A stretch of 48,466 nt of DNA from Escherichia phage vB_Eco_SLUR29, in the sequence record NC_054895.1; one strand, written 5' to 3'. Positions 1-48,466 of the stretch are shown piece after piece. Made by a program: the position numbers and the translations under genes. Below the pieces are notes generated by a model. That model was given only the letters and a program-made list of their open reading frames with translations, made no database searches and had not been told where the DNA came from. Position 1 is the stretch's first letter, and each line of letters starts with the position of its first letter.

Positions 1-1569
1 CTATTTATTGCGTAGACCAGCCAGCTTTTTCATCCTTGCTACCGGATCATCTGCCAAGTTCATTTCGACGTTAACAGCATCAACTATATTATCGACAATA
101 TCATCATGGGGATGAGAATCGTCAAAAGTGAACGCTGCAACCTCTGCCAGTATCTCAGGCAGCATGGGATGATTTTCTGGCAGTGCCACACGTCCGGCCC
201 TCATTACTGGCGCGGCGTCCATTGCTCGCGTTACCTTGTCATTGCTTCGCTGAACGGGATTTATATCAATCGGGATCTTCTTTTTGGCCCCCTGAATCAA
301 ACCCGTGCCGCTGGCCTTATCCTCAATGTGAATACGTCGCAAGCTGCCACAATCCTTATTGCGCTTCCAGCACTGATTAACGAAGGCAATAAAATTTAAT
401 TCAAGATCTGGCGCTTCCCACTTGCCGCGAATGCCATCAATGAAGTAAACGCGATTTTTATACATCCCCCAATAACAAAAAACTGAATAGTCGTTAAGCT
501 CTCCGGCCTTCTGTGCTGTATCTCCAGTAATAAATGTGTATTCAAAGCGATCCGGTTTAGGAAGTGCGCATTTTTCGCCTCTGCCGTAATACTGGAACCA
601 CTCTGTTTTAAACACGTTGCCGCCAAGCGCGATTGGTTGTTGTTGGTATTGGCTGGCGAACGTGTAAGGATCTGCATTCCGCAATGCAAGCAATTCCTCC
701 GCGCTTTCCTTTGCAGGCCAAAATGAATAATGAGCAACGCCATCTATCATCACTGGCTTACTTGACAGAACATCACGATCAAATTCAGGCTTCAACCAAT
801 CAGGAAGCGTTTCGCGGTATTCTTTCGTAACCAGCGCCGGAATACTCACAACTTTAAACTCAATACCACCCATCCCGCCATTAAGCATAAACCAGGTGGA
901 ATCATTAACGTGTAGTCGCTGTTGCACCATAACAATCGGCGTAGTGTCTTTCATTCGACGCGATCGCACTGTGTTTTTTAACCGCATGTGGATCGCCTCA
1001 CGCTTGACCTTAGAAAGCATATCATCCGGCTTGTCTGGATCGTCAAGAACCAGCATACCAGTAAAACCATCGTCCATATAGCCGCCACGCAAACCCGTTA
1101 CCTGTCCGCCAATAGATCGTGAGTTAACTTGCAATTTAACCTTGCCGCCATCCGTAACTATGAGATCTTTTGCACTCGCCTTTGCCAGTTTTCCTGGCCA
1201 TAGCTCTTGCCACTCAGGAGAACCGATAATCTCCTTTATCCTGTTGCTGTTTTGCTGGACAAGTCCATCACTAAACGAAAGGTTAAGGTTTCTCACCTTC
1301 CGGCTTTTCAATGACGCGTAGGGTGACATGTGGATCGAGAAAATCTCAGTCTTGCCGCTACCTGGCGTAATATTGAAAATCACATTCTGCGACTCTCCAT
1401 TGATGATCTTCTCTACCTCACTGCACAATAAGCTAAAATGCCAGTTGCTCTGGAATTTTTGCCCCTGCAATAACTGGAACCAGATTCTGATCATCTTTTC
1501 GAATGAATGCTCACTGATTTCTTTAATGGCTCGCTTTTGCGCTGCCGTCAAATCTTCCCATATGATCAT
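1..1569 (-). CDS. terminase large subunit
   Basis: 522-aa ORF; P-loop-like ITPGSGKTE near N-terminus; directly downstream of small-terminase-like ORF with ATG/TAA overlap; portal follows across the window junction. Confidence 0.85.
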   Translation of the reverse strand: MIIWEDLTAAQKRAIKEISEHSFEKMIRIWFQLLQGQKFQSNWHFSLLCSEVEKIINGESQNVIFNITPGSGKTEIFSIHMSPYASLKSRKVRNLNLSFSDGLVQQNSNRIKEIIGSPEWQELWPGKLAKASAKDLIVTDGGKVKLQVNSRSIGGQVTGLRGGYMDDGFTGMLVLDDPDKPDDMLSKVKREAIHMRLKNTVRSRRMKDTTPIVMVQQRLHVNDSTWFMLNGGMGGIEFKVVSIPALVTKEYRETLPDWLKPEFDRDVLSSKPVMIDGVAHYSFWPAKESAEELLALRNADPYTFASQYQQQPIALGGNVFKTEWFQYYGRGEKCALPKPDRFEYTFITGDTAQKAGELNDYSVFCYWGMYKNRVYFIDGIRGKWEAPDLELNFIAFVNQCWKRNKDCGSLRRIHIEDKASGTGLIQGAKKKIPIDINPVQRSNDKVTRAMDAAPVMRAGRVALPENHPMLPEILAEVAAFTFDDSHPHDDIVDNIVDAVNVEMNLADDPVARMKKLAGLRNK

Positions 1570-2096
1570 TAAAGTTGCTCCAGAATATCAATCACAGCCT
1601 CTTTCACCTCATCGGCAGTTACTGCGTCAATGCTTGCATTAGCTGCCGCGCTCGCTTCAACGCTCACTGTTGCTGGCTTCTCTACTCCGATCTCTTTACC
1701 GATAAATCCAGCGTTAATCATGTTATTTGCCGCAAGCTGGAATTTTTGCTCGTAAATTACTTTATCAACAAACTCCATCACATCGCAGAATCCAGGCTCT
1801 TTACGCCATTTGCTTACGGCAGCCTCAGTCACGCCGAGATACAAGCTGAATCCGTTAACCGTGAAAACGCGAGGCTTGTAAACTCTGCTCTCGTACACGT
1901 CACCCTGAAAGGAAGCAGTTTCAGCCGCCTGAATGTGATTCTCTTCGGCCCAAGTGAAATAGCGGATCGCCATGTCAAAAACCTGTTCCGGCGTGTACTT
2001 GTGGCGGTTGTTTAGCGTGACAATATCGCCATAAGTTTTATTGTATAACTCTTTGAAATTTAATGCCTTTACAGCAGGCTCAACGTTTTTAGCCAT
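1569..2096 (-). CDS. terminase small subunit (start at internal ATG, MAKNVEPAV...)
   Basis: ORF upstream of TerL with 1-nt overlap; AGGAGG SD 6 nt before ATG at 2096; HTH-like segment GFSLYLGVTEAAVSKW. Confidence 0.6.
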   Translation of the reverse strand: MAKNVEPAVKALNFKELYNKTYGDIVTLNNRHKYTPEQVFDMAIRYFTWAEENHIQAAETASFQGDVYESRVYKPRVFTVNGFSLYLGVTEAAVSKWRKEPGFCDVMEFVDKVIYEQKFQLAANNMINAGFIGKEIGVEKPATVSVEASAAANASIDAVTADEVKEAVIDILEQL

Positions 2097-2143
2097 TGTT
2101 AATCCTCCTTTGGTTAGATGCCTGATTATACCAGACAACGGGC

Positions 2144-2176
2144 AATAAAAAACCCGCCGTGCGGCGGGTAATTTTT
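2144..2176 (-). terminator. intrinsic terminator upstream of TerS, followed by extended -10 promoter-like TGGTATAAT
   Basis: minus-strand ACCCGCCGCACGGCGGGT followed by TTTTTT; TGGTATAAT about 20 nt further downstream. Confidence 0.55.
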
Positions 2177-2399
2177 AAGCTGTATATTTTACTTTTCCAT
2201 CTTTGGCTCGAATGGAATTTAGGATCTTGCTGCCGATCATCAGGTATTGACCACGCACAAGCCATTTCTTTTGTTTTTCGCTCCAGATTGCAGAAGCGTA
2301 CCAGCCTTTATTAATAACGAACTTATAAGCAAAGCGCATGACAACGGAAAAGATAATGATAGCCATGATAAAACCAATGCAGAAAGATAATGCGATCAT
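2175..2399 (-). CDS. small membrane protein, unknown function
   Basis: 74-aa ORF, hydrophobic N-terminal segment, GAGGG SD. Confidence 0.45.
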   Translation of the reverse strand: MIALSFCIGFIMAIIIFSVVMRFAYKFVINKGWYASAIWSEKQKKWLVRGQYLMIGSKILNSIRAKDGKVKYTA

Positions 2400-2563
2400 T
2401 GTAAAGCCCTCACAAGGTTAATTGAAAATTGATGTGTTTCAGGATTAGCGCCCGATTGCTCTTTTGCTTTTGCTACCGCTTCCAGTTCATCAAGAGCATC
2501 AACTACGCATTCATATTCCTGTTTGCATGATTGGCAATTACGCCCCATTCGCCGGATCGTCAT
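2396..2563 (-). CDS. hypothetical protein (about 55 aa, MTIRRMG...)
   Basis: ORF overlapping the 3' end of 2538..2771 in another frame; start choice uncertain. Confidence 0.3.
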   Translation of the reverse strand: MTIRRMGRNCQSCKQEYECVVDALDELEAVAKAKEQSGANPETHQFSINLVRALQ

Positions 2564-2771
2564 CTTTACTTTGTAATTCATCAGCGACAACCTCACGCTT
2601 AATGCTGGTAATGTTGTGAATCGGATAAGCAACATTGCCGATAGAAATGCAAGTTTCGTCACCGTCTAGCTGATCCTCTGTAGCTTCCACCGTAAAGCAT
2701 TTAACAAAGCTCTTGAGAAAAGGATGGATAACGGTATCACGGAAAGAAACGGTTAATTTGTATTTAATCAT
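2538..2771 (-). CDS. hypothetical protein (77 aa)
   Basis: ORF with GGAG SD upstream of ATG at 2771. Confidence 0.5.
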   Translation of the reverse strand: MIKYKLTVSFRDTVIHPFLKSFVKCFTVEATEDQLDGDETCISIGNVAYPIHNITSIKREVVADELQSKDDDPANGA

Positions 2772-2933
2772 TTTGGATCTCCATTAAAAAAGGCGATACG
2801 TCTTACGGATTATTTTGCATTGCAAAAACCTCCTGCATATCGCCGTTGTTGTGTGACTATCGCGTCACGCGTTCGGACTAAGCCGCTCTTATGTAAACGA
2901 CGCCATGCTAACCAATCAGGAAAGAGTTGTCAA

Positions 2934-3164
2934 TCATTCCCTGTCGAAAGCGTTCCCCCAGCGTCCGCGCAAGTAACCACATAGCCAAATGAATTGAGTG
3001 ATCGTCAACATTGGCGCGATTGGCTGGTAGTGTTCTGCAATGATGCCCTTCATTACTTCATCAACATACTTCCCGCGCTTTTCCACATCCGCTTTCATCG
3101 CCTCGCCGCACTTTTTAGCCTGGCGTTTAGCTGCGTTGAATTGCGCCTCATTCATGCCGAACAT
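2934..3164 (-). CDS. hypothetical protein (76 aa, MFGMNEAQ...)
   Basis: ORF; ATG overlaps stop of upstream small ORF (ATGA-type coupling). Confidence 0.5.
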   Translation of the reverse strand: MFGMNEAQFNAAKRQAKKCGEAMKADVEKRGKYVDEVMKGIIAEHYQPIAPMLTITQFIWLCGYLRGRWGNAFDRE

Positions 3165-3292
3165 CAGTATCCCCTCCCCTTCCATTCTTCCGCAAGTTTG
3201 AAATAGTTCATAGCTTCTTCTACATCTCCGCGCTCAAGTGCTTCCTCCTGCTTCTCTTTGCACCATTGCGAAGGTTGTTTGTACTCATCCAT
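3164..3292 (-). CDS. small hypothetical protein (42 aa, MDEYKQPSQW...)
   Basis: short ORF below track threshold; AAGGTG SD; translationally coupled to downstream gene. Confidence 0.3.
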   Translation of the reverse strand: MDEYKQPSQWCKEKQEEALERGDVEEAMNYFKLAEEWKGRGY

Positions 3293-3362
3293 TAAATCAC
3301 CTTACCAGAAAAATAGCTCGTTAGAATGCGATTTAGGCGCTATAACTGCTATGCGTTTTTAA

Positions 3363-3677
3363 TTAAAAACCGTCGAGAATCTCTCGGAAGTTGTTTAGCG
3401 TCTTAACTTTGGCCTTATCCCACGTTACAGATCCTGCATCTTCCCACGGGGAACCAGGGCCGTGATTTGTCATATCATCAATCAAGCAAGAGATCTCATC
3501 AATAACAACATCTTTTAAATGCTCGCGGTACTCAATATCTTCTACAGGCTCAAAAGCCTGAATGACACCTCCTAAAACCTGTTGCTGCGCCTTTGCCTTG
3601 TCCAAATCATCATGGATGAAACGATGCTCTTTCTTGTTCTCGTTAGTTCCGATTTGGTAGTAGTGAATGTAAATCAT
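3363..3677 (-). CDS. hypothetical protein (104 aa, MIYIHYYQ...)
   Basis: ORF with GGAGGA SD; start overlaps stop of upstream gene. Confidence 0.5.
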   Translation of the reverse strand: MIYIHYYQIGTNENKKEHRFIHDDLDKAKAQQQVLGGVIQAFEPVEDIEYREHLKDVVIDEISCLIDDMTNHGPGSPWEDAGSVTWDKAKVKTLNNFREILDGF

Positions 3678-3937
3678 AAACCTGATTCCTCCATAGTCTC
3701 GTTTATGCGCTTCCAGTTTTCGACTTGCTGATCTCTGTATCCATTCTCTCCGAACCATGCGGCAGCTTCCGCTTGCTCAGTCCCAGCAGGATCAAATGCG
3801 TGTTCTAGCTGGCTGAAAACTTCACGGGCCACTTGCTCAGGAATTTTAACCGTTGCCTGGATGCCGTCATCATCTCGCCAGCCAAAGGCCGCTAACATAA
3901 TGCGCGCTTGCTGCTCTGACAGGTTAATCGTGATCAT
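3674..3937 (-). CDS. hypothetical protein (87 aa, MITINLSEQ...)
   Basis: ORF, translational coupling with neighbours. Confidence 0.5.
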   Translation of the reverse strand: MITINLSEQQARIMLAAFGWRDDDGIQATVKIPEQVAREVFSQLEHAFDPAGTEQAEAAAWFGENGYRDQQVENWKRINETMEESGL

Positions 3938-4146
3938 TCTTCTACTACCTCGCATTCGTCATGGTTAACACTAATATTGTCGCCAGCCTTGATAAACTCG
4001 CTGTTACGCGGCGCAATAACACAATAAGATCCGTCGCTGAAATGTCCGTCAACTTCCAGCACATCACCAACAACCAGGCCACATTGCTCAAGAGTGATTG
4101 ATCCGTCGCCGTTGATAGTGTCGATTTTGGTGATTTTGATTTTCAT
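3934..4146 (-). CDS. hypothetical protein (70 aa)
   Basis: ORF with AGAGGA SD; first gene after the repeated 19-mer/stem-loop element at 4204. Confidence 0.55.
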   Translation of the reverse strand: MKIKITKIDTINGDGSITLEQCGLVVGDVLEVDGHFSDGSYCVIAPRNSEFIKAGDNISVNHDECEVVEE

Positions 4147-4203
4147 TGCGCTTTCCTCTGTTTCGCTTCAATAAGGGCACTTTACCAAATGCCCTTGCGG
4201 AAG

Positions 4204-4222
4204 TTTTAACAAAAAGTGCTAT
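4204..4222 (-). promoter_or_regulatory. conserved early element, minus-strand copy, with stem-loop AGGGCA/TGCCCT
   Basis: reverse complement exact 19-mer followed by hairpin with TGGTAAAGT in loop; precedes gene 3934..4146. Confidence 0.55.
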
Positions 4223-4512
4223 TAGCTCAGATAGTAAAGCTCATCGCGCGCGAAGTCGTCAAAATCTCGCTGTGTCAGCGGTCGATCCTCTCGCGCCGCT
4301 TCCTCTATCATATTGATCAAAAAATCGTTCATCGCCCCTAGTCCGCCATCCGGCATATAGCAAGCTGCGAAAGCTCGCGCCCATGAACGAGCATTTTTGA
4401 ATCCGGCGCGCTTCATTGTGACTGGCGAGTGTTTAGAGTCGTTCCACTTGTTACACTGAGCGATGTTTTCAAAAGCGTTAACCAGTAGTTTGCGGTAAGT
4501 TTTGTTTGCCAT
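4222..4512 (-). CDS. hypothetical protein (96 aa)
   Basis: ORF with AAGGGG SD. Confidence 0.55.
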   Translation of the reverse strand: MANKTYRKLLVNAFENIAQCNKWNDSKHSPVTMKRAGFKNARSWARAFAACYMPDGGLGAMNDFLINMIEEAAREDRPLTQRDFDDFARDELYYLS

Positions 4513-4523
4513 TTCAGATCCCC

Positions 4524-4706
4524 TTATTTTTGTTTAAGCCCCATCAGCATCTTGCGAACGCCATCCTTTTTCCCGTCAGAGTAGCCAGCAATCGAACCAG
4601 CGGCAAACATCATCAAGTTGCCCCAAAAGGCCATAATGCCCTCATAGTTAATGGTTAAATGACTGCCGAAAAGGATCAGGAAAAGAATAATAATACCAGT
4701 TTTCAT
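4524..4706 (-). CDS. small membrane protein (60 aa, MKTGIIILFLILF...)
   Basis: two hydrophobic segments; GAGG SD. Confidence 0.5.
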   Translation of the reverse strand: MKTGIIILFLILFGSHLTINYEGIMAFWGNLMMFAAGSIAGYSDGKKDGVRKMLMGLKQK

Positions 4707-4713
4707 TTTAACC

Positions 4714-4962
4714 TCAGTAACAATCATTAACGTGAATCAGCACGGAAAAACGACACTTGCGTAAGCGGTGGCGCTTCTTGACGTACATATAAGCATCGCT
4801 GTAATACTTAAATTCAGTGGCAATGATGCCGAAAAAGTCGTCTGTAACATAGTGCCAATTGCCTCCTAAGCTGCGTCGCTGCACATGATAAGTAGAACAG
4901 TCTCGGCAAAATACGATCCGGTATTCCGGCTTAAACAGTCGTTTCAATGCGTTAAAAACCAT
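4714..4962 (-). CDS. hypothetical Cys-containing protein (82 aa)
   Basis: ORF with GAGGG SD; CRDC and additional Cys residues suggest possible metal binding. Confidence 0.5.
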   Translation of the reverse strand: MVFNALKRLFKPEYRIVFCRDCSTYHVQRRSLGGNWHYVTDDFFGIIATEFKYYSDAYMYVKKRHRLRKCRFSVLIHVNDCY

Positions 4963-5061
4963 AGTAGCGCCCTCATGCTATAAAGAAAAAGTAGCATTGA
5001 TAATACCGCAATCATTGCGGAATGAAAATCAAAAGGTGGCTTAGGATTCGTTGCGTTATTG

Positions 5062-5442
5062 TTATTTCCCAGCATTGCGCGCGATCCTCTTGTAACCATA
5101 GTAGAAATCATCGCCTACGCCACGGAATTTTAACGCGTTACGCGCCAGGCGGCGGATTCGACGATTATCCAGTTTGCCGTAATTGGTTGGCGCTTTAATC
5201 GTCTTGATTGGGCAGCCGCGATGGTTAGTGATTTGCTTGAGGGTAGCAACAATACCATCAAGCGAACGGATAGCGAAGCCGCCGAATCCAAGATCTTTAT
5301 TGATTAGATAGCCATTGATGCCAGGGATTCCGAATCTTTTGCTATCAACCTTAACAATCTGGCCCTTCTTCATTCCGCTATCTGGAATTGCGTAAGTAAC
5401 TAAGAATTTAGTGCCGACGCGAATTTTTCTGATGTTAACCAT
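5062..5442 (-). CDS. hypothetical protein (126 aa)
   Basis: ORF with AGAGGA SD. Confidence 0.55.
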   Translation of the reverse strand: MVNIRKIRVGTKFLVTYAIPDSGMKKGQIVKVDSKRFGIPGINGYLINKDLGFGGFAIRSLDGIVATLKQITNHRGCPIKTIKAPTNYGKLDNRRIRRLARNALKFRGVGDDFYYGYKRIARNAGK

Positions 5443-5512
5443 TGTGATTTCCTCTTGATTGTTGATGTGCGCATTATAGCGGGGCCGATAACCCCGCGTT
5501 TAGCAATTCGTG

Positions 5513-6103
5513 CTATTTAATCTGTGTGTGCTTCCATTTGACAGTATTGACGATCTCGTTTACAGCCAGTTCCGGCTTGCCGTCCTGCAAGTGGAAGTCA
5601 TAGTGATGGATTCGATAGTGATAACCGCTCAGGTCAATGTAGTCTCTCGAATCGCCAGCAAACGTGAAGCCGTCGCGATGCAATCGGCAAATATGCACTT
5701 CATGCCCTGCCTTAACAAGCGGCTTGATTTCTTCGGGGAATCCGCCATCACTGATTACAACCGCCAAATCTCGGTACATCTCGTGAATCTCTTCAACCAT
5801 TCGACGCCCGAAATACTGCTCCCCAAAAACTGGCTTCATTACATCCTCACTAATCCAGATCATGAATTGTCGAGGTGACTTGCCGCCTAAGATAACTTGA
5901 GGCTTTTCTTTTTGCTCTCGGTCGTTGTACAGGTCCATAAATTCATCGTATCGGTACACGCCCAGCATAGAAAAAGCAATATCGAACATCGACTGTTTGA
6001 ATGACGCCTTGACCGCTGGGTAACGATGGCCCGTTAGGTAAGCTGCAATAGTGTCCTTCCCGCAACCTGGCGGCCCATTAAGGATGATAATGTCTCGTTT
6101 CAT
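5513..6103 (-). CDS. P-loop kinase, possibly deoxynucleoside monophosphate kinase-like
   Basis: Walker A LNGPPGCGKDT at N-terminus; size and GKDT motif resemble phage dNMP kinases; GGAG SD. Confidence 0.55.
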   Translation of the reverse strand: MKRDIIILNGPPGCGKDTIAAYLTGHRYPAVKASFKQSMFDIAFSMLGVYRYDEFMDLYNDREQKEKPQVILGGKSPRQFMIWISEDVMKPVFGEQYFGRRMVEEIHEMYRDLAVVISDGGFPEEIKPLVKAGHEVHICRLHRDGFTFAGDSRDYIDLSGYHYRIHHYDFHLQDGKPELAVNEIVNTVKWKHTQIK

Positions 6104-6105
6104 GA

Positions 6106-6255
6106 TTAATGATCTCCATAGCGAAAAATCGCATTAAATTTTTTCCCGCGCTTCTTGTCTTCGTTGCGCTTCTTGCGTTGCTTTTTCACAAGCTCCACAT
6201 GCTCATCGTACCCGCGACGCTTCTTTTTGGTAATGATTTTTTCAAAGTTACGCAT
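6106..6255 (-). CDS. small highly basic protein (49 aa, K/R-rich)
   Basis: short ORF below track threshold, G-rich SD, stop 2 nt from kinase ATG. Confidence 0.35.
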   Translation of the reverse strand: MRNFEKIITKKKRRGYDEHVELVKKQRKKRNEDKKRGKKFNAIFRYGDH

Positions 6256-6315
6256 CATTCCCCCCCTTTAGGTTTTCTCAACATGGCGCACTGCATGAAT
6301 GCGCCATAGCAAGAA

Positions 6316-6501
6316 TCACCACTCAAATTTCTGTTTGTCTCTGATGATCTCGTAAATTGCTAACCATACCCAAACAAACCAGAAAGCTAGAACGATTTTA
6401 TCGTCCTTGTCTGTCGCGTCAGAATATTTCACCAACGCACGGAACGTAAACAAGCCTGAAATGTAAAGAAAAACAACCAAAAAAGCAAGTAACCAAATCA
6501 T
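6316..6501 (-). CDS. small membrane protein (61 aa)
   Basis: two hydrophobic helices; GAGGGA SD. Confidence 0.45.
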   Translation of the reverse strand: MIWLLAFLVVFLYISGLFTFRALVKYSDATDKDDKIVLAFWFVWVWLAIYEIIRDKQKFEW

Positions 6502-6761
6502 TTATTTTCTCCCTCTACTACCAGCGTGTAAAGCAATTCAGGATCAATCATGTTGCGGCGGCGTGGCTCTCGTGGCGAATCGGGCCATGCGCATTTTCCG
6601 TTTGACACAATATAGCCTACCAGGTCACTAAGTTTTGAGATTCCATCTCGACGGATAACGTCGTACCCAATATCCTTGCCGTCAATAGAATGGATAGCAA
6701 AGAAGCTAGGCTCGCCGTCGATAACGTCCACCGCTTTAAAAAACTCAATCTTGTTAGCCAT
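6498..6761 (-). CDS. hypothetical protein (87 aa)
   Basis: ORF with GAGGA SD; first gene after repeated element at 6818. Confidence 0.55.
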   Translation of the reverse strand: MANKIEFFKAVDVIDGEPSFFAIHSIDGKDIGYDVIRRDGISKLSDLVGYIVSNGKCAWPDSPREPRRRNMIDPELLYTLVVEGENK

Positions 6762-6817
6762 GATTTAATCCTCGTTTGTTGTTTATGGGCTTACTATACC
6801 GCAAGCCCGATAATCTG

Positions 6818-6836
6818 TTTTTGCAAAAAGTGCTAT
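6818..6836 (-). promoter_or_regulatory. degenerate minus-strand copy of 19-mer element with stem-loop GGGCTT/AAGCCC
   Basis: reverse complement ATAGCACTTTTTGCAAAAA; TATAGT in loop; ACAACAAACGAGGA leader; contains TAG stop of lipoprotein gene. Confidence 0.5.
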
Positions 6837-7105
6837 TTTGTCTCGACGGTCATATGTTCTGTCTTCGTGCCTTTGCCATTGCTTTTCGACACTTCCCAGC
6901 TAGTAGCGCCCTTGCAGTTGGTGAAGTAAACAGTGCGATCGTCATAGAATCGGTAAACGGTGCAACCGTCAGCGGTGAATAGCTCCCTTACGCTGTAGTC
7001 ATCGCCAGGGTTAGCCATCTGCACATTGCCAACATGCGCGCCATCTTCTTTGCATCCGGTCAGGAATGCCATTGCCGCCAAAACGCTGATTAATGCCTTT
7101 TTCAT
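6833..7105 (-). CDS. lipoprotein (lipobox LTGC)
   Basis: signal peptide plus LTGC lipobox; 90 aa; AGAGGA SD. Confidence 0.55.
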   Translation of the reverse strand: MKKALISVLAAMAFLTGCKEDGAHVGNVQMANPGDDYSVRELFTADGCTVYRFYDDRTVYFTNCKGATSWEVSKSNGKGTKTEHMTVETK

Positions 7106-7569
7106 TGCTCTTCCTCTTTGATGATTTCGCGGATCATATCCTGGTAGCGGCTTACGCCCTCACAAGCTCCAGCCAGTTTATCCCCTTCCAGGTCAACGAT
7201 ATTCGGGATTGCTGCCAGTATGCGATCGGCAAACTTTTTGATCGCCCTTGCCTTGATGGCTGGCAATTCTTCGGGTGTGATGATTTTCCTTTTCGATTCG
7301 CGGACCATGCGGAAAACGTAAAATTTATCATCTTCCGTTTCCTCTACCTTGATGCTTACCCGACCTGCGGCCATTACTTCTGGAACGCGGTTGATAATGG
7401 TCCGGCTGTAGGATGAACTGCGCGTGATCTTGTAGCAGTCGTCACCGCTTAACATTCCGGCCAGGTCAATTAGTGACATTTTATACTCTTCAATATCGCC
7501 ACTAGCCAGGCGGCGACCAAGCTCGCGAAGCCAATCGCAATAGTCCTTAGTGGTCTTCTGTTCCATTTC
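7102..7569 (-). CDS. hypothetical protein (155 aa, MEQKTTKDY...)
   Basis: first gene of leftward early operon; GGAGGAAAGG SD; consensus sigma70 promoter immediately upstream. Confidence 0.55.
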   Translation of the reverse strand, partial: EMEQKTTKDYCDWLRELGRRLASGDIEEYKMSLIDLAGMLSGDDCYKITRSSSYSRTIINRVPEVMAAGRVSIKVEETEDDKFYVFRMVRESKRKIITPEELPAIKARAIKKFADRILAAIPNIVDLEGDKLAGACEGVSRYQDMIREIIKEEEQ

Positions 7570-7597
7570 CTTTCCTCCAGTTGTTGACTGTTGGCGC

Positions 7598-7625
7598 ATT
7601 ATAAAAGCTATTTGGTGCGTGTCAA
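7598..7625 (-). promoter_or_regulatory. sigma70-type promoter (TTGACA-16-TATAAT) for leftward early operon
   Basis: minus-strand TTGACA at 7625..7620 and TATAAT at 7603..7598 with 16-nt spacer, about 30 nt upstream of ATG 7569. Confidence 0.6.
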
Positions 7626-7708
7626 TGTTTTTGTTGTATTCAAAACGTTACCAATATCGAAAAACTACAAAATCATGCGCAAGTTATTGATTTCGCGGCT
7701 GTTATTTT

Positions 7709-7910
7709 TCTGTTCACTCTGTTAACGCAATCCGCCGGAAAAAGTATATATACATATGCAATCCGCCGCGCGCGCAACTATCCATATATACCCACACACA
7801 ACCACACCATAACCAACAAAAAGCACTGTAACAGTGAGAACAAAAAGAAAACATTATAGATATATATAAATAAATAATCTTTATTTTCAATGTATTATAG
7901 AGGATTTTCT
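7709..7910. repeat. non-coding module R1 (paralogous to 28996..29200)
   Basis: shared ordered blocks GTTATTTTTCT, CGCCGG, TATATACATA, ACAACCACA, AAATAAATAA with the second divergent control region. Confidence 0.5.
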
Positions 7911-8059
7911 TTGTTTTTTCCGTTTTCGCTACACCGGAAAACCGCGCGGAAACACGCCGCCTGAAATCGGTAACAGGGGTGAACAAAAGACAACAACCAC
8001 TGACAGCCAGGCGGAAAAGTGAGGCAAGAGGGGAAGGTTTCACTATCTCCCCTGCAACC

Positions 8060-8157
8060 AATGATTAAACGTGATTACTTTTCTCATCAAATTTGCAAAG
8101 GCAATCATCATTTTGACGTGATTTGATTACGAATGATTACTTTTGATTATTTCGATC
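8060..8157. repeat. helically phased GATTA(C) direct repeats (iteron-like)
   Basis: five or more GATTA(A/C/T) copies at about 10-bp phasing (near 8063, 8073, 8128, 8138, 8147). Confidence 0.4.
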
Positions 8158-8180
8158 GCAATCCTGGCGATAACCGTCAA

Positions 8181-8199
8181 ATAGCACTTTTTGTTAAAA
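8181..8199 (+). promoter_or_regulatory. conserved 19-bp early element ATAGCACTTTTTGTTAAAA, copy 1 (PeSL-like)
   Basis: exact 19-mer; -10-like TACATT 22 nt after TTGTTA; CATCGAAACGAAC leader; precedes gene 8265. Confidence 0.6.
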
Positions 8200-8264
8200 C
8201 TCAGGCCACCTGATCGGGTACATTACACACATCGAAACGAACCGCACTTACTGAGGACCAAACA

Positions 8265-8567
8265 ATGATTAACATGAACCTGTTCACCGCTAAAGACCAC
8301 GAGAATATGGCAGCACTGGCTGACCTGTTCGAAACAGCAGAAATGGCTGAACTGTTCATGACTGAGCATGAATTCCAGGACGGCATCAGCAATGCCATTG
8401 AAACAAATTTTGGCGACGCTCGCGTTACTGGTGCAATGTTTGCAAATATCGCGCGTAAATTCTTCCAGGCTTACCGCGACGCTCGCCATGTAAAGGGCAC
8501 GTTTGGATCTGCGAAAGACACCGCTGAAACTATCCGCGCTTACATTGAGCGCCACGCAAAACAATAA
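8265..8567 (+). CDS. hypothetical early protein (100 aa)
   Basis: ORF with GAGGA SD; TAA stop abuts next 19-mer element. Confidence 0.6.
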   Translation: MINMNLFTAKDHENMAALADLFETAEMAELFMTEHEFQDGISNAIETNFGDARVTGAMFANIARKFFQAYRDARHVKGTFGSAKDTAETIRAYIERHAKQ

Positions 8568-8586
8568 ATAGCACTTTTTGTTAAAA
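8568..8586 (+). promoter_or_regulatory. conserved 19-bp early element, copy 2, with stem-loop GGGATAAC/GTTATCCC
   Basis: exact 19-mer; inverted repeat with TGGTATAGT (extended -10-like) in loop; CATCGAAACGAAC leader. Confidence 0.6.
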
Positions 8587-8646
8587 GCTGATCGGGATAA
8601 CCTGGTATAGTTATCCCATCGAAACGAACCGCTCAGGAGATAGTAA

Positions 8647-8919
8647 ATGAACATCAGCAAAACCACTTTCAGTTTCGCTAAGCGTCACGGTCTGGATCTG
8701 ACTGTTGAAGATTTTGGCGATGTTCTGCAACTCTGCATTTGGGAAGCAGATAACGATTGCGAGTGGCTTTGCTCTTATCGTATCAACTACGATTGCTTGA
8801 CCTGGCACGGCAATATCTATCTGCCGCAAGAAGTGAAAGAAGAGTTGCCAGCGACTATCAACAACGAGGTTTTCTTGCGCCAGGTGCTGAAATTTATCAG
8901 CAAGGAGATCAAGAAGTAA
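8647..8919 (+). CDS. hypothetical early protein (90 aa)
   Basis: ORF with AGGAGA SD. Confidence 0.6.
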   Translation: MNISKTTFSFAKRHGLDLTVEDFGDVLQLCIWEADNDCEWLCSYRINYDCLTWHGNIYLPQEVKEELPATINNEVFLRQVLKFISKEIKK

Positions 8920-9185
8920 TGGCGGTGATTACAGAAAATGATTTGGATCTGGCGGAGGCATTTTGCAGGGCCGCCATGTCTAACCTGGATGTGGCTACTA
9001 AATTTCTTCCGGTGCGCCCACTCTTTTCATGTGCGCCCGTGAATAAACCGACTCGCGTAATGATCGTGATTGAAGGTGATGGCCTGTACGCTGAAAAGAC
9101 GTTCCACATCAGCAACATTAAGGGCCGTGCTGATTTTATCAATGATGTTTGCTTATTGCAGGAGAAGAAAAAATGTTGGATGTGA
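8919..9185 (+). CDS. hypothetical protein (88 aa, MAVITENDL...)
   Basis: ATG overlaps TAA of upstream gene (TAATG). Confidence 0.5.
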   Translation: MAVITENDLDLAEAFCRAAMSNLDVATKFLPVRPLFSCAPVNKPTRVMIVIEGDGLYAEKTFHISNIKGRADFINDVCLLQEKKKCWM

Positions 9186-9382
9186 TCAAGAAAGCCAGTG
9201 AGATGGGTATGGATGTTTCAATCTGCGACGCTTCCGCGCGTCACCCGTCAGCTCCTGAAAATATGGTTGTTGTCATCGTGCATAATCACCGCTATGAGTG
9301 CCGTGCTATGTTTGAGAAGCAGGATAAAGAGTCTCAACGCTGCTTTATCAATGAAGTTTGCGATCTGTATGGGCGGATCTGA
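9173..9382 (+). CDS. hypothetical protein (69 aa, MLDVIKK...)
   Basis: AGGAGA SD 8 nt upstream of ATG 9173. Confidence 0.45.
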   Translation: MLDVIKKASEMGMDVSICDASARHPSAPENMVVVIVHNHRYECRAMFEKQDKESQRCFINEVCDLYGRI

Positions 9383-9383
9383 A

Positions 9384-9596
9384 ATGTTCAAGAAATTGTT
9401 ATGGCTGTACCGCTCCAGGCGCAATAATGGATATTGCATGGGCACGGAAAGGAATCTTGACCGCGCTTATAAATACTGCCTGTTGTTGCTAGCCAGTCTG
9501 CCGGAAAACAGGAAGGAATATATTGCGCTGCGAGAAATAACAATGCGGATATATAGTTACCGCAATAAACTATACGTCTTTAAATCTTTACGATAA
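9384..9596 (+). CDS. hypothetical protein (70 aa, MFKKLLWLY...)
   Basis: ORF; weak SD. Confidence 0.4.
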   Translation: MFKKLLWLYRSRRNNGYCMGTERNLDRAYKYCLLLLASLPENRKEYIALREITMRIYSYRNKLYVFKSLR

Positions 9597-9608
9597 GGAG
9601 TAATAACC

Positions 9609-9872
9609 ATGAAAATTAATGCACCTATTCCAGTTAAGCGCAAAGCACGTTTGCTCAATAACGGGTGTTACGCCCTGCGGCCTGCATTTAAGGATCGCAC
9701 ATTTCCGGTTATCGTTAACGTGTCTCACGTAAGCCGTAGCGGAAACCTGGTATTCGTTAAAGGTGAAGATCTGGCGGCGCTTGGATTCTATGGCGGTGCT
9801 CACGGCGAACCGCTCGGATTCTGGCTTGTAGATCCGTTAACTGGAGAGCGTGAAATCGAATTTCTGGACTAA
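9609..9872 (+). CDS. hypothetical protein (87 aa)
   Basis: strong SD TAAGGAG; TAA stop abuts next 19-mer element. Confidence 0.6.
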   Translation: MKINAPIPVKRKARLLNNGCYALRPAFKDRTFPVIVNVSHVSRSGNLVFVKGEDLAALGFYGGAHGEPLGFWLVDPLTGEREIEFLD

Positions 9873-9891
9873 ATAGCACTTTTTGTTAAAA
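9873..9891 (+). promoter_or_regulatory. conserved 19-bp early element, copy 3, with stem-loop GATGCGCT/AGCGCATC
   Basis: exact 19-mer; TGGTATAGT in loop 22 nt after TTGTTA. Confidence 0.6.
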
Positions 9892-9947
9892 ACGATGCGC
9901 TGCTGATTGGTATAGTAAGCGCATCGACAACAAACGAGGATTTAAAG

Positions 9948-10145
9948 ATGGAAAATCAGGTTGATGTTAAAGTTGTTAAGCGCGACAAGTCTCACGAAAA
10001 AGGTTTGTTTAAGAAAGGTGCTGAAATCACCATTGACCTTGATGATATGGAGGCGTACCACTCAGGGCTAACTTGGAACGTTCGCAAATGTGAAAACGGC
10101 CTGTTCAAGTTAAATGGCTTTGAAACATACATGGAGATCATTTAA
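9948..10145 (+). CDS. hypothetical protein (65 aa)
   Basis: ORF with GAGGA SD. Confidence 0.55.
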   Translation: MENQVDVKVVKRDKSHEKGLFKKGAEITIDLDDMEAYHSGLTWNVRKCENGLFKLNGFETYMEII

Positions 10146-10426
10146 TGGCATACGAAAAGAATGATTTCAATAGCGCAAGAGAAAAAATCAAGGCGGCGAG
10201 AATTAAACAGCGTGCCTTTAGATTCTGGCTTGACTATCGCGATCTAAGAAAAGATATGGATACGCTTATTAAGACTGGTAGCGCATTCTGCTCCAATAGA
10301 ACGGTTTGGCGAAATATGAATGCGCAGTACGGCCAGGGTAAAATTCGTGTATTTGGCGGCGCTGTTGAGGCTTATGTATTTGGCGCAACAAAGGCTGTAA
10401 GTTTTAACGTAGCTGGGATCGTATAA
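10145..10426 (+). CDS. hypothetical protein (93 aa)
   Basis: TAATG coupling to upstream gene. Confidence 0.55.
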   Translation: MAYEKNDFNSAREKIKAARIKQRAFRFWLDYRDLRKDMDTLIKTGSAFCSNRTVWRNMNAQYGQGKIRVFGGAVEAYVFGATKAVSFNVAGIV

Positions 10427-10638
10427 TGGCAAAGCAATTAAAACTTAAATGCGTAGAAACTTATAACTCAATTTGGAAATTCACGCGCGAAAAAGAATAT
10501 CCACTAATGGGAAATCTCAAAGAAGATCCTCATGTAATTTCAGATAATGGTCTTCACCTTTATTTAATGGAATACAACGATGGCTATATTGGCGCTGGTG
10601 TTCCGGGCCATAAATTTAAGATGAAAAATAAGAAATGA
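10426..10638 (+). CDS. hypothetical protein (70 aa)
   Basis: TAATG coupling. Confidence 0.5.
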   Translation: MAKQLKLKCVETYNSIWKFTREKEYPLMGNLKEDPHVISDNGLHLYLMEYNDGYIGAGVPGHKFKMKNKK

Positions 10639-10746
10639 GGCTATTTATTTTCAAAAATGCTTGGATGGTAGCGGTTGCAAATGACCATTACGGCGGCGAC
10701 GGAAAAAGAGCACGACGCCATTCATATTTCAATTGAGGATATTTAA

Positions 10747-10974
10747 ATGAAAGCAAAAGTTTTAAACATTATGTCAACTATTGACGCTCATCACCGCGTG
10801 GCTGTAAAACTTGATAAGTCCTGCGGAATTAGCCAAATCACTATCACCGAGGGAAAGGGCGGCTATCTTATTGGTATTCATCCAGGAGGTAAGGTGCGCA
10901 AATGCAATAAAGATCAGGTAAAAGAATTACTGGAAGAAAACGCCTTCTATATTCAAAGTTGGCGCGCTCTTTAA
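10747..10974 (+). CDS. hypothetical protein (75 aa)
   Basis: ORF with GAGGA SD. Confidence 0.55.
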   Translation: MKAKVLNIMSTIDAHHRVAVKLDKSCGISQITITEGKGGYLIGIHPGGKVRKCNKDQVKELLEENAFYIQSWRAL

Positions 10975-10981
10975 TTAATCT

Positions 10982-11003
10982 GGCGGCGTTTTGCCGCCTT
11001 TTA
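10982..11003 (+). terminator. putative weak intrinsic terminator/attenuator
   Basis: hairpin GGCGGCG-TTTT-GCCGCC followed by TTTT. Confidence 0.35.
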
Positions 11004-11016
11004 AATGAGGTGAAAA

Positions 11017-11133
11017 ATGATAGATAAAGCTATTGATTTCTTTTTTTATTCGATTATTGGCGCGGTTGGATTTTTGGTTACTGCTGCTGGCCTGGCTATT
11101 ATCTTGGCTGTTATTAAGGTAGTTATGCGATGA
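11017..11133 (+). CDS. small hydrophobic peptide (38 aa)
   Basis: short ORF below track threshold, GAGGTG SD, single predicted TM helix; overlaps next ATG. Confidence 0.3.
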   Translation: MIDKAIDFFFYSIIGAVGFLVTAAGLAIILAVIKVVMR

Positions 11134-11354
11134 GTCAGGACGGTTTTTTTGAGCGCCTTCAAATGGCAGAAGATGCCGGGCTAAATAAAGAGTCGGCGCT
11201 TGAAGTGGCATATAAAATTAAGACTCTTGATGAGGCTTTAGGTGATATGGATATGGATCTTGAATCAAGCGCAATATTTGCAGATCCCACTATGATTGTT
11301 AATGATTGTGGATGCGATTTCGATCCTGGTTGTGCGCGCTGTTTTCCGTTTTGA
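11130..11354 (+). CDS. hypothetical protein with C-terminal Cys cluster (CGCDFDPGCARC)
   Basis: 74-aa ORF. Confidence 0.5.
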   Translation: MSQDGFFERLQMAEDAGLNKESALEVAYKIKTLDEALGDMDMDLESSAIFADPTMIVNDCGCDFDPGCARCFPF

Positions 11355-11358
11355 GGTA

Positions 11359-12075
11359 ATGACGATGTATAAAGGTTTAATATTCTCCCTATTTGATGGA
11401 TCTGGTAAAGCCGTTAAAGATTGGGCTGATAATGGCTATAAGTGCATTTGCTTTAATGCTGACGGCGGCGATCACGGTGATTACCAGTCAGTGCGCATAC
11501 AGCATGAGAATATCGAATACGTTAACGTCTGGATTGATGAAAGATTTTACCACCGCGCGCGCTGGGAGGAATGGGGCATTCCTGACTTTATTATGGCATT
11601 TCCGCCGTGCACTGACCTTGCAAATAGCGGATCTCGCCATTGGGCCAAAAAACGCCTTGAGAATCCATCTTTCCAGGATGAGGCCGCCGACACTTGCAGG
11701 ATCGCGGCTGATATAGCTGATTATTTCGGTGTTCCTTACATGATCGAAAATCCGGTTGGCAAGTTGTCAACGTTATGGCGAAAGCCTGATTATACGTTCC
11801 ATCCGTGCGATTACGCTGGCTATCTGCCGGAAGATGATAAACATCCCGACTTCCCTGATATTATTCCGGCGCGGGATCGCTATTTTAAGAAAACATGCCT
11901 CTGGACTGGCAACGGCTTTGTTATTCCTCCACGCGCTTTAATCCTGCCGAAAGAGAAAGACAAAGATAATCCAGGCTGGGCCAAAACTGGCGGCAAGTCA
12001 TCGCGCACAAAGATGATCCGCTCCCTCACTCCGCGCGGCTTTGCTCGCGCCGTCTTTGAGTCAAACTCAAAATAG
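11359..12075 (+). CDS. DNA (cytosine-5)-methyltransferase-like
   Basis: motif I FSLFDGSG, PPC catalytic-Cys motif (FPPCTDL), ENP/ENV-like motif (MIENPVGK); TAG stop lies inside next 19-mer element. Confidence 0.65.
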   Translation: MTMYKGLIFSLFDGSGKAVKDWADNGYKCICFNADGGDHGDYQSVRIQHENIEYVNVWIDERFYHRARWEEWGIPDFIMAFPPCTDLANSGSRHWAKKRLENPSFQDEAADTCRIAADIADYFGVPYMIENPVGKLSTLWRKPDYTFHPCDYAGYLPEDDKHPDFPDIIPARDRYFKKTCLWTGNGFVIPPRALILPKEKDKDNPGWAKTGGKSSRTKMIRSLTPRGFARAVFESNSK

Positions 12076-12090
12076 CACTTTTTGTTAAAA
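12072..12090 (+). promoter_or_regulatory. conserved 19-bp early element, copy 4, with stem-loop GCCAGGT/ACCTGGC
   Basis: exact 19-mer containing stop codon of upstream gene; TGGCATAAT 22 nt after TTGTTA. Confidence 0.6.
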
Positions 12091-12144
12091 GCCAGGTGTA
12101 AAAACCTGGCATAATCACATCGAACAAACAAAGGAGATCTGATC

Positions 12145-12531
12145 ATGAATGTTATCTGTAATGAAACCAACGTATTGATGAAAGGCCGATTTAAAACGGT
12201 TTATCAGAAGATTGCAGGAAGTAATGATGTGATCGAGGTGGAAGAATTCCAGGTTAAGACGCTTGTTAAGGGTAGCCGCTGGCTTCCAGCAAACCGAGAT
12301 GATTACCGCGTCATTAACACAAAAACCGTTCTTTGCAAGTTTGTAGATCATAACATGCCGTGCAAAAAGCACTTTAAGCAGGGAAAGCGATACCAGATCG
12401 AGAAAGGGCGACCGCTTGGAAGCGTTGCGGGTTATGTTTTTGATGAGTGCGGCGACCGCTGGAACCTGTACCGTGAAGAGGTCGGATTCTCTGCTGGCGG
12501 CTGTTATCTTTTTGAGGGTAAATATCTGTGA
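12145..12531 (+). CDS. hypothetical protein (128 aa)
   Basis: strong SD AAAGGAG. Confidence 0.55.
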   Translation: MNVICNETNVLMKGRFKTVYQKIAGSNDVIEVEEFQVKTLVKGSRWLPANRDDYRVINTKTVLCKFVDHNMPCKKHFKQGKRYQIEKGRPLGSVAGYVFDECGDRWNLYREEVGFSAGGCYLFEGKYL

Positions 12532-12749
12532 TAAACAGTGAAAACCGTTACAAAGTAACGAATTCTACCACAAAGACTTTCAAGCCTGGCGATATAGTCA
12601 GGCCCATCAAAAAAACGGCGGTAGGTTGGCTGATTGGTTTTTCATATCATAAGGCTCTTTACTTTACGTTTAAGGATGGGATCATGGGGGAATGCTATAG
12701 CGACCGCCATCCTGATCGACTTCTGGTTGCAATAGAGCGGATCAAATAG
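12528..12749 (+). CDS. hypothetical protein (73 aa, probable GTG start)
   Basis: GTGA overlap with upstream stop; TAG stop inside next 19-mer. Confidence 0.45.
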   Translation: MINSENRYKVTNSTTKTFKPGDIVRPIKKTAVGWLIGFSYHKALYFTFKDGIMGECYSDRHPDRLLVAIERIK

Positions 12750-12764
12750 CACTTTTTGACAAAA
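12746..12764 (+). promoter_or_regulatory. conserved early element, copy 5 (TTGACA variant), with stem-loop GGGCCGT/ACGGCCC
   Basis: ATAGCACTTTTTGACAAAA; TAAAAT in loop; precedes P-loop NTPase gene. Confidence 0.6.
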
Positions 12765-12817
12765 CGGGGTAGTATTGGGCCGTTAAAATTTACGGCCCAC
12801 AAAGGAGAAGCTAACGA

Positions 12818-14398
12818 ATGTTTTCATTAGAAACGAACAAATTAACTCCACAGCAAATAATCGCTATGGCTGAAAGCCAGAACCTTTCACCAGTTCGCGT
12901 ATCAATTCAGGCTAACGGCTATCGCCAGTCGTCCAGCTTTTGGGGCGACGTAAAGGATGTGAATAGCGGTCACGATCGCTACCCCGTTATTTCTCTTGGT
13001 AATGATATTGATGTTGTCGGCAAGTTATCACGCAGCATTGCGCGATCCGTTCAATTCCCTGAATCATCGGCTTACATGCACTTTATCGGCTGCATTTCTG
13101 CCGCTATGCTTGGACGCTTTACGGTTGACTATCACGGAACCGATCAGCCGACTGCGCTTTACGTCGTTACAAGCCAGCCGCCGTCAACTGGTAAATCTGC
13201 GATCAACAGCATGGCTATTGCTCCGATGATTGCGGAAGTTGAGAAGATCAACGAGCAACGCCGCAAGGAAAGAAAGAAAATACAGGCAAAGCTGGCAGGT
13301 CTTGCAAAGGAGATGAAAAGCGAAAGATCCGGCGCTGATATGGAATCTCTATACCAGGAAAAAGAGGATCTGGAGGAAAAGCTGGAAAAAATGTGTGATA
13401 TAACTTTTCCTGTTTCAGATACAACTCCAGAAGGCTTGGCGAAAATCAACAACAAGCAAGGTAACTTTGCCGTAATTTCTGATGAAGCAACAAGTATTAA
13501 CAGTCTGTTAGGTTTGACCTATGCAAATAGCGAAAGGAAGACTAACAGTGAGTTAGTGCTTAAGGCGTGGGATAATGGTCACGTATCAATTGCCCGTGCT
13601 AATGCTGACAATAATATGAGTTTTCGCGCGCTTGGATGTATGAGCGTTATAGCCCAGGATGAAACGATAAGCGGAATCATGGACGCTGGATCGCGAGGCA
13701 TCGGTGTTAGTGAGCGTTTTTTGTTGGTCCGCGAGGAATCATTCTTAGGCCGTCGCTCATTCATTGATGAAAATGGTGATTCTACCTATGAGGCGGTGGA
13801 TTCTGAATTGAAAGCCCAATATTATCAATTGGTGCATAACATCATGAGCGAATCAAATATATCGCTGAAAATAAGCCGTTCAGCTATGCGAGTGCTCAAC
13901 ATTGCTCGCCAGGATATGGAACCGCATCTTGCAGACGGCGGAAAGTATTCTCATACAATGTTACGCGGTGCGCTTGGTAAAATGGATAAACAGGTGATCA
14001 GGCTTGCTTCCGTCCTGCATGTTATCCGTAACTGGTTTAATCCTGCCGGATACCCGCAGAAGTCGAAAGAGATCGACGTGGAAACAATGCAAGAGGCGTT
14101 GATCATGTTTCAGGAATTGAGCAAAACATACATTAGCGCCGCCAATGCTTCTGGTTATGCTGGTGATGATGCTGAAATGGGTAAATTGATTGAATTGATC
14201 ACGAGGCACGGCAAGGCTAACAAAGGGATCCTGAATATTCGCGCCCTGTACGAATCAGCGAGAAAGGTAAAACCTTTCGTTGGTCAGGCTGGCGTAATGA
14301 AAAGGATAGAAGGGCACTTACTGCCAATGCTGGAAGAAAGAAATTATGTTTGTGTGATTAATGGTGTTATTTTTGTCAATCCAATACTGCTGGGATGA
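12818..14398 (+). CDS. P-loop NTPase of unknown function (526 aa)
   Basis: Walker A-like PPSTGKSA and Walker B-like FAVISDEA; strong SD; function not assignable by eye. Confidence 0.7.
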   Translation: MFSLETNKLTPQQIIAMAESQNLSPVRVSIQANGYRQSSSFWGDVKDVNSGHDRYPVISLGNDIDVVGKLSRSIARSVQFPESSAYMHFIGCISAAMLGRFTVDYHGTDQPTALYVVTSQPPSTGKSAINSMAIAPMIAEVEKINEQRRKERKKIQAKLAGLAKEMKSERSGADMESLYQEKEDLEEKLEKMCDITFPVSDTTPEGLAKINNKQGNFAVISDEATSINSLLGLTYANSERKTNSELVLKAWDNGHVSIARANADNNMSFRALGCMSVIAQDETISGIMDAGSRGIGVSERFLLVREESFLGRRSFIDENGDSTYEAVDSELKAQYYQLVHNIMSESNISLKISRSAMRVLNIARQDMEPHLADGGKYSHTMLRGALGKMDKQVIRLASVLHVIRNWFNPAGYPQKSKEIDVETMQEALIMFQELSKTYISAANASGYAGDDAEMGKLIELITRHGKANKGILNIRALYESARKVKPFVGQAGVMKRIEGHLLPMLEERNYVCVINGVIFVNPILLG

Positions 14399-14790
14399 TT
14401 ATGTTTTTGCTTGATCTGTATAAATGGTGTGAGTCATACGATTGGTTTAACAGGCAGCACATAGCCAAATTTATCTATCAGCATAGAGAATGTGAGCGGC
14501 TCGCACGGGCCGCCGGACTTACGCCGCGAATGTTCGCCAGCCTTGCATCTAAGGAATTTTGCGCAAGAATGATGACGGCTGGTTATATAGATGGAGTCTG
14601 CGGAAAATACTGGTCCAAAGGATCGTCAAAGCGGCCTTTCGGATTCGAATTGTATAGCCTGGATGGTATGCGCAACGACTGGATCAGGGATATGGCTAGA
14701 ATAGGGGAGATGGGCGATGATGAATTGTTCCAGGCAAAAGCTAATAGACAAGATCTTGAAGCACTGCGCCGTAAATTCAATCTCACATGA
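14395..14790 (+). CDS. hypothetical protein (131 aa)
   Basis: ATGA coupling to upstream NTPase gene. Confidence 0.5.
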   Translation: MIMFLLDLYKWCESYDWFNRQHIAKFIYQHRECERLARAAGLTPRMFASLASKEFCARMMTAGYIDGVCGKYWSKGSSKRPFGFELYSLDGMRNDWIRDMARIGEMGDDELFQAKANRQDLEALRRKFNLT

Positions 14791-14911
14791 GGATTTTATT
14801 CATGCTTTACTTACGCTACTTTATTCAGATATGCGCGCTTTTAGCACCACTGAACATGTTTTATGCAATGATGATGGTGTATTACTGGTTACGGTAAAGC
14901 GTATGGAATAG
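14717..14911 (+). CDS. possible overlapping small ORF (64 aa)
   Basis: GGGGAGA SD 6 nt before ATG; TAG stop is the TAG of the next 19-mer element, as for other cassette-terminal genes. Confidence 0.3.
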   Translation: MMNCSRQKLIDKILKHCAVNSISHEDFIHALLTLLYSDMRAFSTTEHVLCNDDGVLLVTVKRME

Positions 14912-14926
14912 CATTTTTTGTTAAAA
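14908..14926 (+). promoter_or_regulatory. conserved early element, copy 6 (ATAGCATTTTTTGTTAAAA), stem-loop CCCGGC/GTCGGG
   Basis: near-exact 19-mer; TATATT after hairpin; CATCGAAACGAAAC leader; inverted duplicate of copy at 18151..18169. Confidence 0.6.
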
Positions 14927-14988
14927 CGCCCGGCCTAGTGTCGGGTATATTTGTTTCATCGAAACGAAACAACCAAAAAGGAAAAATT

Positions 14989-15213
14989 ATGTCCAGCAAG
15001 TTTTTAGTAGTTCGCGTATACAATCATGCAAATGGATCTTCTTCTGAAATCCCGACAGTTTACGATAAGGATTCAGGCTGGAGTGAGCAATCGGCGGTTG
15101 AAAATGAGCGCAAGATTGCAGGACTATACGGCGACACTTGCAGCATTGAAGTAAGGAAGTACGACGAATCGAACAAGCCAACAAACGAAAGCCATATGTG
15201 GCCCGACGCATAA
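14989..15213 (+). CDS. hypothetical protein (74 aa, MSSKFLVV...)
   Basis: ATG at 14989 after A-rich leader. Confidence 0.5.
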   Translation: MSSKFLVVRVYNHANGSSSEIPTVYDKDSGWSEQSAVENERKIAGLYGDTCSIEVRKYDESNKPTNESHMWPDA

Positions 15214-15245
15214 AAATAAAGGAGGCGTTAAGCCTCCTTTTTCTT
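15214..15245. terminator. bidirectional intrinsic terminator between convergent operons
   Basis: hairpin GGAGGC-GTTA-AGCCTCC flanked by A-run and T-run. Confidence 0.6.
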
Positions 15246-15623
15246 TTCTATCCAGTAAAGACAAATCAGCACAAGAAACACAACCACGCATATGATTACT
15301 GGATCGTACCATCTCCCGTTATTACGCTGCACGACCTGAATTTTGTCTGCCTTGATGGTATTGGCCTGAATGGTTGATGTTGTGAAATCCTTCTTGCTGG
15401 ACGTGTCCACCTTGTCAACCGCAGATTCCTTTATTGTGGTTTCCTGTTTTGTGCTGGCGTCCTGCCTTGCTGTAATGCCAACTGTCTGCTTCACGTTCTC
15501 CGCGCCAGCCTGCGCTGTGATTTCCGGCTTACTGCCGATTAATCCGGTCAGTGGCGTAACGCTTGAACATCCAGACAAGATCACCGCCATTGCGATTGGT
15601 GTAAGTAAAAATTTCTTCATCAT
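15228..15623 (-). CDS. unimolecular spanin-like lysis protein
   Basis: N-terminal lipoprotein signal (LSGCSS) plus C-terminal TM helix ([16 protein letters not shown]); last gene of lysis cassette. Confidence 0.55.
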
Positions 15624-16111
15624 TTAAGATCCATTGTGCAATATTTGTATTCGACCTTGCGCCTGTTAAGCAAGCCTTTAGACTTCTCTCGCTTTCCTGT
15701 TTTTGGGTTATGGTAATAAGTCCAACGATAAAGCTGATCGCAAGCCTCGTTTAATTTCCCCTGGTTGATGAGTTTCAGCATTGTTGAATTTCTGAAAGCT
15801 CCCACACCTGCATTATAAGTGAATGAGTACATGGCTGCACGCATACTATCGGGAATGTCAACCTTAACTTGCTTGTCAACTTCTTTTTTAGCAACCTGGA
15901 TATGTTTAGCCAACAAAGCATCACACTCTTTTTTAGTGTACGTTTTCCCCAGGATAACATCGGGTCCGGTGATTCCTGCGCAAACCGTCCATACTCCCGC
16001 AATATCTTTGTATGGCTTGTATCTTACCCCTTCGATCTCTTCAAGAAGTGGAGAAGTCAAGGCAACCGCAACGCCAAAGGCCGCCGCCGCTACCCTGTTC
16101 TTTATGCTCAT
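15620..16111 (-). CDS. SAR endolysin (GH24 lysozyme)
   Basis: Gly/Ala-rich N-terminal signal-anchor-release segment; catalytic E-8-D-5-T triad ([16 protein letters not shown]). Confidence 0.8.
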
Positions 16112-16326
16112 TACTTGCCCCTGATCTCAATAGCTTTTTGAATATCACCTTTTTCGATCGCCTCGTGGAATTTTTTACTATCACGCCAGCGAAGGTAAGC
16201 GCCCCACGCACCGAATGCAGCCATTAAAACAAAACTGGCAATAGCAATGGTTAACTGCCCTGTAGCGGCGCTTGCGATAGATGAACCGCCAGATCCGGCG
16301 GTAGCTGCGTTAATAAAATCTTTCAT
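16111..16326 (-). CDS. holin (pinholin-like, two TMDs)
   Basis: 71-aa protein with two hydrophobic segments and charged C-terminus; ATGA coupling to endolysin. Confidence 0.6.
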
Positions 16327-16471
16327 TTTTATTCTCCATATTAATTAAAGTCAATATATTGACCGCATGATAAACGCACATGGTAAAAAATTAAACAAAA
16401 AAAAGAGGCGACAAACGCCGCCCCCTTGCAAGTTTTTGATTTAATTTGTCATTGATTTAAATAAAAATTCA

Positions 16472-17587
16472 TCAATTCATCATTTCTGGATAGTGAACAA
16501 ATCGCCCCACTTCTCCATGCTCTTTGTCGTAAATGATAACCGCCGCACGGCGTCGAGATCTCCAGCCACCTCGCGCGGCGTATGCGTCTTTTGCAGCCAG
16601 GGTGCTATGCACCTCAACGATGCCAAGCGACGTTTCTGTCACGGTCTGGTGATGCCAGTGCCCTACGTGCGCATACATCGTTTTTGAGTTTCCGAAGTCC
16701 TCCCGCCAATCTGACGCGCACATCATTAGCAAAGTCTCCGGTTTACGCACTGTGTGCCCGTGATGGTACGCAAGGAAAGTTTTTCCGTATTGCGTGTGGT
16801 GCACAACGCGAGGGGAAACATCAACGTAAACGCGCGGCTCGTTTTCATATGCTGCCGCCATTGCTGCGCGTAGCCAAATCATTCCTGATTGGTCATGATT
16901 GCCCTCTACGATCTGGACTTCAACATGTTTATGCTTTAACAACATTTTATTGATTGCGCGTCGCATTGCACGGATGGCAACGTAAACCAATTTTGCATAT
17001 CGACTATCTTGATCCAGTACGTGACCGCTTGCAGGTGTAACCGCCTCCAGGCCGTCGCTATGCAGCATATCGCCACCAATCAGGATGACAGCCTTTTCGC
17101 TATCCGGTGCGCACATTAAAGCATAGTCGATAAAGTTATTCATAACGCGCTCTGCCGTGGCAGTATCCCAATTTTCGCCGCATTCGTGCTTATGGGCCAT
17201 AGCGCCTAAGTGCATGTCAAAGATCGGATACAAGGAAAGCGTTTCGTTATAGTCGCGCTCCTGTAATGGGACCGGATCTAATCGCGGAACTTCCTCGCTA
17301 AATGCCTCCATTGCTGCGCGCATTAATGCTTCTAATTGCTCTTTATCCTTGCTGGTTTTAGTCCACTTTAGGATTATGTTGCCTTCTTTGTCAGTCATTA
17401 CTGACTCACCATGAACGCCAAAACCAGGCGCTCCAATGGTGGATACCTGGCCTTGCTTTGCAAGACGCGCCGCGCGACGCTCGACGCTTCTCACATTCAT
17501 TCCGTACTCTTGAGCGATCTGTTTATATGTCTTACCAGCCGCCCGTTCGATCTTGAATTGCTCATCTGTAATTTTTACATTTTTCAT
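16472..17587 (-). CDS. calcineurin-like metallophosphoesterase with N-terminal HTH domain
   Basis: motifs DMHLG, GGDMLHSDG, GNHD, GHWHH; N-terminal HTH-like KTYKQIAQEYGMNVRSVERRAARLAKQ; start taken at internal ATG 17587. Confidence 0.65.
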   Translation of the reverse strand: MKNVKITDEQFKIERAAGKTYKQIAQEYGMNVRSVERRAARLAKQGQVSTIGAPGFGVHGESVMTDKEGNIILKWTKTSKDKEQLEALMRAAMEAFSEEVPRLDPVPLQERDYNETLSLYPIFDMHLGAMAHKHECGENWDTATAERVMNNFIDYALMCAPDSEKAVILIGGDMLHSDGLEAVTPASGHVLDQDSRYAKLVYVAIRAMRRAINKMLLKHKHVEVQIVEGNHDQSGMIWLRAAMAAAYENEPRVYVDVSPRVVHHTQYGKTFLAYHHGHTVRKPETLLMMCASDWREDFGNSKTMYAHVGHWHHQTVTETSLGIVEVHSTLAAKDAYAARGGWRSRRRAAVIIYDKEHGEVGRFVHYPEMMN

Positions 17588-17681
17588 TCTGCTACCTATC
17601 TCATCACTATATGGTACATAACTGTAACAGCGATGATAACGGGTAACGGTAGAACAAACAAGCGCCACATGATAACTATCC

Positions 17682-17924
17682 TCATTTATAATATTTGCGA
17701 GGCTCTCGGATTTTAGCCATTGCCTCTTTGAAATCAATTTTTGTTGGAACTGCTGGAACTCTTACCATTTTTCGCGGCCTTTCCTTGAGGAAAGTCATCT
17801 TGTCGCCGCTAATTATGCTCACATCTGCAATATCAAAGTATTGCGCGATCTTCTTTATGTCGTCGGCAATACCGCATTCTTTAGCGTGATTCCATACCGC
17901 ATCTCTTCCTTGCTCAACCTTCAT
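17682..17924 (-). CDS. hypothetical protein (80 aa, MKVEQGRD...)
   Basis: ORF; GAGGAGG upstream; overlaps stop of preceding small ORF. Confidence 0.45.
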   Translation of the reverse strand: MKVEQGRDAVWNHAKECGIADDIKKIAQYFDIADVSIISGDKMTFLKERPRKMVRVPAVPTKIDFKEAMAKIREPRKYYK

Positions 17925-18093
17925 GCTTATAATATGCCTCCTCTTGTTCAATTGGTGCGTGACCGTATGCAACTTTCAGTAAAAACATTGCGATCTCCCA
18001 ATCAAACTGGAATCCTTCCTTTGAACCGCCATCCACTGAACCTTTTGCCACCTCTTGAGCAAGATTAAAAGCGCGTTTATCGAATACTACCAT
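17914..18093 (-). CDS. small hypothetical protein (59 aa, MVVFDKRAFN...)
   Basis: GAGGA SD; first ORF downstream of 19-mer element at 18151. Confidence 0.4.
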   Translation of the reverse strand: MVVFDKRAFNLAQEVAKGSVDGGSKEGFQFDWEIAMFLLKVAYGHAPIEQEEAYYKHEG

Positions 18094-18150
18094 TTTTATT
18101 TCCTCATGTTTGTTTCGTTGAAATAATTATGCCCGACACTAGGCCGGGCG

Positions 18151-18169
18151 TTTTAACAAAAAGTGCTAT
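18151..18169 (-). promoter_or_regulatory. conserved early element, minus-strand copy; inverted duplicate of copy 6
   Basis: reverse complement is ATAGCACTTTTTGTTAAAA followed by identical hairpin CGCCCGGCCTAGTGTCGGG and CATAAT; contains TAG stop of gene 18166..18405. Confidence 0.6.
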
Positions 18170-18405
18170 TTGATCGCTGAATCGTAAAATTCTTGCAGGT
18201 CTTTAGCAATTATTTCATGCCATTTTTCAAGAGGATGTTTTCTAGTTTCCTCAAAACTCATATCCAGGCAGCCGGAAAACTCCCACAAATCGCAATCAAT
18301 ATATGGCTTAACGAACGAATTTTTTTCCATACAGTCGCACACCATAGCGCGATATAAAAGAAATTCGCCATCCTCATTAAGTAAAACGCTTCTCTCTTTT
18401 TCCAT
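18166..18405 (-). CDS. hypothetical protein (80 aa, MEKERSVLL...)
   Basis: GGAG SD; immediately downstream of Dam gene. Confidence 0.45.
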   Translation of the reverse strand: MEKERSVLLNEDGEFLLYRAMVCDCMEKNSFVKPYIDCDLWEFSGCLDMSFEETRKHPLEKWHEIIAKDLQEFYDSAIK

Positions 18406-18409
18406 CGTA

Positions 18410-19135
18410 TTAACTCCGTTTGCGTGCTCGGCGTTCGGTAACAGAAGGACAAATATCGCTGATCTTAACGTATCGCGTTTTCTGCTCTTCGCCTTCTTTA
18501 AGTTTACGCATGACAAAAATCACGCTCCCCTTATTGTTGCCCTGTACAGGCTCGCCAGTCAATCCAGACACAAAGGCGATTCTTCCGGTGCGGGAATATT
18601 CCACTCCCCCCTCTTCGTAAACCTCGCCAGTGATCCAGATGATTTCAGCCGCGTTTTTCTGCGCCTCATAAAACCATGCTGTAGAGTTGTCGGATGGCAA
18701 CAAAACATCAATTTGGTTGTTGTGCTCCATTTGCTCAATTGCTTTCTTGATAAATGGAGTTGGGTTGCTGTACGGCGGGTTAAGCCATACGTGCTTGTTG
18801 CTACCCCACCAACGCTTTAAGCAGTTTGTTTCCTTGCTATAGAACTTCTCGCAAACTGCGTTTTCCTGGCTTGCTGCCGCGTCGAGATCGTATTCGCCAA
18901 ATTCTGATTCCATCCACTCCACGATCTCTTGAGGTGTGCTCCACATATCGCGCACAACGTCCGGCGTAGTGCTTCCAGCGTATCGGTTGCCGCTTACCTT
19001 ATAATATTGATTTGGCTTTACTGCCTGGTAATGGCCTCCAGTTGCAAGGGCATTCCCTATAAATGTTTCTCTCTCCAACTGCTCAAAGCTAACGAATGCG
19101 TCATGGGTGTCTTTATCTAAAATATCTTTAGCCAT
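18410..19135 (-). CDS. dam: DNA N6-adenine methyltransferase (Dam-like)
   Basis: NPPY catalytic motif (WLNPPYS); 241 aa; GGAGA SD. Confidence 0.75.
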   Translation of the reverse strand: MAKDILDKDTHDAFVSFEQLERETFIGNALATGGHYQAVKPNQYYKVSGNRYAGSTTPDVVRDMWSTPQEIVEWMESEFGEYDLDAAASQENAVCEKFYSKETNCLKRWWGSNKHVWLNPPYSNPTPFIKKAIEQMEHNNQIDVLLPSDNSTAWFYEAQKNAAEIIWITGEVYEEGGVEYSRTGRIAFVSGLTGEPVQGNNKGSVIFVMRKLKEGEEQKTRYVKISDICPSVTERRARKRS

Positions 19136-19199
19136 TTCATTTCTCCGCTATTAAAAGCTATCTCGTGTTATTGAATTATGGCGCAATCCATCGCGCCAG

Positions 19200-19218
19200 T
19201 TTTAACAAAAAGTGCTAT
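19200..19218 (-). promoter_or_regulatory. conserved early element, minus-strand copy, with stem-loop GGCGC/GCGCC
   Basis: reverse complement exact 19-mer followed by hairpin and CATAAT; contains TAG stop of 19215..19634; precedes Dam. Confidence 0.6.
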
Positions 19219-19634
19219 TTAAGCATGTATTCAATAGCCAACTTAAACTGATTAAATCCGTAGGCGACCGCAGCGAATCCTCCTAAGCTGCGAACTCGAC
19301 GCAAAAAAGCCCTTTGTTCATCGCTGACTGGTGATGCTTTACCATTGCCTGATTTATTCACTCGTTTGATCTCAATCGCTGCAAATGGGTATTTTCCGTT
19401 TAAACCAATCAGGATGATGAAATCGCTTACACCCTTAACCAAGCCGGACTGCTGATCAATCATCGCCGTTGCTTTAGACTTCTCATTCTCGTTTACCGTA
19501 TGCCACGCCAGCAAGTAAGGATGAGTATAAGTCAACCACTGAAAGCTATCTATCTGGTGATTAACTTCCTTTCTAGTGTCGGTTGGATCTCTTTCGTAAA
19601 ACTCAAGATAATCTCCTTTATCAGTTATAGCCAT
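19215..19634 (-). CDS. VRR-NUC-like PD-(D/E)xK nuclease
   Basis: 139 aa; D...E.K signature (GVSDFIIL...AIEIK); adjacent to helicase as is common for VRR-NUC. Confidence 0.55.
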   Translation of the reverse strand: MAITDKGDYLEFYERDPTDTRKEVNHQIDSFQWLTYTHPYLLAWHTVNENEKSKATAMIDQQSGLVKGVSDFIILIGLNGKYPFAAIEIKRVNKSGNGKASPVSDEQRAFLRRVRSLGGFAAVAYGFNQFKLAIEYMLK

Positions 19635-21631
19635 TAAACAAACTCCCGTTTTGCAATGTTATCCTCACCTTTGCCGTTTTTGCGATGCGTTACGCGTACA
19701 GGCGGCATGATGTGATGAGCGTATGACATTATTTTACGCGCATTTCTATAGCTCGCCACCATACCAGCAATCTTGCGATCCGGTATGTGCTGCAATGCTA
19801 TTTTTCTCCATATCGTCCTGCAAATGTTGCTTTCTGACTCAGGGAAAAATCTTTCGTATGCCTTGAACGTGTCGCCGTTGGCCTCAAGCTCATAGCAAAA
19901 AATAATTCCTTTCTGGTTTTTCGTCATATCAACGCGGAAAGATTTAACGTTGCACCAATCGTTTTTGGTGTAGTGCTTACCGCTTAACTTCTCGTTAGGA
20001 TCGACAAGAGAAATATCGCAACAACGGCATACTCTCGCCACTACGTCGTTTTTTGTTCCGCAACCGCGCTTGATTATCTTTTTCGTTCTCGGATCTACCT
20101 GGTCCTCGCAAATTCTGTAAGTCCAAAAATGCTCACATCGCTTCCCGTTATCGTCTACGTGCATACATCGGCGAGCGTAAAAGCTGTTTAGCGTTCCACA
20201 TATCGGACAAGTCTTAGGCTCTTTCCCGTTTGTAAATCTCTTTTGGAATTGCGCTTGCTCAAGGATTGGATCGAAATACAAATCACCTAACTCATCCATA
20301 GTACCTGCAAAATCCAATACAAGATGATCTTTTTTCTTGAATCCCTGATCAATGTGCCATTGCTTAAGCAGTCGCATGCCGCGCCCCAAAAGCTGGATAA
20401 GCAATGTTAGAGATCCTATCTTTCTCAGTATTACCGAAGTATCCCAAAACGGAACGTTAACGCCAGTGGTAAGCGCCTGTACCTGGAAGATGTATTTTAC
20501 TTTTCCCTCGTATGCCTCCCTCAGCCACTCTTTACGCTGATTATCTCCAGTCTTGCCAGTTATGATCCTGTATTCAACGCCTGGCGGCAGTGCGGCGGCG
20601 GCCTCCTTGCAGTGCCTTTCCCCTGCGCATGTAACTAAAACTCCGTTCCTGTCTTTGCATATCTCATGGACTTTAGCCATGATTTTCTGTGTCATTGTTG
20701 CGTCTTGATGGATCTTTTCTTCCATCTTGCGCAATGTTTTAGCGTCAAAGTCTGAAACGCCATCCTCGCTACTGGCTTCGAACTCTGAAAGGTCATAACC
20801 CAGGTCGCCTACGTCGCCGAAGTTTGTTGGCACTACCGAACCGAATTTGATTAAGTAGTTTGTGTCTATGTTAGTCACCTGCTCACGCCAGAATCCCTTT
20901 TTGTTCTTATCTTCAACCAGTATTGGAACCACGCCGCGAAATTCAGATCCAGTCATACCGAATATTCGCAATTCGTGCCCGTATGCCTCGCGACACCTGC
21001 GCATCATTTCCATGATTATTACGGTGTACTGTGTGCGTCCTGTTCCGAACATTGGATCGCCATTGGAATCAAATTGCTGTTCTTCTCCAATCAGTACTGG
21101 CAAATCCTTCTTAGTGGTCATCTGCTGGTAAGATTCATTATTTTCTATCGCGTCCGCGAGATCCTCCCAATCCACCTGGTGACATTCATCAATACCGATA
21201 ACGTGCGGAACATAATCACCTAACGACTTAAACAATCCGTTTACTACAGTGCCCTCAGAACCGACCACGATCGGAAAGTATGCGCTTTTTGTTTTCAGTC
21301 CGGCGCAATAGATTGAGTTTGGCACTCCAAGATTGCTGATCTCTTCCGAATCCTGATCAACAATTTCAGCCTGGCGAGCAAGGACCATCATTTTCAATCC
21401 CATTTTTCGGCATTGCGCCGCAACCATCGCAAACATCAATGTTTTGCCAGCCGACACAGAAGCCTTAACAAAGAAAGGATGCTCATAGTTTTTCATGCGC
21501 TTTGCGATCTCGGCATACGCAACGCACTGATAAGGATAAGGCACTATATTGCCAACCGTGAATCGCTCTTGGATGCTTTTTATTACTGCCTCGCCTAACG
21601 CTGATATTTGTTTTTCGATATTTGGAATCAT
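19634..21631 (-). CDS. SF2 DNA helicase with C-terminal Zn-finger region
   Basis: Walker A SAGKT, DECH box, multiple CxxC pairs in C-terminal third. Confidence 0.8.
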   Translation of the reverse strand: MIPNIEKQISALGEAVIKSIQERFTVGNIVPYPYQCVAYAEIAKRMKNYEHPFFVKASVSAGKTLMFAMVAAQCRKMGLKMMVLARQAEIVDQDSEEISNLGVPNSIYCAGLKTKSAYFPIVVGSEGTVVNGLFKSLGDYVPHVIGIDECHQVDWEDLADAIENNESYQQMTTKKDLPVLIGEEQQFDSNGDPMFGTGRTQYTVIIMEMMRRCREAYGHELRIFGMTGSEFRGVVPILVEDKNKKGFWREQVTNIDTNYLIKFGSVVPTNFGDVGDLGYDLSEFEASSEDGVSDFDAKTLRKMEEKIHQDATMTQKIMAKVHEICKDRNGVLVTCAGERHCKEAAAALPPGVEYRIITGKTGDNQRKEWLREAYEGKVKYIFQVQALTTGVNVPFWDTSVILRKIGSLTLLIQLLGRGMRLLKQWHIDQGFKKKDHLVLDFAGTMDELGDLYFDPILEQAQFQKRFTNGKEPKTCPICGTLNSFYARRCMHVDDNGKRCEHFWTYRICEDQVDPRTKKIIKRGCGTKNDVVARVCRCCDISLVDPNEKLSGKHYTKNDWCNVKSFRVDMTKNQKGIIFCYELEANGDTFKAYERFFPESESNICRTIWRKIALQHIPDRKIAGMVASYRNARKIMSYAHHIMPPVRVTHRKNGKGEDNIAKREFV

Positions 21632-21639
21632 CTTAAACC

Positions 21640-21668
21640 TTTAAAAAATGCCATTTGGAGTATATAAT
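21640..21668 (+). promoter_or_regulatory. putative sigma70 promoter (TTTAAA-17-TATAAT) for rightward HTH/primase/fiber block
   Basis: hexamers at 21640..21645 and 21663..21668; overlaps face-to-face with minus-strand -10 of the helicase promoter. Confidence 0.4.
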
Positions 21669-21688
21669 AGACTCATTACAATAAACTG

Positions 21689-21707
21689 TTTTAACAAAAA
21701 ATGCTAT
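21689..21707 (-). promoter_or_regulatory. conserved early element, minus-strand copy driving helicase operon
   Basis: reverse complement ATAGCATTTTTTGTTAAAA; TATTAT 22 nt after TTGTTA; about 58 nt upstream of helicase ATG. Confidence 0.55.
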
Positions 21708-21718
21708 GAGGTGACTAG

Positions 21719-22195
21719 ATGAAAGATGCACGAATTGCGGTGTCTACGGGTGAGATCGACAAGCGCACTATTAACGGTAACAACGGAACGCGACGAGGTA
21801 AAGACAAAAAGCCACGAAAACACCGAACCGGATTTCTTATCCTGCGAGATGAGGTAAAAGCAAGCCTGAAATCTCGCTTGGATATTCTGATCGAGTATTA
21901 TGGCGGTGTTCCTGCTATGGCTCGACGTCTACGCGTATCTCAGCAAGTCGTTAACCAATGGCGAAAGCGTGGTATGATTTCAGCCGCTGGAGCACAAAAG
22001 GTGCATAACGACTACAAATATAATGGATGCAAAGGATACCGCGCATCATTTTGTCGTCCAGATCTGCGGTTTGATTCTAACGGTAAGCCTCTTACTACCC
22101 GTTGCGACAAATACGAGATGTTGCGCGTAGTCAAAAATTCAGACTACGAACCAGGCGGACGATTCTACAAAGGTGATAACAGCACAAATAGCTAA
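21719..22195 (+). CDS. HTH DNA-binding protein (Cro/YdaS-like)
   Basis: HTH-like GGVPAMARRLRVSQQVVNQWRKRG; GAGG SD. Confidence 0.6.
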   Translation: MKDARIAVSTGEIDKRTINGNNGTRRGKDKKPRKHRTGFLILRDEVKASLKSRLDILIEYYGGVPAMARRLRVSQQVVNQWRKRGMISAAGAQKVHNDYKYNGCKGYRASFCRPDLRFDSNGKPLTTRCDKYEMLRVVKNSDYEPGGRFYKGDNSTNS

Positions 22196-22250
22196 TGATA
22201 AGGCTCAGCGAAATGATAATATTTGCTGGGCTTTTTTATTGAGGTTTGCC

Positions 22251-23180
22251 ATGAATACTGAAAACTTTATGACCTATCAGAAAGAAGATGTTTTGCCATA
22301 TATGAAGGGGTTATGGCGTGAAGCACTACAAAGCATTTGCGGACTGCATAGCGATGTTTTCAACAAAAAGCATCAACCTTGCCCACACTGCGGCGGTAAG
22401 GATCGTTTTAGATGGACTGATAAGCTAAATGAAGAGGGCGACGGCGGCGCGATCTGCAACGTATGCGGCAACGACACGGGGATCGGTTGGTTAATGAAAT
22501 TAACTGGCGAACCTTACAGCGAGGCCATCAACATTTTGGGCCGCTTCCTCGGAAAAGTGCCACAAGATTACAGGATCAGAGCAAACAAACGCGCTTCGCG
22601 TTCTTCTGGTTACTCGTTCGGGAAACAGGCAAGTCATGAATGTTGCGAAAAAGTGATGGCAAAAACATTAAAATTCGATCGCACACCTTTAAGCGTTTAT
22701 GAGGGGATATATCCGCCGGAAGATTGTCATTATGATTGCGGCGTCAAGGATGGTCGATACATTCACGCGCTACCTTGTCACCTGGTGCATGATGACGGGC
22801 TGGATGATGAAATGTGTAACGTGCTTTTCATTGATGAGGATGGAAAGGATTGGTTTTTAGCTCGCGACTACACGCGCGGATCTGTTGTTAAAACAGGTAG
22901 CACAGATAAGACGATCTATTTGTGCCTTGATTGGGTTGATTCTCAGCATGTTCATTTATCAACTGGTCAAGAGGTGTGGGCCTGTTTTACTCCTTCAAAT
23001 CTTGAAATGGTTGCGCATAGATATAAAGGAGAAAGAAGAATGCGCGTAGTCTGCCGGAAAGATGATCGTGATGTGATAATCGCGGCAGAGGAAAGAGGGC
23101 TTGACATAATGATGCCTGTTAACGATAATTTTAAACAGGGCGTAGAAAGAAAACTCTACAAGCCCGAATCACTGCTATAA
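22251..23180 (+). CDS. DNA primase (Zn-ribbon plus Toprim-like)
   Basis: CPHCGGKDRFRW...CNVCG zinc ribbon; start at ATG 22251 with GAGG SD rather than the upstream GTG. Confidence 0.7.
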   Translation: MNTENFMTYQKEDVLPYMKGLWREALQSICGLHSDVFNKKHQPCPHCGGKDRFRWTDKLNEEGDGGAICNVCGNDTGIGWLMKLTGEPYSEAINILGRFLGKVPQDYRIRANKRASRSSGYSFGKQASHECCEKVMAKTLKFDRTPLSVYEGIYPPEDCHYDCGVKDGRYIHALPCHLVHDDGLDDEMCNVLFIDEDGKDWFLARDYTRGSVVKTGSTDKTIYLCLDWVDSQHVHLSTGQEVWACFTPSNLEMVAHRYKGERRMRVVCRKDDRDVIIAAEERGLDIMMPVNDNFKQGVERKLYKPESLL

Positions 23181-23196
23181 AACTCCGCTAGTATTG

Positions 23197-23221
23197 CCCC
23201 GCTTATGCGGGGTTTTTTTTT
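23197..23221 (+). terminator. intrinsic terminator
   Basis: hairpin CCCCGCTTATGCGGGG followed by 9 T. Confidence 0.7.
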
Positions 23222-23250
23222 GCACTTGAAAATGCTATTATCTGCATTGT

Positions 23251-23269
23251 CATTAGCAAAAAGTGCTAT
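23251..23269 (-). promoter_or_regulatory. degenerate copy of 19-mer element (16/19), reverse orientation relative to adjacent + gene
   Basis: CATTAGCAAAAAGTGCTAT directly upstream of SD of tail fiber gene. Confidence 0.4.
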
Positions 23270-23286
23270 TTAGGAGGATTTTACAA

Positions 23287-25254
23287 ATGGCGATTTACAG
23301 ACAAGGCCAAGCGTCTATGGACGCGCAAGGTTATGTAACTGGTTACGGTACAAAATGGCGTGAGCAATTAACCTTGATTCGCCCAGGTGCAACTATTTTC
23401 TTTCTTGCTCAACCTTTGCAAGCTGCTGTGATTACGGAAGTGATTAGCGATACAAGCATTCGCGCAATTACTACTGGCGGCGCGGTAGTCCAGAAGACAA
23501 ATTACCTGATCTTGCTTCATGACTCGTTAACGGTTGACGGTCTTGCGCAAGACGTAGCGGAAACGTTGCGTTATTACCAGGGGAAGGAATCGGAGTTTGC
23601 TGGATTTATTGAGATCATCAAGGATTTTGATTGGGATAAGCTACAGAAGATCCAGGAAGACGTAAAGACAAATGCTGACGCAGCCGCAGCAAGCCAGAAG
23701 GCAGCTAAAACTAGCGAGAATAACGCAAAGACAAGCGCAACAAATGCAGAGAATAGCAAGAAAGGTGCTGATACTGCAAAGGCTGCCGCTGAATCCGCGC
23801 GTGACGCTGCAAATACCGCAAAGACTGGCGCTGAAACTGCAAGAAAAGGCGCTGAAACTGCGCGTGATGCTGCGAATGCCGCAAAGACAGGTGCTGAAAG
23901 TGCTAGAGATCAAGCGGAGGAATACGCAAAGCAGGCCGCAGAACCTTACAAAGATTTATTGCAGCCTCTGCCTGACGTGTGGATACCATTTAATGATTCC
24001 CTGGATATGATCACCGGATTCTCGCCGTCATACAAAAAGATTGTCATAGGTGATGATGAGATCACGATGCCGGGCGACAAGATTGTCAAATTTAAACGTG
24101 CATCAACTGCAACATACATTAACAAATCAGGTATTCTTACCGTTGCAGCAATTGATGAACCGCGTTTTGAAAAAGATGGATTGCTGATTGAAGGGCAGAG
24201 AACAAACAACTTCATAAATAGCAATTCACCGAACAAATGGAATAGAAACGTAAACAGACTGGACGTATCAGCTGATTCTACAGATGAATTTGGTATAACT
24301 TCCGCTAAATTCACTTATAAAGAAAGTCAAGATACTGACCCGATCACAGCAATTTCAACTGGTACATCTCGCGTAGTGGATGTTGCGAATGGTGAGTATG
24401 GAACTATCTCAATACGCGCAAGAATCGGCGAGGAATATTCTTCACCAGTTAGGTTAAGATTGCGATTCTCCAAACTCAGTCCTGATGGACAAGGAAACAT
24501 ATTTATAGCTGATGTGATGCTTGATCTTGTCACTCTTGATGTGACTGGAGGGGTTAATTTGACGTATGATGTAAAGCAAGAATCAGGTGGATGGGTACTA
24601 TTCCAGGGTACATATAGAGCAACAGAAGATATAAAGATGTATGCTCGCGTTGAGATGATAGCAAGGGCAGGCCAGGATATTACCGCAGGTCAATTTATGA
24701 CTATAGCTACCGCCCAAGTTGAAAACGGATCATCTGCTTCGTCTCTGGTTATCACTGATGGAACTCCGGCAACAAGGGCAAGCGATATGGTTACATTGCC
24801 AATAAAAAACAACCTTTACAATTTGCCTTTTACAGTGCTTGTGGAAGCTCATAAAAACTGGAGTATAACGCCAAACGCAGCGCCGCGTGTTTTTGATACA
24901 GGCGGCCATCAAACCGGAGCGGCAATTGTTCTTGCTTTTGGGTCTGCTGAGGGAGATAATGACGGATTCCCTTATTGCGGTATAGGTAACTCAAACCGAA
25001 GGGTTTACGAGAATGCGAAACTAAAAAAGATGATCATGGGAATGAGAGTAAAGAGTGATTACAATAATTGCTGTGTAAGTAATGCCAGAATATCAAGCGA
25101 AACAAAAACGGAATGGAGATACATAAGATCGACGGCTACTATAAGGATTGGCGGACAAACAAGTACAGGCGAACGCCATCTTTTCGGGCACGTTAGAAAC
25201 TTCCGTATATGGCACAAGGCGCTAACAGATCATCAATTGGGGGAAATTGTTTAA
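23287..25254 (+). CDS. tail fiber protein
   Basis: 655 aa; A/K/T-rich coiled-coil repeat region typical of phage fibers; strong SD. Confidence 0.75.
   Translation: MAIYRQGQASMDAQGYVTGYGTKWREQLTLIRPGATIFFLAQPLQAAVITEVISDTSIRAITTGGAVVQKTNYLILLHDSLTVDGLAQDVAETLRYYQGKESEFAGFIEIIKDFDWDKLQKIQEDVKTNADAAAASQKAAKTSENNAKTSATNAENSKKGADTAKAAAESARDAANTAKTGAETARKGAETARDAANAAKTGAESARDQAEEYAKQAAEPYKDLLQPLPDVWIPFNDSLDMITGFSPSYKKIVIGDDEITMPGDKIVKFKRASTATYINKSGILTVAAIDEPRFEKDGLLIEGQRTNNFINSNSPNKWNRNVNRLDVSADSTDEFGITSAKFTYKESQDTDPITAISTGTSRVVDVANGEYGTISIRARIGEEYSSPVRLRLRFSKLSPDGQGNIFIADVMLDLVTLDVTGGVNLTYDVKQESGGWVLFQGTYRATEDIKMYARVEMIARAGQDITAGQFMTIATAQVENGSSASSLVITDGTPATRASDMVTLPIKNNLYNLPFTVLVEAHKNWSITPNAAPRVFDTGGHQTGAAIVLAFGSAEGDNDGFPYCGIGNSNRRVYENAKLKKMIMGMRVKSDYNNCCVSNARISSETKTEWRYIRSTATIRIGGQTSTGERHLFGHVRNFRIWHKALTDHQLGEIV
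23690..23925 (+). repeat. imperfect tandem coding repeats inside tail fiber gene
   Basis: repeated GCGCGTGACGCTGCAAAT..GCAAAGAC..GGCGCTGAAACTGC units encoding AxxAKTxAE repeats. Confidence 0.6.
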
Positions 25255-25532
25255 TGCGTGATTTAACATTAAAATTTGCAGACAAGGCCGAGTTTTCGGC
25301 CTTTTTAGGAAAAATTAATTGGGATGATAACGAATCCATTCAGGATGCAATCCTGCTCGATGTAATCGGCAATACTTATACAGTAATTGCACGATCTGAC
25401 GATGGCGAGGAGATTGCGCGAAAGAACGACGGCTATTTCGTTAATGTGCGAATCATTGATGATGAGTTTGATGCCGTAATTTTTAATGGCTACGTGGTTG
25501 AGTTAGATCAGCCGATTAGAGAATGGGCTTAA
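25254..25532 (+). CDS. hypothetical protein (92 aa), possible fiber accessory protein
   Basis: TAATG coupling to tail fiber gene. Confidence 0.45.
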   Translation: MRDLTLKFADKAEFSAFLGKINWDDNESIQDAILLDVIGNTYTVIARSDDGEEIARKNDGYFVNVRIIDDEFDAVIFNGYVVELDQPIREWA

Positions 25533-25544
25533 GGAGTTAGGAAA

Positions 25545-26282
25545 ATGGCTACAGTAACTGTTATACCTAATGATATAACGAGGCTGAAAAATGATGTTTC
25601 AACACTAAAACAGGATGTTGCTACTATTCCTGGTGATATAACGAAGCTGAAAAGTGATGTTTCGACACTAAAACAGGATGTTGCAGGAAAAGCATCAACT
25701 ACTGATGTTGACAATAAGTTGAAGTTGTATCTAAAACAAAATGATCTATCGTCCGAGTTGGATAGCGGAAGGTATGGTGGCAATTTTTACCCCCTGACTG
25801 GTAACGAGGCATTTTATTTGTTTAGACTAAACACAACCGCTCAATCAGCAAACTTATGGCTTGATCCAAATGCTGGAGTGTCGCAAGTTTTACGCTCCAC
25901 TTCCTCTTCTCGTTATAAGCGCAGCGTAGAATCGGTTATTGATGAATATGCGGATCTGATGCTTGAAATGCGTCCTGTGTGGTATCGGTCAACCTGTGAA
26001 AGCGACCGTAAAGATTGGGGATGGTACGGACTGATTGCAGAGGAAGTTGGAGAAATTGCGCCGGAGTACGTTCACTGGCGACCGCTGCAAGAAGGAGAAG
26101 ATCCTGCCATTGCTTCAAGTAATGGCATGGTGGCGGAAGGCGTTATGTATGACCGCCTAACTGTTCCACTGATTCACCACGTTAAGAAACTGAAAGCGGA
26201 AAACGATGAGATGAGAAAAGAAATTGACGAGCTAAAAGCGGTTGTAGCGGCACTGGTAAACAAACCAACCACGTTAGACTAA
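25545..26282 (+). CDS. fiber-like protein with C-terminal intramolecular-chaperone-like domain
   Basis: N-terminal 21-aa tandem repeat; C-terminal segment ...STCESDRKDWGWYGLIAEEVGEIAPEYV resembling peptidase S74 autocleaving chaperone domains. Confidence 0.55.
   Translation: MATVTVIPNDITRLKNDVSTLKQDVATIPGDITKLKSDVSTLKQDVAGKASTTDVDNKLKLYLKQNDLSSELDSGRYGGNFYPLTGNEAFYLFRLNTTAQSANLWLDPNAGVSQVLRSTSSSRYKRSVESVIDEYADLMLEMRPVWYRSTCESDRKDWGWYGLIAEEVGEIAPEYVHWRPLQEGEDPAIASSNGMVAEGVMYDRLTVPLIHHVKKLKAENDEMRKEIDELKAVVAALVNKPTTLD
25569..25694 (+). repeat. 2 x 63-bp direct tandem repeat within CDS
   Basis: about 90% identical units encoding DITRLKNDVSTLKQDVATIPG / DITKLKSDVSTLKQDVAGKAS. Confidence 0.85.
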
Positions 26283-26313
26283 AAAAAGCCCCGCATATGC
26301 GGGGCTTTTTGTT
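26281..26313. terminator. bidirectional intrinsic terminator
   Basis: hairpin AGCCCCGCATATGCGGGGCT with A-run upstream and T-run downstream. Confidence 0.7.
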
Positions 26314-26314
26314 A

Positions 26315-26767
26315 TCAGAATGGTATATCGTCGTCAAAGTCAATCGGAGGCTGATTGCTTTGCTGCGGCTGCTGTTGAGTATTTTGTTGCTGTTGCTGTT
26401 GTGGTTGCCCCCAGCCTCCTTGCGTTCGCTGCTGATATTGTTGCTGGCTTTCACCTCTCTGGCTAAATAGCAAGTTTGCAAATCCGCCAGGCTGCACGGT
26501 GCTGTAAATCTTTCCGTTGTATTCTCGCGTTTCAACTCGCAAGGTATCGCAGGAAACAGAAACAACCTTGCCTACCTGGAACGCCTCGGCATACCAACCA
26601 TTCAGGCCGTCTGTTTTCGCGTTAAAGAAAAACACATAGTTTGTATACTGCCAATTTCCCTCTCGGTCTTTGTATCGCTCGGAAAGCTCAATAACATATA
26701 GCGTGCTGCCGTTAGGCATTTGCTTTACTTTTGGCTCTTTTCGAATCTCACCTGTAATAACGTGCAT
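26315..26767 (-). CDS. ssb: single-stranded DNA-binding protein
   Basis: OB-fold-like N-terminus, Gly/Gln-rich linker, acidic C-terminal tail DFDDDIPF; AGGAG SD before ATG 26767. Confidence 0.8.
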   Translation of the reverse strand: MHVITGEIRKEPKVKQMPNGSTLYVIELSERYKDREGNWQYTNYVFFFNAKTDGLNGWYAEAFQVGKVVSVSCDTLRVETREYNGKIYSTVQPGGFANLLFSQRGESQQQYQQRTQGGWGQPQQQQQQNTQQQPQQSNQPPIDFDDDIPF

Positions 26768-26783
26768 TTTGTTTTCTCCTATG

Positions 26784-26806
26784 ACAAAAGGGGCGCAAGC
26801 GCCCCG
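26784..26806 (-). terminator. intercistronic hairpin (attenuator) between erf and ssb
   Basis: minus-strand hairpin GGGGCGCTTGCGCCCC followed by TTTTG. Confidence 0.4.
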
Positions 26807-26810
26807 TTTA

Positions 26811-27467
<657 letters not shown>

Positions 27468-27725
27468 TTATTCCTTCTCGCTTTCAAGCATTTTAATAAA
27501 TTCTTCTGTTGATTCAGCAACCAACCTCTCGCGCTCTTTGTTTCCCTTGCTCATCGTTGCAACAAGGATAACGTTGTCAATGGATGCAACCACGTCCTTG
27601 ATATAAGTCTTCATTTCTTCCGACTCTTTAATGTTCATCGGCTTAATAAATTCTTTCATTGCAATGGTTACTCGATCAATGAATCGTTCTAAATGCAATA
27701 ATGTGGCATTGTCTTTATCTGTCAT
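27468..27725 (-). CDS. hypothetical protein (85 aa)
   Basis: ORF within recombination operon. Confidence 0.5.
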   Translation of the reverse strand: MTDKDNATLLHLERFIDRVTIAMKEFIKPMNIKESEEMKTYIKDVVASIDNVILVATMSKGNKERERLVAESTEEFIKMLESEKE

Positions 27726-27800
27726 TTCTCATTCTCACGTTATCTGGTTGGCGAATTATATCACCAACCATTATAAAAGTTTAGCTATTTGTTTAGTTTG

Positions 27801-28856
27801 TCACAGATACTGCCTGAATTGAGCACGGACCCAATCAGGAGTATCAAGATCAATTTCTGGCTGCCCGTTTGCATACGAAGGCCATTCATCTAACTGTTGG
27901 CAAACGTTGAACTTGTTGATCACGCTCATGTACTGGATACGCCCGATCTTCAATTGCTCAATGTTCATGCGGAATGCGAGCGGCAAGTAAGGCTCTTTCT
28001 TCTCTTGAGCAAGCAATCTCACAATTACTGGCCTTTCCTCGTCTGGATACGCCTTTTTAAATAAATCATGCTGCAAAGCCATTTTGAGATAATAGCCGTG
28101 ATTGTAAGCTAGGCGCTGGAAGTCAACCGGATTTGCGCTAACCGTTGTTTTATAGTCAGTGATAATCACAGCTTCTGGATAGATGACTTCTTCATAAATC
28201 GGTCGGCCTTTTTCGTCGTAACCGTTAATGATTGTGGCCTTTACATCCTTGTTTACGTCAACGTGATCAAGGCGCACTTTAACTTTTACGCCATTGATGA
28301 TCCCGAATATTGACATTTCACGCTGCGCGGTTGGGCTATTCATGCAAGCATTATGCTCAGGTATTGCCTCAAGTACGCGCCGCATCGCTACACAGGCATC
28401 ATAATCTTTCGCGTCGATTAACTGCACGCCGTCCGCTGCGGCCTGGCATTCTGCCATCATTTCGATAAGCCACCATACATTGAGATCCTCACCGCACTTG
28501 TACAGCATTTCCAGCAATTCTGGATATTGCTTACCCGTTGTACCTTTCAGGCCAAAAGATTTCAGCTTTGAGGCTAACGCCGTTTGACTTGTGATCAGAT
28601 CTTTAAAATCATCCTGCGACGGTGCGCGGCGATATGTTTTTTCGAATAACTCCTTGCTTTCAAAATTGGTATGCGACTGCGTACCGAAAACAAGTGCCTT
28701 AGTTTCCTGGCGAGGCTTGTACTTCCAGTACGCCGGGCAAGTGCTGTAAATCTCCGCCAAGCTGGAACCGCTGACGTATTCAGCCGTCCACGCGTTAGGA
28801 TCATGATAAAGCTCATTGCTCATTTCTTCGCTAGTGTAGGCGTTAAAATCACTCAT
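27801..28856 (-). CDS. PD-(D/E)xK exonuclease (RecB/YqaJ-like)
   Basis: 351 aa; ...VIITDYKT... D-x-K motif; first gene of operon with Erf and SSB; strong SD. Confidence 0.6.
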   Translation of the reverse strand: MSDFNAYTSEEMSNELYHDPNAWTAEYVSGSSLAEIYSTCPAYWKYKPRQETKALVFGTQSHTNFESKELFEKTYRRAPSQDDFKDLITSQTALASKLKSFGLKGTTGKQYPELLEMLYKCGEDLNVWWLIEMMAECQAAADGVQLIDAKDYDACVAMRRVLEAIPEHNACMNSPTAQREMSIFGIINGVKVKVRLDHVDVNKDVKATIINGYDEKGRPIYEEVIYPEAVIITDYKTTVSANPVDFQRLAYNHGYYLKMALQHDLFKKAYPDEERPVIVRLLAQEKKEPYLPLAFRMNIEQLKIGRIQYMSVINKFNVCQQLDEWPSYANGQPEIDLDTPDWVRAQFRQYL

Positions 28857-28886
28857 CTTTAATGCTCCTTGTTGCTTTATGCGTGC

Positions 28887-28914
28887 ATTGTAGCCATTTG
28901 GTTGATTTAGTCAA
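28887..28914 (-). promoter_or_regulatory. sigma70-type promoter (TTGACT-16-TACAAT) for recombination operon
   Basis: minus-strand hexamers at 28914..28909 and 28892..28887. Confidence 0.55.
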
Positions 28915-28995
28915 TAGTTGTTTTGTTTTTTCTGTTTTCTAAACGTTCTCAGATGGCAATAAAACAAATTTGACGCGTAAGTTAATGATTAATAT

Positions 28996-29200
28996 GTGTT
29001 ATTTTTCTTGTTCCCTTGTTCTCTCATATACGCCGGATTATATACATACACATGAATGATGGCGCATGCAGATACTCAGAAAGAAAAATCACCACAAACA
29101 ACCAAAACCACAAGAAACACAGATAACAAGAAAAAACAAATATACATACATAAATAAATAAACTATTGATTTTATATGTATATATCTATTTTATTGATTA
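28996..29200. repeat. non-coding module R2 (paralogous to 7709..7910)
   Basis: same ordered blocks as R1 (GTTATTTTTCT, CGCCGG, TATATACATA, ACAACCA, AAATAAATAA). Confidence 0.5.
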
Positions 29201-29283
29201 TTTATTGTTCTTATGTTGGCTAAAATTTGCGCTAAATTTACGCCGTCTTAAATTCGATAACACCGTAAAACAAAAAATAACAA

Positions 29284-29302
29284 GTAGCACTTTTTGCTAA
29301 AC
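29284..29302 (+). promoter_or_regulatory. degenerate copy of 19-mer element (GTAGCACTTTTTGCTAAAC) with -10-like TATAGT
   Basis: TATAGT 21 nt after TTGCTA; ACAACAACAAAGGAG leader; precedes lipoprotein gene. Confidence 0.45.
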
Positions 29303-29356
29303 GCGCGCCTTAAAATCGTGTATAGTTGAACCAACAACAACAAAGGAGATGAAAAG

Positions 29357-29584
29357 ATGAAAAAGTTAATTGCCGTTTTAATCGCAGCCGTTGCGCTGAC
29401 TGGTTGCGCAAATATGCCTAAACGTGAATGCACGGCTATTTATGAAAATAGCGGAATGCAGTATTCAGTTGCTATCTTTGGGGCAAAACGAGTTGGCGAC
29501 CGCACTCTTGTCAAGGCTGGCTATCCATTTAATTTTCAGTGGGTGAGCATTGATAACTTTAAAAACGCTGATTGCAGTCTGTAA
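29357..29584 (+). CDS. small lipoprotein (75 aa), candidate superinfection-exclusion (Cor-like) protein
   Basis: signal peptide plus LTGC lipobox; isolated gene next to tail module. Confidence 0.5.
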   Translation: MKKLIAVLIAAVALTGCANMPKRECTAIYENSGMQYSVAIFGAKRVGDRTLVKAGYPFNFQWVSIDNFKNADCSL

Positions 29585-29585
29585 A

Positions 29586-29616
29586 TAAAAATAAAGGGGC
29601 AAAAGCCCCTTTTTAA
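29586..29616. terminator. bidirectional intrinsic terminator
   Basis: hairpin AGGGGCAAAAGCCCCT flanked by A- and T-runs, between convergent genes. Confidence 0.65.
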
Positions 29617-30207
29617 TTAGTCGTAAATATCAGTCTTTATTGCTGTAATTATATTTCCATGATTAATATAACCTTGAGCGCCTGGAGGCTGTCCGGCTGC
29701 CTTGCCATAAATCCTTGTAGTGCTTCCGTTATATTTTGTTGCGGCATAAATAGATGCAGATCCCATTCCAACAATAGCACCAAGCAATTGTGGCGCAACC
29801 GCATAAGAACCTGTAAGAGTCTGATCTATGTATATTCCACCTTTATTTCCAGGGGTGCCAACCTTTACAAGATCTGTAAGAATCCTTGATTCATTTGTTA
29901 ATATTAGTTGACCTTGAGCATTCCAGATCGCCATTCCATATTTTGGAAGCGAAGGAGTAAAAATAGTAAAGATGTAACCTACTCCATTTCCAGGCCCAAC
30001 CAACAATTCTGTTGCTGAATTTCTAAAGGCCATTGATATTCCGTCAGCGTCACGAGCAAAATACATGACAGGCTTACCAGATGGAATTGTCACTGATTGG
30101 TAACTTGACGTTAGCGTCATTCGCCTATAAAGGCACAAAGGACTTGCGTCAGGAGTAACGAAAACATTGCCATTGGATAATTTTAAACTTGCTCCGTATT
30201 GTGCCAT
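29617..30207 (-). CDS. putative tail (fiber/tip-associated) protein (196 aa)
   Basis: last gene of tail module; Gly/Ser/Thr-rich. Confidence 0.5.
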   Translation of the reverse strand: MAQYGASLKLSNGNVFVTPDASPLCLYRRMTLTSSYQSVTIPSGKPVMYFARDADGISMAFRNSATELLVGPGNGVGYIFTIFTPSLPKYGMAIWNAQGQLILTNESRILTDLVKVGTPGNKGGIYIDQTLTGSYAVAPQLLGAIVGMGSASIYAATKYNGSTTRIYGKAAGQPPGAQGYINHGNIITAIKTDIYD

Positions 30208-30519
30208 TTATGCAGTCTCCAAAAAAACAACAACATCGCATTTTGTTGTAGGCCATATGTCAGCACCTATTGATGATCCAGCATTTGAAATAGTAATTTT
30301 GTTGCCTGATATTGTGATTTTTCTCCTATCTCCGGCGCTGCTACCTTCATCAAGGGATATTGCGTATGATAGTTTATATCCAGAAGGAACATTAAACGTA
30401 TAACTGCCAGAAACCTGGCCTGTAGAAAGCGAGAACATTCCAACAACAACGGATGGCTTGATGCCGTAGTTGTTATATTTTCCGTTTGCATCCCATGTTG
30501 ATATTCCATATTCAGCCAT
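30208..30519 (-). CDS. putative tail protein (103 aa, MAEYGISTWD...)
   Basis: GGAGG SD; immediately downstream of J-like gene. Confidence 0.5.
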   Translation of the reverse strand: MAEYGISTWDANGKYNNYGIKPSVVVGMFSLSTGQVSGSYTFNVPSGYKLSYAISLDEGSSAGDRRKITISGNKITISNAGSSIGADIWPTTKCDVVVFLETA

Positions 30520-30562
30520 TATTAAACCTCCATAAATGCGGGGCAAGCGCCCCGCTTTGATT

Positions 30563-33500
30563 TTACCACGTACCAGTAAGCCTACCAATCTGAACACGCA
30601 AGCGCCCGTTTGCGTCCCGTACACTTATCGTTTCGTTGGTCAACTTCATGGCCCCTTCTCCAGATGTAGAACCATAGTTCTCAAATCTGCCATTTTTATC
30701 CAGCCTCCACCCCTGCTGATTAGCAACAAAGTTATTCGACTGAATATAATTACCGATCATAGCATTTGTGATGGACCCGTTTTTCACTAGCAGGCTGTTA
30801 ATGAAAACCTGGTTGTTTTCAACAACGAAAGGCAAAGTAAACGTTCCGCCAGTAGAGCTAGTCATGATCGCGAACCTGTTAGCATCGAACAAGATTTGCG
30901 AGATCAGGCCTTGAGAAGATTGCGACAACTGCATGATCATTCCTGCGCTGTACTTCTGCCCCTTGTAAGTAAGGCCCAATTTCATAGCGTACTTAGCGCC
31001 AACAGAATCAACGTTAGCCCACGAATCAAGTTTTTCGGCTAGTGCTGATTCAACATCTCCGAATTTAGCTGTTAAAGCCTGGTCAGCCTGAACCCTTGCC
31101 TCTGTCTCATTGGCGATCGCCTGTTTCACTTCTGAGATGTTAGCCTCGACTTCTGTTTTGATAACTCCGTCAAGGTCGTTTATCTCTTTCGTGAACTTAG
31201 CGTCAAGCTGCTGAACGGCCTGAGCGCGCGCTTCTGATTCATTGGTAATGGTTTGCCTTACCTCGCCAATGCTTGCAGCCGTATCTCGTTTTACGCCGTC
31301 TATTTCCTTCGTAAATTTAGAATCAAGCTGCTGCACTTGAGTAGCTCGCGTCTCTGATTCATTGGCAATCGCTTCCTGAACGGTTTTGATACTTGAAACT
31401 ATATCTTCATCAATTGACGCCTTTAACTCTTCGATTTGAGTTACTCGCGCCTCCGTTTCGGTAGCAATAAGCTCCAGTGCATGACCATATTCAGCCTTAC
31501 GCTTTCCGTTTTGTACTCGCGTCCACTTCACATCGGCATCGTTTGCCAATGCGTTCTGGATGATTGATTGCGCCTGGTCTTTGATTTTGTTTGCACTGTC
31601 TATGGCGTTCTCTTTGATTTCTTGACCCGCTTCGGTATCAAAAATCTTGTCCAGAATGTCGCCTAAAACAGATTCAACATCATCTGACGCCATGCCGCGA
31701 ACAAAGTCAGTCCAGCCGGAAACGTTGCCGATCCTGTCAACGCTACGGATTCTATACCATACAACTTGACCCGCTGGTAACGTGCTATGCCAATACTCAT
31801 ATTGAGGATACGGGATCAGCGTAAGAAGACTTGAGTTTTCCACCGTTCCATCTGGCGATTGGTGAAGCTCAATGTAGGCAGTATCGCCTGAACCTTCCGG
31901 CATACCCCATTTAACACGAATGCCAAAAACTTCATTATCAGAGGCTGTAAGATTAATCGGCGCTCCTGGCTCGCCAACTTTACCTGTCAGGGTTGCGGTT
32001 GCAATCTTTGACCACGGGGAAGTGTTACCGCTTGCAGAAACGGATCTCACCCTTACTTGGTAGTTGCCTGAATAAATCCCTTCTACCTCTATCTCTTTGT
32101 TAGCGGTCTGCGGCGTATTCAGCCAGTTACCATCACCTTTTCGCCACTGCATTTCATAAAGCGATGCGTAAGGAACCTTATCCCATGAAACAACCATAGT
32201 CTCAACGCTAACACCCTGCACGACGCGAGAATAAGATGAGATCTTAACGTTCTCAGGCGCTGCCATCACGTCAGGCTGAACAATTGAAGTCGGCCTGTCA
32301 TCAATGTTTACGCCATAATCAATCTCGTCGTATTTGTTCGGATCGTACTCCACAGCCGTGATTGAATAGGTAAACTCGTTTTCGTCATCACCCTTGCTGA
32401 TAGTTGTCACAACGTATTGCTGCAACGCAAGATCAGTACGGTCAATCGCAAAAACAGTATCAGGCTTAACATCAAAACCAAATCCAATATTTAACTCAAT
32501 GGTTTTTCCGTCTGCGCTAACCTTTGAGATCGTGCGCTTAACTGGCTTGCCGTCCGGCTTGTTGATGATAATAAAATCACCAGGGCGAGCATCAACCTTA
32601 AACGGAACGAAAACCTGCAATCCTGAAACTTCCATCACTCGGCCTGATAGGTTTAACGTTAGGTTGCTGCTCTGAAAATTATCAGCGATAGCAATCACAT
32701 CACCTATTGATGGAATCATCCCCTCTAGTCCGGTAGCAAAGTTTACAGTAGTGCTTCTAAGGTTTGTTTTCAAAACCCACCGACCGCGACGATTCGCTTC
32801 GCTCCTGCGTGTACAACCGATCGCTGTAATGCTTGTTGGATTGTATCCAAATCGTAATGCAGCCTCAGTATCAAAAACCCCCTCTACGTCCTGCTGATAC
32901 ATGTTTTGTTCGTCGTCAAACGTCACGTTACACTGCGTGTACATGCTTTTTTCGCTTGCGTTTGTGTACTGAAAATCACCGTTGATGACGTTTTCATTAG
33001 TAAACACGTATGATGGATCGCGCGGCTTATCAATCACGATTGATAAGCTCTCACCATTCCAAAAACTCATTCCGCGAAAGATTGAGCAAATGTCACGGAT
33101 TAGCTGATAAGCCTCAACTTGATTCTGAATCACCACATCGCATAGGTAGCGAGGCTCTGTACCGCCCTTGCCGTCTGGAACTTTCTGATCACAGTAAACA
33201 CCCGCCTCATATAAGCTCCACTTGTCGATCTGTATTCCTAACTCTCGCTGATCAAGTCCGTAACGCTGATTTGTCACCAGATCATAAAGAACCCAAGCCG
33301 GATTATTTGACCACGCTTTTTTAAAAGTCCCATCCCATGACCCGTGATATTCTCTTGATATTGGATCATAGTTGCTTGGCACATTAATAATCTTCCATTT
33401 CTTTTTTATAGAAATGTTAGGGATTTGCGTAGGAAACAGTTCGCTGTCAAATTCTACGAATACAAGGCCAGTCAGAGGATAACGGAATTTTGCATCAACA

Positions 33501-34141
33501 ACCTCAGCGTAACTTTGCAGCTTGATTTTATCAGTCACCTTTGAAGACGTGCTATCTGGCGTCATTCTCCTGACTCGTATTAAAACACGCTCATCAAATT
33601 TAGGAAGATCAATCCTTCTGCTGCGGTCATATCCTGATCTTGTCTTGCCGTCAATTGCATCCCTCATAACCTCGCTATAAGAACCGCCATCAATAGCCAT
33701 ATCTACGGCATACTCAACCCTTACGCCAACAAGATCGCCGTTATCCTCCTGTTTTATGCCAACTGGCATCAGAATCTTGATTCTTATTGCAGAAAGATTT
33801 TTGTTTGTCACAGAGATAATATAGGGATTGTCTGTTGTAATGTCTCGCGAAACTGTCACCTCGCTTGATGTGTCAGTAAACCCCTGGATGTAATCTTGCG
33901 TCTGTGTGCCTGGTCTATATTCAGCCGTTACCCCATCATAGTTAACAGTGCCATCGCTGGCAATAACCGGAACATCATCAAGATAAAGATCACGCAACGT
34001 GAAATCTGGATCGCACTCGCCATCAGATACAGCCAGCAAAACTTTAATCTTGTTTATCGAGATCAGGTTATCTTCCATCTCTTTTGGCACGTATGGCTTT
34101 TTGCTTCCGCCCTTACTGCCACTTATCATATATTTATCCAT
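30563..34141 (-). CDS. central tail fiber / host specificity protein (lambda J-like)
   Basis: 1192 aa; blocks ...RVRRMTPDST..., ...VPSNYDP..R.Y.G.WDGTFK.A.SNN.AW..., ...YCDQ.VPDG.GGTEPR... recalled as matching lambda gpJ. Confidence 0.85.
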   Translation of the reverse strand: MDKYMISGSKGGSKKPYVPKEMEDNLISINKIKVLLAVSDGECDPDFTLRDLYLDDVPVIASDGTVNYDGVTAEYRPGTQTQDYIQGFTDTSSEVTVSRDITTDNPYIISVTNKNLSAIRIKILMPVGIKQEDNGDLVGVRVEYAVDMAIDGGSYSEVMRDAIDGKTRSGYDRSRRIDLPKFDERVLIRVRRMTPDSTSSKVTDKIKLQSYAEVVDAKFRYPLTGLVFVEFDSELFPTQIPNISIKKKWKIINVPSNYDPISREYHGSWDGTFKKAWSNNPAWVLYDLVTNQRYGLDQRELGIQIDKWSLYEAGVYCDQKVPDGKGGTEPRYLCDVVIQNQVEAYQLIRDICSIFRGMSFWNGESLSIVIDKPRDPSYVFTNENVINGDFQYTNASEKSMYTQCNVTFDDEQNMYQQDVEGVFDTEAALRFGYNPTSITAIGCTRRSEANRRGRWVLKTNLRSTTVNFATGLEGMIPSIGDVIAIADNFQSSNLTLNLSGRVMEVSGLQVFVPFKVDARPGDFIIINKPDGKPVKRTISKVSADGKTIELNIGFGFDVKPDTVFAIDRTDLALQQYVVTTISKGDDENEFTYSITAVEYDPNKYDEIDYGVNIDDRPTSIVQPDVMAAPENVKISSYSRVVQGVSVETMVVSWDKVPYASLYEMQWRKGDGNWLNTPQTANKEIEVEGIYSGNYQVRVRSVSASGNTSPWSKIATATLTGKVGEPGAPINLTASDNEVFGIRVKWGMPEGSGDTAYIELHQSPDGTVENSSLLTLIPYPQYEYWHSTLPAGQVVWYRIRSVDRIGNVSGWTDFVRGMASDDVESVLGDILDKIFDTEAGQEIKENAIDSANKIKDQAQSIIQNALANDADVKWTRVQNGKRKAEYGHALELIATETEARVTQIEELKASIDEDIVSSIKTVQEAIANESETRATQVQQLDSKFTKEIDGVKRDTAASIGEVRQTITNESEARAQAVQQLDAKFTKEINDLDGVIKTEVEANISEVKQAIANETEARVQADQALTAKFGDVESALAEKLDSWANVDSVGAKYAMKLGLTYKGQKYSAGMIMQLSQSSQGLISQILFDANRFAIMTSSTGGTFTLPFVVENNQVFINSLLVKNGSITNAMIGNYIQSNNFVANQQGWRLDKNGRFENYGSTSGEGAMKLTNETISVRDANGRLRVQIGRLTGTW

Positions 34142-34188
34142 GACTTTTAACCTTTTGTGCTGTTTATTGGTTTGCTCATTATAAATGC

Positions 34189-34222
34189 ACAAAAAAACCC
34201 GCGCAAGGCGGGTATTTTTTTT
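34189..34222. terminator. hairpin with flanking A/T runs between I and J
   Basis: ACCCGCGCAAGGCGGGT flanked by 7 A and 8 T. Confidence 0.55.
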
Positions 34223-34817
34223 ATGCTTTATCTTCTGCGTAGCTGCCAGCCGACCAGATCGCTCCGCCTACTGTCCTATATCCATATGGCAAAGGAACCG
34301 GATAACCTGCCGCCGTGGTATTTACTGCGCCGCCGAAAGCGTAAGAAGGCTTGTTTTCTGCTGATTGGCTTTGCAGTTTCATTCCGCCCTGCTGCGGCGA
34401 GATCATTTGCATGACACCGCCAAGCGCGATAGCACCACCCATCATAAATGCGGAAGATGCAAAAGCACCCATAGCAGCAAGACTTGCACCACCAGTAAAG
34501 AACGCAGTAGCCATAATTGCAGCGCCAAGAACAACATTAAACAGGCCGCCGGACTTAGAACCAGTTGGAACAGGAACTATTCGAACCTCTCGCGCGCACT
34601 TCCATGATTTTTCATCATGCTGACCAACGTTTTTTCCATCAACGAATACAGCATACTTCATTCGCGATCCTACTTCGCTTTGCATGTAGTCCTTGAACCC
34701 TTCAACCTGGGAAGATAACGCGCGTATTGCTTCGGGGTATGAGTCAACCGCCATTTTGTGAAAGACGCCAAATCTACGCCCCAGGGAACCGGATAGTTTA
34801 ATTACTTTCAATGTCAT
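34221..34817 (-). CDS. tail assembly protein I-like
   Basis: 198 aa; position between K and J; Gly/Ala-rich hydrophobic C-terminal half. Confidence 0.65.
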   Translation of the reverse strand: MTLKVIKLSGSLGRRFGVFHKMAVDSYPEAIRALSSQVEGFKDYMQSEVGSRMKYAVFVDGKNVGQHDEKSWKCAREVRIVPVPTGSKSGGLFNVVLGAAIMATAFFTGGASLAAMGAFASSAFMMGGAIALGGVMQMISPQQGGMKLQSQSAENKPSYAFGGAVNTTAAGYPVPLPYGYRTVGGAIWSAGSYAEDKA

Positions 34818-35529
34818 ATTTCAGATCCTTATGTCGGCAAATTTTTACAGTGTGCTCCTGATACCATCCAGAATACAAGTCGATGCGAGATAGCTTTCCA
34901 AACGCATGATGTAATAGCTGGTTGTTACCCAAATAAATCCCCGCATGATTCCAGACTGGCGATGATAGTTGCATAATCACCATATCACCAGGTTTTGGAG
35001 GCTCGTTAGTTTCAACAAATCCCTCTTTCAAATAATTATCCTGGTAAAGATTTTCACCATATTCTGACTTCCACCACTCGTAAGGCTTTCGGAAGTCATT
35101 CAATACTACTCCGTGCTGTTTATGCCATGCCATGATAAGACCCCAGCAATCGAACGACCCAAGCGACCACGGGCGACCGATAAGCGGCCTCTCCTGCGGC
35201 TCGACAATTCTCATATCACCTTCGGGCCATGAAACTATAATCCACGATACACCCATTTCATCGCACATACATGAGTCGTGCGCGCTCGGTATCGTACTAG
35301 CACCATCCCCGCAATGGGAATGCACCACCGCGATTAATTCGCCTTTGTCGAGCGATTCAGCGTATTCTACGGCGTCCATTTCAAAATGATTTTCTGGATC
35401 GTCATGCACGTTGGTTATGCGGTGATATTTCTGTACCCGTGACTTTTGAGTTATGACGCCGCAAGCCTCTTTAGGGTATTCCTCTTTAACGTGCTGCATT
35501 ATTTCAAGTTTAATTTTTGCACTAATCAT
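34798..35529 (-). CDS. tail assembly protein K-like (JAB/MPN plus NlpC/P60-like)
   Basis: JAMM-like motif HSHCGDGASTIPSAHD; synteny L-K-I-J. Confidence 0.75.
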   Translation of the reverse strand: MISAKIKLEIMQHVKEEYPKEACGVITQKSRVQKYHRITNVHDDPENHFEMDAVEYAESLDKGELIAVVHSHCGDGASTIPSAHDSCMCDEMGVSWIIVSWPEGDMRIVEPQERPLIGRPWSLGSFDCWGLIMAWHKQHGVVLNDFRKPYEWWKSEYGENLYQDNYLKEGFVETNEPPKPGDMVIMQLSSPVWNHAGIYLGNNQLLHHAFGKLSRIDLYSGWYQEHTVKICRHKDLKYDIESN

Positions 35530-36290
35530 TATTGATTCCTCCGTAGCAGTGACGCCACCGCGCAACCGCCGAAATCCAACTCGTTTTGCTGACCGAATCT
35601 CAATTTGCAAGCCGTTACAGTTCCGGCGCAATAGTCTTGTGATGGATCTGTTACTGGCTTATTGTCTTTATCGAACATTGCCGATCCGTTATAAGAGCAA
35701 CCCTTTCCGCTCCTGTACCACCCCCTTTGCGCCCAATAGCAGACGCTTTGAGTGATGCGCGGCGGGATCATTAATCCATCCATATCGTAAGGCGATGTTA
35801 GATCAAATTTCGCTATCTCTCTATTGTACTGGCTTGGGCGCTCAATGTAATAAACCAATTTTCTGTAAGCGCCATCTTTGATTGCTCCGCCTTCTCCGAT
35901 AAATTCCTTTGCCGTTATCCAGAAAGTCACCTTTGCTTGCATCATGCCATTGTAATTTCTGATCATGGCGCTCACCCTGCTGTCAAGGTTTGACACTATA
36001 AGCTGAGGCTTATCTGCCCTGCCGTTACTTGTGAAGTTAATACCGCTCACACCGAAAGGCCGCGCTCCGTAAACCTCACCCTGAAAAATAATATCTTTCG
36101 GCGGCAATATTCCGGTTTGCTGCGCTTGCATTAATTCTTCGGCAGTATAAGAGATGTTCTCATTGTGAAATCGGTAAATATTTGCTCCGAACTTCGTCCC
36201 GTCAATCTCTACAAGCGTTATAATTTCGCCTGGGTACAAACTTTGTAGGCAGTTCTCAAATTCAACTCTACCTGATTCTTTATTAGCCAT
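35529..36290 (-). CDS. minor tail protein L-like
   Basis: 253 aa; C-terminal Cys cluster (CYWAQRGW..C..C); synteny. Confidence 0.75.
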   Translation of the reverse strand: MANKESGRVEFENCLQSLYPGEIITLVEIDGTKFGANIYRFHNENISYTAEELMQAQQTGILPPKDIIFQGEVYGARPFGVSGINFTSNGRADKPQLIVSNLDSRVSAMIRNYNGMMQAKVTFWITAKEFIGEGGAIKDGAYRKLVYYIERPSQYNREIAKFDLTSPYDMDGLMIPPRITQSVCYWAQRGWYRSGKGCSYNGSAMFDKDNKPVTDPSQDYCAGTVTACKLRFGQQNELDFGGCAVASLLRRNQ

Positions 36291-36322
36291 TTTCTACCTC
36301 CTTTTTGCTCATTGTAACATCA

Positions 36323-36348
36323 AGAAAAAAGCCGCACAAAGGCGGCTT
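36323..36348 (-). terminator. intercistronic hairpin plus U-tract between M and L
   Basis: minus-strand AGCCGCCTTTGTGCGGCT followed by TTTTTT. Confidence 0.5.
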
Positions 36349-36352
36349 TAAA

Positions 36353-36709
36353 TTACTGCATTGATGTAAATTGTTCCGTAAAAGTGGCTTTTACTTCCTG
36401 AACGGTTGGCGACAATGGAGTAAGGCCGACGCTACCGCTTTTCACCCTAAACAATCCAGGGCTTCCATCTGGCATGATCCACAAGAAAGGTTTTAGCCTG
36501 TGCTCATTCAGGAACTTGACAACATCTCTGTAATCAAGCCCAGCGTAAACAATGCTGAACTCTCGCCGGATTGTGTTAAAACCTCCAGATGCTACCTGTG
36601 TGTATCCGTTACCGAATGCAATCTCTCGATCGTTATTCGATGACGTCATGGCCCCGCCACCATTCTGAACCTGCGTACACCACTTAAACTGATCCAGCTT
36701 CATTATCAA
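36353..36709 (-). CDS. minor tail protein M-like
   Basis: 118 aa; ATGA coupling to tape measure; synteny. Confidence 0.7.
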   Translation of the reverse strand: MIMKLDQFKWCTQVQNGGGAMTSSNNDREIAFGNGYTQVASGGFNTIRREFSIVYAGLDYRDVVKFLNEHRLKPFLWIMPDGSPGLFRVKSGSVGLTPLSPTVQEVKATFTEQFTSMQ

Positions 36710-39387
36710 CCTCTCTTGCTCATAACAAATTCGTAAACCTCGCCGCCCTGCATACAGGAACGTTTAATCATATCAGTAAAGATCATCTTAACACCAGTTT
36801 CGATGCCCTTCGGATCGTTTCCGTTAGTGATGCTAACATCAATCCCGCCGATGTTAAATTGAGGTGCTCCACCAGTTACAGCGCCACCGCCAGTATAGCC
36901 GGAACTACCAACAACGCCGCCGTTAGCATAGCCTCGCATCATGCGGTACAAGTTTCCTACCCCGATACGCTGCGTCGCCTCCTTCGTCATGACAAATTCA
37001 CCTTTATGGACAATTCCGGCTGGCTCATACTTCCCGCCGTCGCCAGTGTATCCACCGCCAGCAAATCCGCCAATATTCTTAAGCAAGCTCCCCATCGTCC
37101 AGGTTTGACCACCCATCAGGCCAGATAACGCATTAAAGACAACCATTTTCGTAATCATCTGAATAATCATTTTGATGATAGCCGTCGAGAAGTCTTTAAA
37201 GTTTGCCTTGCCAGTAGCGATAAAATTCGCTAATTGGTTTGTAAGGCCGTTTAACGCCTCGCTTGCGATCTGCTGAACATTGCCATAGGCATTGTTTGCA
37301 TCTTCCGCGAACATCTCCCATGCGTTTTTTGCTCCTGCCAACCAGTTGCCTTGAACCTCATCCTGTGTCTGATAATACTGCTTAAGTTTCGCCTCCATTT
37401 GCTGAAAAACTTCATCGCTAACGCTTCCGCCTTGCGCCTCGTAGTCGGTGCGCAGCTTGCGTAACTCTAGCTCACGCTCGATCTGCTTTTCAGTGTAGCC
37501 AAGTTGCTTAAGGCCAAGCACATCAATAGCCGCCTGAGTTTCACGGATAAACTTAATGCTATCTTGCTCCAGCTTGTTTTTGCGCTCCTGTAAAACAATC
37601 TGATCCCCTAGCTCCGCTTTTTGCCTTGCCATTTCAAGAACGGCTTTTTGCTCGTTTAGTAGCGCCTGTTCCGCTCCGGTCAATTTACGCTTGCTCTGCG
37701 CTTCCTCCAGGATCTCGATCTGCTTTTCGATACTCCATAATGATTTACGCTGGCGAGAAATAACATCGTTAACAGTGCGATGCTCTTTAAGCATCTCCAG
37801 TTGCGCTTTTAAAACGTACAACTCTTTATCAAGCTGCTCAGTCGGGCCGCGAACTATTCCACCTTTAGCCTCTTTCTTTTTCTGCTCCTGCTTCTTGATT
37901 TCCTCAAGCTCTTTGCGCCTAAACTCCACGTTTTCAGCCGCGCGCTTTTTCAGTTCTTCATCAGCCGAACGCGCCACATTTTTCTGATCCTCAATAGCTT
38001 TGTTTAAAGCCTCCTGTGCTGCGCGCACTCTGTTTAAGGCCAGGTTTTCTTTGTCGATTCGCTCCGCTCGTTCCGCCATGTCCTTATTCGCATCTTTTAC
38101 GACCTTTCCAATGTCTTCATAAGTGTTAAGTGCAAACTTAAGCATAGGGTTAACATAGCCAAGCTCCTTACCTAACAGGCCGCCGGACGGGGAAGCGTAA
38201 TCACGCTTCGCTTTCAAAACCTCATACCACGAATCGCCCAACTCAAGGACTTTGTTTTTGTGGTTTGCAATTTCGTTATTCAAGCTGACAAAGCTAGACG
38301 CGCCCTTGTACTCGTTGACTTTCTTTTTTGCGTCATCATAAGTCATGCCAACGTCAACCAGTTTTTTAATCGCCTCGCTCGCGCCGTCTTTCGTGGTGAT
38401 GTAAGCCTTTGCAAGATCTTCGGCGCTTTCGCCTGTCTTGTCGGAAAGCTCCTGTATTCCGGTAGCAATCTTTTCGGCAAAATCACCAGTCAAGCCAGTT
38501 GTTTCCTGAACGGTTTTTTTAATTGCCTCAAACTCTGTCTGTGTTTTGTAGGCATTATATGCAGCAATTGCCAGCGTACCGGAAAGCAAGCCAAACGCCA
38601 CGTTTACCGGATTCAGGAAAGATAGCAACGCTTTTAAAGCATTGGATGCGCCACCAAAAGAATCCTTAATCTGTCCGCCCTGCTGGATTGCGACCAACCA
38701 AACAGGCATTCCAGAAGCAAGTGAAGTCACCACGTCTGTGATCTGCATTGGCAATTGCGCCATTGCTTGTTTGTATTGGCCCGTAGAAATTCCAAGTTTT
38801 TGGATCTGCTTTTCCTGCTCTTTCAGCCTTGCGATGTAAGGCGCTGCCTCCTGGCTAACACCAAGCTGTGCCGCTTTCATTTCCAGCAATTCAGACTTGC
38901 TTTTTCCGGCTGCTTCTTCCTGCTCACGCAAAGCCTGGACGAATTTTTTAGCCTCTTCCGCTGCACGCGCTTTGTTCTTTGATTCCTCAAGCGCCGCGCG
39001 GCCTTCCTCCGTCATCGCTTTTTTTGTTGCGATCAGCTTGTTTTGCTGCGTCTCAAGAATTGATCCAAGCTCAAAAAAAGTCTCATCAGGAACAATGCCC
39101 TTTTTCCATAGCGCATCAAGCTGTGTCGCTGCCTTTCGCAGCTTATCCATCTTTGACGCGGTGGGATCAATTGACTCCTGGATTTTCTTAAATTCTGCTT
39201 TCTGGCGCGCCAGTTCTTCGGCAAACTGTTTTGCTTGCTGTCGCGCCACAACCTCAGAATCAACAAATTCATTAACGCTTTTTTTTGCGTCGTCGTTTGC
39301 CTTCTTGAATTGCTGCAATGATTTAACAGCATTGTTGACCTGCGACACGTCAACGCCTAGCGTTAGGCCAGCGTATTTTTCAGCCAT
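36706..39387 (-). CDS. tail tape measure protein
   Basis: 893 aa, long coiled-coil-rich, Gly-rich C-terminus; follows G/G-T chaperone. Confidence 0.85.
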   Translation of the reverse strand: MAEKYAGLTLGVDVSQVNNAVKSLQQFKKANDDAKKSVNEFVDSEVVARQQAKQFAEELARQKAEFKKIQESIDPTASKMDKLRKAATQLDALWKKGIVPDETFFELGSILETQQNKLIATKKAMTEEGRAALEESKNKARAAEEAKKFVQALREQEEAAGKSKSELLEMKAAQLGVSQEAAPYIARLKEQEKQIQKLGISTGQYKQAMAQLPMQITDVVTSLASGMPVWLVAIQQGGQIKDSFGGASNALKALLSFLNPVNVAFGLLSGTLAIAAYNAYKTQTEFEAIKKTVQETTGLTGDFAEKIATGIQELSDKTGESAEDLAKAYITTKDGASEAIKKLVDVGMTYDDAKKKVNEYKGASSFVSLNNEIANHKNKVLELGDSWYEVLKAKRDYASPSGGLLGKELGYVNPMLKFALNTYEDIGKVVKDANKDMAERAERIDKENLALNRVRAAQEALNKAIEDQKNVARSADEELKKRAAENVEFRRKELEEIKKQEQKKKEAKGGIVRGPTEQLDKELYVLKAQLEMLKEHRTVNDVISRQRKSLWSIEKQIEILEEAQSKRKLTGAEQALLNEQKAVLEMARQKAELGDQIVLQERKNKLEQDSIKFIRETQAAIDVLGLKQLGYTEKQIERELELRKLRTDYEAQGGSVSDEVFQQMEAKLKQYYQTQDEVQGNWLAGAKNAWEMFAEDANNAYGNVQQIASEALNGLTNQLANFIATGKANFKDFSTAIIKMIIQMITKMVVFNALSGLMGGQTWTMGSLLKNIGGFAGGGYTGDGGKYEPAGIVHKGEFVMTKEATQRIGVGNLYRMMRGYANGGVVGSSGYTGGGAVTGGAPQFNIGGIDVSITNGNDPKGIETGVKMIFTDMIKRSCMQGGEVYEFVMSKRG

Positions 39388-39404
39388 TTTAAAACCTCCA
39401 GATA

Positions 39405-39429
39405 TTAAAAAAAGCGCCTCGCGGCGCTT
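39405..39429 (-). terminator. intercistronic hairpin plus U-tract upstream of tape measure gene
   Basis: minus-strand AGCGCCGCGAGGCGCT followed by TTTTTTT. Confidence 0.45.
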
Positions 39430-39754
39430 ATGTTTTGTTTGAATGAATCATTTCTAGCGCCTTTTGTTCCATGATGCGCAAATCATTTAGCGCCATCTCC
39501 CGATCCTCAATCTTGTAAATGTCAAAAAGCATAGGCAAAACGTTATAGTCGAACCCATACACACTGCCGCTAGTCGATCTCCATTGCGTCTGCATGGCGC
39601 AAAATAGATCCCAAGATTGAAACATTGATTCATCAAAAATTACCTCCGGCGGATCCTCCCCTTCGTAGTCTGAACGGGATAGGCCGACGGCCTCTAATTG
39701 TGCGTCAGTTGGCGGCTTGAGGTAAAACAGGTAAACCGCCCGCTTTAGTTTTTT
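39428..39754 (-). CDS. tail assembly chaperone G-T, -1 frameshift extension
   Basis: -1 frame open from slippery site to stop at 39428 with no in-frame ATG/SD; joins annotated 65-aa ORF frame. Confidence 0.5.
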   Translation of the reverse strand, partial: KKLKRAVYLFYLKPPTDAQLEAVGLSRSDYEGEDPPEVIFDESMFQSWDLFCAMQTQWRSTSGSVYGFDYNVLPMLFDIYKIEDREMALNDLRIMEQKALEMIHSNKT

Positions 39755-40062
39755 ACCCGCTGCCCCGCAAGTGCTTTCATATAATGACCAGTCAGCGATA
39801 ATGACGCAGACGGGTAATAATCCAGCAATTTAGCAACGTTTTCCTCGTTAAATTCATCTTCCAGATCCCAACCGGAAGCAAGGAAGGTGATCATTTCTAC
39901 GTCGCTCATCGGCTTTTCTGCCGTGTATCGTTCGTGAATTTCGCTTGCCTTCTTGTGGCGCACGGTAAAAACAATAACTTGCTCATCACCATTTGGAAGC
40001 ACGAAAGAAACAGGCAGCTTAAAATCAGGCAGTGGGCCTAACGTTAGTTTCATCTTTGCCAT
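39745..40062 (-). CDS. tail assembly chaperone G-like
   Basis: 105 aa between major tail and tape measure genes; AAGGAG SD. Confidence 0.65.
   Translation of the reverse strand: MAKMKLTLGPLPDFKLPVSFVLPNGDEQVIVFTVRHKKASEIHERYTAEKPMSDVEMITFLASGWDLEDEFNEENVAKLLDYYPSASLSLTGHYMKALAGQRVKN
39748..39754 (-). other. putative -1 programmed ribosomal frameshift slippery heptamer A_AAA_AAC
   Basis: last codons of G are GTA AAA AAC TAA; X_XXY_YYZ pattern in frame; analogous to lambda G/G-T. Confidence 0.5.
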
Positions 40063-40076
40063 CTTAAGATCTCCTT

Positions 40077-40095
40077 ATAGCACTTTTTGTTAAAA
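40077..40095 (+). promoter_or_regulatory. exact 19-mer copy in plus orientation inside leftward structural operon
   Basis: ATAGCACTTTTTGTTAAAA; TAGATT 22 nt after TTGTTA; about 45 nt before terminator at 40141; its reverse complement abuts SD of G gene. Confidence 0.45.
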
Positions 40096-40132
40096 GTGGA
40101 ATTAATTTATTTGATAGATTGATTTTACAGGA

Positions 40133-40160
40133 ATGAAAAAAGGGGCGCAACGCCCCTTGT
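40133..40160 (-). terminator. intrinsic terminator after major tail protein gene
   Basis: minus-strand GGGGCGTTGCGCCCCT followed by TTTTTTT. Confidence 0.7.
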
Positions 40161-40161
40161 T

Positions 40162-40824
40162 TTACTTAACGTCGGAAGGTAAGAACGTGAATCGGCCTTT
40201 CAGAGATACAGAGAGGGAAACAGTTTCTATTTCGTTCATAGTGGTTTGCGGAATGTCATTAAAAGACAATACGCCAGCCCAGCAACGCATCTCTTTAGCT
40301 TTCGGCACGTACATACGCAAAGCGGTTACGTCGCCGGATTCCTCAGCCTCGCGCAAGATAGGATAAATCGGGTTATCATATTCATGCGCGAAAGTGTAGG
40401 TAAGAGAAACTGCGCTCTTGTAGGTCGGTAACTGCTGCTCCTGGTCGTCAGCCAAACACTGATAAGTGTAATACTGTTGCTCGCCGCCGTCCTGCGCAAG
40501 ATCCTGTACGCAAGGAATCTCTACCCAAGATTTTACTTCTCGGAAAGTTGCGGTATTAGAACCAGCCGGAAAAACATTGGTGTCTTTCGTGCTTACACCC
40601 TCAAGAGTAACGCTTGCATCATCTGATACCTCCTTAACTCGAAGCACGCGACTAACAAGTTTGCCCCAGGAAGATGTTTCAATAAGAACATAAGCGCCTT
40701 TTTTGATGCTTTGAGTGTTTGCAGTCGTAAAAACAGGATCATCAGCATTTGAAATAGCCGTAGCCTGAATCGGATCACCCATATTAACGCCGATGAAAAT
40801 TTGAGAACCATTAGGCAAGTGCAT
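40162..40824 (-). CDS. major tail protein
   Basis: 220 aa; AGGAGG SD; position before chaperone/TMP; followed by strong terminator. Confidence 0.7.
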   Translation of the reverse strand: MHLPNGSQIFIGVNMGDPIQATAISNADDPVFTTANTQSIKKGAYVLIETSSWGKLVSRVLRVKEVSDDASVTLEGVSTKDTNVFPAGSNTATFREVKSWVEIPCVQDLAQDGGEQQYYTYQCLADDQEQQLPTYKSAVSLTYTFAHEYDNPIYPILREAEESGDVTALRMYVPKAKEMRCWAGVLSFNDIPQTTMNEIETVSLSVSLKGRFTFLPSDVK

Positions 40825-40826
40825 GA

Positions 40827-41228
40827 TTATTCCTCCTTTGTATCAAGCCTAACACTGAAACGGATCGGCAAGAACCAACCTGTTTCACTTTTTAGTAATG
40901 CGTGGACGTTTGCCCCCTCGCTAATATAGCCAGTTTCAAGCATTCTACCATCATAGAAAAATCTCGCAATCTCTTTAGCCAGCAAACGCGCTTTATCAGT
41001 GCCACCGCCAGGAGGAATGACAATCCCAACCTGAACCAAACCGATATAAGAAACACATTTTCTATCAAGAGATATGCGATCCGTGCCTGCTTCCATGTAG
41101 TTAAATTTTAACCACATAGAACCATCTCCAGGCGGCACAAAATCAACGTTTTCATAGGCTATCTTAAATCGTGATTCATATTCAGCCGCCAGCGCCTTTC
41201 TTGCCGCCAACATTAAATCATAGTGCAT
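40827..41228 (-). CDS. putative tail terminator / tail completion protein
   Basis: 133 aa immediately upstream of major tail gene (synteny only). Confidence 0.45.
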   Translation of the reverse strand: MHYDLMLAARKALAAEYESRFKIAYENVDFVPPGDGSMWLKFNYMEAGTDRISLDRKCVSYIGLVQVGIVIPPGGGTDKARLLAKEIARFFYDGRMLETGYISEGANVHALLKSETGWFLPIRFSVRLDTKEE

Positions 41229-41661
41229 TTTTTGCCCTCGAATCCTTTATTGCCTTAGCCATATAAGATCGCAGCTTTACCGCCACGATTCCAAGTACGC
41301 CGGACGGCGCTTGTTTTGAATGCCCGTATTCAAGCGCGTTTGCGTAAATGAGCATGTTTGAAAAATAGATTGACCGCACAGCGCCACCGCCACGCATGAT
41401 TGCATATATTGCTCGCTTACCTTCTGCAATGGTTTTACCACCATCGCGATCGTATTGGTTGAGCGCATATAGCGGCGGCTTGTTTGCTGTTATCTGCCAG
41501 TTAGCTTTATATCGGCCCGTATCAACTGGCGAGCGCTTCACAAGATCCTCGTGGACGTTTGTCGCGAACATTTCAACGCAATCAACAAGGCCGCTGCTTA
41601 CTGAATCAATCCACCTGCTTATATCACCGTGAAATTCTCTGATCTTATAATTATCAGCCAT
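41218..41661 (-). CDS. HK97 gp10-like neck/tail component
   Basis: motif RSPVDTGRYKANW; start at ATG 41661 with AGGAGG SD. Confidence 0.55.
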   Translation of the reverse strand: MADNYKIREFHGDISRWIDSVSSGLVDCVEMFATNVHEDLVKRSPVDTGRYKANWQITANKPPLYALNQYDRDGGKTIAEGKRAIYAIMRGGGAVRSIYFSNMLIYANALEYGHSKQAPSGVLGIVAVKLRSYMAKAIKDSRAKNAL

Positions 41662-42025
41662 ACACAGCAATCCTCCTTAATATCGGACGATAAGCCGCCG
41701 TGATGTTAGTCTGCCTGACTGGTCTTGCTTCAACGACAACATAACGTTCGCCATCAATTTCAATCTGATAACCATTTTTGATCTCAGTTTCATTGGTGAA
41801 TATCCCCAACTTGTCGGTTACTCGGATTGTTTCACCGTCAACCTCTCTAGTTCTAGGGGATCTAACAAGCCCCTTTATCATCACTGAAATCTCCGGCTTG
41901 GTAACTTCCTCTCCGCCGATAATCTCAACTCCGCCCTGCTGCGTGATGCACTTAAACATACCGTTAGCGTCGCTGAAAAAGTTAATCCCAGCCGTAGCCA
42001 TTCTTGCAATCTCATTGTAGTTCAT
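41654..42025 (-). CDS. putative head closure / head-tail joining protein
   Basis: synteny between connector and gp10-like gene. Confidence 0.45.
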
Positions 42026-42441
42026 CGGCAACATCTCCGGCGCAATCCAGTTACAAGGCCAAAACCTCCACCGTGCTTACGGTTTAACACTTCGTACATT
42101 TTGCCCCACGGCGTTTGTCGGATCTGCTTTCCGCTTGTATCGGAAGAGATTCGATCAAACGTCTGACTAAACTCACCAGTCAGAGCGAACGAGGCGACGC
42201 GGCGGGAATAGCTTTCTACGCTTTCACCTTCCTGTTTCATTGCCCCGTCTAAGGTCATAAGGTGAAGAGTGTAAAGCGCAACCGCTTTCGGGTATGAGTT
42301 TTTAAACCGCTTTTTGCAAACAAACTCTTTAGCAAGCTCAATCCATGCCACAATTAAATCGGGATCAACTTGTTGCATTGGTGGGGCCAACTTTACGATT
42401 TGCTGAACGATTTCAGCGTCTGTGTAAAATTCATCTACCAT
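42022..42441 (-). CDS. putative head-tail connector (adaptor) protein
   Basis: synteny downstream of capsid gene; GGAGA SD before ATG 42441. Confidence 0.45.
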
Positions 42442-42485
42442 TTTTTTCTCCAGATATGACAAGTGGCGCATAAGCGCCCCAATTA

Positions 42486-42752
42486 TTAATATTCGCCGCC
42501 ATCCTCTAGCTCTTTGCGGCTCTTGCCCTCGGTAGGATCTTTTTTGCGCTTCTTCTCCGCTTTCTCCTTGATTTGCTCGTTAATTTCGGAATTGTCTTTA
42601 ACTTCCACATCGCCGCGAGCGATCAGGTATTCAATTGCGGAATCATTAATGCGATCTGATTCAATTTCAATTTCATCACCAGGATGATAACGCTTACCGT
42701 CCATAATAATCATGCAAACGCCAGTTACTTTAAGTTTTAAAGTTTTGCTCAT
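42486..42752 (-). CDS. hypothetical head module protein (88 aa, Lys/Glu-rich C-terminus)
   Basis: ORF with GGAG SD after hairpin/U-tract. Confidence 0.45.
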
Positions 42753-42769
42753 TTTGTGTACTCCATAAA

Positions 42770-42797
42770 TAAAAAAGGGGAACCCTTAAGGCTCCCC
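42770..42797 (-). terminator. hairpin plus U-tract after major capsid gene
   Basis: minus-strand GGGGAGCC-TTAA-GGGTTCCCC followed by TTTTTAT. Confidence 0.5.
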
Positions 42798-42808
42798 ATG
42801 TTATCTAA

Positions 42809-43780
42809 TTAAACTGACTTTTTCAAGCCAGTAATAAGCACCATCGTAAACGGACGGTAAATCGTAAGGCCAGTACACTTGGAAGTGCAAGGAACCTTGA
42901 AATGAAGGTCTTTTGGCTGCGCCGGAAGCATGTTAAACGCTTCTGGAATCTCAATGCTCATGTTCATTGGATCTTTTTCGTAAACCAAGCAACCTTTAGT
43001 ACCTTTGCCGTCAATATCCTCAAGCTCTGCGATAGAGTCGATAGTGATGCCGCCGTTTTGCTTCTGGAAGTATTCCAGATAACTTTCAGTGGTATTTTCC
43101 ATTCGAACCGTCAGGACTTTGCGCATGGACGGCGGGATCAGGATGTTAGTCGCGCGGTGCTGGCCTTTTGTTACTTCCTCGATCGTTTCGATTGCGGCCT
43201 CCAGTTCATCGCTTGCCACATCAGGGAACTTGGTGTTTCCATCCTGGCTCATCCATCCTTTAGAAACAATTTTCGTAAGGTTAGGATGATCGAAAACGGA
43301 AACGATCTTATGAGGCTTGGAACCTTTGAACACCAGGAAGTTAATCAGCTGATCATGTGCATTTTGCGCGGCGTTAGCCTTGCGAGTTGACAGGCTCTTG
43401 CCAGTTCGCTGGCCTGCTTTAATCTCATCAATGGAGATCAGAAAAGCGTTACCCAGGCGGAACACTTTGCCAAACTCAGAAGTCATCAGCGCGTCCACAG
43501 TCGGCAGATCGTCGGTGTAGTCTGCGATAATTTTCGCGTAGCCAACCTTATCAAAAGTCTGATACTCGAAAGTCTTGTCAGTATCAGAAAGCTCGTTTGT
43601 TACGGGGAATACGCGAAGCGCGGAACCTGCCGGATACTCTTTCTCGTATGCCGTTGAACGGATCTTGTGTAGCTCTTGAGCGGTCCAAATACCCATATCA
43701 GAAGCATCACCCTTAACGCCATGAACCTGTAAATGATTTGCTACAATGGTAGCATCTAATTCATCGTATTTTTTAGCCAT
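42809..43780 (-). CDS. major capsid protein
   Basis: 323 aa; position after decoration/scaffold genes; strong SD GGAGG; by synteny and size. Confidence 0.7.
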   Translation of the reverse strand: MAKKYDELDATIVANHLQVHGVKGDASDMGIWTAQELHKIRSTAYEKEYPAGSALRVFPVTNELSDTDKTFEYQTFDKVGYAKIIADYTDDLPTVDALMTSEFGKVFRLGNAFLISIDEIKAGQRTGKSLSTRKANAAQNAHDQLINFLVFKGSKPHKIVSVFDHPNLTKIVSKGWMSQDGNTKFPDVASDELEAAIETIEEVTKGQHRATNILIPPSMRKVLTVRMENTTESYLEYFQKQNGGITIDSIAELEDIDGKGTKGCLVYEKDPMNMSIEIPEAFNMLPAQPKDLHFKVPCTSKCTGLTIYRPFTMVLITGLKKSV

Positions 43781-43793
43781 TTTGCTTCCTCCA

Positions 43794-43820
43794 TAAAAAA
43801 GGCCGTTAAATGTAACGGCC
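43794..43820 (-). terminator. hairpin plus U-tract immediately upstream of capsid gene SD
   Basis: minus-strand GGCCGTTACATTTAACGGCC followed by TTTTTT. Confidence 0.4.
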
Positions 43821-43826
43821 TAGATG

Positions 43827-43845
43827 ATAGCACTTTTTGTTAAAC
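43827..43845 (+). promoter_or_regulatory. 19-mer copy (ATAGCACTTTTTGTTAAAC) in plus orientation inside structural operon
   Basis: 18/19 match; TATTAG 22 nt after TTGTTA. Confidence 0.4.
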
Positions 43846-43870
43846 GTGCAATGTTTTTTTATGCTATTAG

Positions 43871-44653
43871 TTATTCGCCAGCGGTTTTCGTAAATACAAT
43901 ATCAAACTGGTCAGCAACTCCAGAACCATCATTAGCAGTCCAGTTGACGTTAACTCTGCCTCCTACACCAGTAGGAACAACAAGACCTGTACGGCTAACG
44001 CTGGCAACCTTTGGATCTTGCTCGTTTGTAATTGTCCACTGACCCGTTTTGTCATCAGCCCAAGTAGGAACAACCGTTACCTTTAATTGAACGTTATTAA
44101 TCGTCTCTGTTCCCTCTATGTAGCCATTTTCGGCCTCAATGATCGCACCAGTAAGAAGGTATTTTCTATGATGAAGCGGCGTTATTCTGACTCCGACTAT
44201 GTTCATTGTTTCATCAAACTTGTAGAAGTCACCAGTAAAAATCCAGCCATCGACGATTTCATCGCCATCACTTTTTGCTACAAAACCATCATTGTTAACA
44301 TAAACAAGATCGCCATGTTCAGGCGCAGACTCAATCGTTTGAGTTAAGCACCATACAACCCCTCTTGTTAAAATATTGATAGAATCTCCTTCCTTATAGT
44401 CAGAGTATCCGTCTTCCTCGTTAACCGTTGTCGTGATATTGCTCCTTATAGCAACACCAGCAACCACAGCATCATACTCTTTATGATCAACAAATATGTT
44501 ATAACCTTCCACTCTCTCTTTGAAGAAAACAACTTTGCCAGCAATGATCGACTCAGATCCGCAAACGCCAGTTCCATCAATATTGTAGCGAGTAGAATCA
44601 ACCAAACAACCAGGGCAAGAAAGACCCATAACAGATGAATAATCTTTAGCCAT
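43871..44653 (-). CDS. putative capsid decoration/structural protein with C-terminal Ig-like (Big_2-like) domain
   Basis: 260 aa; N-terminal half paralogous to 44704..45213 product; beta-rich C-terminus. Confidence 0.5.
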   Translation of the reverse strand: MAKDYSSVMGLSCPGCLVDSTRYNIDGTGVCGSESIIAGKVVFFKERVEGYNIFVDHKEYDAVVAGVAIRSNITTTVNEEDGYSDYKEGDSINILTRGVVWCLTQTIESAPEHGDLVYVNNDGFVAKSDGDEIVDGWIFTGDFYKFDETMNIVGVRITPLHHRKYLLTGAIIEAENGYIEGTETINNVQLKVTVVPTWADDKTGQWTITNEQDPKVASVSRTGLVVPTGVGGRVNVNWTANDGSGVADQFDIVFTKTAGE

Positions 44654-44672
44654 TTCATTTCTCCTTACATAA

Positions 44673-44699
44673 TAAAAAAGGCGCTCAAGCGAGCGCCTT
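44673..44699 (-). terminator. intercistronic hairpin plus U-tract
   Basis: minus-strand AGGCGCTCGCTTGAGCGCCT followed by TTTTTT. Confidence 0.5.
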
Positions 44700-44703
44700 A
44701 ATT

Positions 44704-45213
44704 TTAGCTTGGGAAGACCTGAACTTCAAACAAAGTCAACACATCATCGCCAGTTCCAAATGTGGTTTTATCTCCCGTGTAAATCCAGTTGGTATTGATA
44801 GTGCCAGCACTTTTCACCTTGCCAGTGTTTTCATCAATTTTTACAGGCTCACGATACGATGGTTTTTTGCTCTTGTCGGTATCATCGCCAACCATCCAAA
44901 CGCGGCCCTCTGTCATAACGTTGATTCCGCCGCCAGCCTCATAAACCATTCGTCCATTATCAGCCGTAGTTTGAAAGTGCGAACGGATGCCAACGCCATA
45001 AGGAACATCACCACTACCAGAAATAGCGTCGATCAGCTTATTACCCATTGAGTCAACGCCTTTTAGCTTAACAGCCACGCCAACCAGGATTGGGATGCCG
45101 TCTTCCTTGTCAAGAACACAAGCGCCGTCGATGTTATATGCCGAAGTATCGGATACCTGACCAGGAAGCGCACGCGCCATAGTGTCAAAATAACTTGCTC
45201 CAATTTTAGCCAT
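44704..45213 (-). CDS. putative capsid structural protein (paralog of 43871..44653)
   Basis: 169 aa; shared pattern MAK..S....YNIDG......G..V....GV.IRS. Confidence 0.5.
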   Translation of the reverse strand: MAKIGASYFDTMARALPGQVSDTSAYNIDGACVLDKEDGIPILVGVAVKLKGVDSMGNKLIDAISGSGDVPYGVGIRSHFQTTADNGRMVYEAGGGINVMTEGRVWMVGDDTDKSKKPSYREPVKIDENTGKVKSAGTINTNWIYTGDKTTFGTGDDVLTLFEVQVFPS

Positions 45214-45225
45214 TTTAATTACTCC

Positions 45226-46341
45226 TTATTTCAGTTTCTCAAAACGAGCGTTAGGATTCAGCTTAGAACCTGCGTCATCCTGCTTTTCATTCGCGAAAGA
45301 GTCACCTTTAATGCTCTTACGCTGCGCCGCCATTTTATCAGAGTTTTTGGCGATGTCGAAAGCTGTTTCGATATAGGCATCAGTTTTATCAGAAACGTCA
45401 TTGCCCATAACTTCCTTGATGTATGCAACCTTGATTGCTTTCGCATCCAGGCCGTCGCACTTGATGCCTAACTCTTTAGCGTCTGCCACTAATTGAGCAT
45501 ATTGCTCGGCATCTTCTTTGGCCTTCTTGACTGCGGCATCAATCTGATCCTGAATGCCATCTACTTTGGTTTGCAGTGCGTCTCGCTCAGCTTCCAGGCT
45601 GTCAGCCTTTTCTTTCTGAGCTTTGGTATCAGCTTTCAGTGATTCAATGTGATCCGCAACCGCTTTCGGCACGTCAAACTCTACAGCGCCATCCAGTTTA
45701 ATTTTTACAGTCATGATTTGATCCTCTTTGTTGTTAATAACGTCGTCACTATACGGAAAATCTTGCTGGCTATCAAGGTTTAATTTTGCAATGCCAGCTC
45801 GACCTCGGAAAACTAACGCGATGTGGTTTACCTTGATTTCAGTCTGGATTGCATCAAACTTAACCCAATCAGGAGAATCAGGTTTCCAGTCTTCGCTAAC
45901 GTCCTCATCGAAAACGTACTCACCAGTTTTATTATTGCCCCAGCCTGGTTTATCAATATCAACCGATGTATAACCAACTGAAATTTCAGCCGTGTCTCGC
46001 TTCTTTGCGCTTTCGATTGCTCGTTTTGAGTAAATGCTTAACGGAACCTCTACGCCGATCCCGTTAGGCACACCAGCGCCAGCACAAGAACCAACCACAA
46101 CCTTTTCGGCATTTTCTGGCGTTACCGTGACGTGACCAACCGTGACCGGCTTCCCTGCAAAGGTGGCGAGCGAGTCGGCCTTGAATACTTCTGACGCAGG
46201 GCGAAATTCTCGGCGCTCACCGAAAGGAGTCTGATAGACTTGTAAACCAATTCGCGCCACGATAGGGCGATCAACTAAAAACCCGTTATCATCAAAGTGC
46301 GCCTTTACTTTGGCGCTATCAAATCTTTGTTTTGCCTTCAT
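45226..46341 (-). CDS. putative prohead protease/scaffold protein
   Basis: 371 aa; globular N-terminal domain followed by long charged coiled-coil C-terminus; position between head morphogenesis and capsid genes. Confidence 0.5.
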   Translation of the reverse strand: MKAKQRFDSAKVKAHFDDNGFLVDRPIVARIGLQVYQTPFGERREFRPASEVFKADSLATFAGKPVTVGHVTVTPENAEKVVVGSCAGAGVPNGIGVEVPLSIYSKRAIESAKKRDTAEISVGYTSVDIDKPGWGNNKTGEYVFDEDVSEDWKPDSPDWVKFDAIQTEIKVNHIALVFRGRAGIAKLNLDSQQDFPYSDDVINNKEDQIMTVKIKLDGAVEFDVPKAVADHIESLKADTKAQKEKADSLEAERDALQTKVDGIQDQIDAAVKKAKEDAEQYAQLVADAKELGIKCDGLDAKAIKVAYIKEVMGNDVSDKTDAYIETAFDIAKNSDKMAAQRKSIKGDSFANEKQDDAGSKLNPNARFEKLK

Positions 46342-46351
46342 TTAATACCTC

Positions 46352-47107
46352 TTAACTGTTCCAATCTGGTATGGCCCAACAACGACAACCGAAAGGCTCA
46401 CCAGGAAAATCATGTTCAGAATCTAGCGCAATGCGCTTACCTTCCCATTGTACATGCTGCAATCGCTCTCTGTCATCAAGCATACCATGCCAAAAATAAT
46501 GAGTTACTTTTGAATCATAAAGACGCTGGCGCATGAGTCTACTATTCCAAGCGCCTATGATGTTTTCCGCCCTTGTCTTACCCCAAGAGCTATACACTGC
46601 GAACCTCTTACCAGCCAATTCATTAACCTGGCTATCTCTCATTCCGCGAAAGTTTGCCAATCTAATATTGGTTGACCAGTCAGACACGATGTTTCCAAAT
46701 AGCTTTTGAAGAGATGCGATCGTCATGTCATGCCATTGACCGTATAGCGTCCTATACCAACTCTCATTCGCATTGGCCCCAATAGCCATAAGGATGATAA
46801 CGGCTGAATTTGACTTGCCTCCCGTTGATTTGGCTACGTTAATAAATTGCTTCGAGTTGAATTTATAAACAGCAAGACCGATAGCCGGAAGTGATGCGGC
46901 GATGCCAGCTATTAGCTTTAACGCGAAGCTACTAATCTCATCCTCTGCGGCGTTGATTTCTTCGGTGTCCGCGTCAAATTTCATTTCCTTTGTTTTGCTG
47001 CGCATCAGCACAACAAGATCCCTTATCGCCTCCTGAATTGAGCGGCGCAATTGCCGCTCGCTTGCTTCAGGAAAGCGCCATTGTTTAACGACGCCTTTCA
47101 CTATCAT
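46352..47107 (-). CDS. head morphogenesis protein (SPP1 gp7 / Mu F-like)
   Basis: C-terminal ...EPFGCRCW... motif typical of Mu F-like minor capsid proteins; ATGA coupling to portal. Confidence 0.7.
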   Translation of the reverse strand: MIVKGVVKQWRFPEASERQLRRSIQEAIRDLVVLMRSKTKEMKFDADTEEINAAEDEISSFALKLIAGIAASLPAIGLAVYKFNSKQFINVAKSTGGKSNSAVIILMAIGANANESWYRTLYGQWHDMTIASLQKLFGNIVSDWSTNIRLANFRGMRDSQVNELAGKRFAVYSSWGKTRAENIIGAWNSRLMRQRLYDSKVTHYFWHGMLDDRERLQHVQWEGKRIALDSEHDFPGEPFGCRCWAIPDWNS

Positions 47108-48402
47108 TGATTGCTACCCTCGGTTGTTCCTGGCTCCGGCTCTACGTCCTGCTCAGGTAATTTAATGTTATTGCCGTCTTTTAGTTTAACGTTAGGCGCA
47201 ATGGCTCGCAATGTGTCGCGCGCCTCCTCTGTATCCATGAATTGACCGTCAATAGCCTTGCTCAAAGAATCAATGTTCTTGTTCAAGATCTCGGCCTGGT
47301 CCTTTTCGCTGGGAACGCTTAACGGCGCAAACTGAATACTCCATTCTTCCTCTTGAATCAGGAACGGGATCAGAAATTCAAGGATTGGTTTGTATTCTTC
47401 CTTTCGCTTTCTGTCGATCAGCTTGTAGAAGGTTTCAAGCGCCGTGTTTTGGCTCGCGCTAACACCGCCAACGTTCTTGTTTTTGAGGATGATTTCATGG
47501 ATGCCGGAAAGAGATACAATGCGATCCATCTTCTTTTCCAAGAACGAATCGACGGCAGAAATATCAGAATTTAAAACATCATATTCCTCATCTTCCGCAT
47601 CAATGCCGATCGCACGGCCTACGCCACCCTCATCATCAACTTGAGCAAGTCGCAAACGTGCGGCACTAACACCATCATCATCATCACAAAGATCAGCAAG
47701 ACCTTTAACTTTCCATACCGCCTGTTGCTTACGTCGCAACAATTGAGTTGCTAAGTTTTCGCAGTAGTTATAATCACAAATAGCCTCAACAAGTCTCTTA
47801 TTCAGGATCGACTCACCCCACCCATCATTTGATTGACGCCGCTGATTTGGTAGCCGCTCACCGTCGATAATACAGACTCGCGAATAGTGAACCTGGTATT
47901 CTGGCAAGTCGGCACCAGGTGAAATGGTGTAAATTAATGGCTCACCATATCTTACCTTGCGTGGATTAGTTTCGCGCTTTTCTACCCTAACCTGAAAGCG
48001 ATCGTAAACGCGAACATCTTCAAGGATTGCACCAGGCGCTACAGGTGACTTTAACGACCTGCCATCCTGGACGATTGCCACGATTGCAGCGCCACCAAAA
48101 AGACGCGACCAGCAAAGCGCATCAATGATTTTATCGTTTAGTCGCTTCTCATCCCACAAAGATCTAAAACTTTCCTCATCTTCCACGCCATCAATATTAA
48201 ATCCAGGCGTCACCATTTCTTCTGGAACAACGTCGATGATTCGTTTTGCTAGGCCGTCACGAATGTAAAAATCAGCGTGCGTGGTGTATTCGAACCCCTG
48301 CATAAAGAAAGGCAACTCTACACGCCCATTGCCCTTACTACCCTTGAAAATCTCGTTGTATCCATCGGCCTTAACTAGCCTTGTTTTTTCGCTCATCGTC
48401 AA
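47104..48402 (-). CDS. portal protein
   Basis: 432 aa; follows TerL across the window junction; precedes Mu F-like gene; GGAG SD. Confidence 0.8.
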   Translation of the reverse strand: MTMSEKTRLVKADGYNEIFKGSKGNGRVELPFFMQGFEYTTHADFYIRDGLAKRIIDVVPEEMVTPGFNIDGVEDEESFRSLWDEKRLNDKIIDALCWSRLFGGAAIVAIVQDGRSLKSPVAPGAILEDVRVYDRFQVRVEKRETNPRKVRYGEPLIYTISPGADLPEYQVHYSRVCIIDGERLPNQRRQSNDGWGESILNKRLVEAICDYNYCENLATQLLRRKQQAVWKVKGLADLCDDDDGVSAARLRLAQVDDEGGVGRAIGIDAEDEEYDVLNSDISAVDSFLEKKMDRIVSLSGIHEIILKNKNVGGVSASQNTALETFYKLIDRKRKEEYKPILEFLIPFLIQEEEWSIQFAPLSVPSEKDQAEILNKNIDSLSKAIDGQFMDTEEARDTLRAIAPNVKLKDGNNIKLPEQDVEPEPGTTEGSNQ

Positions 48403-48412
48403 ATCTCCATAA

Positions 48413-48439
48413 TAAAAAAGGCTGGAAAAATCCAGCCTT
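48413..48439 (-). terminator. hairpin plus U-tract between TerL and portal (across junction)
   Basis: minus-strand AGGCTGGATTTTTCCAGCCT followed by TTTTTT then ATTATGGAG SD. Confidence 0.5.
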
Positions 48440-48466
48440 GATTATATAACTTTTTAGCAATTAGTG

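What the first reader, a model, noticed from the sequence alone, without database searches (positions are those of the whole stretch)
39428..40062. Predicted -1 programmed frameshift producing a G-T tail chaperone fusion
The G-like ORF ends ...GTA AAA AAC TAA, which gives the slippery heptamer A_AAA_AAC in frame (plus coordinates 39748-39754). The -1 frame is open from this site to 39428 and has no independent SD, so the 65-aa track ORF is best explained as the T extension. This mirrors the conserved G/G-T frameshift of lambda-like tail modules.
Basis: partly seen in the sequence, partly recalled or inferred. Interest (0 to 1): 0.45.

Follow-up and report, generated by a model that had tools for sequence, protein, structure and literature searches.

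The report
Tail chaperone G/G-T programmed frameshift
This T1-like coliphage makes a short tail-assembly chaperone and, almost certainly, a longer version by letting a few ribosomes slip back one base at AAAAAAC; this is a well-known phage trick, real here but ordinary, although most database records for this phage family annotate it wrongly.

Summary
On the minus strand, a 105-aa ORF (40062..39745, Pfam Phage_TAC_4) ends GTA AAA AAC TAA. This places A_AAA_AAC (39754..39748) in the X_XXY_YYZ phase, directly against the stop. The -1 frame runs 106 codons to 39428 and matches DUF1799.

Homology, Pfam coverage and third-position-dominated variation all begin at the slip site, 41 codons upstream of the ATG of the "65-aa ORF". 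That stretch has no ATG/GTG/TTG and no usable Shine-Dalgarno, and the ATG is not conserved.

Of 90 distinct related loci, 61 keep nnA_AAA_AAC directly followed by a stop, while neighbouring codons vary synonymously. One distant relative has G_GGA_AAC at the same spot.

The locus lies between the tail-tube and tape-measure genes, as lambda G/G-T does. However, G and T here belong to different sequence families from lambda's. No conserved stimulatory RNA structure was demonstrated.

The frameshift has already been called for T1-like phages (Stevie; Solomon, which has a joined CDS). T1's reference record and all inspected Warwickvirus records still split or omit T.

Verdict: a real, already known kind of feature. 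It is of low novelty but useful as an annotation correction. No experimental proof for this family was found.

The parts
39745..40062 (-). Gene G: tail assembly (tape measure) chaperone, 105 aa, 11.9 kDa, stop TAA at 39747..39745
40071..40076 (-). Shine-Dalgarno AAGGAG of G, 8 nt before ATG 40062; it serves both G and G-T
   Evidence: Read directly from the sequence.
39748..39754 (-). Slippery heptamer A_AAA_AAC in X_XXY_YYZ phase, directly followed by the 0-frame stop
   Evidence: Retained as nnA_AAA_AAC plus stop in 61 of 90 distinct T-selected loci and in 3 of 3 divergent G-selected loci. No variation in GTAAAAAACTAA among 25 close relatives.
39428..39748 (-). T segment: -1 frame extension of 106 codons (CTA at 39748..39746 to ACA at 39433..39431, stop TAA at 39430..39428). 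The fusion G-T is 211 aa, 24.3 kDa
   Evidence: Translation. Pfam PF08809 DUF1799, E=1.5e-12, residues 23-101. PHROG 17368 matches the whole fusion. tblastn from residue 1 in 1113 records. Coding periodicity upstream of the ATG.
39428..39625 (-). The '65-aa ORF' as usually annotated: only the C-terminal 65 codons of T, not a separate gene
   Evidence: No SD at working distance. The Met is not conserved: Thr in Webervirus, Asn in HK578. Homology and coding signal extend 41 codons upstream.
39711..39740 (-). Possible stimulatory hairpin (GGCGGUUU / AAGCCGCC, 14-nt loop) starting 7 nt after the heptamer; unproven
   Evidence: Present in the MFE fold but z is only -0.4 to -1.0. Kept in 7 of 9 lineages with no compensatory change; broken in the L020/L023 clade, which keeps the heptamer.
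40140..40158 (-). Terminator-like hairpin between the tail tube gene and G
   Evidence: The equivalent site is annotated as a rho-independent terminator in T1 and Sip.
39412..39429 (-). Terminator-like hairpin that overlaps the T stop codon, upstream of the tape measure gene
   Evidence: The equivalent site is annotated in T1, Sip, HK578 and Solomon.
40162..40824 (-). Upstream neighbour: tail tube (major tail) protein, 220 aa; inferred binding partner of the T domain
   Evidence: Pfam PF08813, E=6.7e-63.
36706..39387 (-). Downstream neighbour: tape measure protein, 893 aa; inferred binding partner of the G domain
   Evidence: Pfam PF06791, E=1.3e-36, and PF09718 Tape_meas_lam_C, E=4e-22.

Best explanation
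The locus is the tail-assembly-chaperone pair of a T1-like siphovirus (Warwickvirus-like, Drexlerviridae). Ribosomes start at ATG 40062. Most of them terminate at TAA 39747..39745 and release the 105-aa chaperone G.

A minority slip back one base on A_AAA_AAC, with tRNA-Lys moving AAA to AAA and tRNA-Asn moving AAC to AAA. They then read CTA AAG CGG ... in the -1 frame and produce a 211-aa G-T protein that ends at 39428.

By analogy with lambda, the G part, present in both products, coats the tape measure protein. The T part (DUF1799) recruits the tail tube protein so that the tube polymerises around the tape measure. Neither product is expected in the finished virion. The low-efficiency heptamer sets a low G-T:G ratio.

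Shown here: the anatomy, the coding status of the -1 segment, the lack of an independent start, conservation of the slip site, family membership and synteny.

Inferred: that slippage actually occurs, its efficiency, the identity of the residue at the junction, and the binding partners.
For: Anatomy and phase.

Family matches: G is Phage_TAC_4 and T is DUF1799, with the DUF1799 match starting 19 codons upstream of the ATG. PHROG 17368 (213 positions) matches the 211-aa fusion over positions 1-209, E=5.6e-99.

Coding status: T homology starts at extension residue 1 in 1113 of 1138 phage records, and exactly at the base before the G stop in 88 of 90 distinct loci. The slip-to-ATG segment shows -1-frame coding periodicity equal to that of the rest of T.

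No independent start: no start codon and no SD at working distance, and the ATG is not conserved.

Conservation: 61 of 90 loci keep nnA_AAA_AAC plus stop. The preceding residue is V, A or E but always has A at the third position. No locus uses AAG at that Lys codon, whereas the 37 other conserved G codons have synonymous diversity of 0.23-0.77. L028 has the alternative canonical heptamer G_GGA_AAC at the same position. G-selected loci at 46-51% identity have the same junction.

Precedent: curated frameshift joins exist in Solomon, whose 210-aa product is exactly the length predicted for a slip at the last codon, and in Scapp. The literature calls the frameshift in T1-like phages (PMC4319613, PMC8407766). 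A_AAA_AAC is low-efficiency in E. coli but is proven in IS1 (PMC4066793). Lambda needs about 30:1 G:GT (PMC5009743).

Synteny.
Against: I found no experimental detection of the fusion for this phage or for any Drexlerviridae member.

A_AAA_AAC is a poor shifter in E. coli (PMC4066793), and no conserved stimulator was demonstrated: the hairpin z-score is insignificant, there is no covariation, and the hairpin is broken in one clade. There is no Rfam match at the site.

23 Webervirus loci lack the full heptamer (GCA AAA GTy TAA), so the exact slip mechanism is not uniform across the family.

The T structural model is of only moderate confidence and gave no independent functional link.

G and T show no detectable sequence similarity to lambda G and T, so the binding roles rest on analogy.
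Confidence: 0.9

Rival explanations
1. T is made from a fraction of mRNAs that carry one extra A, added by RNA polymerase slippage on the A6 run. Ordinary translation of those mRNAs then yields the same G-T fusion (...V-K-K-L-K-R...).
For: The slip site is a homopolymeric run of six A's. Adding one A gives exactly the -1 frame. Four related contigs differ in A-run length (5 A's), which shows the run is indel-prone at least during sequencing. The review PMC5009743 documents transcriptional slippage as an alternative route in IS elements and in dnaX of Thermus.
Against: Six A's is short. From general knowledge, efficient slippage by bacterial RNA polymerase needs roughly 8-9 or more identical bases.

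Relatives with the same G/T arrangement have sites without a long homopolymer: G_GGA_AAC in L028, GAA AAG in Scapp, GCA AAA G in 23 Webervirus loci. Those sites suit ribosomal re-pairing but not polymerase slippage.

The conserved C at position 7 and the strict abutment of the stop are not required by this model.
Confidence: 0.04
2. The 65-aa ORF (39625..39428) is an independent small gene started at its own ATG, as annotated in JLBYU16, Sip, tunus, FritzSarasin and, with a different start, T1.
For: It has an ATG and is called by gene finders. Four close relatives and T1 annotate a separate short CDS.
Against: There is no SD at 5-10 nt; the nearest GGAGG is 17 nt away, against 7-8 nt for neighbouring genes.

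The Met is not conserved in Webervirus or HK578.

The 41 codons upstream are conserved as protein in the same frame, with coding periodicity, and are part of the DUF1799 and PHROG profiles.

Gene callers choose different starts in different relatives (ATG +122, TTG +50, GTG +104, ATG +20, TTG/GTG -79) or call nothing at all.
Confidence: 0.03
3. A stand-alone T of about 100-106 aa is made by termination-reinitiation at the G stop, or by initiation at a non-canonical codon near the junction, without fusion to G.
For: The G stop and the start of T homology coincide to the base in 88 of 90 loci, which would also suit tight translational coupling. HK578's depositors annotated gp16 as starting at the last base of the G stop.
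Against: No ATG, GTG or TTG lies in the -1 frame within 82 nt upstream or 122 nt downstream of the stop in this window. No SD precedes the junction.

Coupling would not explain selection for nnA_AAA_AAC at synonymous sites, or its replacement by another canonical heptamer, G_GGA_AAC.

In lambda, the function of T requires covalent linkage to G (PMC5009743).
Confidence: 0.03

Closest known systems
Bacteriophage lambda gpG / gpGT (-1 frameshift at G_GGA_AAG; Levin 1993; Xu, Hendrix & Duda 2004, 2013, 2014, as summarised in PMC5009743)
   Same: Two overlapping ORFs lie between the major tail protein and tape measure genes. The second ORF is in the -1 frame and has no start of its own. An in-phase X_XXY_YYZ heptamer sits near the end of G. 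The short product is expected to be abundant and the fusion rare. The tape measure protein carries a lambda-type C-terminal domain.
   Different: There is no detectable sequence similarity: lambda is PF06894/PF06223, this locus is PF08748/PF08809, and hhalign gives probability 0.6%.

The heptamer is A_AAA_AAC, which uses tRNA-Asn in the A site and is weak in E. coli, rather than G_GGA_AAG.

The 0-frame stop abuts the heptamer, whereas in lambda it lies 5 codons downstream.

G is 105 aa against 140, and T is 106 aa against 144.
Tape measure chaperone frameshift annotated in the T1-like phages Klebsiella phage Solomon (MT701592, PMC8407766) and Citrobacter phage Stevie (PMC4319613)
   Same: Same virus family and the same Pfam families. 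Solomon has GCA AAA AAC TAA at the junction and a joined CDS whose 210-aa product equals G plus the -1 extension from the last codon.
   Different: It is a different genus, at 53-54% T identity. In both cases the frameshift is a bioinformatic call, not an experimental one. Stevie's junction was not inspected here.
IS1 insA-insB' frameshift at A_AAA_AAC
   Same: The heptamer is identical and works in the same host. It is a low-efficiency site, a proven -1 frameshift, and has no established stimulator (PMC4066793).
   Different: It is a transposase rather than a phage assembly factor, with an unrelated protein context. I did not verify whether a stop abuts the heptamer in IS1.
Structurally defined tail assembly chaperones: HK97 gp13 (2OB9), Rbstp2171 (3FGX), YqbN (3KLU) (Pell et al. 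2013, via PMC9603447)

Membership tests
Conserved G/G-T tail chaperone frameshift system of long-tailed phages | Two ORFs located between the major tail (tube) protein gene and the tape measure gene | tested here: met
   Order on the minus strand: terminator protein PF13554, tube PF08813, G, T, tape measure PF06791+PF09718.
Conserved G/G-T tail chaperone frameshift system of long-tailed phages | Downstream ORF overlaps the end of the upstream ORF in the -1 frame and lacks its own start signals | tested here: met
   The -1 frame is open for 82 nt before the G stop and 106 codons after the slip. It has no ATG/GTG/TTG until 122 nt downstream, and no SD at 5-10 nt.
Conserved G/G-T tail chaperone frameshift system of long-tailed phages | In-phase slippery sequence within the overlap, conserved among relatives | tested here: met
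   A_AAA_AAC at 39754..39748. 61 of 90 distinct loci keep it. An alternative heptamer, G_GGA_AAC, sits at the same place in L028.
Conserved G/G-T tail chaperone frameshift system of long-tailed phages | Both G and a G-T fusion are made, at a fixed low ratio, and both are needed for tail assembly | not testable with these tools
   This needs proteomics or genetics. No report for Drexlerviridae was found in the literature searches.
Conserved G/G-T tail chaperone frameshift system of long-tailed phages | The G domain binds the tape measure protein and the T domain binds the major tail protein | not testable with these tools
   Inferred from lambda (PMC5009743).
Pfam PF08748 Phage_TAC_4 | Score above the gathering threshold over the full domain | tested here: met
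   107.9 bits against a cutoff of 21.1, residues 1-105, E=5.2e-31.
Pfam PF08809 DUF1799 | Score above the gathering threshold over the full domain | tested here: met
   48 bits against a cutoff of 26, profile positions 3-80 of 80, extension residues 23-101.
Lambda gpG (PF06894) / gpT (PF06223) sequence families | Detectable sequence or profile similarity to lambda G and T | tested here: not met
   Neither family appears in the Pfam scan of the window proteins. BLASTP finds no hit or E=0.3. hhalign gives probability 0.6%. Lambda's proteins hit only their own families.
Tail assembly chaperone fold (Pell et al. 2013) | Structural similarity to solved chaperones (2OB9, 3FGX, 3KLU) | tested here: inconclusive
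-1 PRF cassette with a 3' stimulatory RNA structure or 5' SD-like stimulator | Conserved, unusually stable hairpin or pseudoknot 5-9 nt downstream, or an internal SD upstream | tested here: inconclusive
   A hairpin lies 7 nt downstream, but z is only -0.4 to -1.0, there is no covariation, and it is broken in one clade. The upstream G-rich codons are not conserved. There is no Rfam hit.
Transcriptional slippage site | Homopolymer run long enough for RNA polymerase slippage, and conserved as a run | tested here: not met
   The run is only 6 A's. Relatives use G_GGA_AAC, GAA AAG or GCA AAA G at the same junction. The length threshold comes from general knowledge and was not measured here.

The most novel reading that the evidence does not exclude
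The heptamer is strictly joined to the 0-frame stop in this family: zero intervening codons in all 61 heptamer-bearing loci, including the TGA variants, HK578 and L028, against 5 codons in lambda. This could mean the family uses a termination-coupled -1 shift. In that reading, slow release-factor action at the abutting stop, perhaps helped by the facultative hairpin 7 nt downstream, compensates for a heptamer that is intrinsically poor in E. coli (A_AAA_AAC, tRNA-Asn). The G-T:G ratio would then respond to release-factor or queuosine-tRNA status of the host.

The Webervirus loci that keep only A_AAA_G plus the stop one codon later would be a further step along the same line.
Probability: 0.15. 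Interest if true: 0.4.

Novelty: already known. Interest (0 to 1): 0.15.

Why it matters
Biologically this is the expected G/G-T tail chaperone frameshift, so it does not change understanding. Its practical value is in annotation.

The reference T1 record (ST40 plus a 55-aa ST39), all four Warwickvirus records inspected, and several Webervirus and Hanrivervirus records either split T into a truncated short ORF or leave about 350 nt empty. As a result, the 211-aa product is missing from protein databases for most of a family with hundreds of sequenced phages, many of them therapy candidates.

The family also offers a clean natural series of junction variants for studying how weak heptamers are used in enterobacteria: A_AAA_AAC, G_GGA_AAC, A_AAA_G and GAA_AAG, always against the stop.

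Tried and rejected
1. Independent start for the 65-aa ORF: rejected. There is no SD, the ATG is not conserved, and the coding signal extends upstream.

2. The GGAGG at about 39646-39651 as an SD: it is 17 nt from ATG 39625. It is 9 nt from an out-of-frame ATG that heads a 49-aa ORF, but that ORF is interrupted by stops in relatives. Rejected.

3. Other slip sites in the 82-nt overlap (for example GCG GGG): not conserved in relatives, where the sequence is GCA GGG or GCT GGT.

4. Stimulatory hairpin: present, but not statistically or comparatively supported.

5. An in-frame natural G-T fusion in the five-A contigs L011 and L027: rejected. A 5-A run puts T in the +1 frame, and three of the four such contigs carry other indels.

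6. A second AAAAAAC candidate at 11647-11653 (+): it lies in a spurious ORF inside a real 259-aa gene.

7. An independent GTG/TTG start at -79 in Webervirus: it has no SD, and the peptide it would add is poorly conserved.

8. Sequence search against PDB: no relatives.

9. T-domain model and BFVD search: these recovered only sequence relatives, with poor superposition.

10. The first word-index protein search with the fusion returned only three T-frame ORF calls.

11. Two literature calls failed on term length, and PMC3907469 is not held.

Full report
WHAT IS THERE

The genes of this region run on the minus strand. A 105-aa ORF (40062..39745) with a strong Shine-Dalgarno (AAGGAG, 8 nt before the ATG) ends ...CAG CGG GTA AAA AAC TAA.

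The seven bases AAAAAAC occupy 39754..39748, and the first A is the third base of the GTA codon. This is the X_XXY_YYZ phase needed for tandem -1 slippage.

The -1 frame is open from a TAA at 39832..39830 to a TAA at 39430..39428. Read from the C of AAC, it encodes 106 residues (LKRAVYLFYLKPPTDAQLEAVGLSRSDYEGEDPPEVIFDES-MFQSW...HSNKT). The fusion would be 211 aa, 24.3 kDa, against 11.9 kDa for G alone.

WHICH PHAGE

The window is 98.7% identical over this locus to Escherichia phage JLBYU16. It groups with Warwickvirus (Drexlerviridae, Tempevirinae), so it is a T1-like siphovirus.

IS THE -1 SEGMENT REALLY CODING, AND FROM WHERE?

Four independent results say it is translated from the slip site, not from the ATG at 39625.
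- Pfam DUF1799 (E=1.5e-12) covers extension residues 23-101, whereas the ATG is at residue 42. PHROG 17368, a 213-position profile, matches the hypothetical fusion over residues 1-209 with E=5.6e-99.
- tblastn of the 106-aa extension finds 1138 phage records. 1113 of them cover at least 80% of the query, typically from residue 1 and down to about 30% identity. In 88 of 90 distinct related loci the match begins exactly at the base before the G stop.
- In an alignment of 25 distinct close relatives, nucleotide diversity by codon position in the -1 frame is 0.11/0.05/0.37 between the G stop and the ATG. It is 0.14/0.07/0.38 from the ATG to the T stop. This is the same purifying-selection signature in both parts.
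- The Met at 39625 is not conserved: Thr in Webervirus, Asn in HK578.

In this window the -1 frame has no ATG, GTG or TTG anywhere from 39829 to 39626.

The tail tube, G and tape-measure genes all carry GGAG-type sites 7-8 nt before their ATGs. The nearest GGAGG to ATG 39625 is 17 nt away and is itself part of the conserved P-E-V codons.

Gene callers and depositors disagree about the start of 'T'. Choices include ATG +122, TTG +50, GTG +104, ATG +20 and TTG/GTG -79, or no gene at all. That is what one expects when there is no real start.

IS THE SLIP SITE UNDER SELECTION?

In the 25 close relatives, the twelve bases GTAAAAAACTAA show no variation, while the third positions of the five preceding codons all vary.

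In 90 distinct loci selected through T only, the junctions are as follows:
- 61 have nnA AAA AAC followed immediately by a stop: GTA 43 (two of them with TGA), GCA 17, GAA 1. The residue before Lys changes (V, A or E), but its third base stays A.
- 23 Webervirus loci have GCA AAA GTy/GCC TAA.
- 4 have five A's.
- Scapp has GAA AAG TAT TAA.
- L028 has G_GGA_AAC TAA, another canonical heptamer at the identical position.

No locus uses AAG for that Lys. In contrast, the 37 other conserved G codons have synonymous diversity of 0.23-0.77. The zero values for the last two codons are by construction, because that set was selected on the heptamer. The non-circular count is the one.

Three loci selected through G alone, at 46-51% identity, also show GTA AAA AAC TAA followed by a 104-109-aa DUF1799 extension.

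CHANCE

The window has 70 in-phase XXXYYYZ heptamers in ORFs of at least 80 aa, with a median open -1 run of 10 codons. Every other case with a long extension is a spurious ORF nested in a real gene.

CONTEXT

Upstream are a tail terminator (PF13554) and the tail tube protein (PF08813). Downstream is the tape measure protein (PF06791 plus the lambda-type C-terminal domain PF09718).

Terminator-like hairpins at 40158..40140 and 39429..39412 bracket the G/T unit. The second one overlaps the T stop. The same sites are annotated in T1 and other relatives.

G ITSELF

The T model is only moderately confident (pLDDT 68) and retrieved only sequence relatives.

MECHANISM

The best explanation is -1 programmed ribosomal frameshifting on A_AAA_AAC. 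Most ribosomes terminate and make G. A minority slip and make G-T.

Sharma et al. (PMC4066793) measured all heptamers in E. coli. They class A_AA.A_AA.C as low-efficiency, because the AAC-to-AAA re-pairing is poorly tolerated. They also note that it exceeds 0.1% without stimulators and is the proven IS1 shift site, with no established stimulator. A weak site fits a system that in lambda needs about 30 G per G-T (PMC5009743).

For stimulators, a hairpin (GGCGGUUU/AAGCCGCC) begins 7 nt after the heptamer. It is no more stable than shuffled sequence (z -0.4 to -1.0), shows no compensatory change, and is broken by synonymous changes in a clade that keeps the heptamer. There is no Rfam match at the site and the phage encodes no tRNAs.

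The one invariant extra feature is that the stop directly abuts the heptamer. A pausing role for it is plausible from general knowledge of 'shifty stops', but it is untested here.

The functional roles, G on the tape measure and T recruiting the tube protein, are inferred from lambda (PMC5009743).

RIVALS

Transcriptional slippage on A6 would give the same fusion. However, six A's is short, and relatives use sites without homopolymers.

An independent 65-aa gene and a reinitiated stand-alone T are both contradicted by the start-signal and conservation data above.

COMPARISON WITH WHAT IS KNOWN

The arrangement is that of lambda G/G-T: G_GGA_AAG, in phase, 5 codons before the G stop. But lambda's proteins are PF06894/PF06223 and show no significant similarity to these (BLASTP no hit or E=0.3; hhalign probability 0.6%). 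So it works like lambda G/G-T without being a sequence-family member.

Within T1-like phages the frameshift has already been called. [quoted passage not shown] Solomon's paper mentions it (PMC8407766). Solomon's record carries a joined CDS whose 210-aa product equals G plus the -1 extension, at a GCA AAA AAC TAA junction. The more distant DUF1799 phage Scapp also has a curated join.

By contrast, T1's reference record lists ST40 and a 55-aa ST39 separately although its junction is GCA AAA AAC TAA. JLBYU16, Sip, tunus and FritzSarasin list two CDSs. RAD2, PWKp19 and haarsle leave the T region unannotated.

VERDICT

The feature is real and belongs to an already known kind. Its novelty is low, and its main use is to correct annotation. 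Experimental confirmation in this family is still missing as far as I could find.

Noticed in passing
L072 (IMG/VR UViG_2974785742), L070, L027, L011=L083; junction at about locus position 1192-1204 or 1801-1813: Four distinct related contigs have only five A's (GTAAAAACTAA), which puts T in the +1 frame relative to G. L027, L070 and L011 have other indels or frame breaks nearby, so homopolymer sequencing error is likely. L072 has otherwise intact G and T, and could in principle reach T by a +1 slip on AAA_A.
   Followed up: partly
L029 (RAD2), L030 (PWKp19), L093-L113 and other Webervirus loci; junction just before the G stop: 23 distinct Webervirus loci have GCA AAA GTT/GTC/GCC TAA, with no full X_XXY_YYZ heptamer. 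Only the A_AAA tetramer remains, with the stop one codon later. Other Weberviruses (Solomon, F20-like) keep GCA AAA AAC TAA. The T frame and T homology are unchanged. The in-frame GTG/TTG at -79 has no SD, and the peptide it would add is poorly conserved.
   Followed up: partly
NC_005833 (T1) 18872-19506; OK272471, OU734268, OR912983, MZ501069; NC_055956, MZ634350, MN850600: The reference T1 record and most inspected Drexlerviridae records either annotate T as a truncated 55-65-aa ORF or leave about 350 nt between G and the tape measure gene unannotated. Automated names such as 'tail length tape measure protein' are applied to G and to the T fragment.
   Followed up: yes
window 39412-39429 and 40140-40158 (minus strand): Terminator-like hairpins bracket the G/T unit: 5 found in 1 kb against 1.1 expected. 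The downstream stem begins inside the T stop codon. Partial termination after the tube gene and after T could grade expression as tube > G/T > tape measure.
   Followed up: partly
window 40085-40169 (+ strand): A sub-threshold Rfam match to the Salmonella sRNA STnc50 (33.8 bits against a gathering score of 55, E=0.0009). It lies antisense to the phage genes and overlaps the terminator hairpin, so it is probably driven by the hairpin itself.
   Followed up: no
window 11647-11653 (+ strand), ORF 11393..11716: A second in-phase AAAAAAC with a 140-codon open -1 frame. The 107-aa host ORF is a spurious overlap inside a real 259-aa gene (11296..12075), so this is not a frameshift candidate.
   Followed up: yes
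window T residues 64-76 (about 39519-39557, minus strand) against lambda T residues 55-67: The most conserved T motif, YGFDYNVLPMLFD, aligns with lambda T's SGLTYTVLSLFFS. This is the only hhalign segment (13 columns, E=0.089) and it is not significant, but it could mark a shared tube-protein-binding element.
   Followed up: no
L062, L063 (IMG/VR UViG_3300045988_030853 and _032462): The junction reads GTA AAA AAC TGA. The stop codon identity changes while the heptamer and its abutment to the stop are kept.
   Followed up: no
L011 (IMG/VR UViG_2974632794), about 300 nt downstream of the junction: The T reading frame runs ...YKVEDREM and then directly into the tape-measure N-terminus (SEQYAGLTLGVDVSQ...). 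This suggests a deletion that fuses the end of T to the tape measure gene, in a contig that also has the five-A run. It may be an assembly artefact.
   Followed up: no

What the first reader, a model, noticed from the sequence alone, without database searches (positions are those of the whole stretch)
42770..48439. Recurrent hairpin / U-tract / TTTAT / GGAG modules between structural genes
Upstream of the portal, the 260-aa head gene, the capsid gene, the 88-aa gene, tape measure, L, J, the 103-aa tail gene and ssb there is a GC-rich hairpin followed by 5-8 T, then a short TTTAT(T)-type tract and the SD (for example ...CCAGCCTTTTTTATTATGGAGATTTGACGATG). These look like leaky intrinsic terminators or RNA-stability elements that could set expression ratios within the long late operon. 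The TTTAT tract could alternatively be a late-promoter-like signal.
Basis: seen in the sequence. Interest (0 to 1): 0.45.

Follow-up and report, generated by a model that had tools for sequence, protein, structure and literature searches.

The report
Overlapping terminator–promoter junctions between phage genes
The recurring hairpin/T-run/GGAG modules are ordinary intrinsic transcription terminators, already annotated at the same gene junctions in the related phages T1 and TLS; each one appears to be fused to a conserved host-type promoter, so the structural genes look like a chain of short, separately started and stopped transcription units rather than one long operon.

Summary
The window is a T1-like coliphage, 99% identical to phage tunus (Drexlerviridae). 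TTTTTAT-N0-8-GGAG occurs four times, only at the four cited sites (0.37 expected by chance). Eight strong hairpin+T-run elements lie on the coding strand of the late region, against 0.21 in shuffles. They look like canonical Rho-independent terminators: 7-9 bp GC stems, T6, compensatory stem changes across about 80 related phages.

This is not new. T1's GenBank record and the TLS paper list terminators at the orthologous junctions.

Before portal, the 260-aa gene, the capsid gene and the 88-aa gene, a -10 hexamer ends 0-2 nt before the stem. The TTG-17-TAnnAT pattern is invariant across diverged relatives. Before L, J and the chaperone gene, the -35 lies in the loop, the T-run is the spacer and the -10 follows.

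The inferred mechanism is that upstream transcripts stop at the U-tract, while locally initiated RNA starts inside the 5' stem arm and so cannot form the hairpin. "TTTAT" is the distal U-tract and an AU-rich leader, not a late promoter.

The closest known kind is the PeSL promoter-terminator cassette of T4-like phages. No transcript data exist, so termination and start sites are inferred.

The parts
48441..48446 (-). -10 hexamer TATAAT of the pre-portal promoter. The -35 position is occupied by ATAGCA(C) of the 21-nt T1/TLS direct repeat, which spans the window junction (48464-48466 plus 1-4, overlapping the terL stop codon).
   Evidence: PWM score 6.9, top 0.25% of all positions. TATAAT/TACAAT/TAAAAT ends 0-1 nt before the stem in 26 of the 27 distinct junctions of the closer relatives; the odd one, L038, also carries TATAAT but its folded helix starts inside it. 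Coordinates were counted by hand.
48409..48439 (-). Terminator before portal: AAGGCTGG-ATTTTT-CCAGCCTT, then TTTTATTAT (T6 run including the stem's last TT).
   Evidence: dG -14.7 to -16.8, z -4.3. The orthologous site is annotated as a terminator in T1 and in TLS as T30.
48394..48408 (-). SD GGAG (48405-48408) and portal start ATG (48394-48396).
44701..44729 (-). Promoter TTGAAG-17-TAAAAT before the 260-aa cement/decoration gene. The -10 ends 1 nt before the stem.
   Evidence: Found by the scan. PWM 10.8, top 0.01%. TTGCAT-17-TAATAT sits at the same place in T1. Conservation is patchier in relatives.
44667..44699 (-). Terminator AAGGCGCTC-GCTT-GAGCGCCTT plus TTTTATTATGT.
   Evidence: Stem variants GGCGCTC / GGCACTC / GGCTCC / GGCCGG / GGGACTATCC all form perfect helices.
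44651..44666 (-). SD AAGGAG and the start codon of the 260-aa gene (Phage_cement + Big_2).
43824..43851 (-). Capsid-gene promoter TTGCAC-16-TGcTATCAT (extended -10). Its spacer and -10 are the 21-nt T1/TLS repeat in inverted orientation.
   Evidence: PWM 9.5, top 0.03%. Conserved as TTGCAC / TTGAAC / TTGACG-16-TATCAT / TATATT / TATTAT in all relatives, including the 55%-identity clade that lacks the hairpin.
43793..43821 (-). Terminator AGGCCGTTA-CATT-TAACGGCCT plus TTTTTAT.
   Evidence: The hairpin is conserved with compensatory changes, but in many relatives the T-run shrinks to 1-4 T.
43778..43792 (-). SD GGAGG and the capsid-gene start ATG.
42798..42826 (-). Promoter TTGAAA-17-TAACAT before the 88-aa gene. 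The -35 lies in the last codons of the capsid gene and the -10 abuts the stem (gap 0).
   Evidence: Found. PWM 10.4, top 0.02%. TTGnnn-17-TAnnAT is present in 36 of 36 distinct junctions with gap 0-2. T, A, A and T of the -10 are invariant columns in a 16-sequence alignment.
42765..42797 (-). Terminator GGGGAGCC-TTA-AGGGTTCCCC plus TTTTTTATTTAT.
   Evidence: The T-run is mostly T5-T9 (T4 in three junctions; 6-8 T among the first 8 tail bases in all 36). 3 of 8 pairs show double compensatory changes even in a MAFFT alignment.
42750..42764 (-). SD GGAG and the start of the 88-aa gene (DUF7444).
40122..40158 (-). Outside the given range. Terminator after the major tail gene (40140-40158) overlapped by promoter TTGCGC (40145-40150, loop and 3' arm)-17-TAAAAT (40122-40127). 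A second, inverted-repeat promoter motif lies at 40077-40095.
   Evidence: score 9.3, top 0.04%. Same arrangement in T1. Coordinates.
39402..39429 (-). Terminator before the tape-measure gene (AAGCGCC-GCGA-GGCGCTT, T7, AATAT, GGAGG). No overlapping promoter was detected.
36311..36349 (-). Terminator before gene L (36328-36349) overlapped by TTGTGC (36334-36339)-17-TACAAT (36311-36316, with TGn).
   Evidence: score 10.8, top 0.01%. T1 ortholog TTGCGC-17-TAGAAT.
34178..34213 (-). Terminator before gene J (34197-34213) overlapped by TTGCGC (34201-34206)-17-TATAAT (34178-34183).
   Evidence: score 10.9, top 0.01%. T1 ortholog is identical in layout.
2125..2169 (-). Terminator before terS (2152-2169), followed by an extended -10 TGGTATAAT (2125-2133), an SD and the terS ATG at 2096. 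This starts the terS-terL unit, which ends at the pre-portal terminator.

Best explanation
Each module is a compact composite junction built from three parts.

(1) A canonical Rho-independent terminator (GC stem of 7-9 bp, loop of 3-4 nt, U6 continuing into an A/U-rich tail) ends the transcript of the upstream gene block and leaves it with a protective 3' hairpin.

(2) A host sigma70-type promoter is packed onto the same ~65 bp. In the four head-gene modules its -10 hexamer ends 0-2 nt before the stem. E. coli RNA polymerase normally starts about 7 nt after the -10. The locally initiated RNA would therefore begin inside the 5' arm, could not form the hairpin and would not terminate on itself.

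(3) The U-tract and TTTAT tail then become the unstructured A/U-rich leader directly in front of GGAG and the start codon.

In the tail-gene modules (chaperone, L, J) the same two signals overlap in the other register: the -35 lies in the loop, the U-tract is the spacer and the -10 lies downstream.

The late region is thereby cut into about nine short transcription units:
- terS-terL
- portal to the 169-aa gene
- the 260-aa gene
- the capsid gene
- the 88-aa gene to the major tail gene
- chaperone
- tape measure and the next gene
- L-K-I
- J

Relative expression would depend on promoter strength, terminator leak and mRNA stability.

Shown: the hairpins and T-runs exist, are far above chance and are structurally conserved; the promoter-like hexamers are conserved at fixed spacing and fixed register. 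Inferred, not shown: that termination occurs, where transcription starts, and that local transcripts escape.
For: Terminator part:
- 8 strong elements on the late coding strand against 0.21 +/- 0.48 in shuffles.
- Every intergenic gap of 40 nt or more has one.
- All 16-18 distinct stem variants at each junction fold into perfect helices of -9 to -17 kcal/mol.
- Chimeras of a 5' arm from one phage with a 3' arm from another lose 3.7-7 kcal/mol on average.
- T1's GenBank record and TLS Table S1 independently call terminators at the orthologous junctions.

Promoter part:
- The best promoter with its -10 ending within 6 nt of the stem ranks in the top 0.25%, 0.01%, 0.03% and 0.02% of all window positions for the portal, 260-aa, capsid and 88-aa genes.
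- The register-B promoters for chaperone, L and J rank in the top 0.01-0.04%.
- Terminators at convergent gene ends (29612, 15240) have no promoter in either register.
- The same result holds on T1's independently annotated terminators: 7 of 12 late ones have a top-0.3% promoter in register A or B.
- Pre-88-aa junction: TTGnnn-17-TAnnAT in 36 of 36 distinct sequences, with -10 variants TAACAT / TAGCAT / TAATAT / TATTAT / TATCAT / TACCAT / TACTAT. T-12, A-11, A-8 and T-7 are invariant alignment columns.
- The TTG falls in different codons of differently ending capsid genes but keeps the 17-nt spacing.
- The capsid-gene promoter is conserved even in the clade that has no downstream hairpin.

Escape geometry:
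- Full junction RNAs fold at -13.5 to -16.8 kcal/mol.
- RNAs starting 6-8 nt after the -10 fold at -3.1 to -4.2 kcal/mol, no better than shuffles. Across relatives the 7-nt start gives about 0 to -5.6 kcal/mol in the junctions that carry an abutting promoter.
- Composite promoter/stem-loop cassettes with both promoter and terminator activity shown experimentally exist in T4-like phages.
Against: - There is no 5'- or 3'-end mapping for any T1-like phage in the searchable literature.
- The promoter matrix was written from remembered compilation frequencies. Only the empirical ranks are robust.
- Several -35 hexamers are weak (ATAGCA/TAGCAC, TTGCAC) or lie in coding sequence.
- The A/T-rich flank that terminators usually have, together with nearby stop codons, could inflate -10-like matches.
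- Related phages are not independent samples.
- The pre-260-aa promoter is not conserved in several relatives.
- The pre-tape-measure element has no promoter.
- In many relatives the pre-capsid hairpin keeps its stem but has only 1-4 T. In the ~52%-identity clade the pre-portal hairpin abuts a strong promoter but has no T-run at all. The hairpin may therefore have a role beyond termination.
- Plain sigma70 promoters do not by themselves explain why these genes are expressed late.
Confidence: 0.6

Rival explanations
1. These are plain leaky terminators/attenuators within one long late transcript. Polymerase enters from one or a few upstream promoters and is thinned out at each hairpin. The promoter-like hexamers are non-functional by-products of A/T-rich terminator flanks.
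For: - The terminator features are solid.
- The tape-measure element has no promoter and must be read through.
- The TLS authors found only three convincing promoters.
- The general sigma70 scan finds no excess of promoter-like sites in the region as a whole: 32 observed against 32.5 expected.
Against: - A terminator directly upstream of the capsid gene would then depress the most abundant virion protein relative to portal.
- TAnnAT and the exact 17-nt TTG spacing are conserved while the other positions and the coding context change.
- The promoter register is fixed relative to the stems in both this phage and T1.
- The capsid-gene promoter persists in a clade without the hairpin.
Confidence: 0.2
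2. The hairpins are chiefly RNA-stability or processing elements. They would act as 3' hairpins that block exonucleases after cleavage, and/or as 5'-terminal stem-loops that protect the downstream mRNA from RNase E. Actual termination would be minor.
For: - Stems are conserved where the T-run is not: pre-capsid junctions with TTTAAGGAG, and pre-portal hairpins without any T-run in the ~52% clade.
- Early-region hairpins next to the 21-nt repeat also lack T-runs.
Against: - In this phage all four elements carry T6, and the pre-88-aa junction keeps a T4-T9 run (6-8 T among the first 8 tail bases) in 36 of 36 relatives.
- A 5'-terminal protective hairpin needs the start site at the base of the stem, which would need a gap of about 6-7 nt after the -10. 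The observed gap is 0-2 nt.
- Stems of 7-9 bp are too short for RNase III (own knowledge of RNase III substrates).
Confidence: 0.1
3. The conserved junctions act mainly as recombination linkers that let gene cassettes be swapped between phages, as proposed for PeSLs. Their transcription signals would be secondary.
For: The 260-aa cement/Ig gene lies between two such junctions. It is only 31-50% identical, or replaced, in phages whose flanking capsid and portal genes are 74-90% identical. PeSL-mediated shuffling is documented in T4-like phages.
Against: - The stems differ between junctions within one genome, so there is little homology to recombine on.
- Strong purifying pattern on TAnnAT, the stem pairing and the T-run points to transcriptional function.
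- No recombination breakpoints were mapped.
Confidence: 0.05
4. The TTTAT(T) tract is a late-promoter-like signal read by a phage-modified polymerase.
For: It recurs directly upstream of four late genes.
Against: - It is only 2-9 nt from the SD, so a start site downstream of it would remove the ribosome-binding site.
- It is continuous with the T-run, as in ordinary terminators.
- TATAAATA is not enriched and is absent from the late region.
- No sigma factor or polymerase gene is reported in the related phage TLS; not tested on this window.
Confidence: 0.02

Closest known systems
Rho-independent terminators annotated in coliphage T1 (NC_005833) and TLS, and the T1 'transcripton' model (Roberts, Martin & Kropinski 2004, as quoted in PMC11447400)
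   Same: The junctions are the same: terL|portal, before the gp48 homolog, capsid|next gene, major tail|chaperone, before tape measure, before L, before J. The layout is the same: hairpin, T-run, ATT. The T1 authors already proposed late modules flanked by terminators and containing RpoD promoters.
   Different: - Public records give no promoter coordinates.
- The TLS re-annotation accepted only 3 promoters and would not affirm transcriptons.
- The fixed registers described here (-10 abutting the stem, or -35 in the loop) and their conservation are not stated in what I could read.
PeSL (promoter-early stem-loop) composite promoter-terminator cassettes of T4-like myoviruses (Arbiol et al. 2010, PMC2839356; Comeau et al. 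2014, PMC4122927)
   Same: Both are ~70-100-bp intergenic cassettes with a sigma70-like promoter, an A/T-rich upstream part, a GC stem-loop that terminates upstream transcription, and an SD plus start codon at the 3' end. The stem-loop overlaps the promoter core. In nt-1 the stem consensus is A3-4G3-loop-C3T3-4, like AAGG...CCTT here.
   Different: - PeSLs sit in early, hyperplastic ORFan regions of myoviruses, with the stem-loop usually between -35 and -10 or over the -10.
- Here four cassettes flank core structural genes of a siphovirus, the stem starts just after the -10, and a full U-tract follows.
- Promoter and terminator activity was measured for PeSLs. Nothing has been measured here.
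Canonical E. coli/lambda intrinsic terminators (for example lambda tR2 and the his attenuator, which as I recall also end ...CCTTTTTATTT / ...CTTTTTTATTG; from memory)
   Same: GC-rich stem of 7-9 bp, short loop, and a T-run interrupted by a single A ('TTTTTTATT').
   Different: Here the tail runs straight into the SD of the next gene, and a promoter -10 touches the stem.
Lambda-type late operon with Q antitermination
   Same: It is a siphovirus with lambda-like tail genes (L, K, I, J) in the same order.
   Different: Lambda transcribes all late genes from one promoter with a terminator-resistant polymerase. Here there are 8-9 internal terminators, each (bar one) paired with its own promoter, and no Q-like gene is known. 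qut/nut-type sites were not searched.
Microvirus phiX174 and filamentous-phage internal promoters and weak terminators that set structural-gene ratios (own knowledge)
   Same: Several promoters and internal terminators within a block of co-oriented structural genes produce nested or segmented mRNAs in different amounts.
   Different: In those phages the promoters and terminators are separate sites. The physical overlap seen here is not a described feature as far as I know.

Membership tests
Rho-independent (intrinsic) terminator | GC-rich stem-loop immediately followed by a U-rich tract on the transcribed strand | tested here: met
   Stems of 7-9 bp with 5-6 GC pairs, loops of 3-4 nt, T6. The T-run is good only on the coding-strand side.
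Rho-independent (intrinsic) terminator | Occurs far more often than chance and lies in intergenic gaps downstream of genes | tested here: met
   8 observed against 0.21 +/- 0.48 in shuffles. All elements lie in gaps of 40 nt or more.
Rho-independent (intrinsic) terminator | Structure rather than sequence is conserved (compensatory changes) | tested here: met
   All distinct variants form perfect helices. Chimeric arms lose 3.7-7 kcal/mol. 3 of 8 pairs show double changes in one alignment. A second MAFFT alignment was out of register and uninformative.
Rho-independent (intrinsic) terminator | RNA 3' ends map to the U-tract, or RNA is released in vitro | not testable with these tools
   No Term-seq or in vitro data for T1-like phages were found.
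Sigma70-type promoter | -35-like and -10-like hexamers 17 +/- 1 nt apart, scoring above background | tested here: met
   Top 0.01-0.25% of window positions at seven junctions, and likewise in T1. The matrix itself was recalled from memory.
Sigma70-type promoter | Key positions (TTG; T-12, A-11, T-7) conserved while others drift | tested here: met
   TAnnAT is invariant in a 16-sequence alignment. TTG-17-TAnnAT is present in 36 of 36 pre-88-aa junctions. This is weaker for the pre-260-aa junction.
Sigma70-type promoter | Mapped transcription start or reporter activity | not testable with these tools
   No data are available.
PeSL-type composite promoter-terminator cassette | Promoter and terminator stem-loop overlap within one short intergenic cassette that ends in an SD and a start codon | tested here: met
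   compared with the description.
PeSL-type composite promoter-terminator cassette | Stem-loop lies between -35 and -10 or over the -10; the cassettes are a repeated, mutually similar sequence family in hyperplastic early regions of T4-like phages | tested here: not met
   In the four head modules the stem starts after the -10. The stems differ from one another. The host genome is a siphovirus and the flanked genes are core structural genes. The L, J and chaperone modules and the early repeat modules fit the positional criterion better.
T4-type late promoter (TATAAATA with a phage sigma) | TATAAATA box about 10 nt upstream of the start sites of late genes | tested here: not met
   3 matches against 2.3 expected, none in the late region. 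No sigma gene is reported in the related phage TLS; not tested on this window.
5'-terminal stabilising stem-loop (ompA type) | Hairpin within a few nt of the transcript's 5' end | tested here: inconclusive
   With the usual ~7-nt distance from -10 to start, transcription would begin inside the stem (gap 0-2 nt), and the truncated RNAs do not fold. The real start sites are unknown.
RNase III processing site (T7 type) | About 20 bp of double-stranded RNA | tested here: not met
   Stems are 7-9 bp, at most 11 bp with A-U extensions.
Any curated RNA family (Rfam 15) | Match at the gathering score | tested here: not met
   Only three sub-threshold hits in 28000-48466, none at the four modules.

The most novel reading that the evidence does not exclude
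The junctions may be 'terminate-and-reinitiate' relays. A polymerase that has just released its RNA at the U-tract stays on the DNA, slides back the ~25-30 bp to the overlapping promoter and starts again. Such recycling has been seen in single-molecule work (Kang et al. 2020). The abutting geometry would guarantee that the new RNA lacks the hairpin. The phage would thus chop late transcription into short, hairpin-capped mRNAs without losing polymerase flux. The same conserved cassettes could also serve as PeSL-like linkers for swapping the variable 260-aa decoration gene. This would extend the composite promoter-terminator cassette from T4-like early regions to the structural genes of siphoviruses.
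Probability: 0.15. Interest if true: 0.65.

Novelty: new member of a known kind. Interest (0 to 1): 0.35.

Why it matters
How T1-like phages, a very large group of therapeutic and laboratory-contaminant coliphages, transcribe their late genes is still unsettled. The latest re-annotation found only three promoters and left the 'transcripton' idea open.

If the overlapping promoter-terminator reading is right, it gives a concrete map of about nine late transcription units with predicted 5' and 3' ends at single-nucleotide resolution. It would also explain how the capsid and cement genes can be expressed independently of portal. Finally, it would supply ~65-bp natural parts that combine a terminator, a promoter and a ribosome-binding leader, which could be useful as compact insulators.

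If it is wrong, the elements remain ordinary, already-annotated terminators.

Tried and rejected
- TTTAT as a T4-like late promoter. Rejected on geometry and because TATAAATA is not enriched.
- RNase III or REP-type elements. The stems are too short and are not a repeated sequence family.
- Rfam. Nothing reaches threshold.
- RNAalifold on MAFFT alignments of the hairpins. One alignment was out of register and predicted no pairs, and the other gave only partial covariation. I replaced this with per-sequence folding and arm-swap chimeras.
- The general sigma70 scan shows no overall excess of promoter-like sites. The signal appears only when position relative to the stems is fixed.
- A search for transcriptome, TSS or Term-seq data on T1-like phages found none.
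- The original T1 genome paper could not be opened.
- A 5'-terminal protective hairpin was considered. It fits the 0-2 nt gap poorly.
- The 158-aa 'transcriptional regulator' (21719-22195) has only weak, sub-threshold Cro/YdaS-like HTH matches. It gives no handle on antitermination or repeat binding.

Full report
**Identity and context.** The window is 99% identical over the tested 6.5 kb to Escherichia phage tunus (Drexlerviridae; Tempevirinae; Warwickvirus), a T1-like siphovirus. The structural genes lie on the - strand. They run from terS/terL (2096 down to 1) across the window junction to portal (48396) and on to J (ends 30563). The window appears to be a full circular permutation: the terL stop codon is at 1-3, and the 70-nt terL-portal gap fills 48397-48466, the same length as in tunus.

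- AAGGCTGG-ATTTTT-CCAGCCTT TTTTATTATGGAG...ATG (portal)
- AAGGCGCTC-GCTT-GAGCGCCTT TTTTATTATGTAAGGAG (260-aa gene)
- AGGCCGTTA-CATT-TAACGGCCT TTTTTATGGAGG (capsid gene)
- GGGGAGCC-TTA-AGGGTTCCCC TTTTTTATTTATGGAG (88-aa gene)

The pattern TTTTTAT-N0-8-GGAG hits exactly these four places and nowhere else on either strand, against 0.37 expected. Under a strict terminator definition the coding strand of the late region has 8 elements, against 0.21 +/- 0.48 (maximum 2) in 300 dinucleotide shuffles. The junction RNAs fold at -13.5 to -16.8 kcal/mol, z = -2.4 to -4.3. Every late intergenic gap of 40 nt or more contains one such element, and the tightly packed junctions contain none. However, for L, J and the chaperone gene the SD is about 25-70 nt from the T-run, and the 'ssb' site has only four T.

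**Already known.** T1's RefSeq record annotates 'rho-independent transcriptional termination site' features at the orthologous junctions: terL|portal, gp49|gp48, capsid|gp46, gp46|gp45, major tail|chaperone, before tape measure, before L, before J and after J. The T1 sequences have the same hairpin/T-run/ATT/GGAG layout. The 2024 TLS re-annotation tabulates the same set, for example T30 ggctggaatattccggcctttttattat. [quoted passage not shown] **Structural conservation.** I fetched 79 related loci around the capsid gene (54-98% protein identity) and extracted the 110 nt upstream of the portal, 260-aa, capsid and 88-aa orthologs. At each junction there are 16-18 distinct hairpin sequences, and all fold into uninterrupted helices. 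Examples:
- GGCGCTC/GAGCGCC, GGCACTC/GAGTGCC, GGCTCC/GGAGCC, GGCCGG/CCGGCC, GGGACTATCC/GGATAGTCC
- GGGGAGCC, GGGAATCC, GGGACTC, GGGAGCCTC, GGGGCTAAC, each with the matching 3' arm

Swapping 5' and 3' arms between phages costs 3.7-7 kcal/mol on average. The pre-88-aa junction keeps a T-run of mostly T5-T9 (T4 in three junctions; 6-8 T among the first 8 tail bases in all 36 distinct junctions).

Reading upstream of the stems shows a sigma70-like promoter whose -10 hexamer ends 0-2 nt before the stem:
- 88-aa gene: TTGAAA-17-TAACAT|GGGGAGCC
- capsid gene: TTGCAC-16-TGcTATCAT-ct|AGGCCG
- 260-aa gene: TTGAAG-17-TAAAAT-t|AAGGCGCTC
- portal: (ATAGCAC)-17/18-TATAAT-c|AAGGCTGG

I used a simple position matrix, with frequencies recalled from the classical compilations, and ranked scores against all 97,000 window positions. 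The best promoter within 6 nt of each stem is in the top 0.02%, 0.03%, 0.01% and 0.25% respectively.

For the chaperone, L and J junctions the overlap is in another register. The -35 (TTGCGC or TTGTGC) lies in the loop and 3' arm, the T-run forms the 17-nt spacer, and TAAAAT, TACAAT or TATAAT follows. These rank in the top 0.01-0.04%. Two controls behave as expected. Terminators at convergent gene ends have no promoter in either register, and the pre-tape-measure terminator has no promoter.

Repeating the test on T1, using its independently annotated terminators, gives the same picture: 7 of 12 late terminators have a top-0.3% promoter in one of the two registers.

**Promoter conservation.**
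- Pre-88-aa junction: all 36 distinct sequences have TTGnnn-17-TAnnAT with a 0-2 nt gap. The -10 varies as TAACAT / TAGCAT / TAATAT / TATTAT / TATCAT / TACCAT / TACTAT.
- In a 16-sequence alignment the invariant columns are T-12, A-11, A-8 and T-7, the outer G and C bases of the stem, TTTT, GGAG and ATG.
- The capsid proteins end differently (...TGLKKSV*...ITGV*...GLVKG*), and the TTG falls in different codons, yet it stays 17 nt from the -10.
- Pre-portal junction: TATAAT, TACAAT or TAAAAT ends 0-1 nt before the stem in 26 of the 27 distinct junctions of the closer relatives (L038 also has TATAAT, but its folded helix starts inside it). In the ~52%-identity clade, TTGAAA-17-CATAAT overlaps the stem by 1 nt.
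- Capsid promoter: conserved throughout, including a clade with no downstream hairpin. In that clade a classical terminator sits upstream of the promoter instead.
- Pre-260-aa promoter: less consistently conserved.

**Mechanistic inference.** E. coli RNA polymerase typically starts about 7 nt after the -10 hexamer (established knowledge). With a 0-2 nt gap, the start falls 5-8 nt into the 5' arm. RNAs beginning there fold at only -3.1 to -4.2 kcal/mol, indistinguishable from shuffles. The full junction RNAs fold at -13.5 to -16.8 kcal/mol. Across relatives, the 7-nt start gives about 0 to -5.6 kcal/mol in the junctions that carry an abutting promoter. The simplest reading has three consequences:
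- Transcripts arriving from upstream meet a complete terminator.
- Transcripts from the local promoter do not.
- Their leader is the U/A-rich tail plus GGAG, so the TTTAT tract is the distal U-tract doing double duty. A/U-rich leaders favour ribosome loading (own knowledge).

This reading also explains why a terminator can sit directly in front of the capsid gene, the most abundant virion protein, without harming it. That is awkward for a pure attenuation model. The 260-aa and 169-aa genes encode Phage_cement-family decoration proteins, so the monocistronic 260-aa and capsid units fit high-copy products. The tape-measure junction, which has no promoter, is the one place where true attenuation (chaperone above tape measure) is the natural reading.

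**Caveats.**
- Nothing here shows termination, start sites or escape. No T1-like transcript-end data were found.
- Some -35 hexamers are weak or lie in coding sequence.
- A/T-rich terminator flanks can mimic -10 boxes.
- Related phages are not independent samples.
- In many relatives the pre-capsid hairpin keeps its stem but has only 1-4 T. The ~52% clade's pre-portal hairpin has no T-run. The hairpin may therefore also serve stability or some other role.
- Plain sigma70 promoters do not explain late timing.

**Comparison with known systems.** As terminators, these elements are members of a textbook class and were already annotated in the family. As composite cassettes, the closest described kind is the PeSL of T4-like phages. 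[quoted passage not shown] It ends in an SD and a start codon, and both its promoter and terminator activity have been demonstrated. The L, J and chaperone junctions fit that description closely. The four head junctions differ in three ways: the stem comes just after the -10, a full U-tract follows, and they flank core structural genes of a siphovirus. I therefore file the finding as a new member of a known kind, not as something new in kind. Lambda-style Q antitermination, T4 late promoters, RNase III sites and curated Rfam families do not fit.

**Most novel reading not excluded.** Post-termination polymerase is known to diffuse on DNA and reinitiate at nearby promoters. A promoter about 25-30 bp upstream of the release point would be ideally placed to recapture it. 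I give this about 15%.

Noticed in passing
window 4222(-), 5516(-), 6836(-), 8181(+), 8568(+), 9873(+), 12072(+), 12746(+), 14908(+), 18169(-), 19218(-), 29284(+): The published 21-nt T1/TLS direct repeat (ATAGCACnnnTTGnTAAA) is followed by a -10-like hexamer in 12 early/middle copies. The distance is exactly 20 nt, or 19 nt at 29284. The hexamers are TATAAT, TATAGT (x4), CATAAT (x3), TAAAAT, TACATT, TATATT and TAAAGT, often with TGn. That places the repeat at about -50 to -33, centred near -41.5, with no canonical -35. The spacer is usually a GC hairpin without a T-run, which is very PeSL-like. The TLS paper lists the repeats but does not link them to a -10.
   Followed up: partly
window 43827-43844 and 40077-40094 (+ strand reading); 48447-48466 plus 1-4 (- strand): In the late region the same repeat occurs inverted in front of the capsid and chaperone genes. 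There its reverse complement supplies the TGcTAT of an extended -10 on the gene strand. It occurs forward in front of portal, only 6 nt from TATAAT, so that ATAGCAC sits at the -35 position. Three different registers for one motif are unexplained.
   Followed up: partly
window 40085-40169 (+): There is a sub-threshold Rfam match to the sRNA family STnc50 (33.8 bits against a gathering score of 55, E = 0.02). It covers the stretch from the inverted repeat to the two-way hairpin at 40140-40158, antisense to the late genes. This is probably just a terminator plus an A/T-rich flank.
   Followed up: no
window 43871-44653 (-) and 44704-45213 (-): The 260-aa and 169-aa proteins both match the Phage_cement / XM1 gp53 minor-capsid families, so they are paralogs. 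The 260-aa protein also carries a C-terminal Big_2 Ig-like domain. In relatives it is only 31-50% identical or is replaced, while the flanking capsid and portal genes are 74-90% identical. It thus behaves as a variable cassette bounded by two conserved junctions.
   Followed up: partly
loci L040-L080 (the ~52-56% identity clade), pre-portal and pre-capsid junctions: In this clade the pre-portal junction has a strong promoter (TTGAAA-17-CATAAT) overlapping a GC hairpin (GTGGGCC-TGAC-GGCCCAC) that has no T-run. The capsid gene has the classical order instead: a terminator (GGGGCTTCGGCCCC T5), then the promoter, with no hairpin after it.
   Followed up: partly
window 15218-15240, 26288-26305, 29593-29612: Two-way terminators, with T-runs on both strands, lie at convergent gene boundaries. 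They have no overlapping promoter.
   Followed up: partly
window 1-4 and 48397-48466: The window seems to be a complete, circularly permuted genome cut inside the terL-portal junction. The terL stop codon is at 1-3 and lies inside the 21-nt repeat, which continues at 48466.
   Followed up: partly
window 21719-22195 (+): The 158-aa protein annotated as 'transcriptional regulator' in tunus has only sub-threshold Cro/YdaS-like helix-turn-helix matches. It is the only obvious candidate for a factor that binds the repeat.
   Followed up: no
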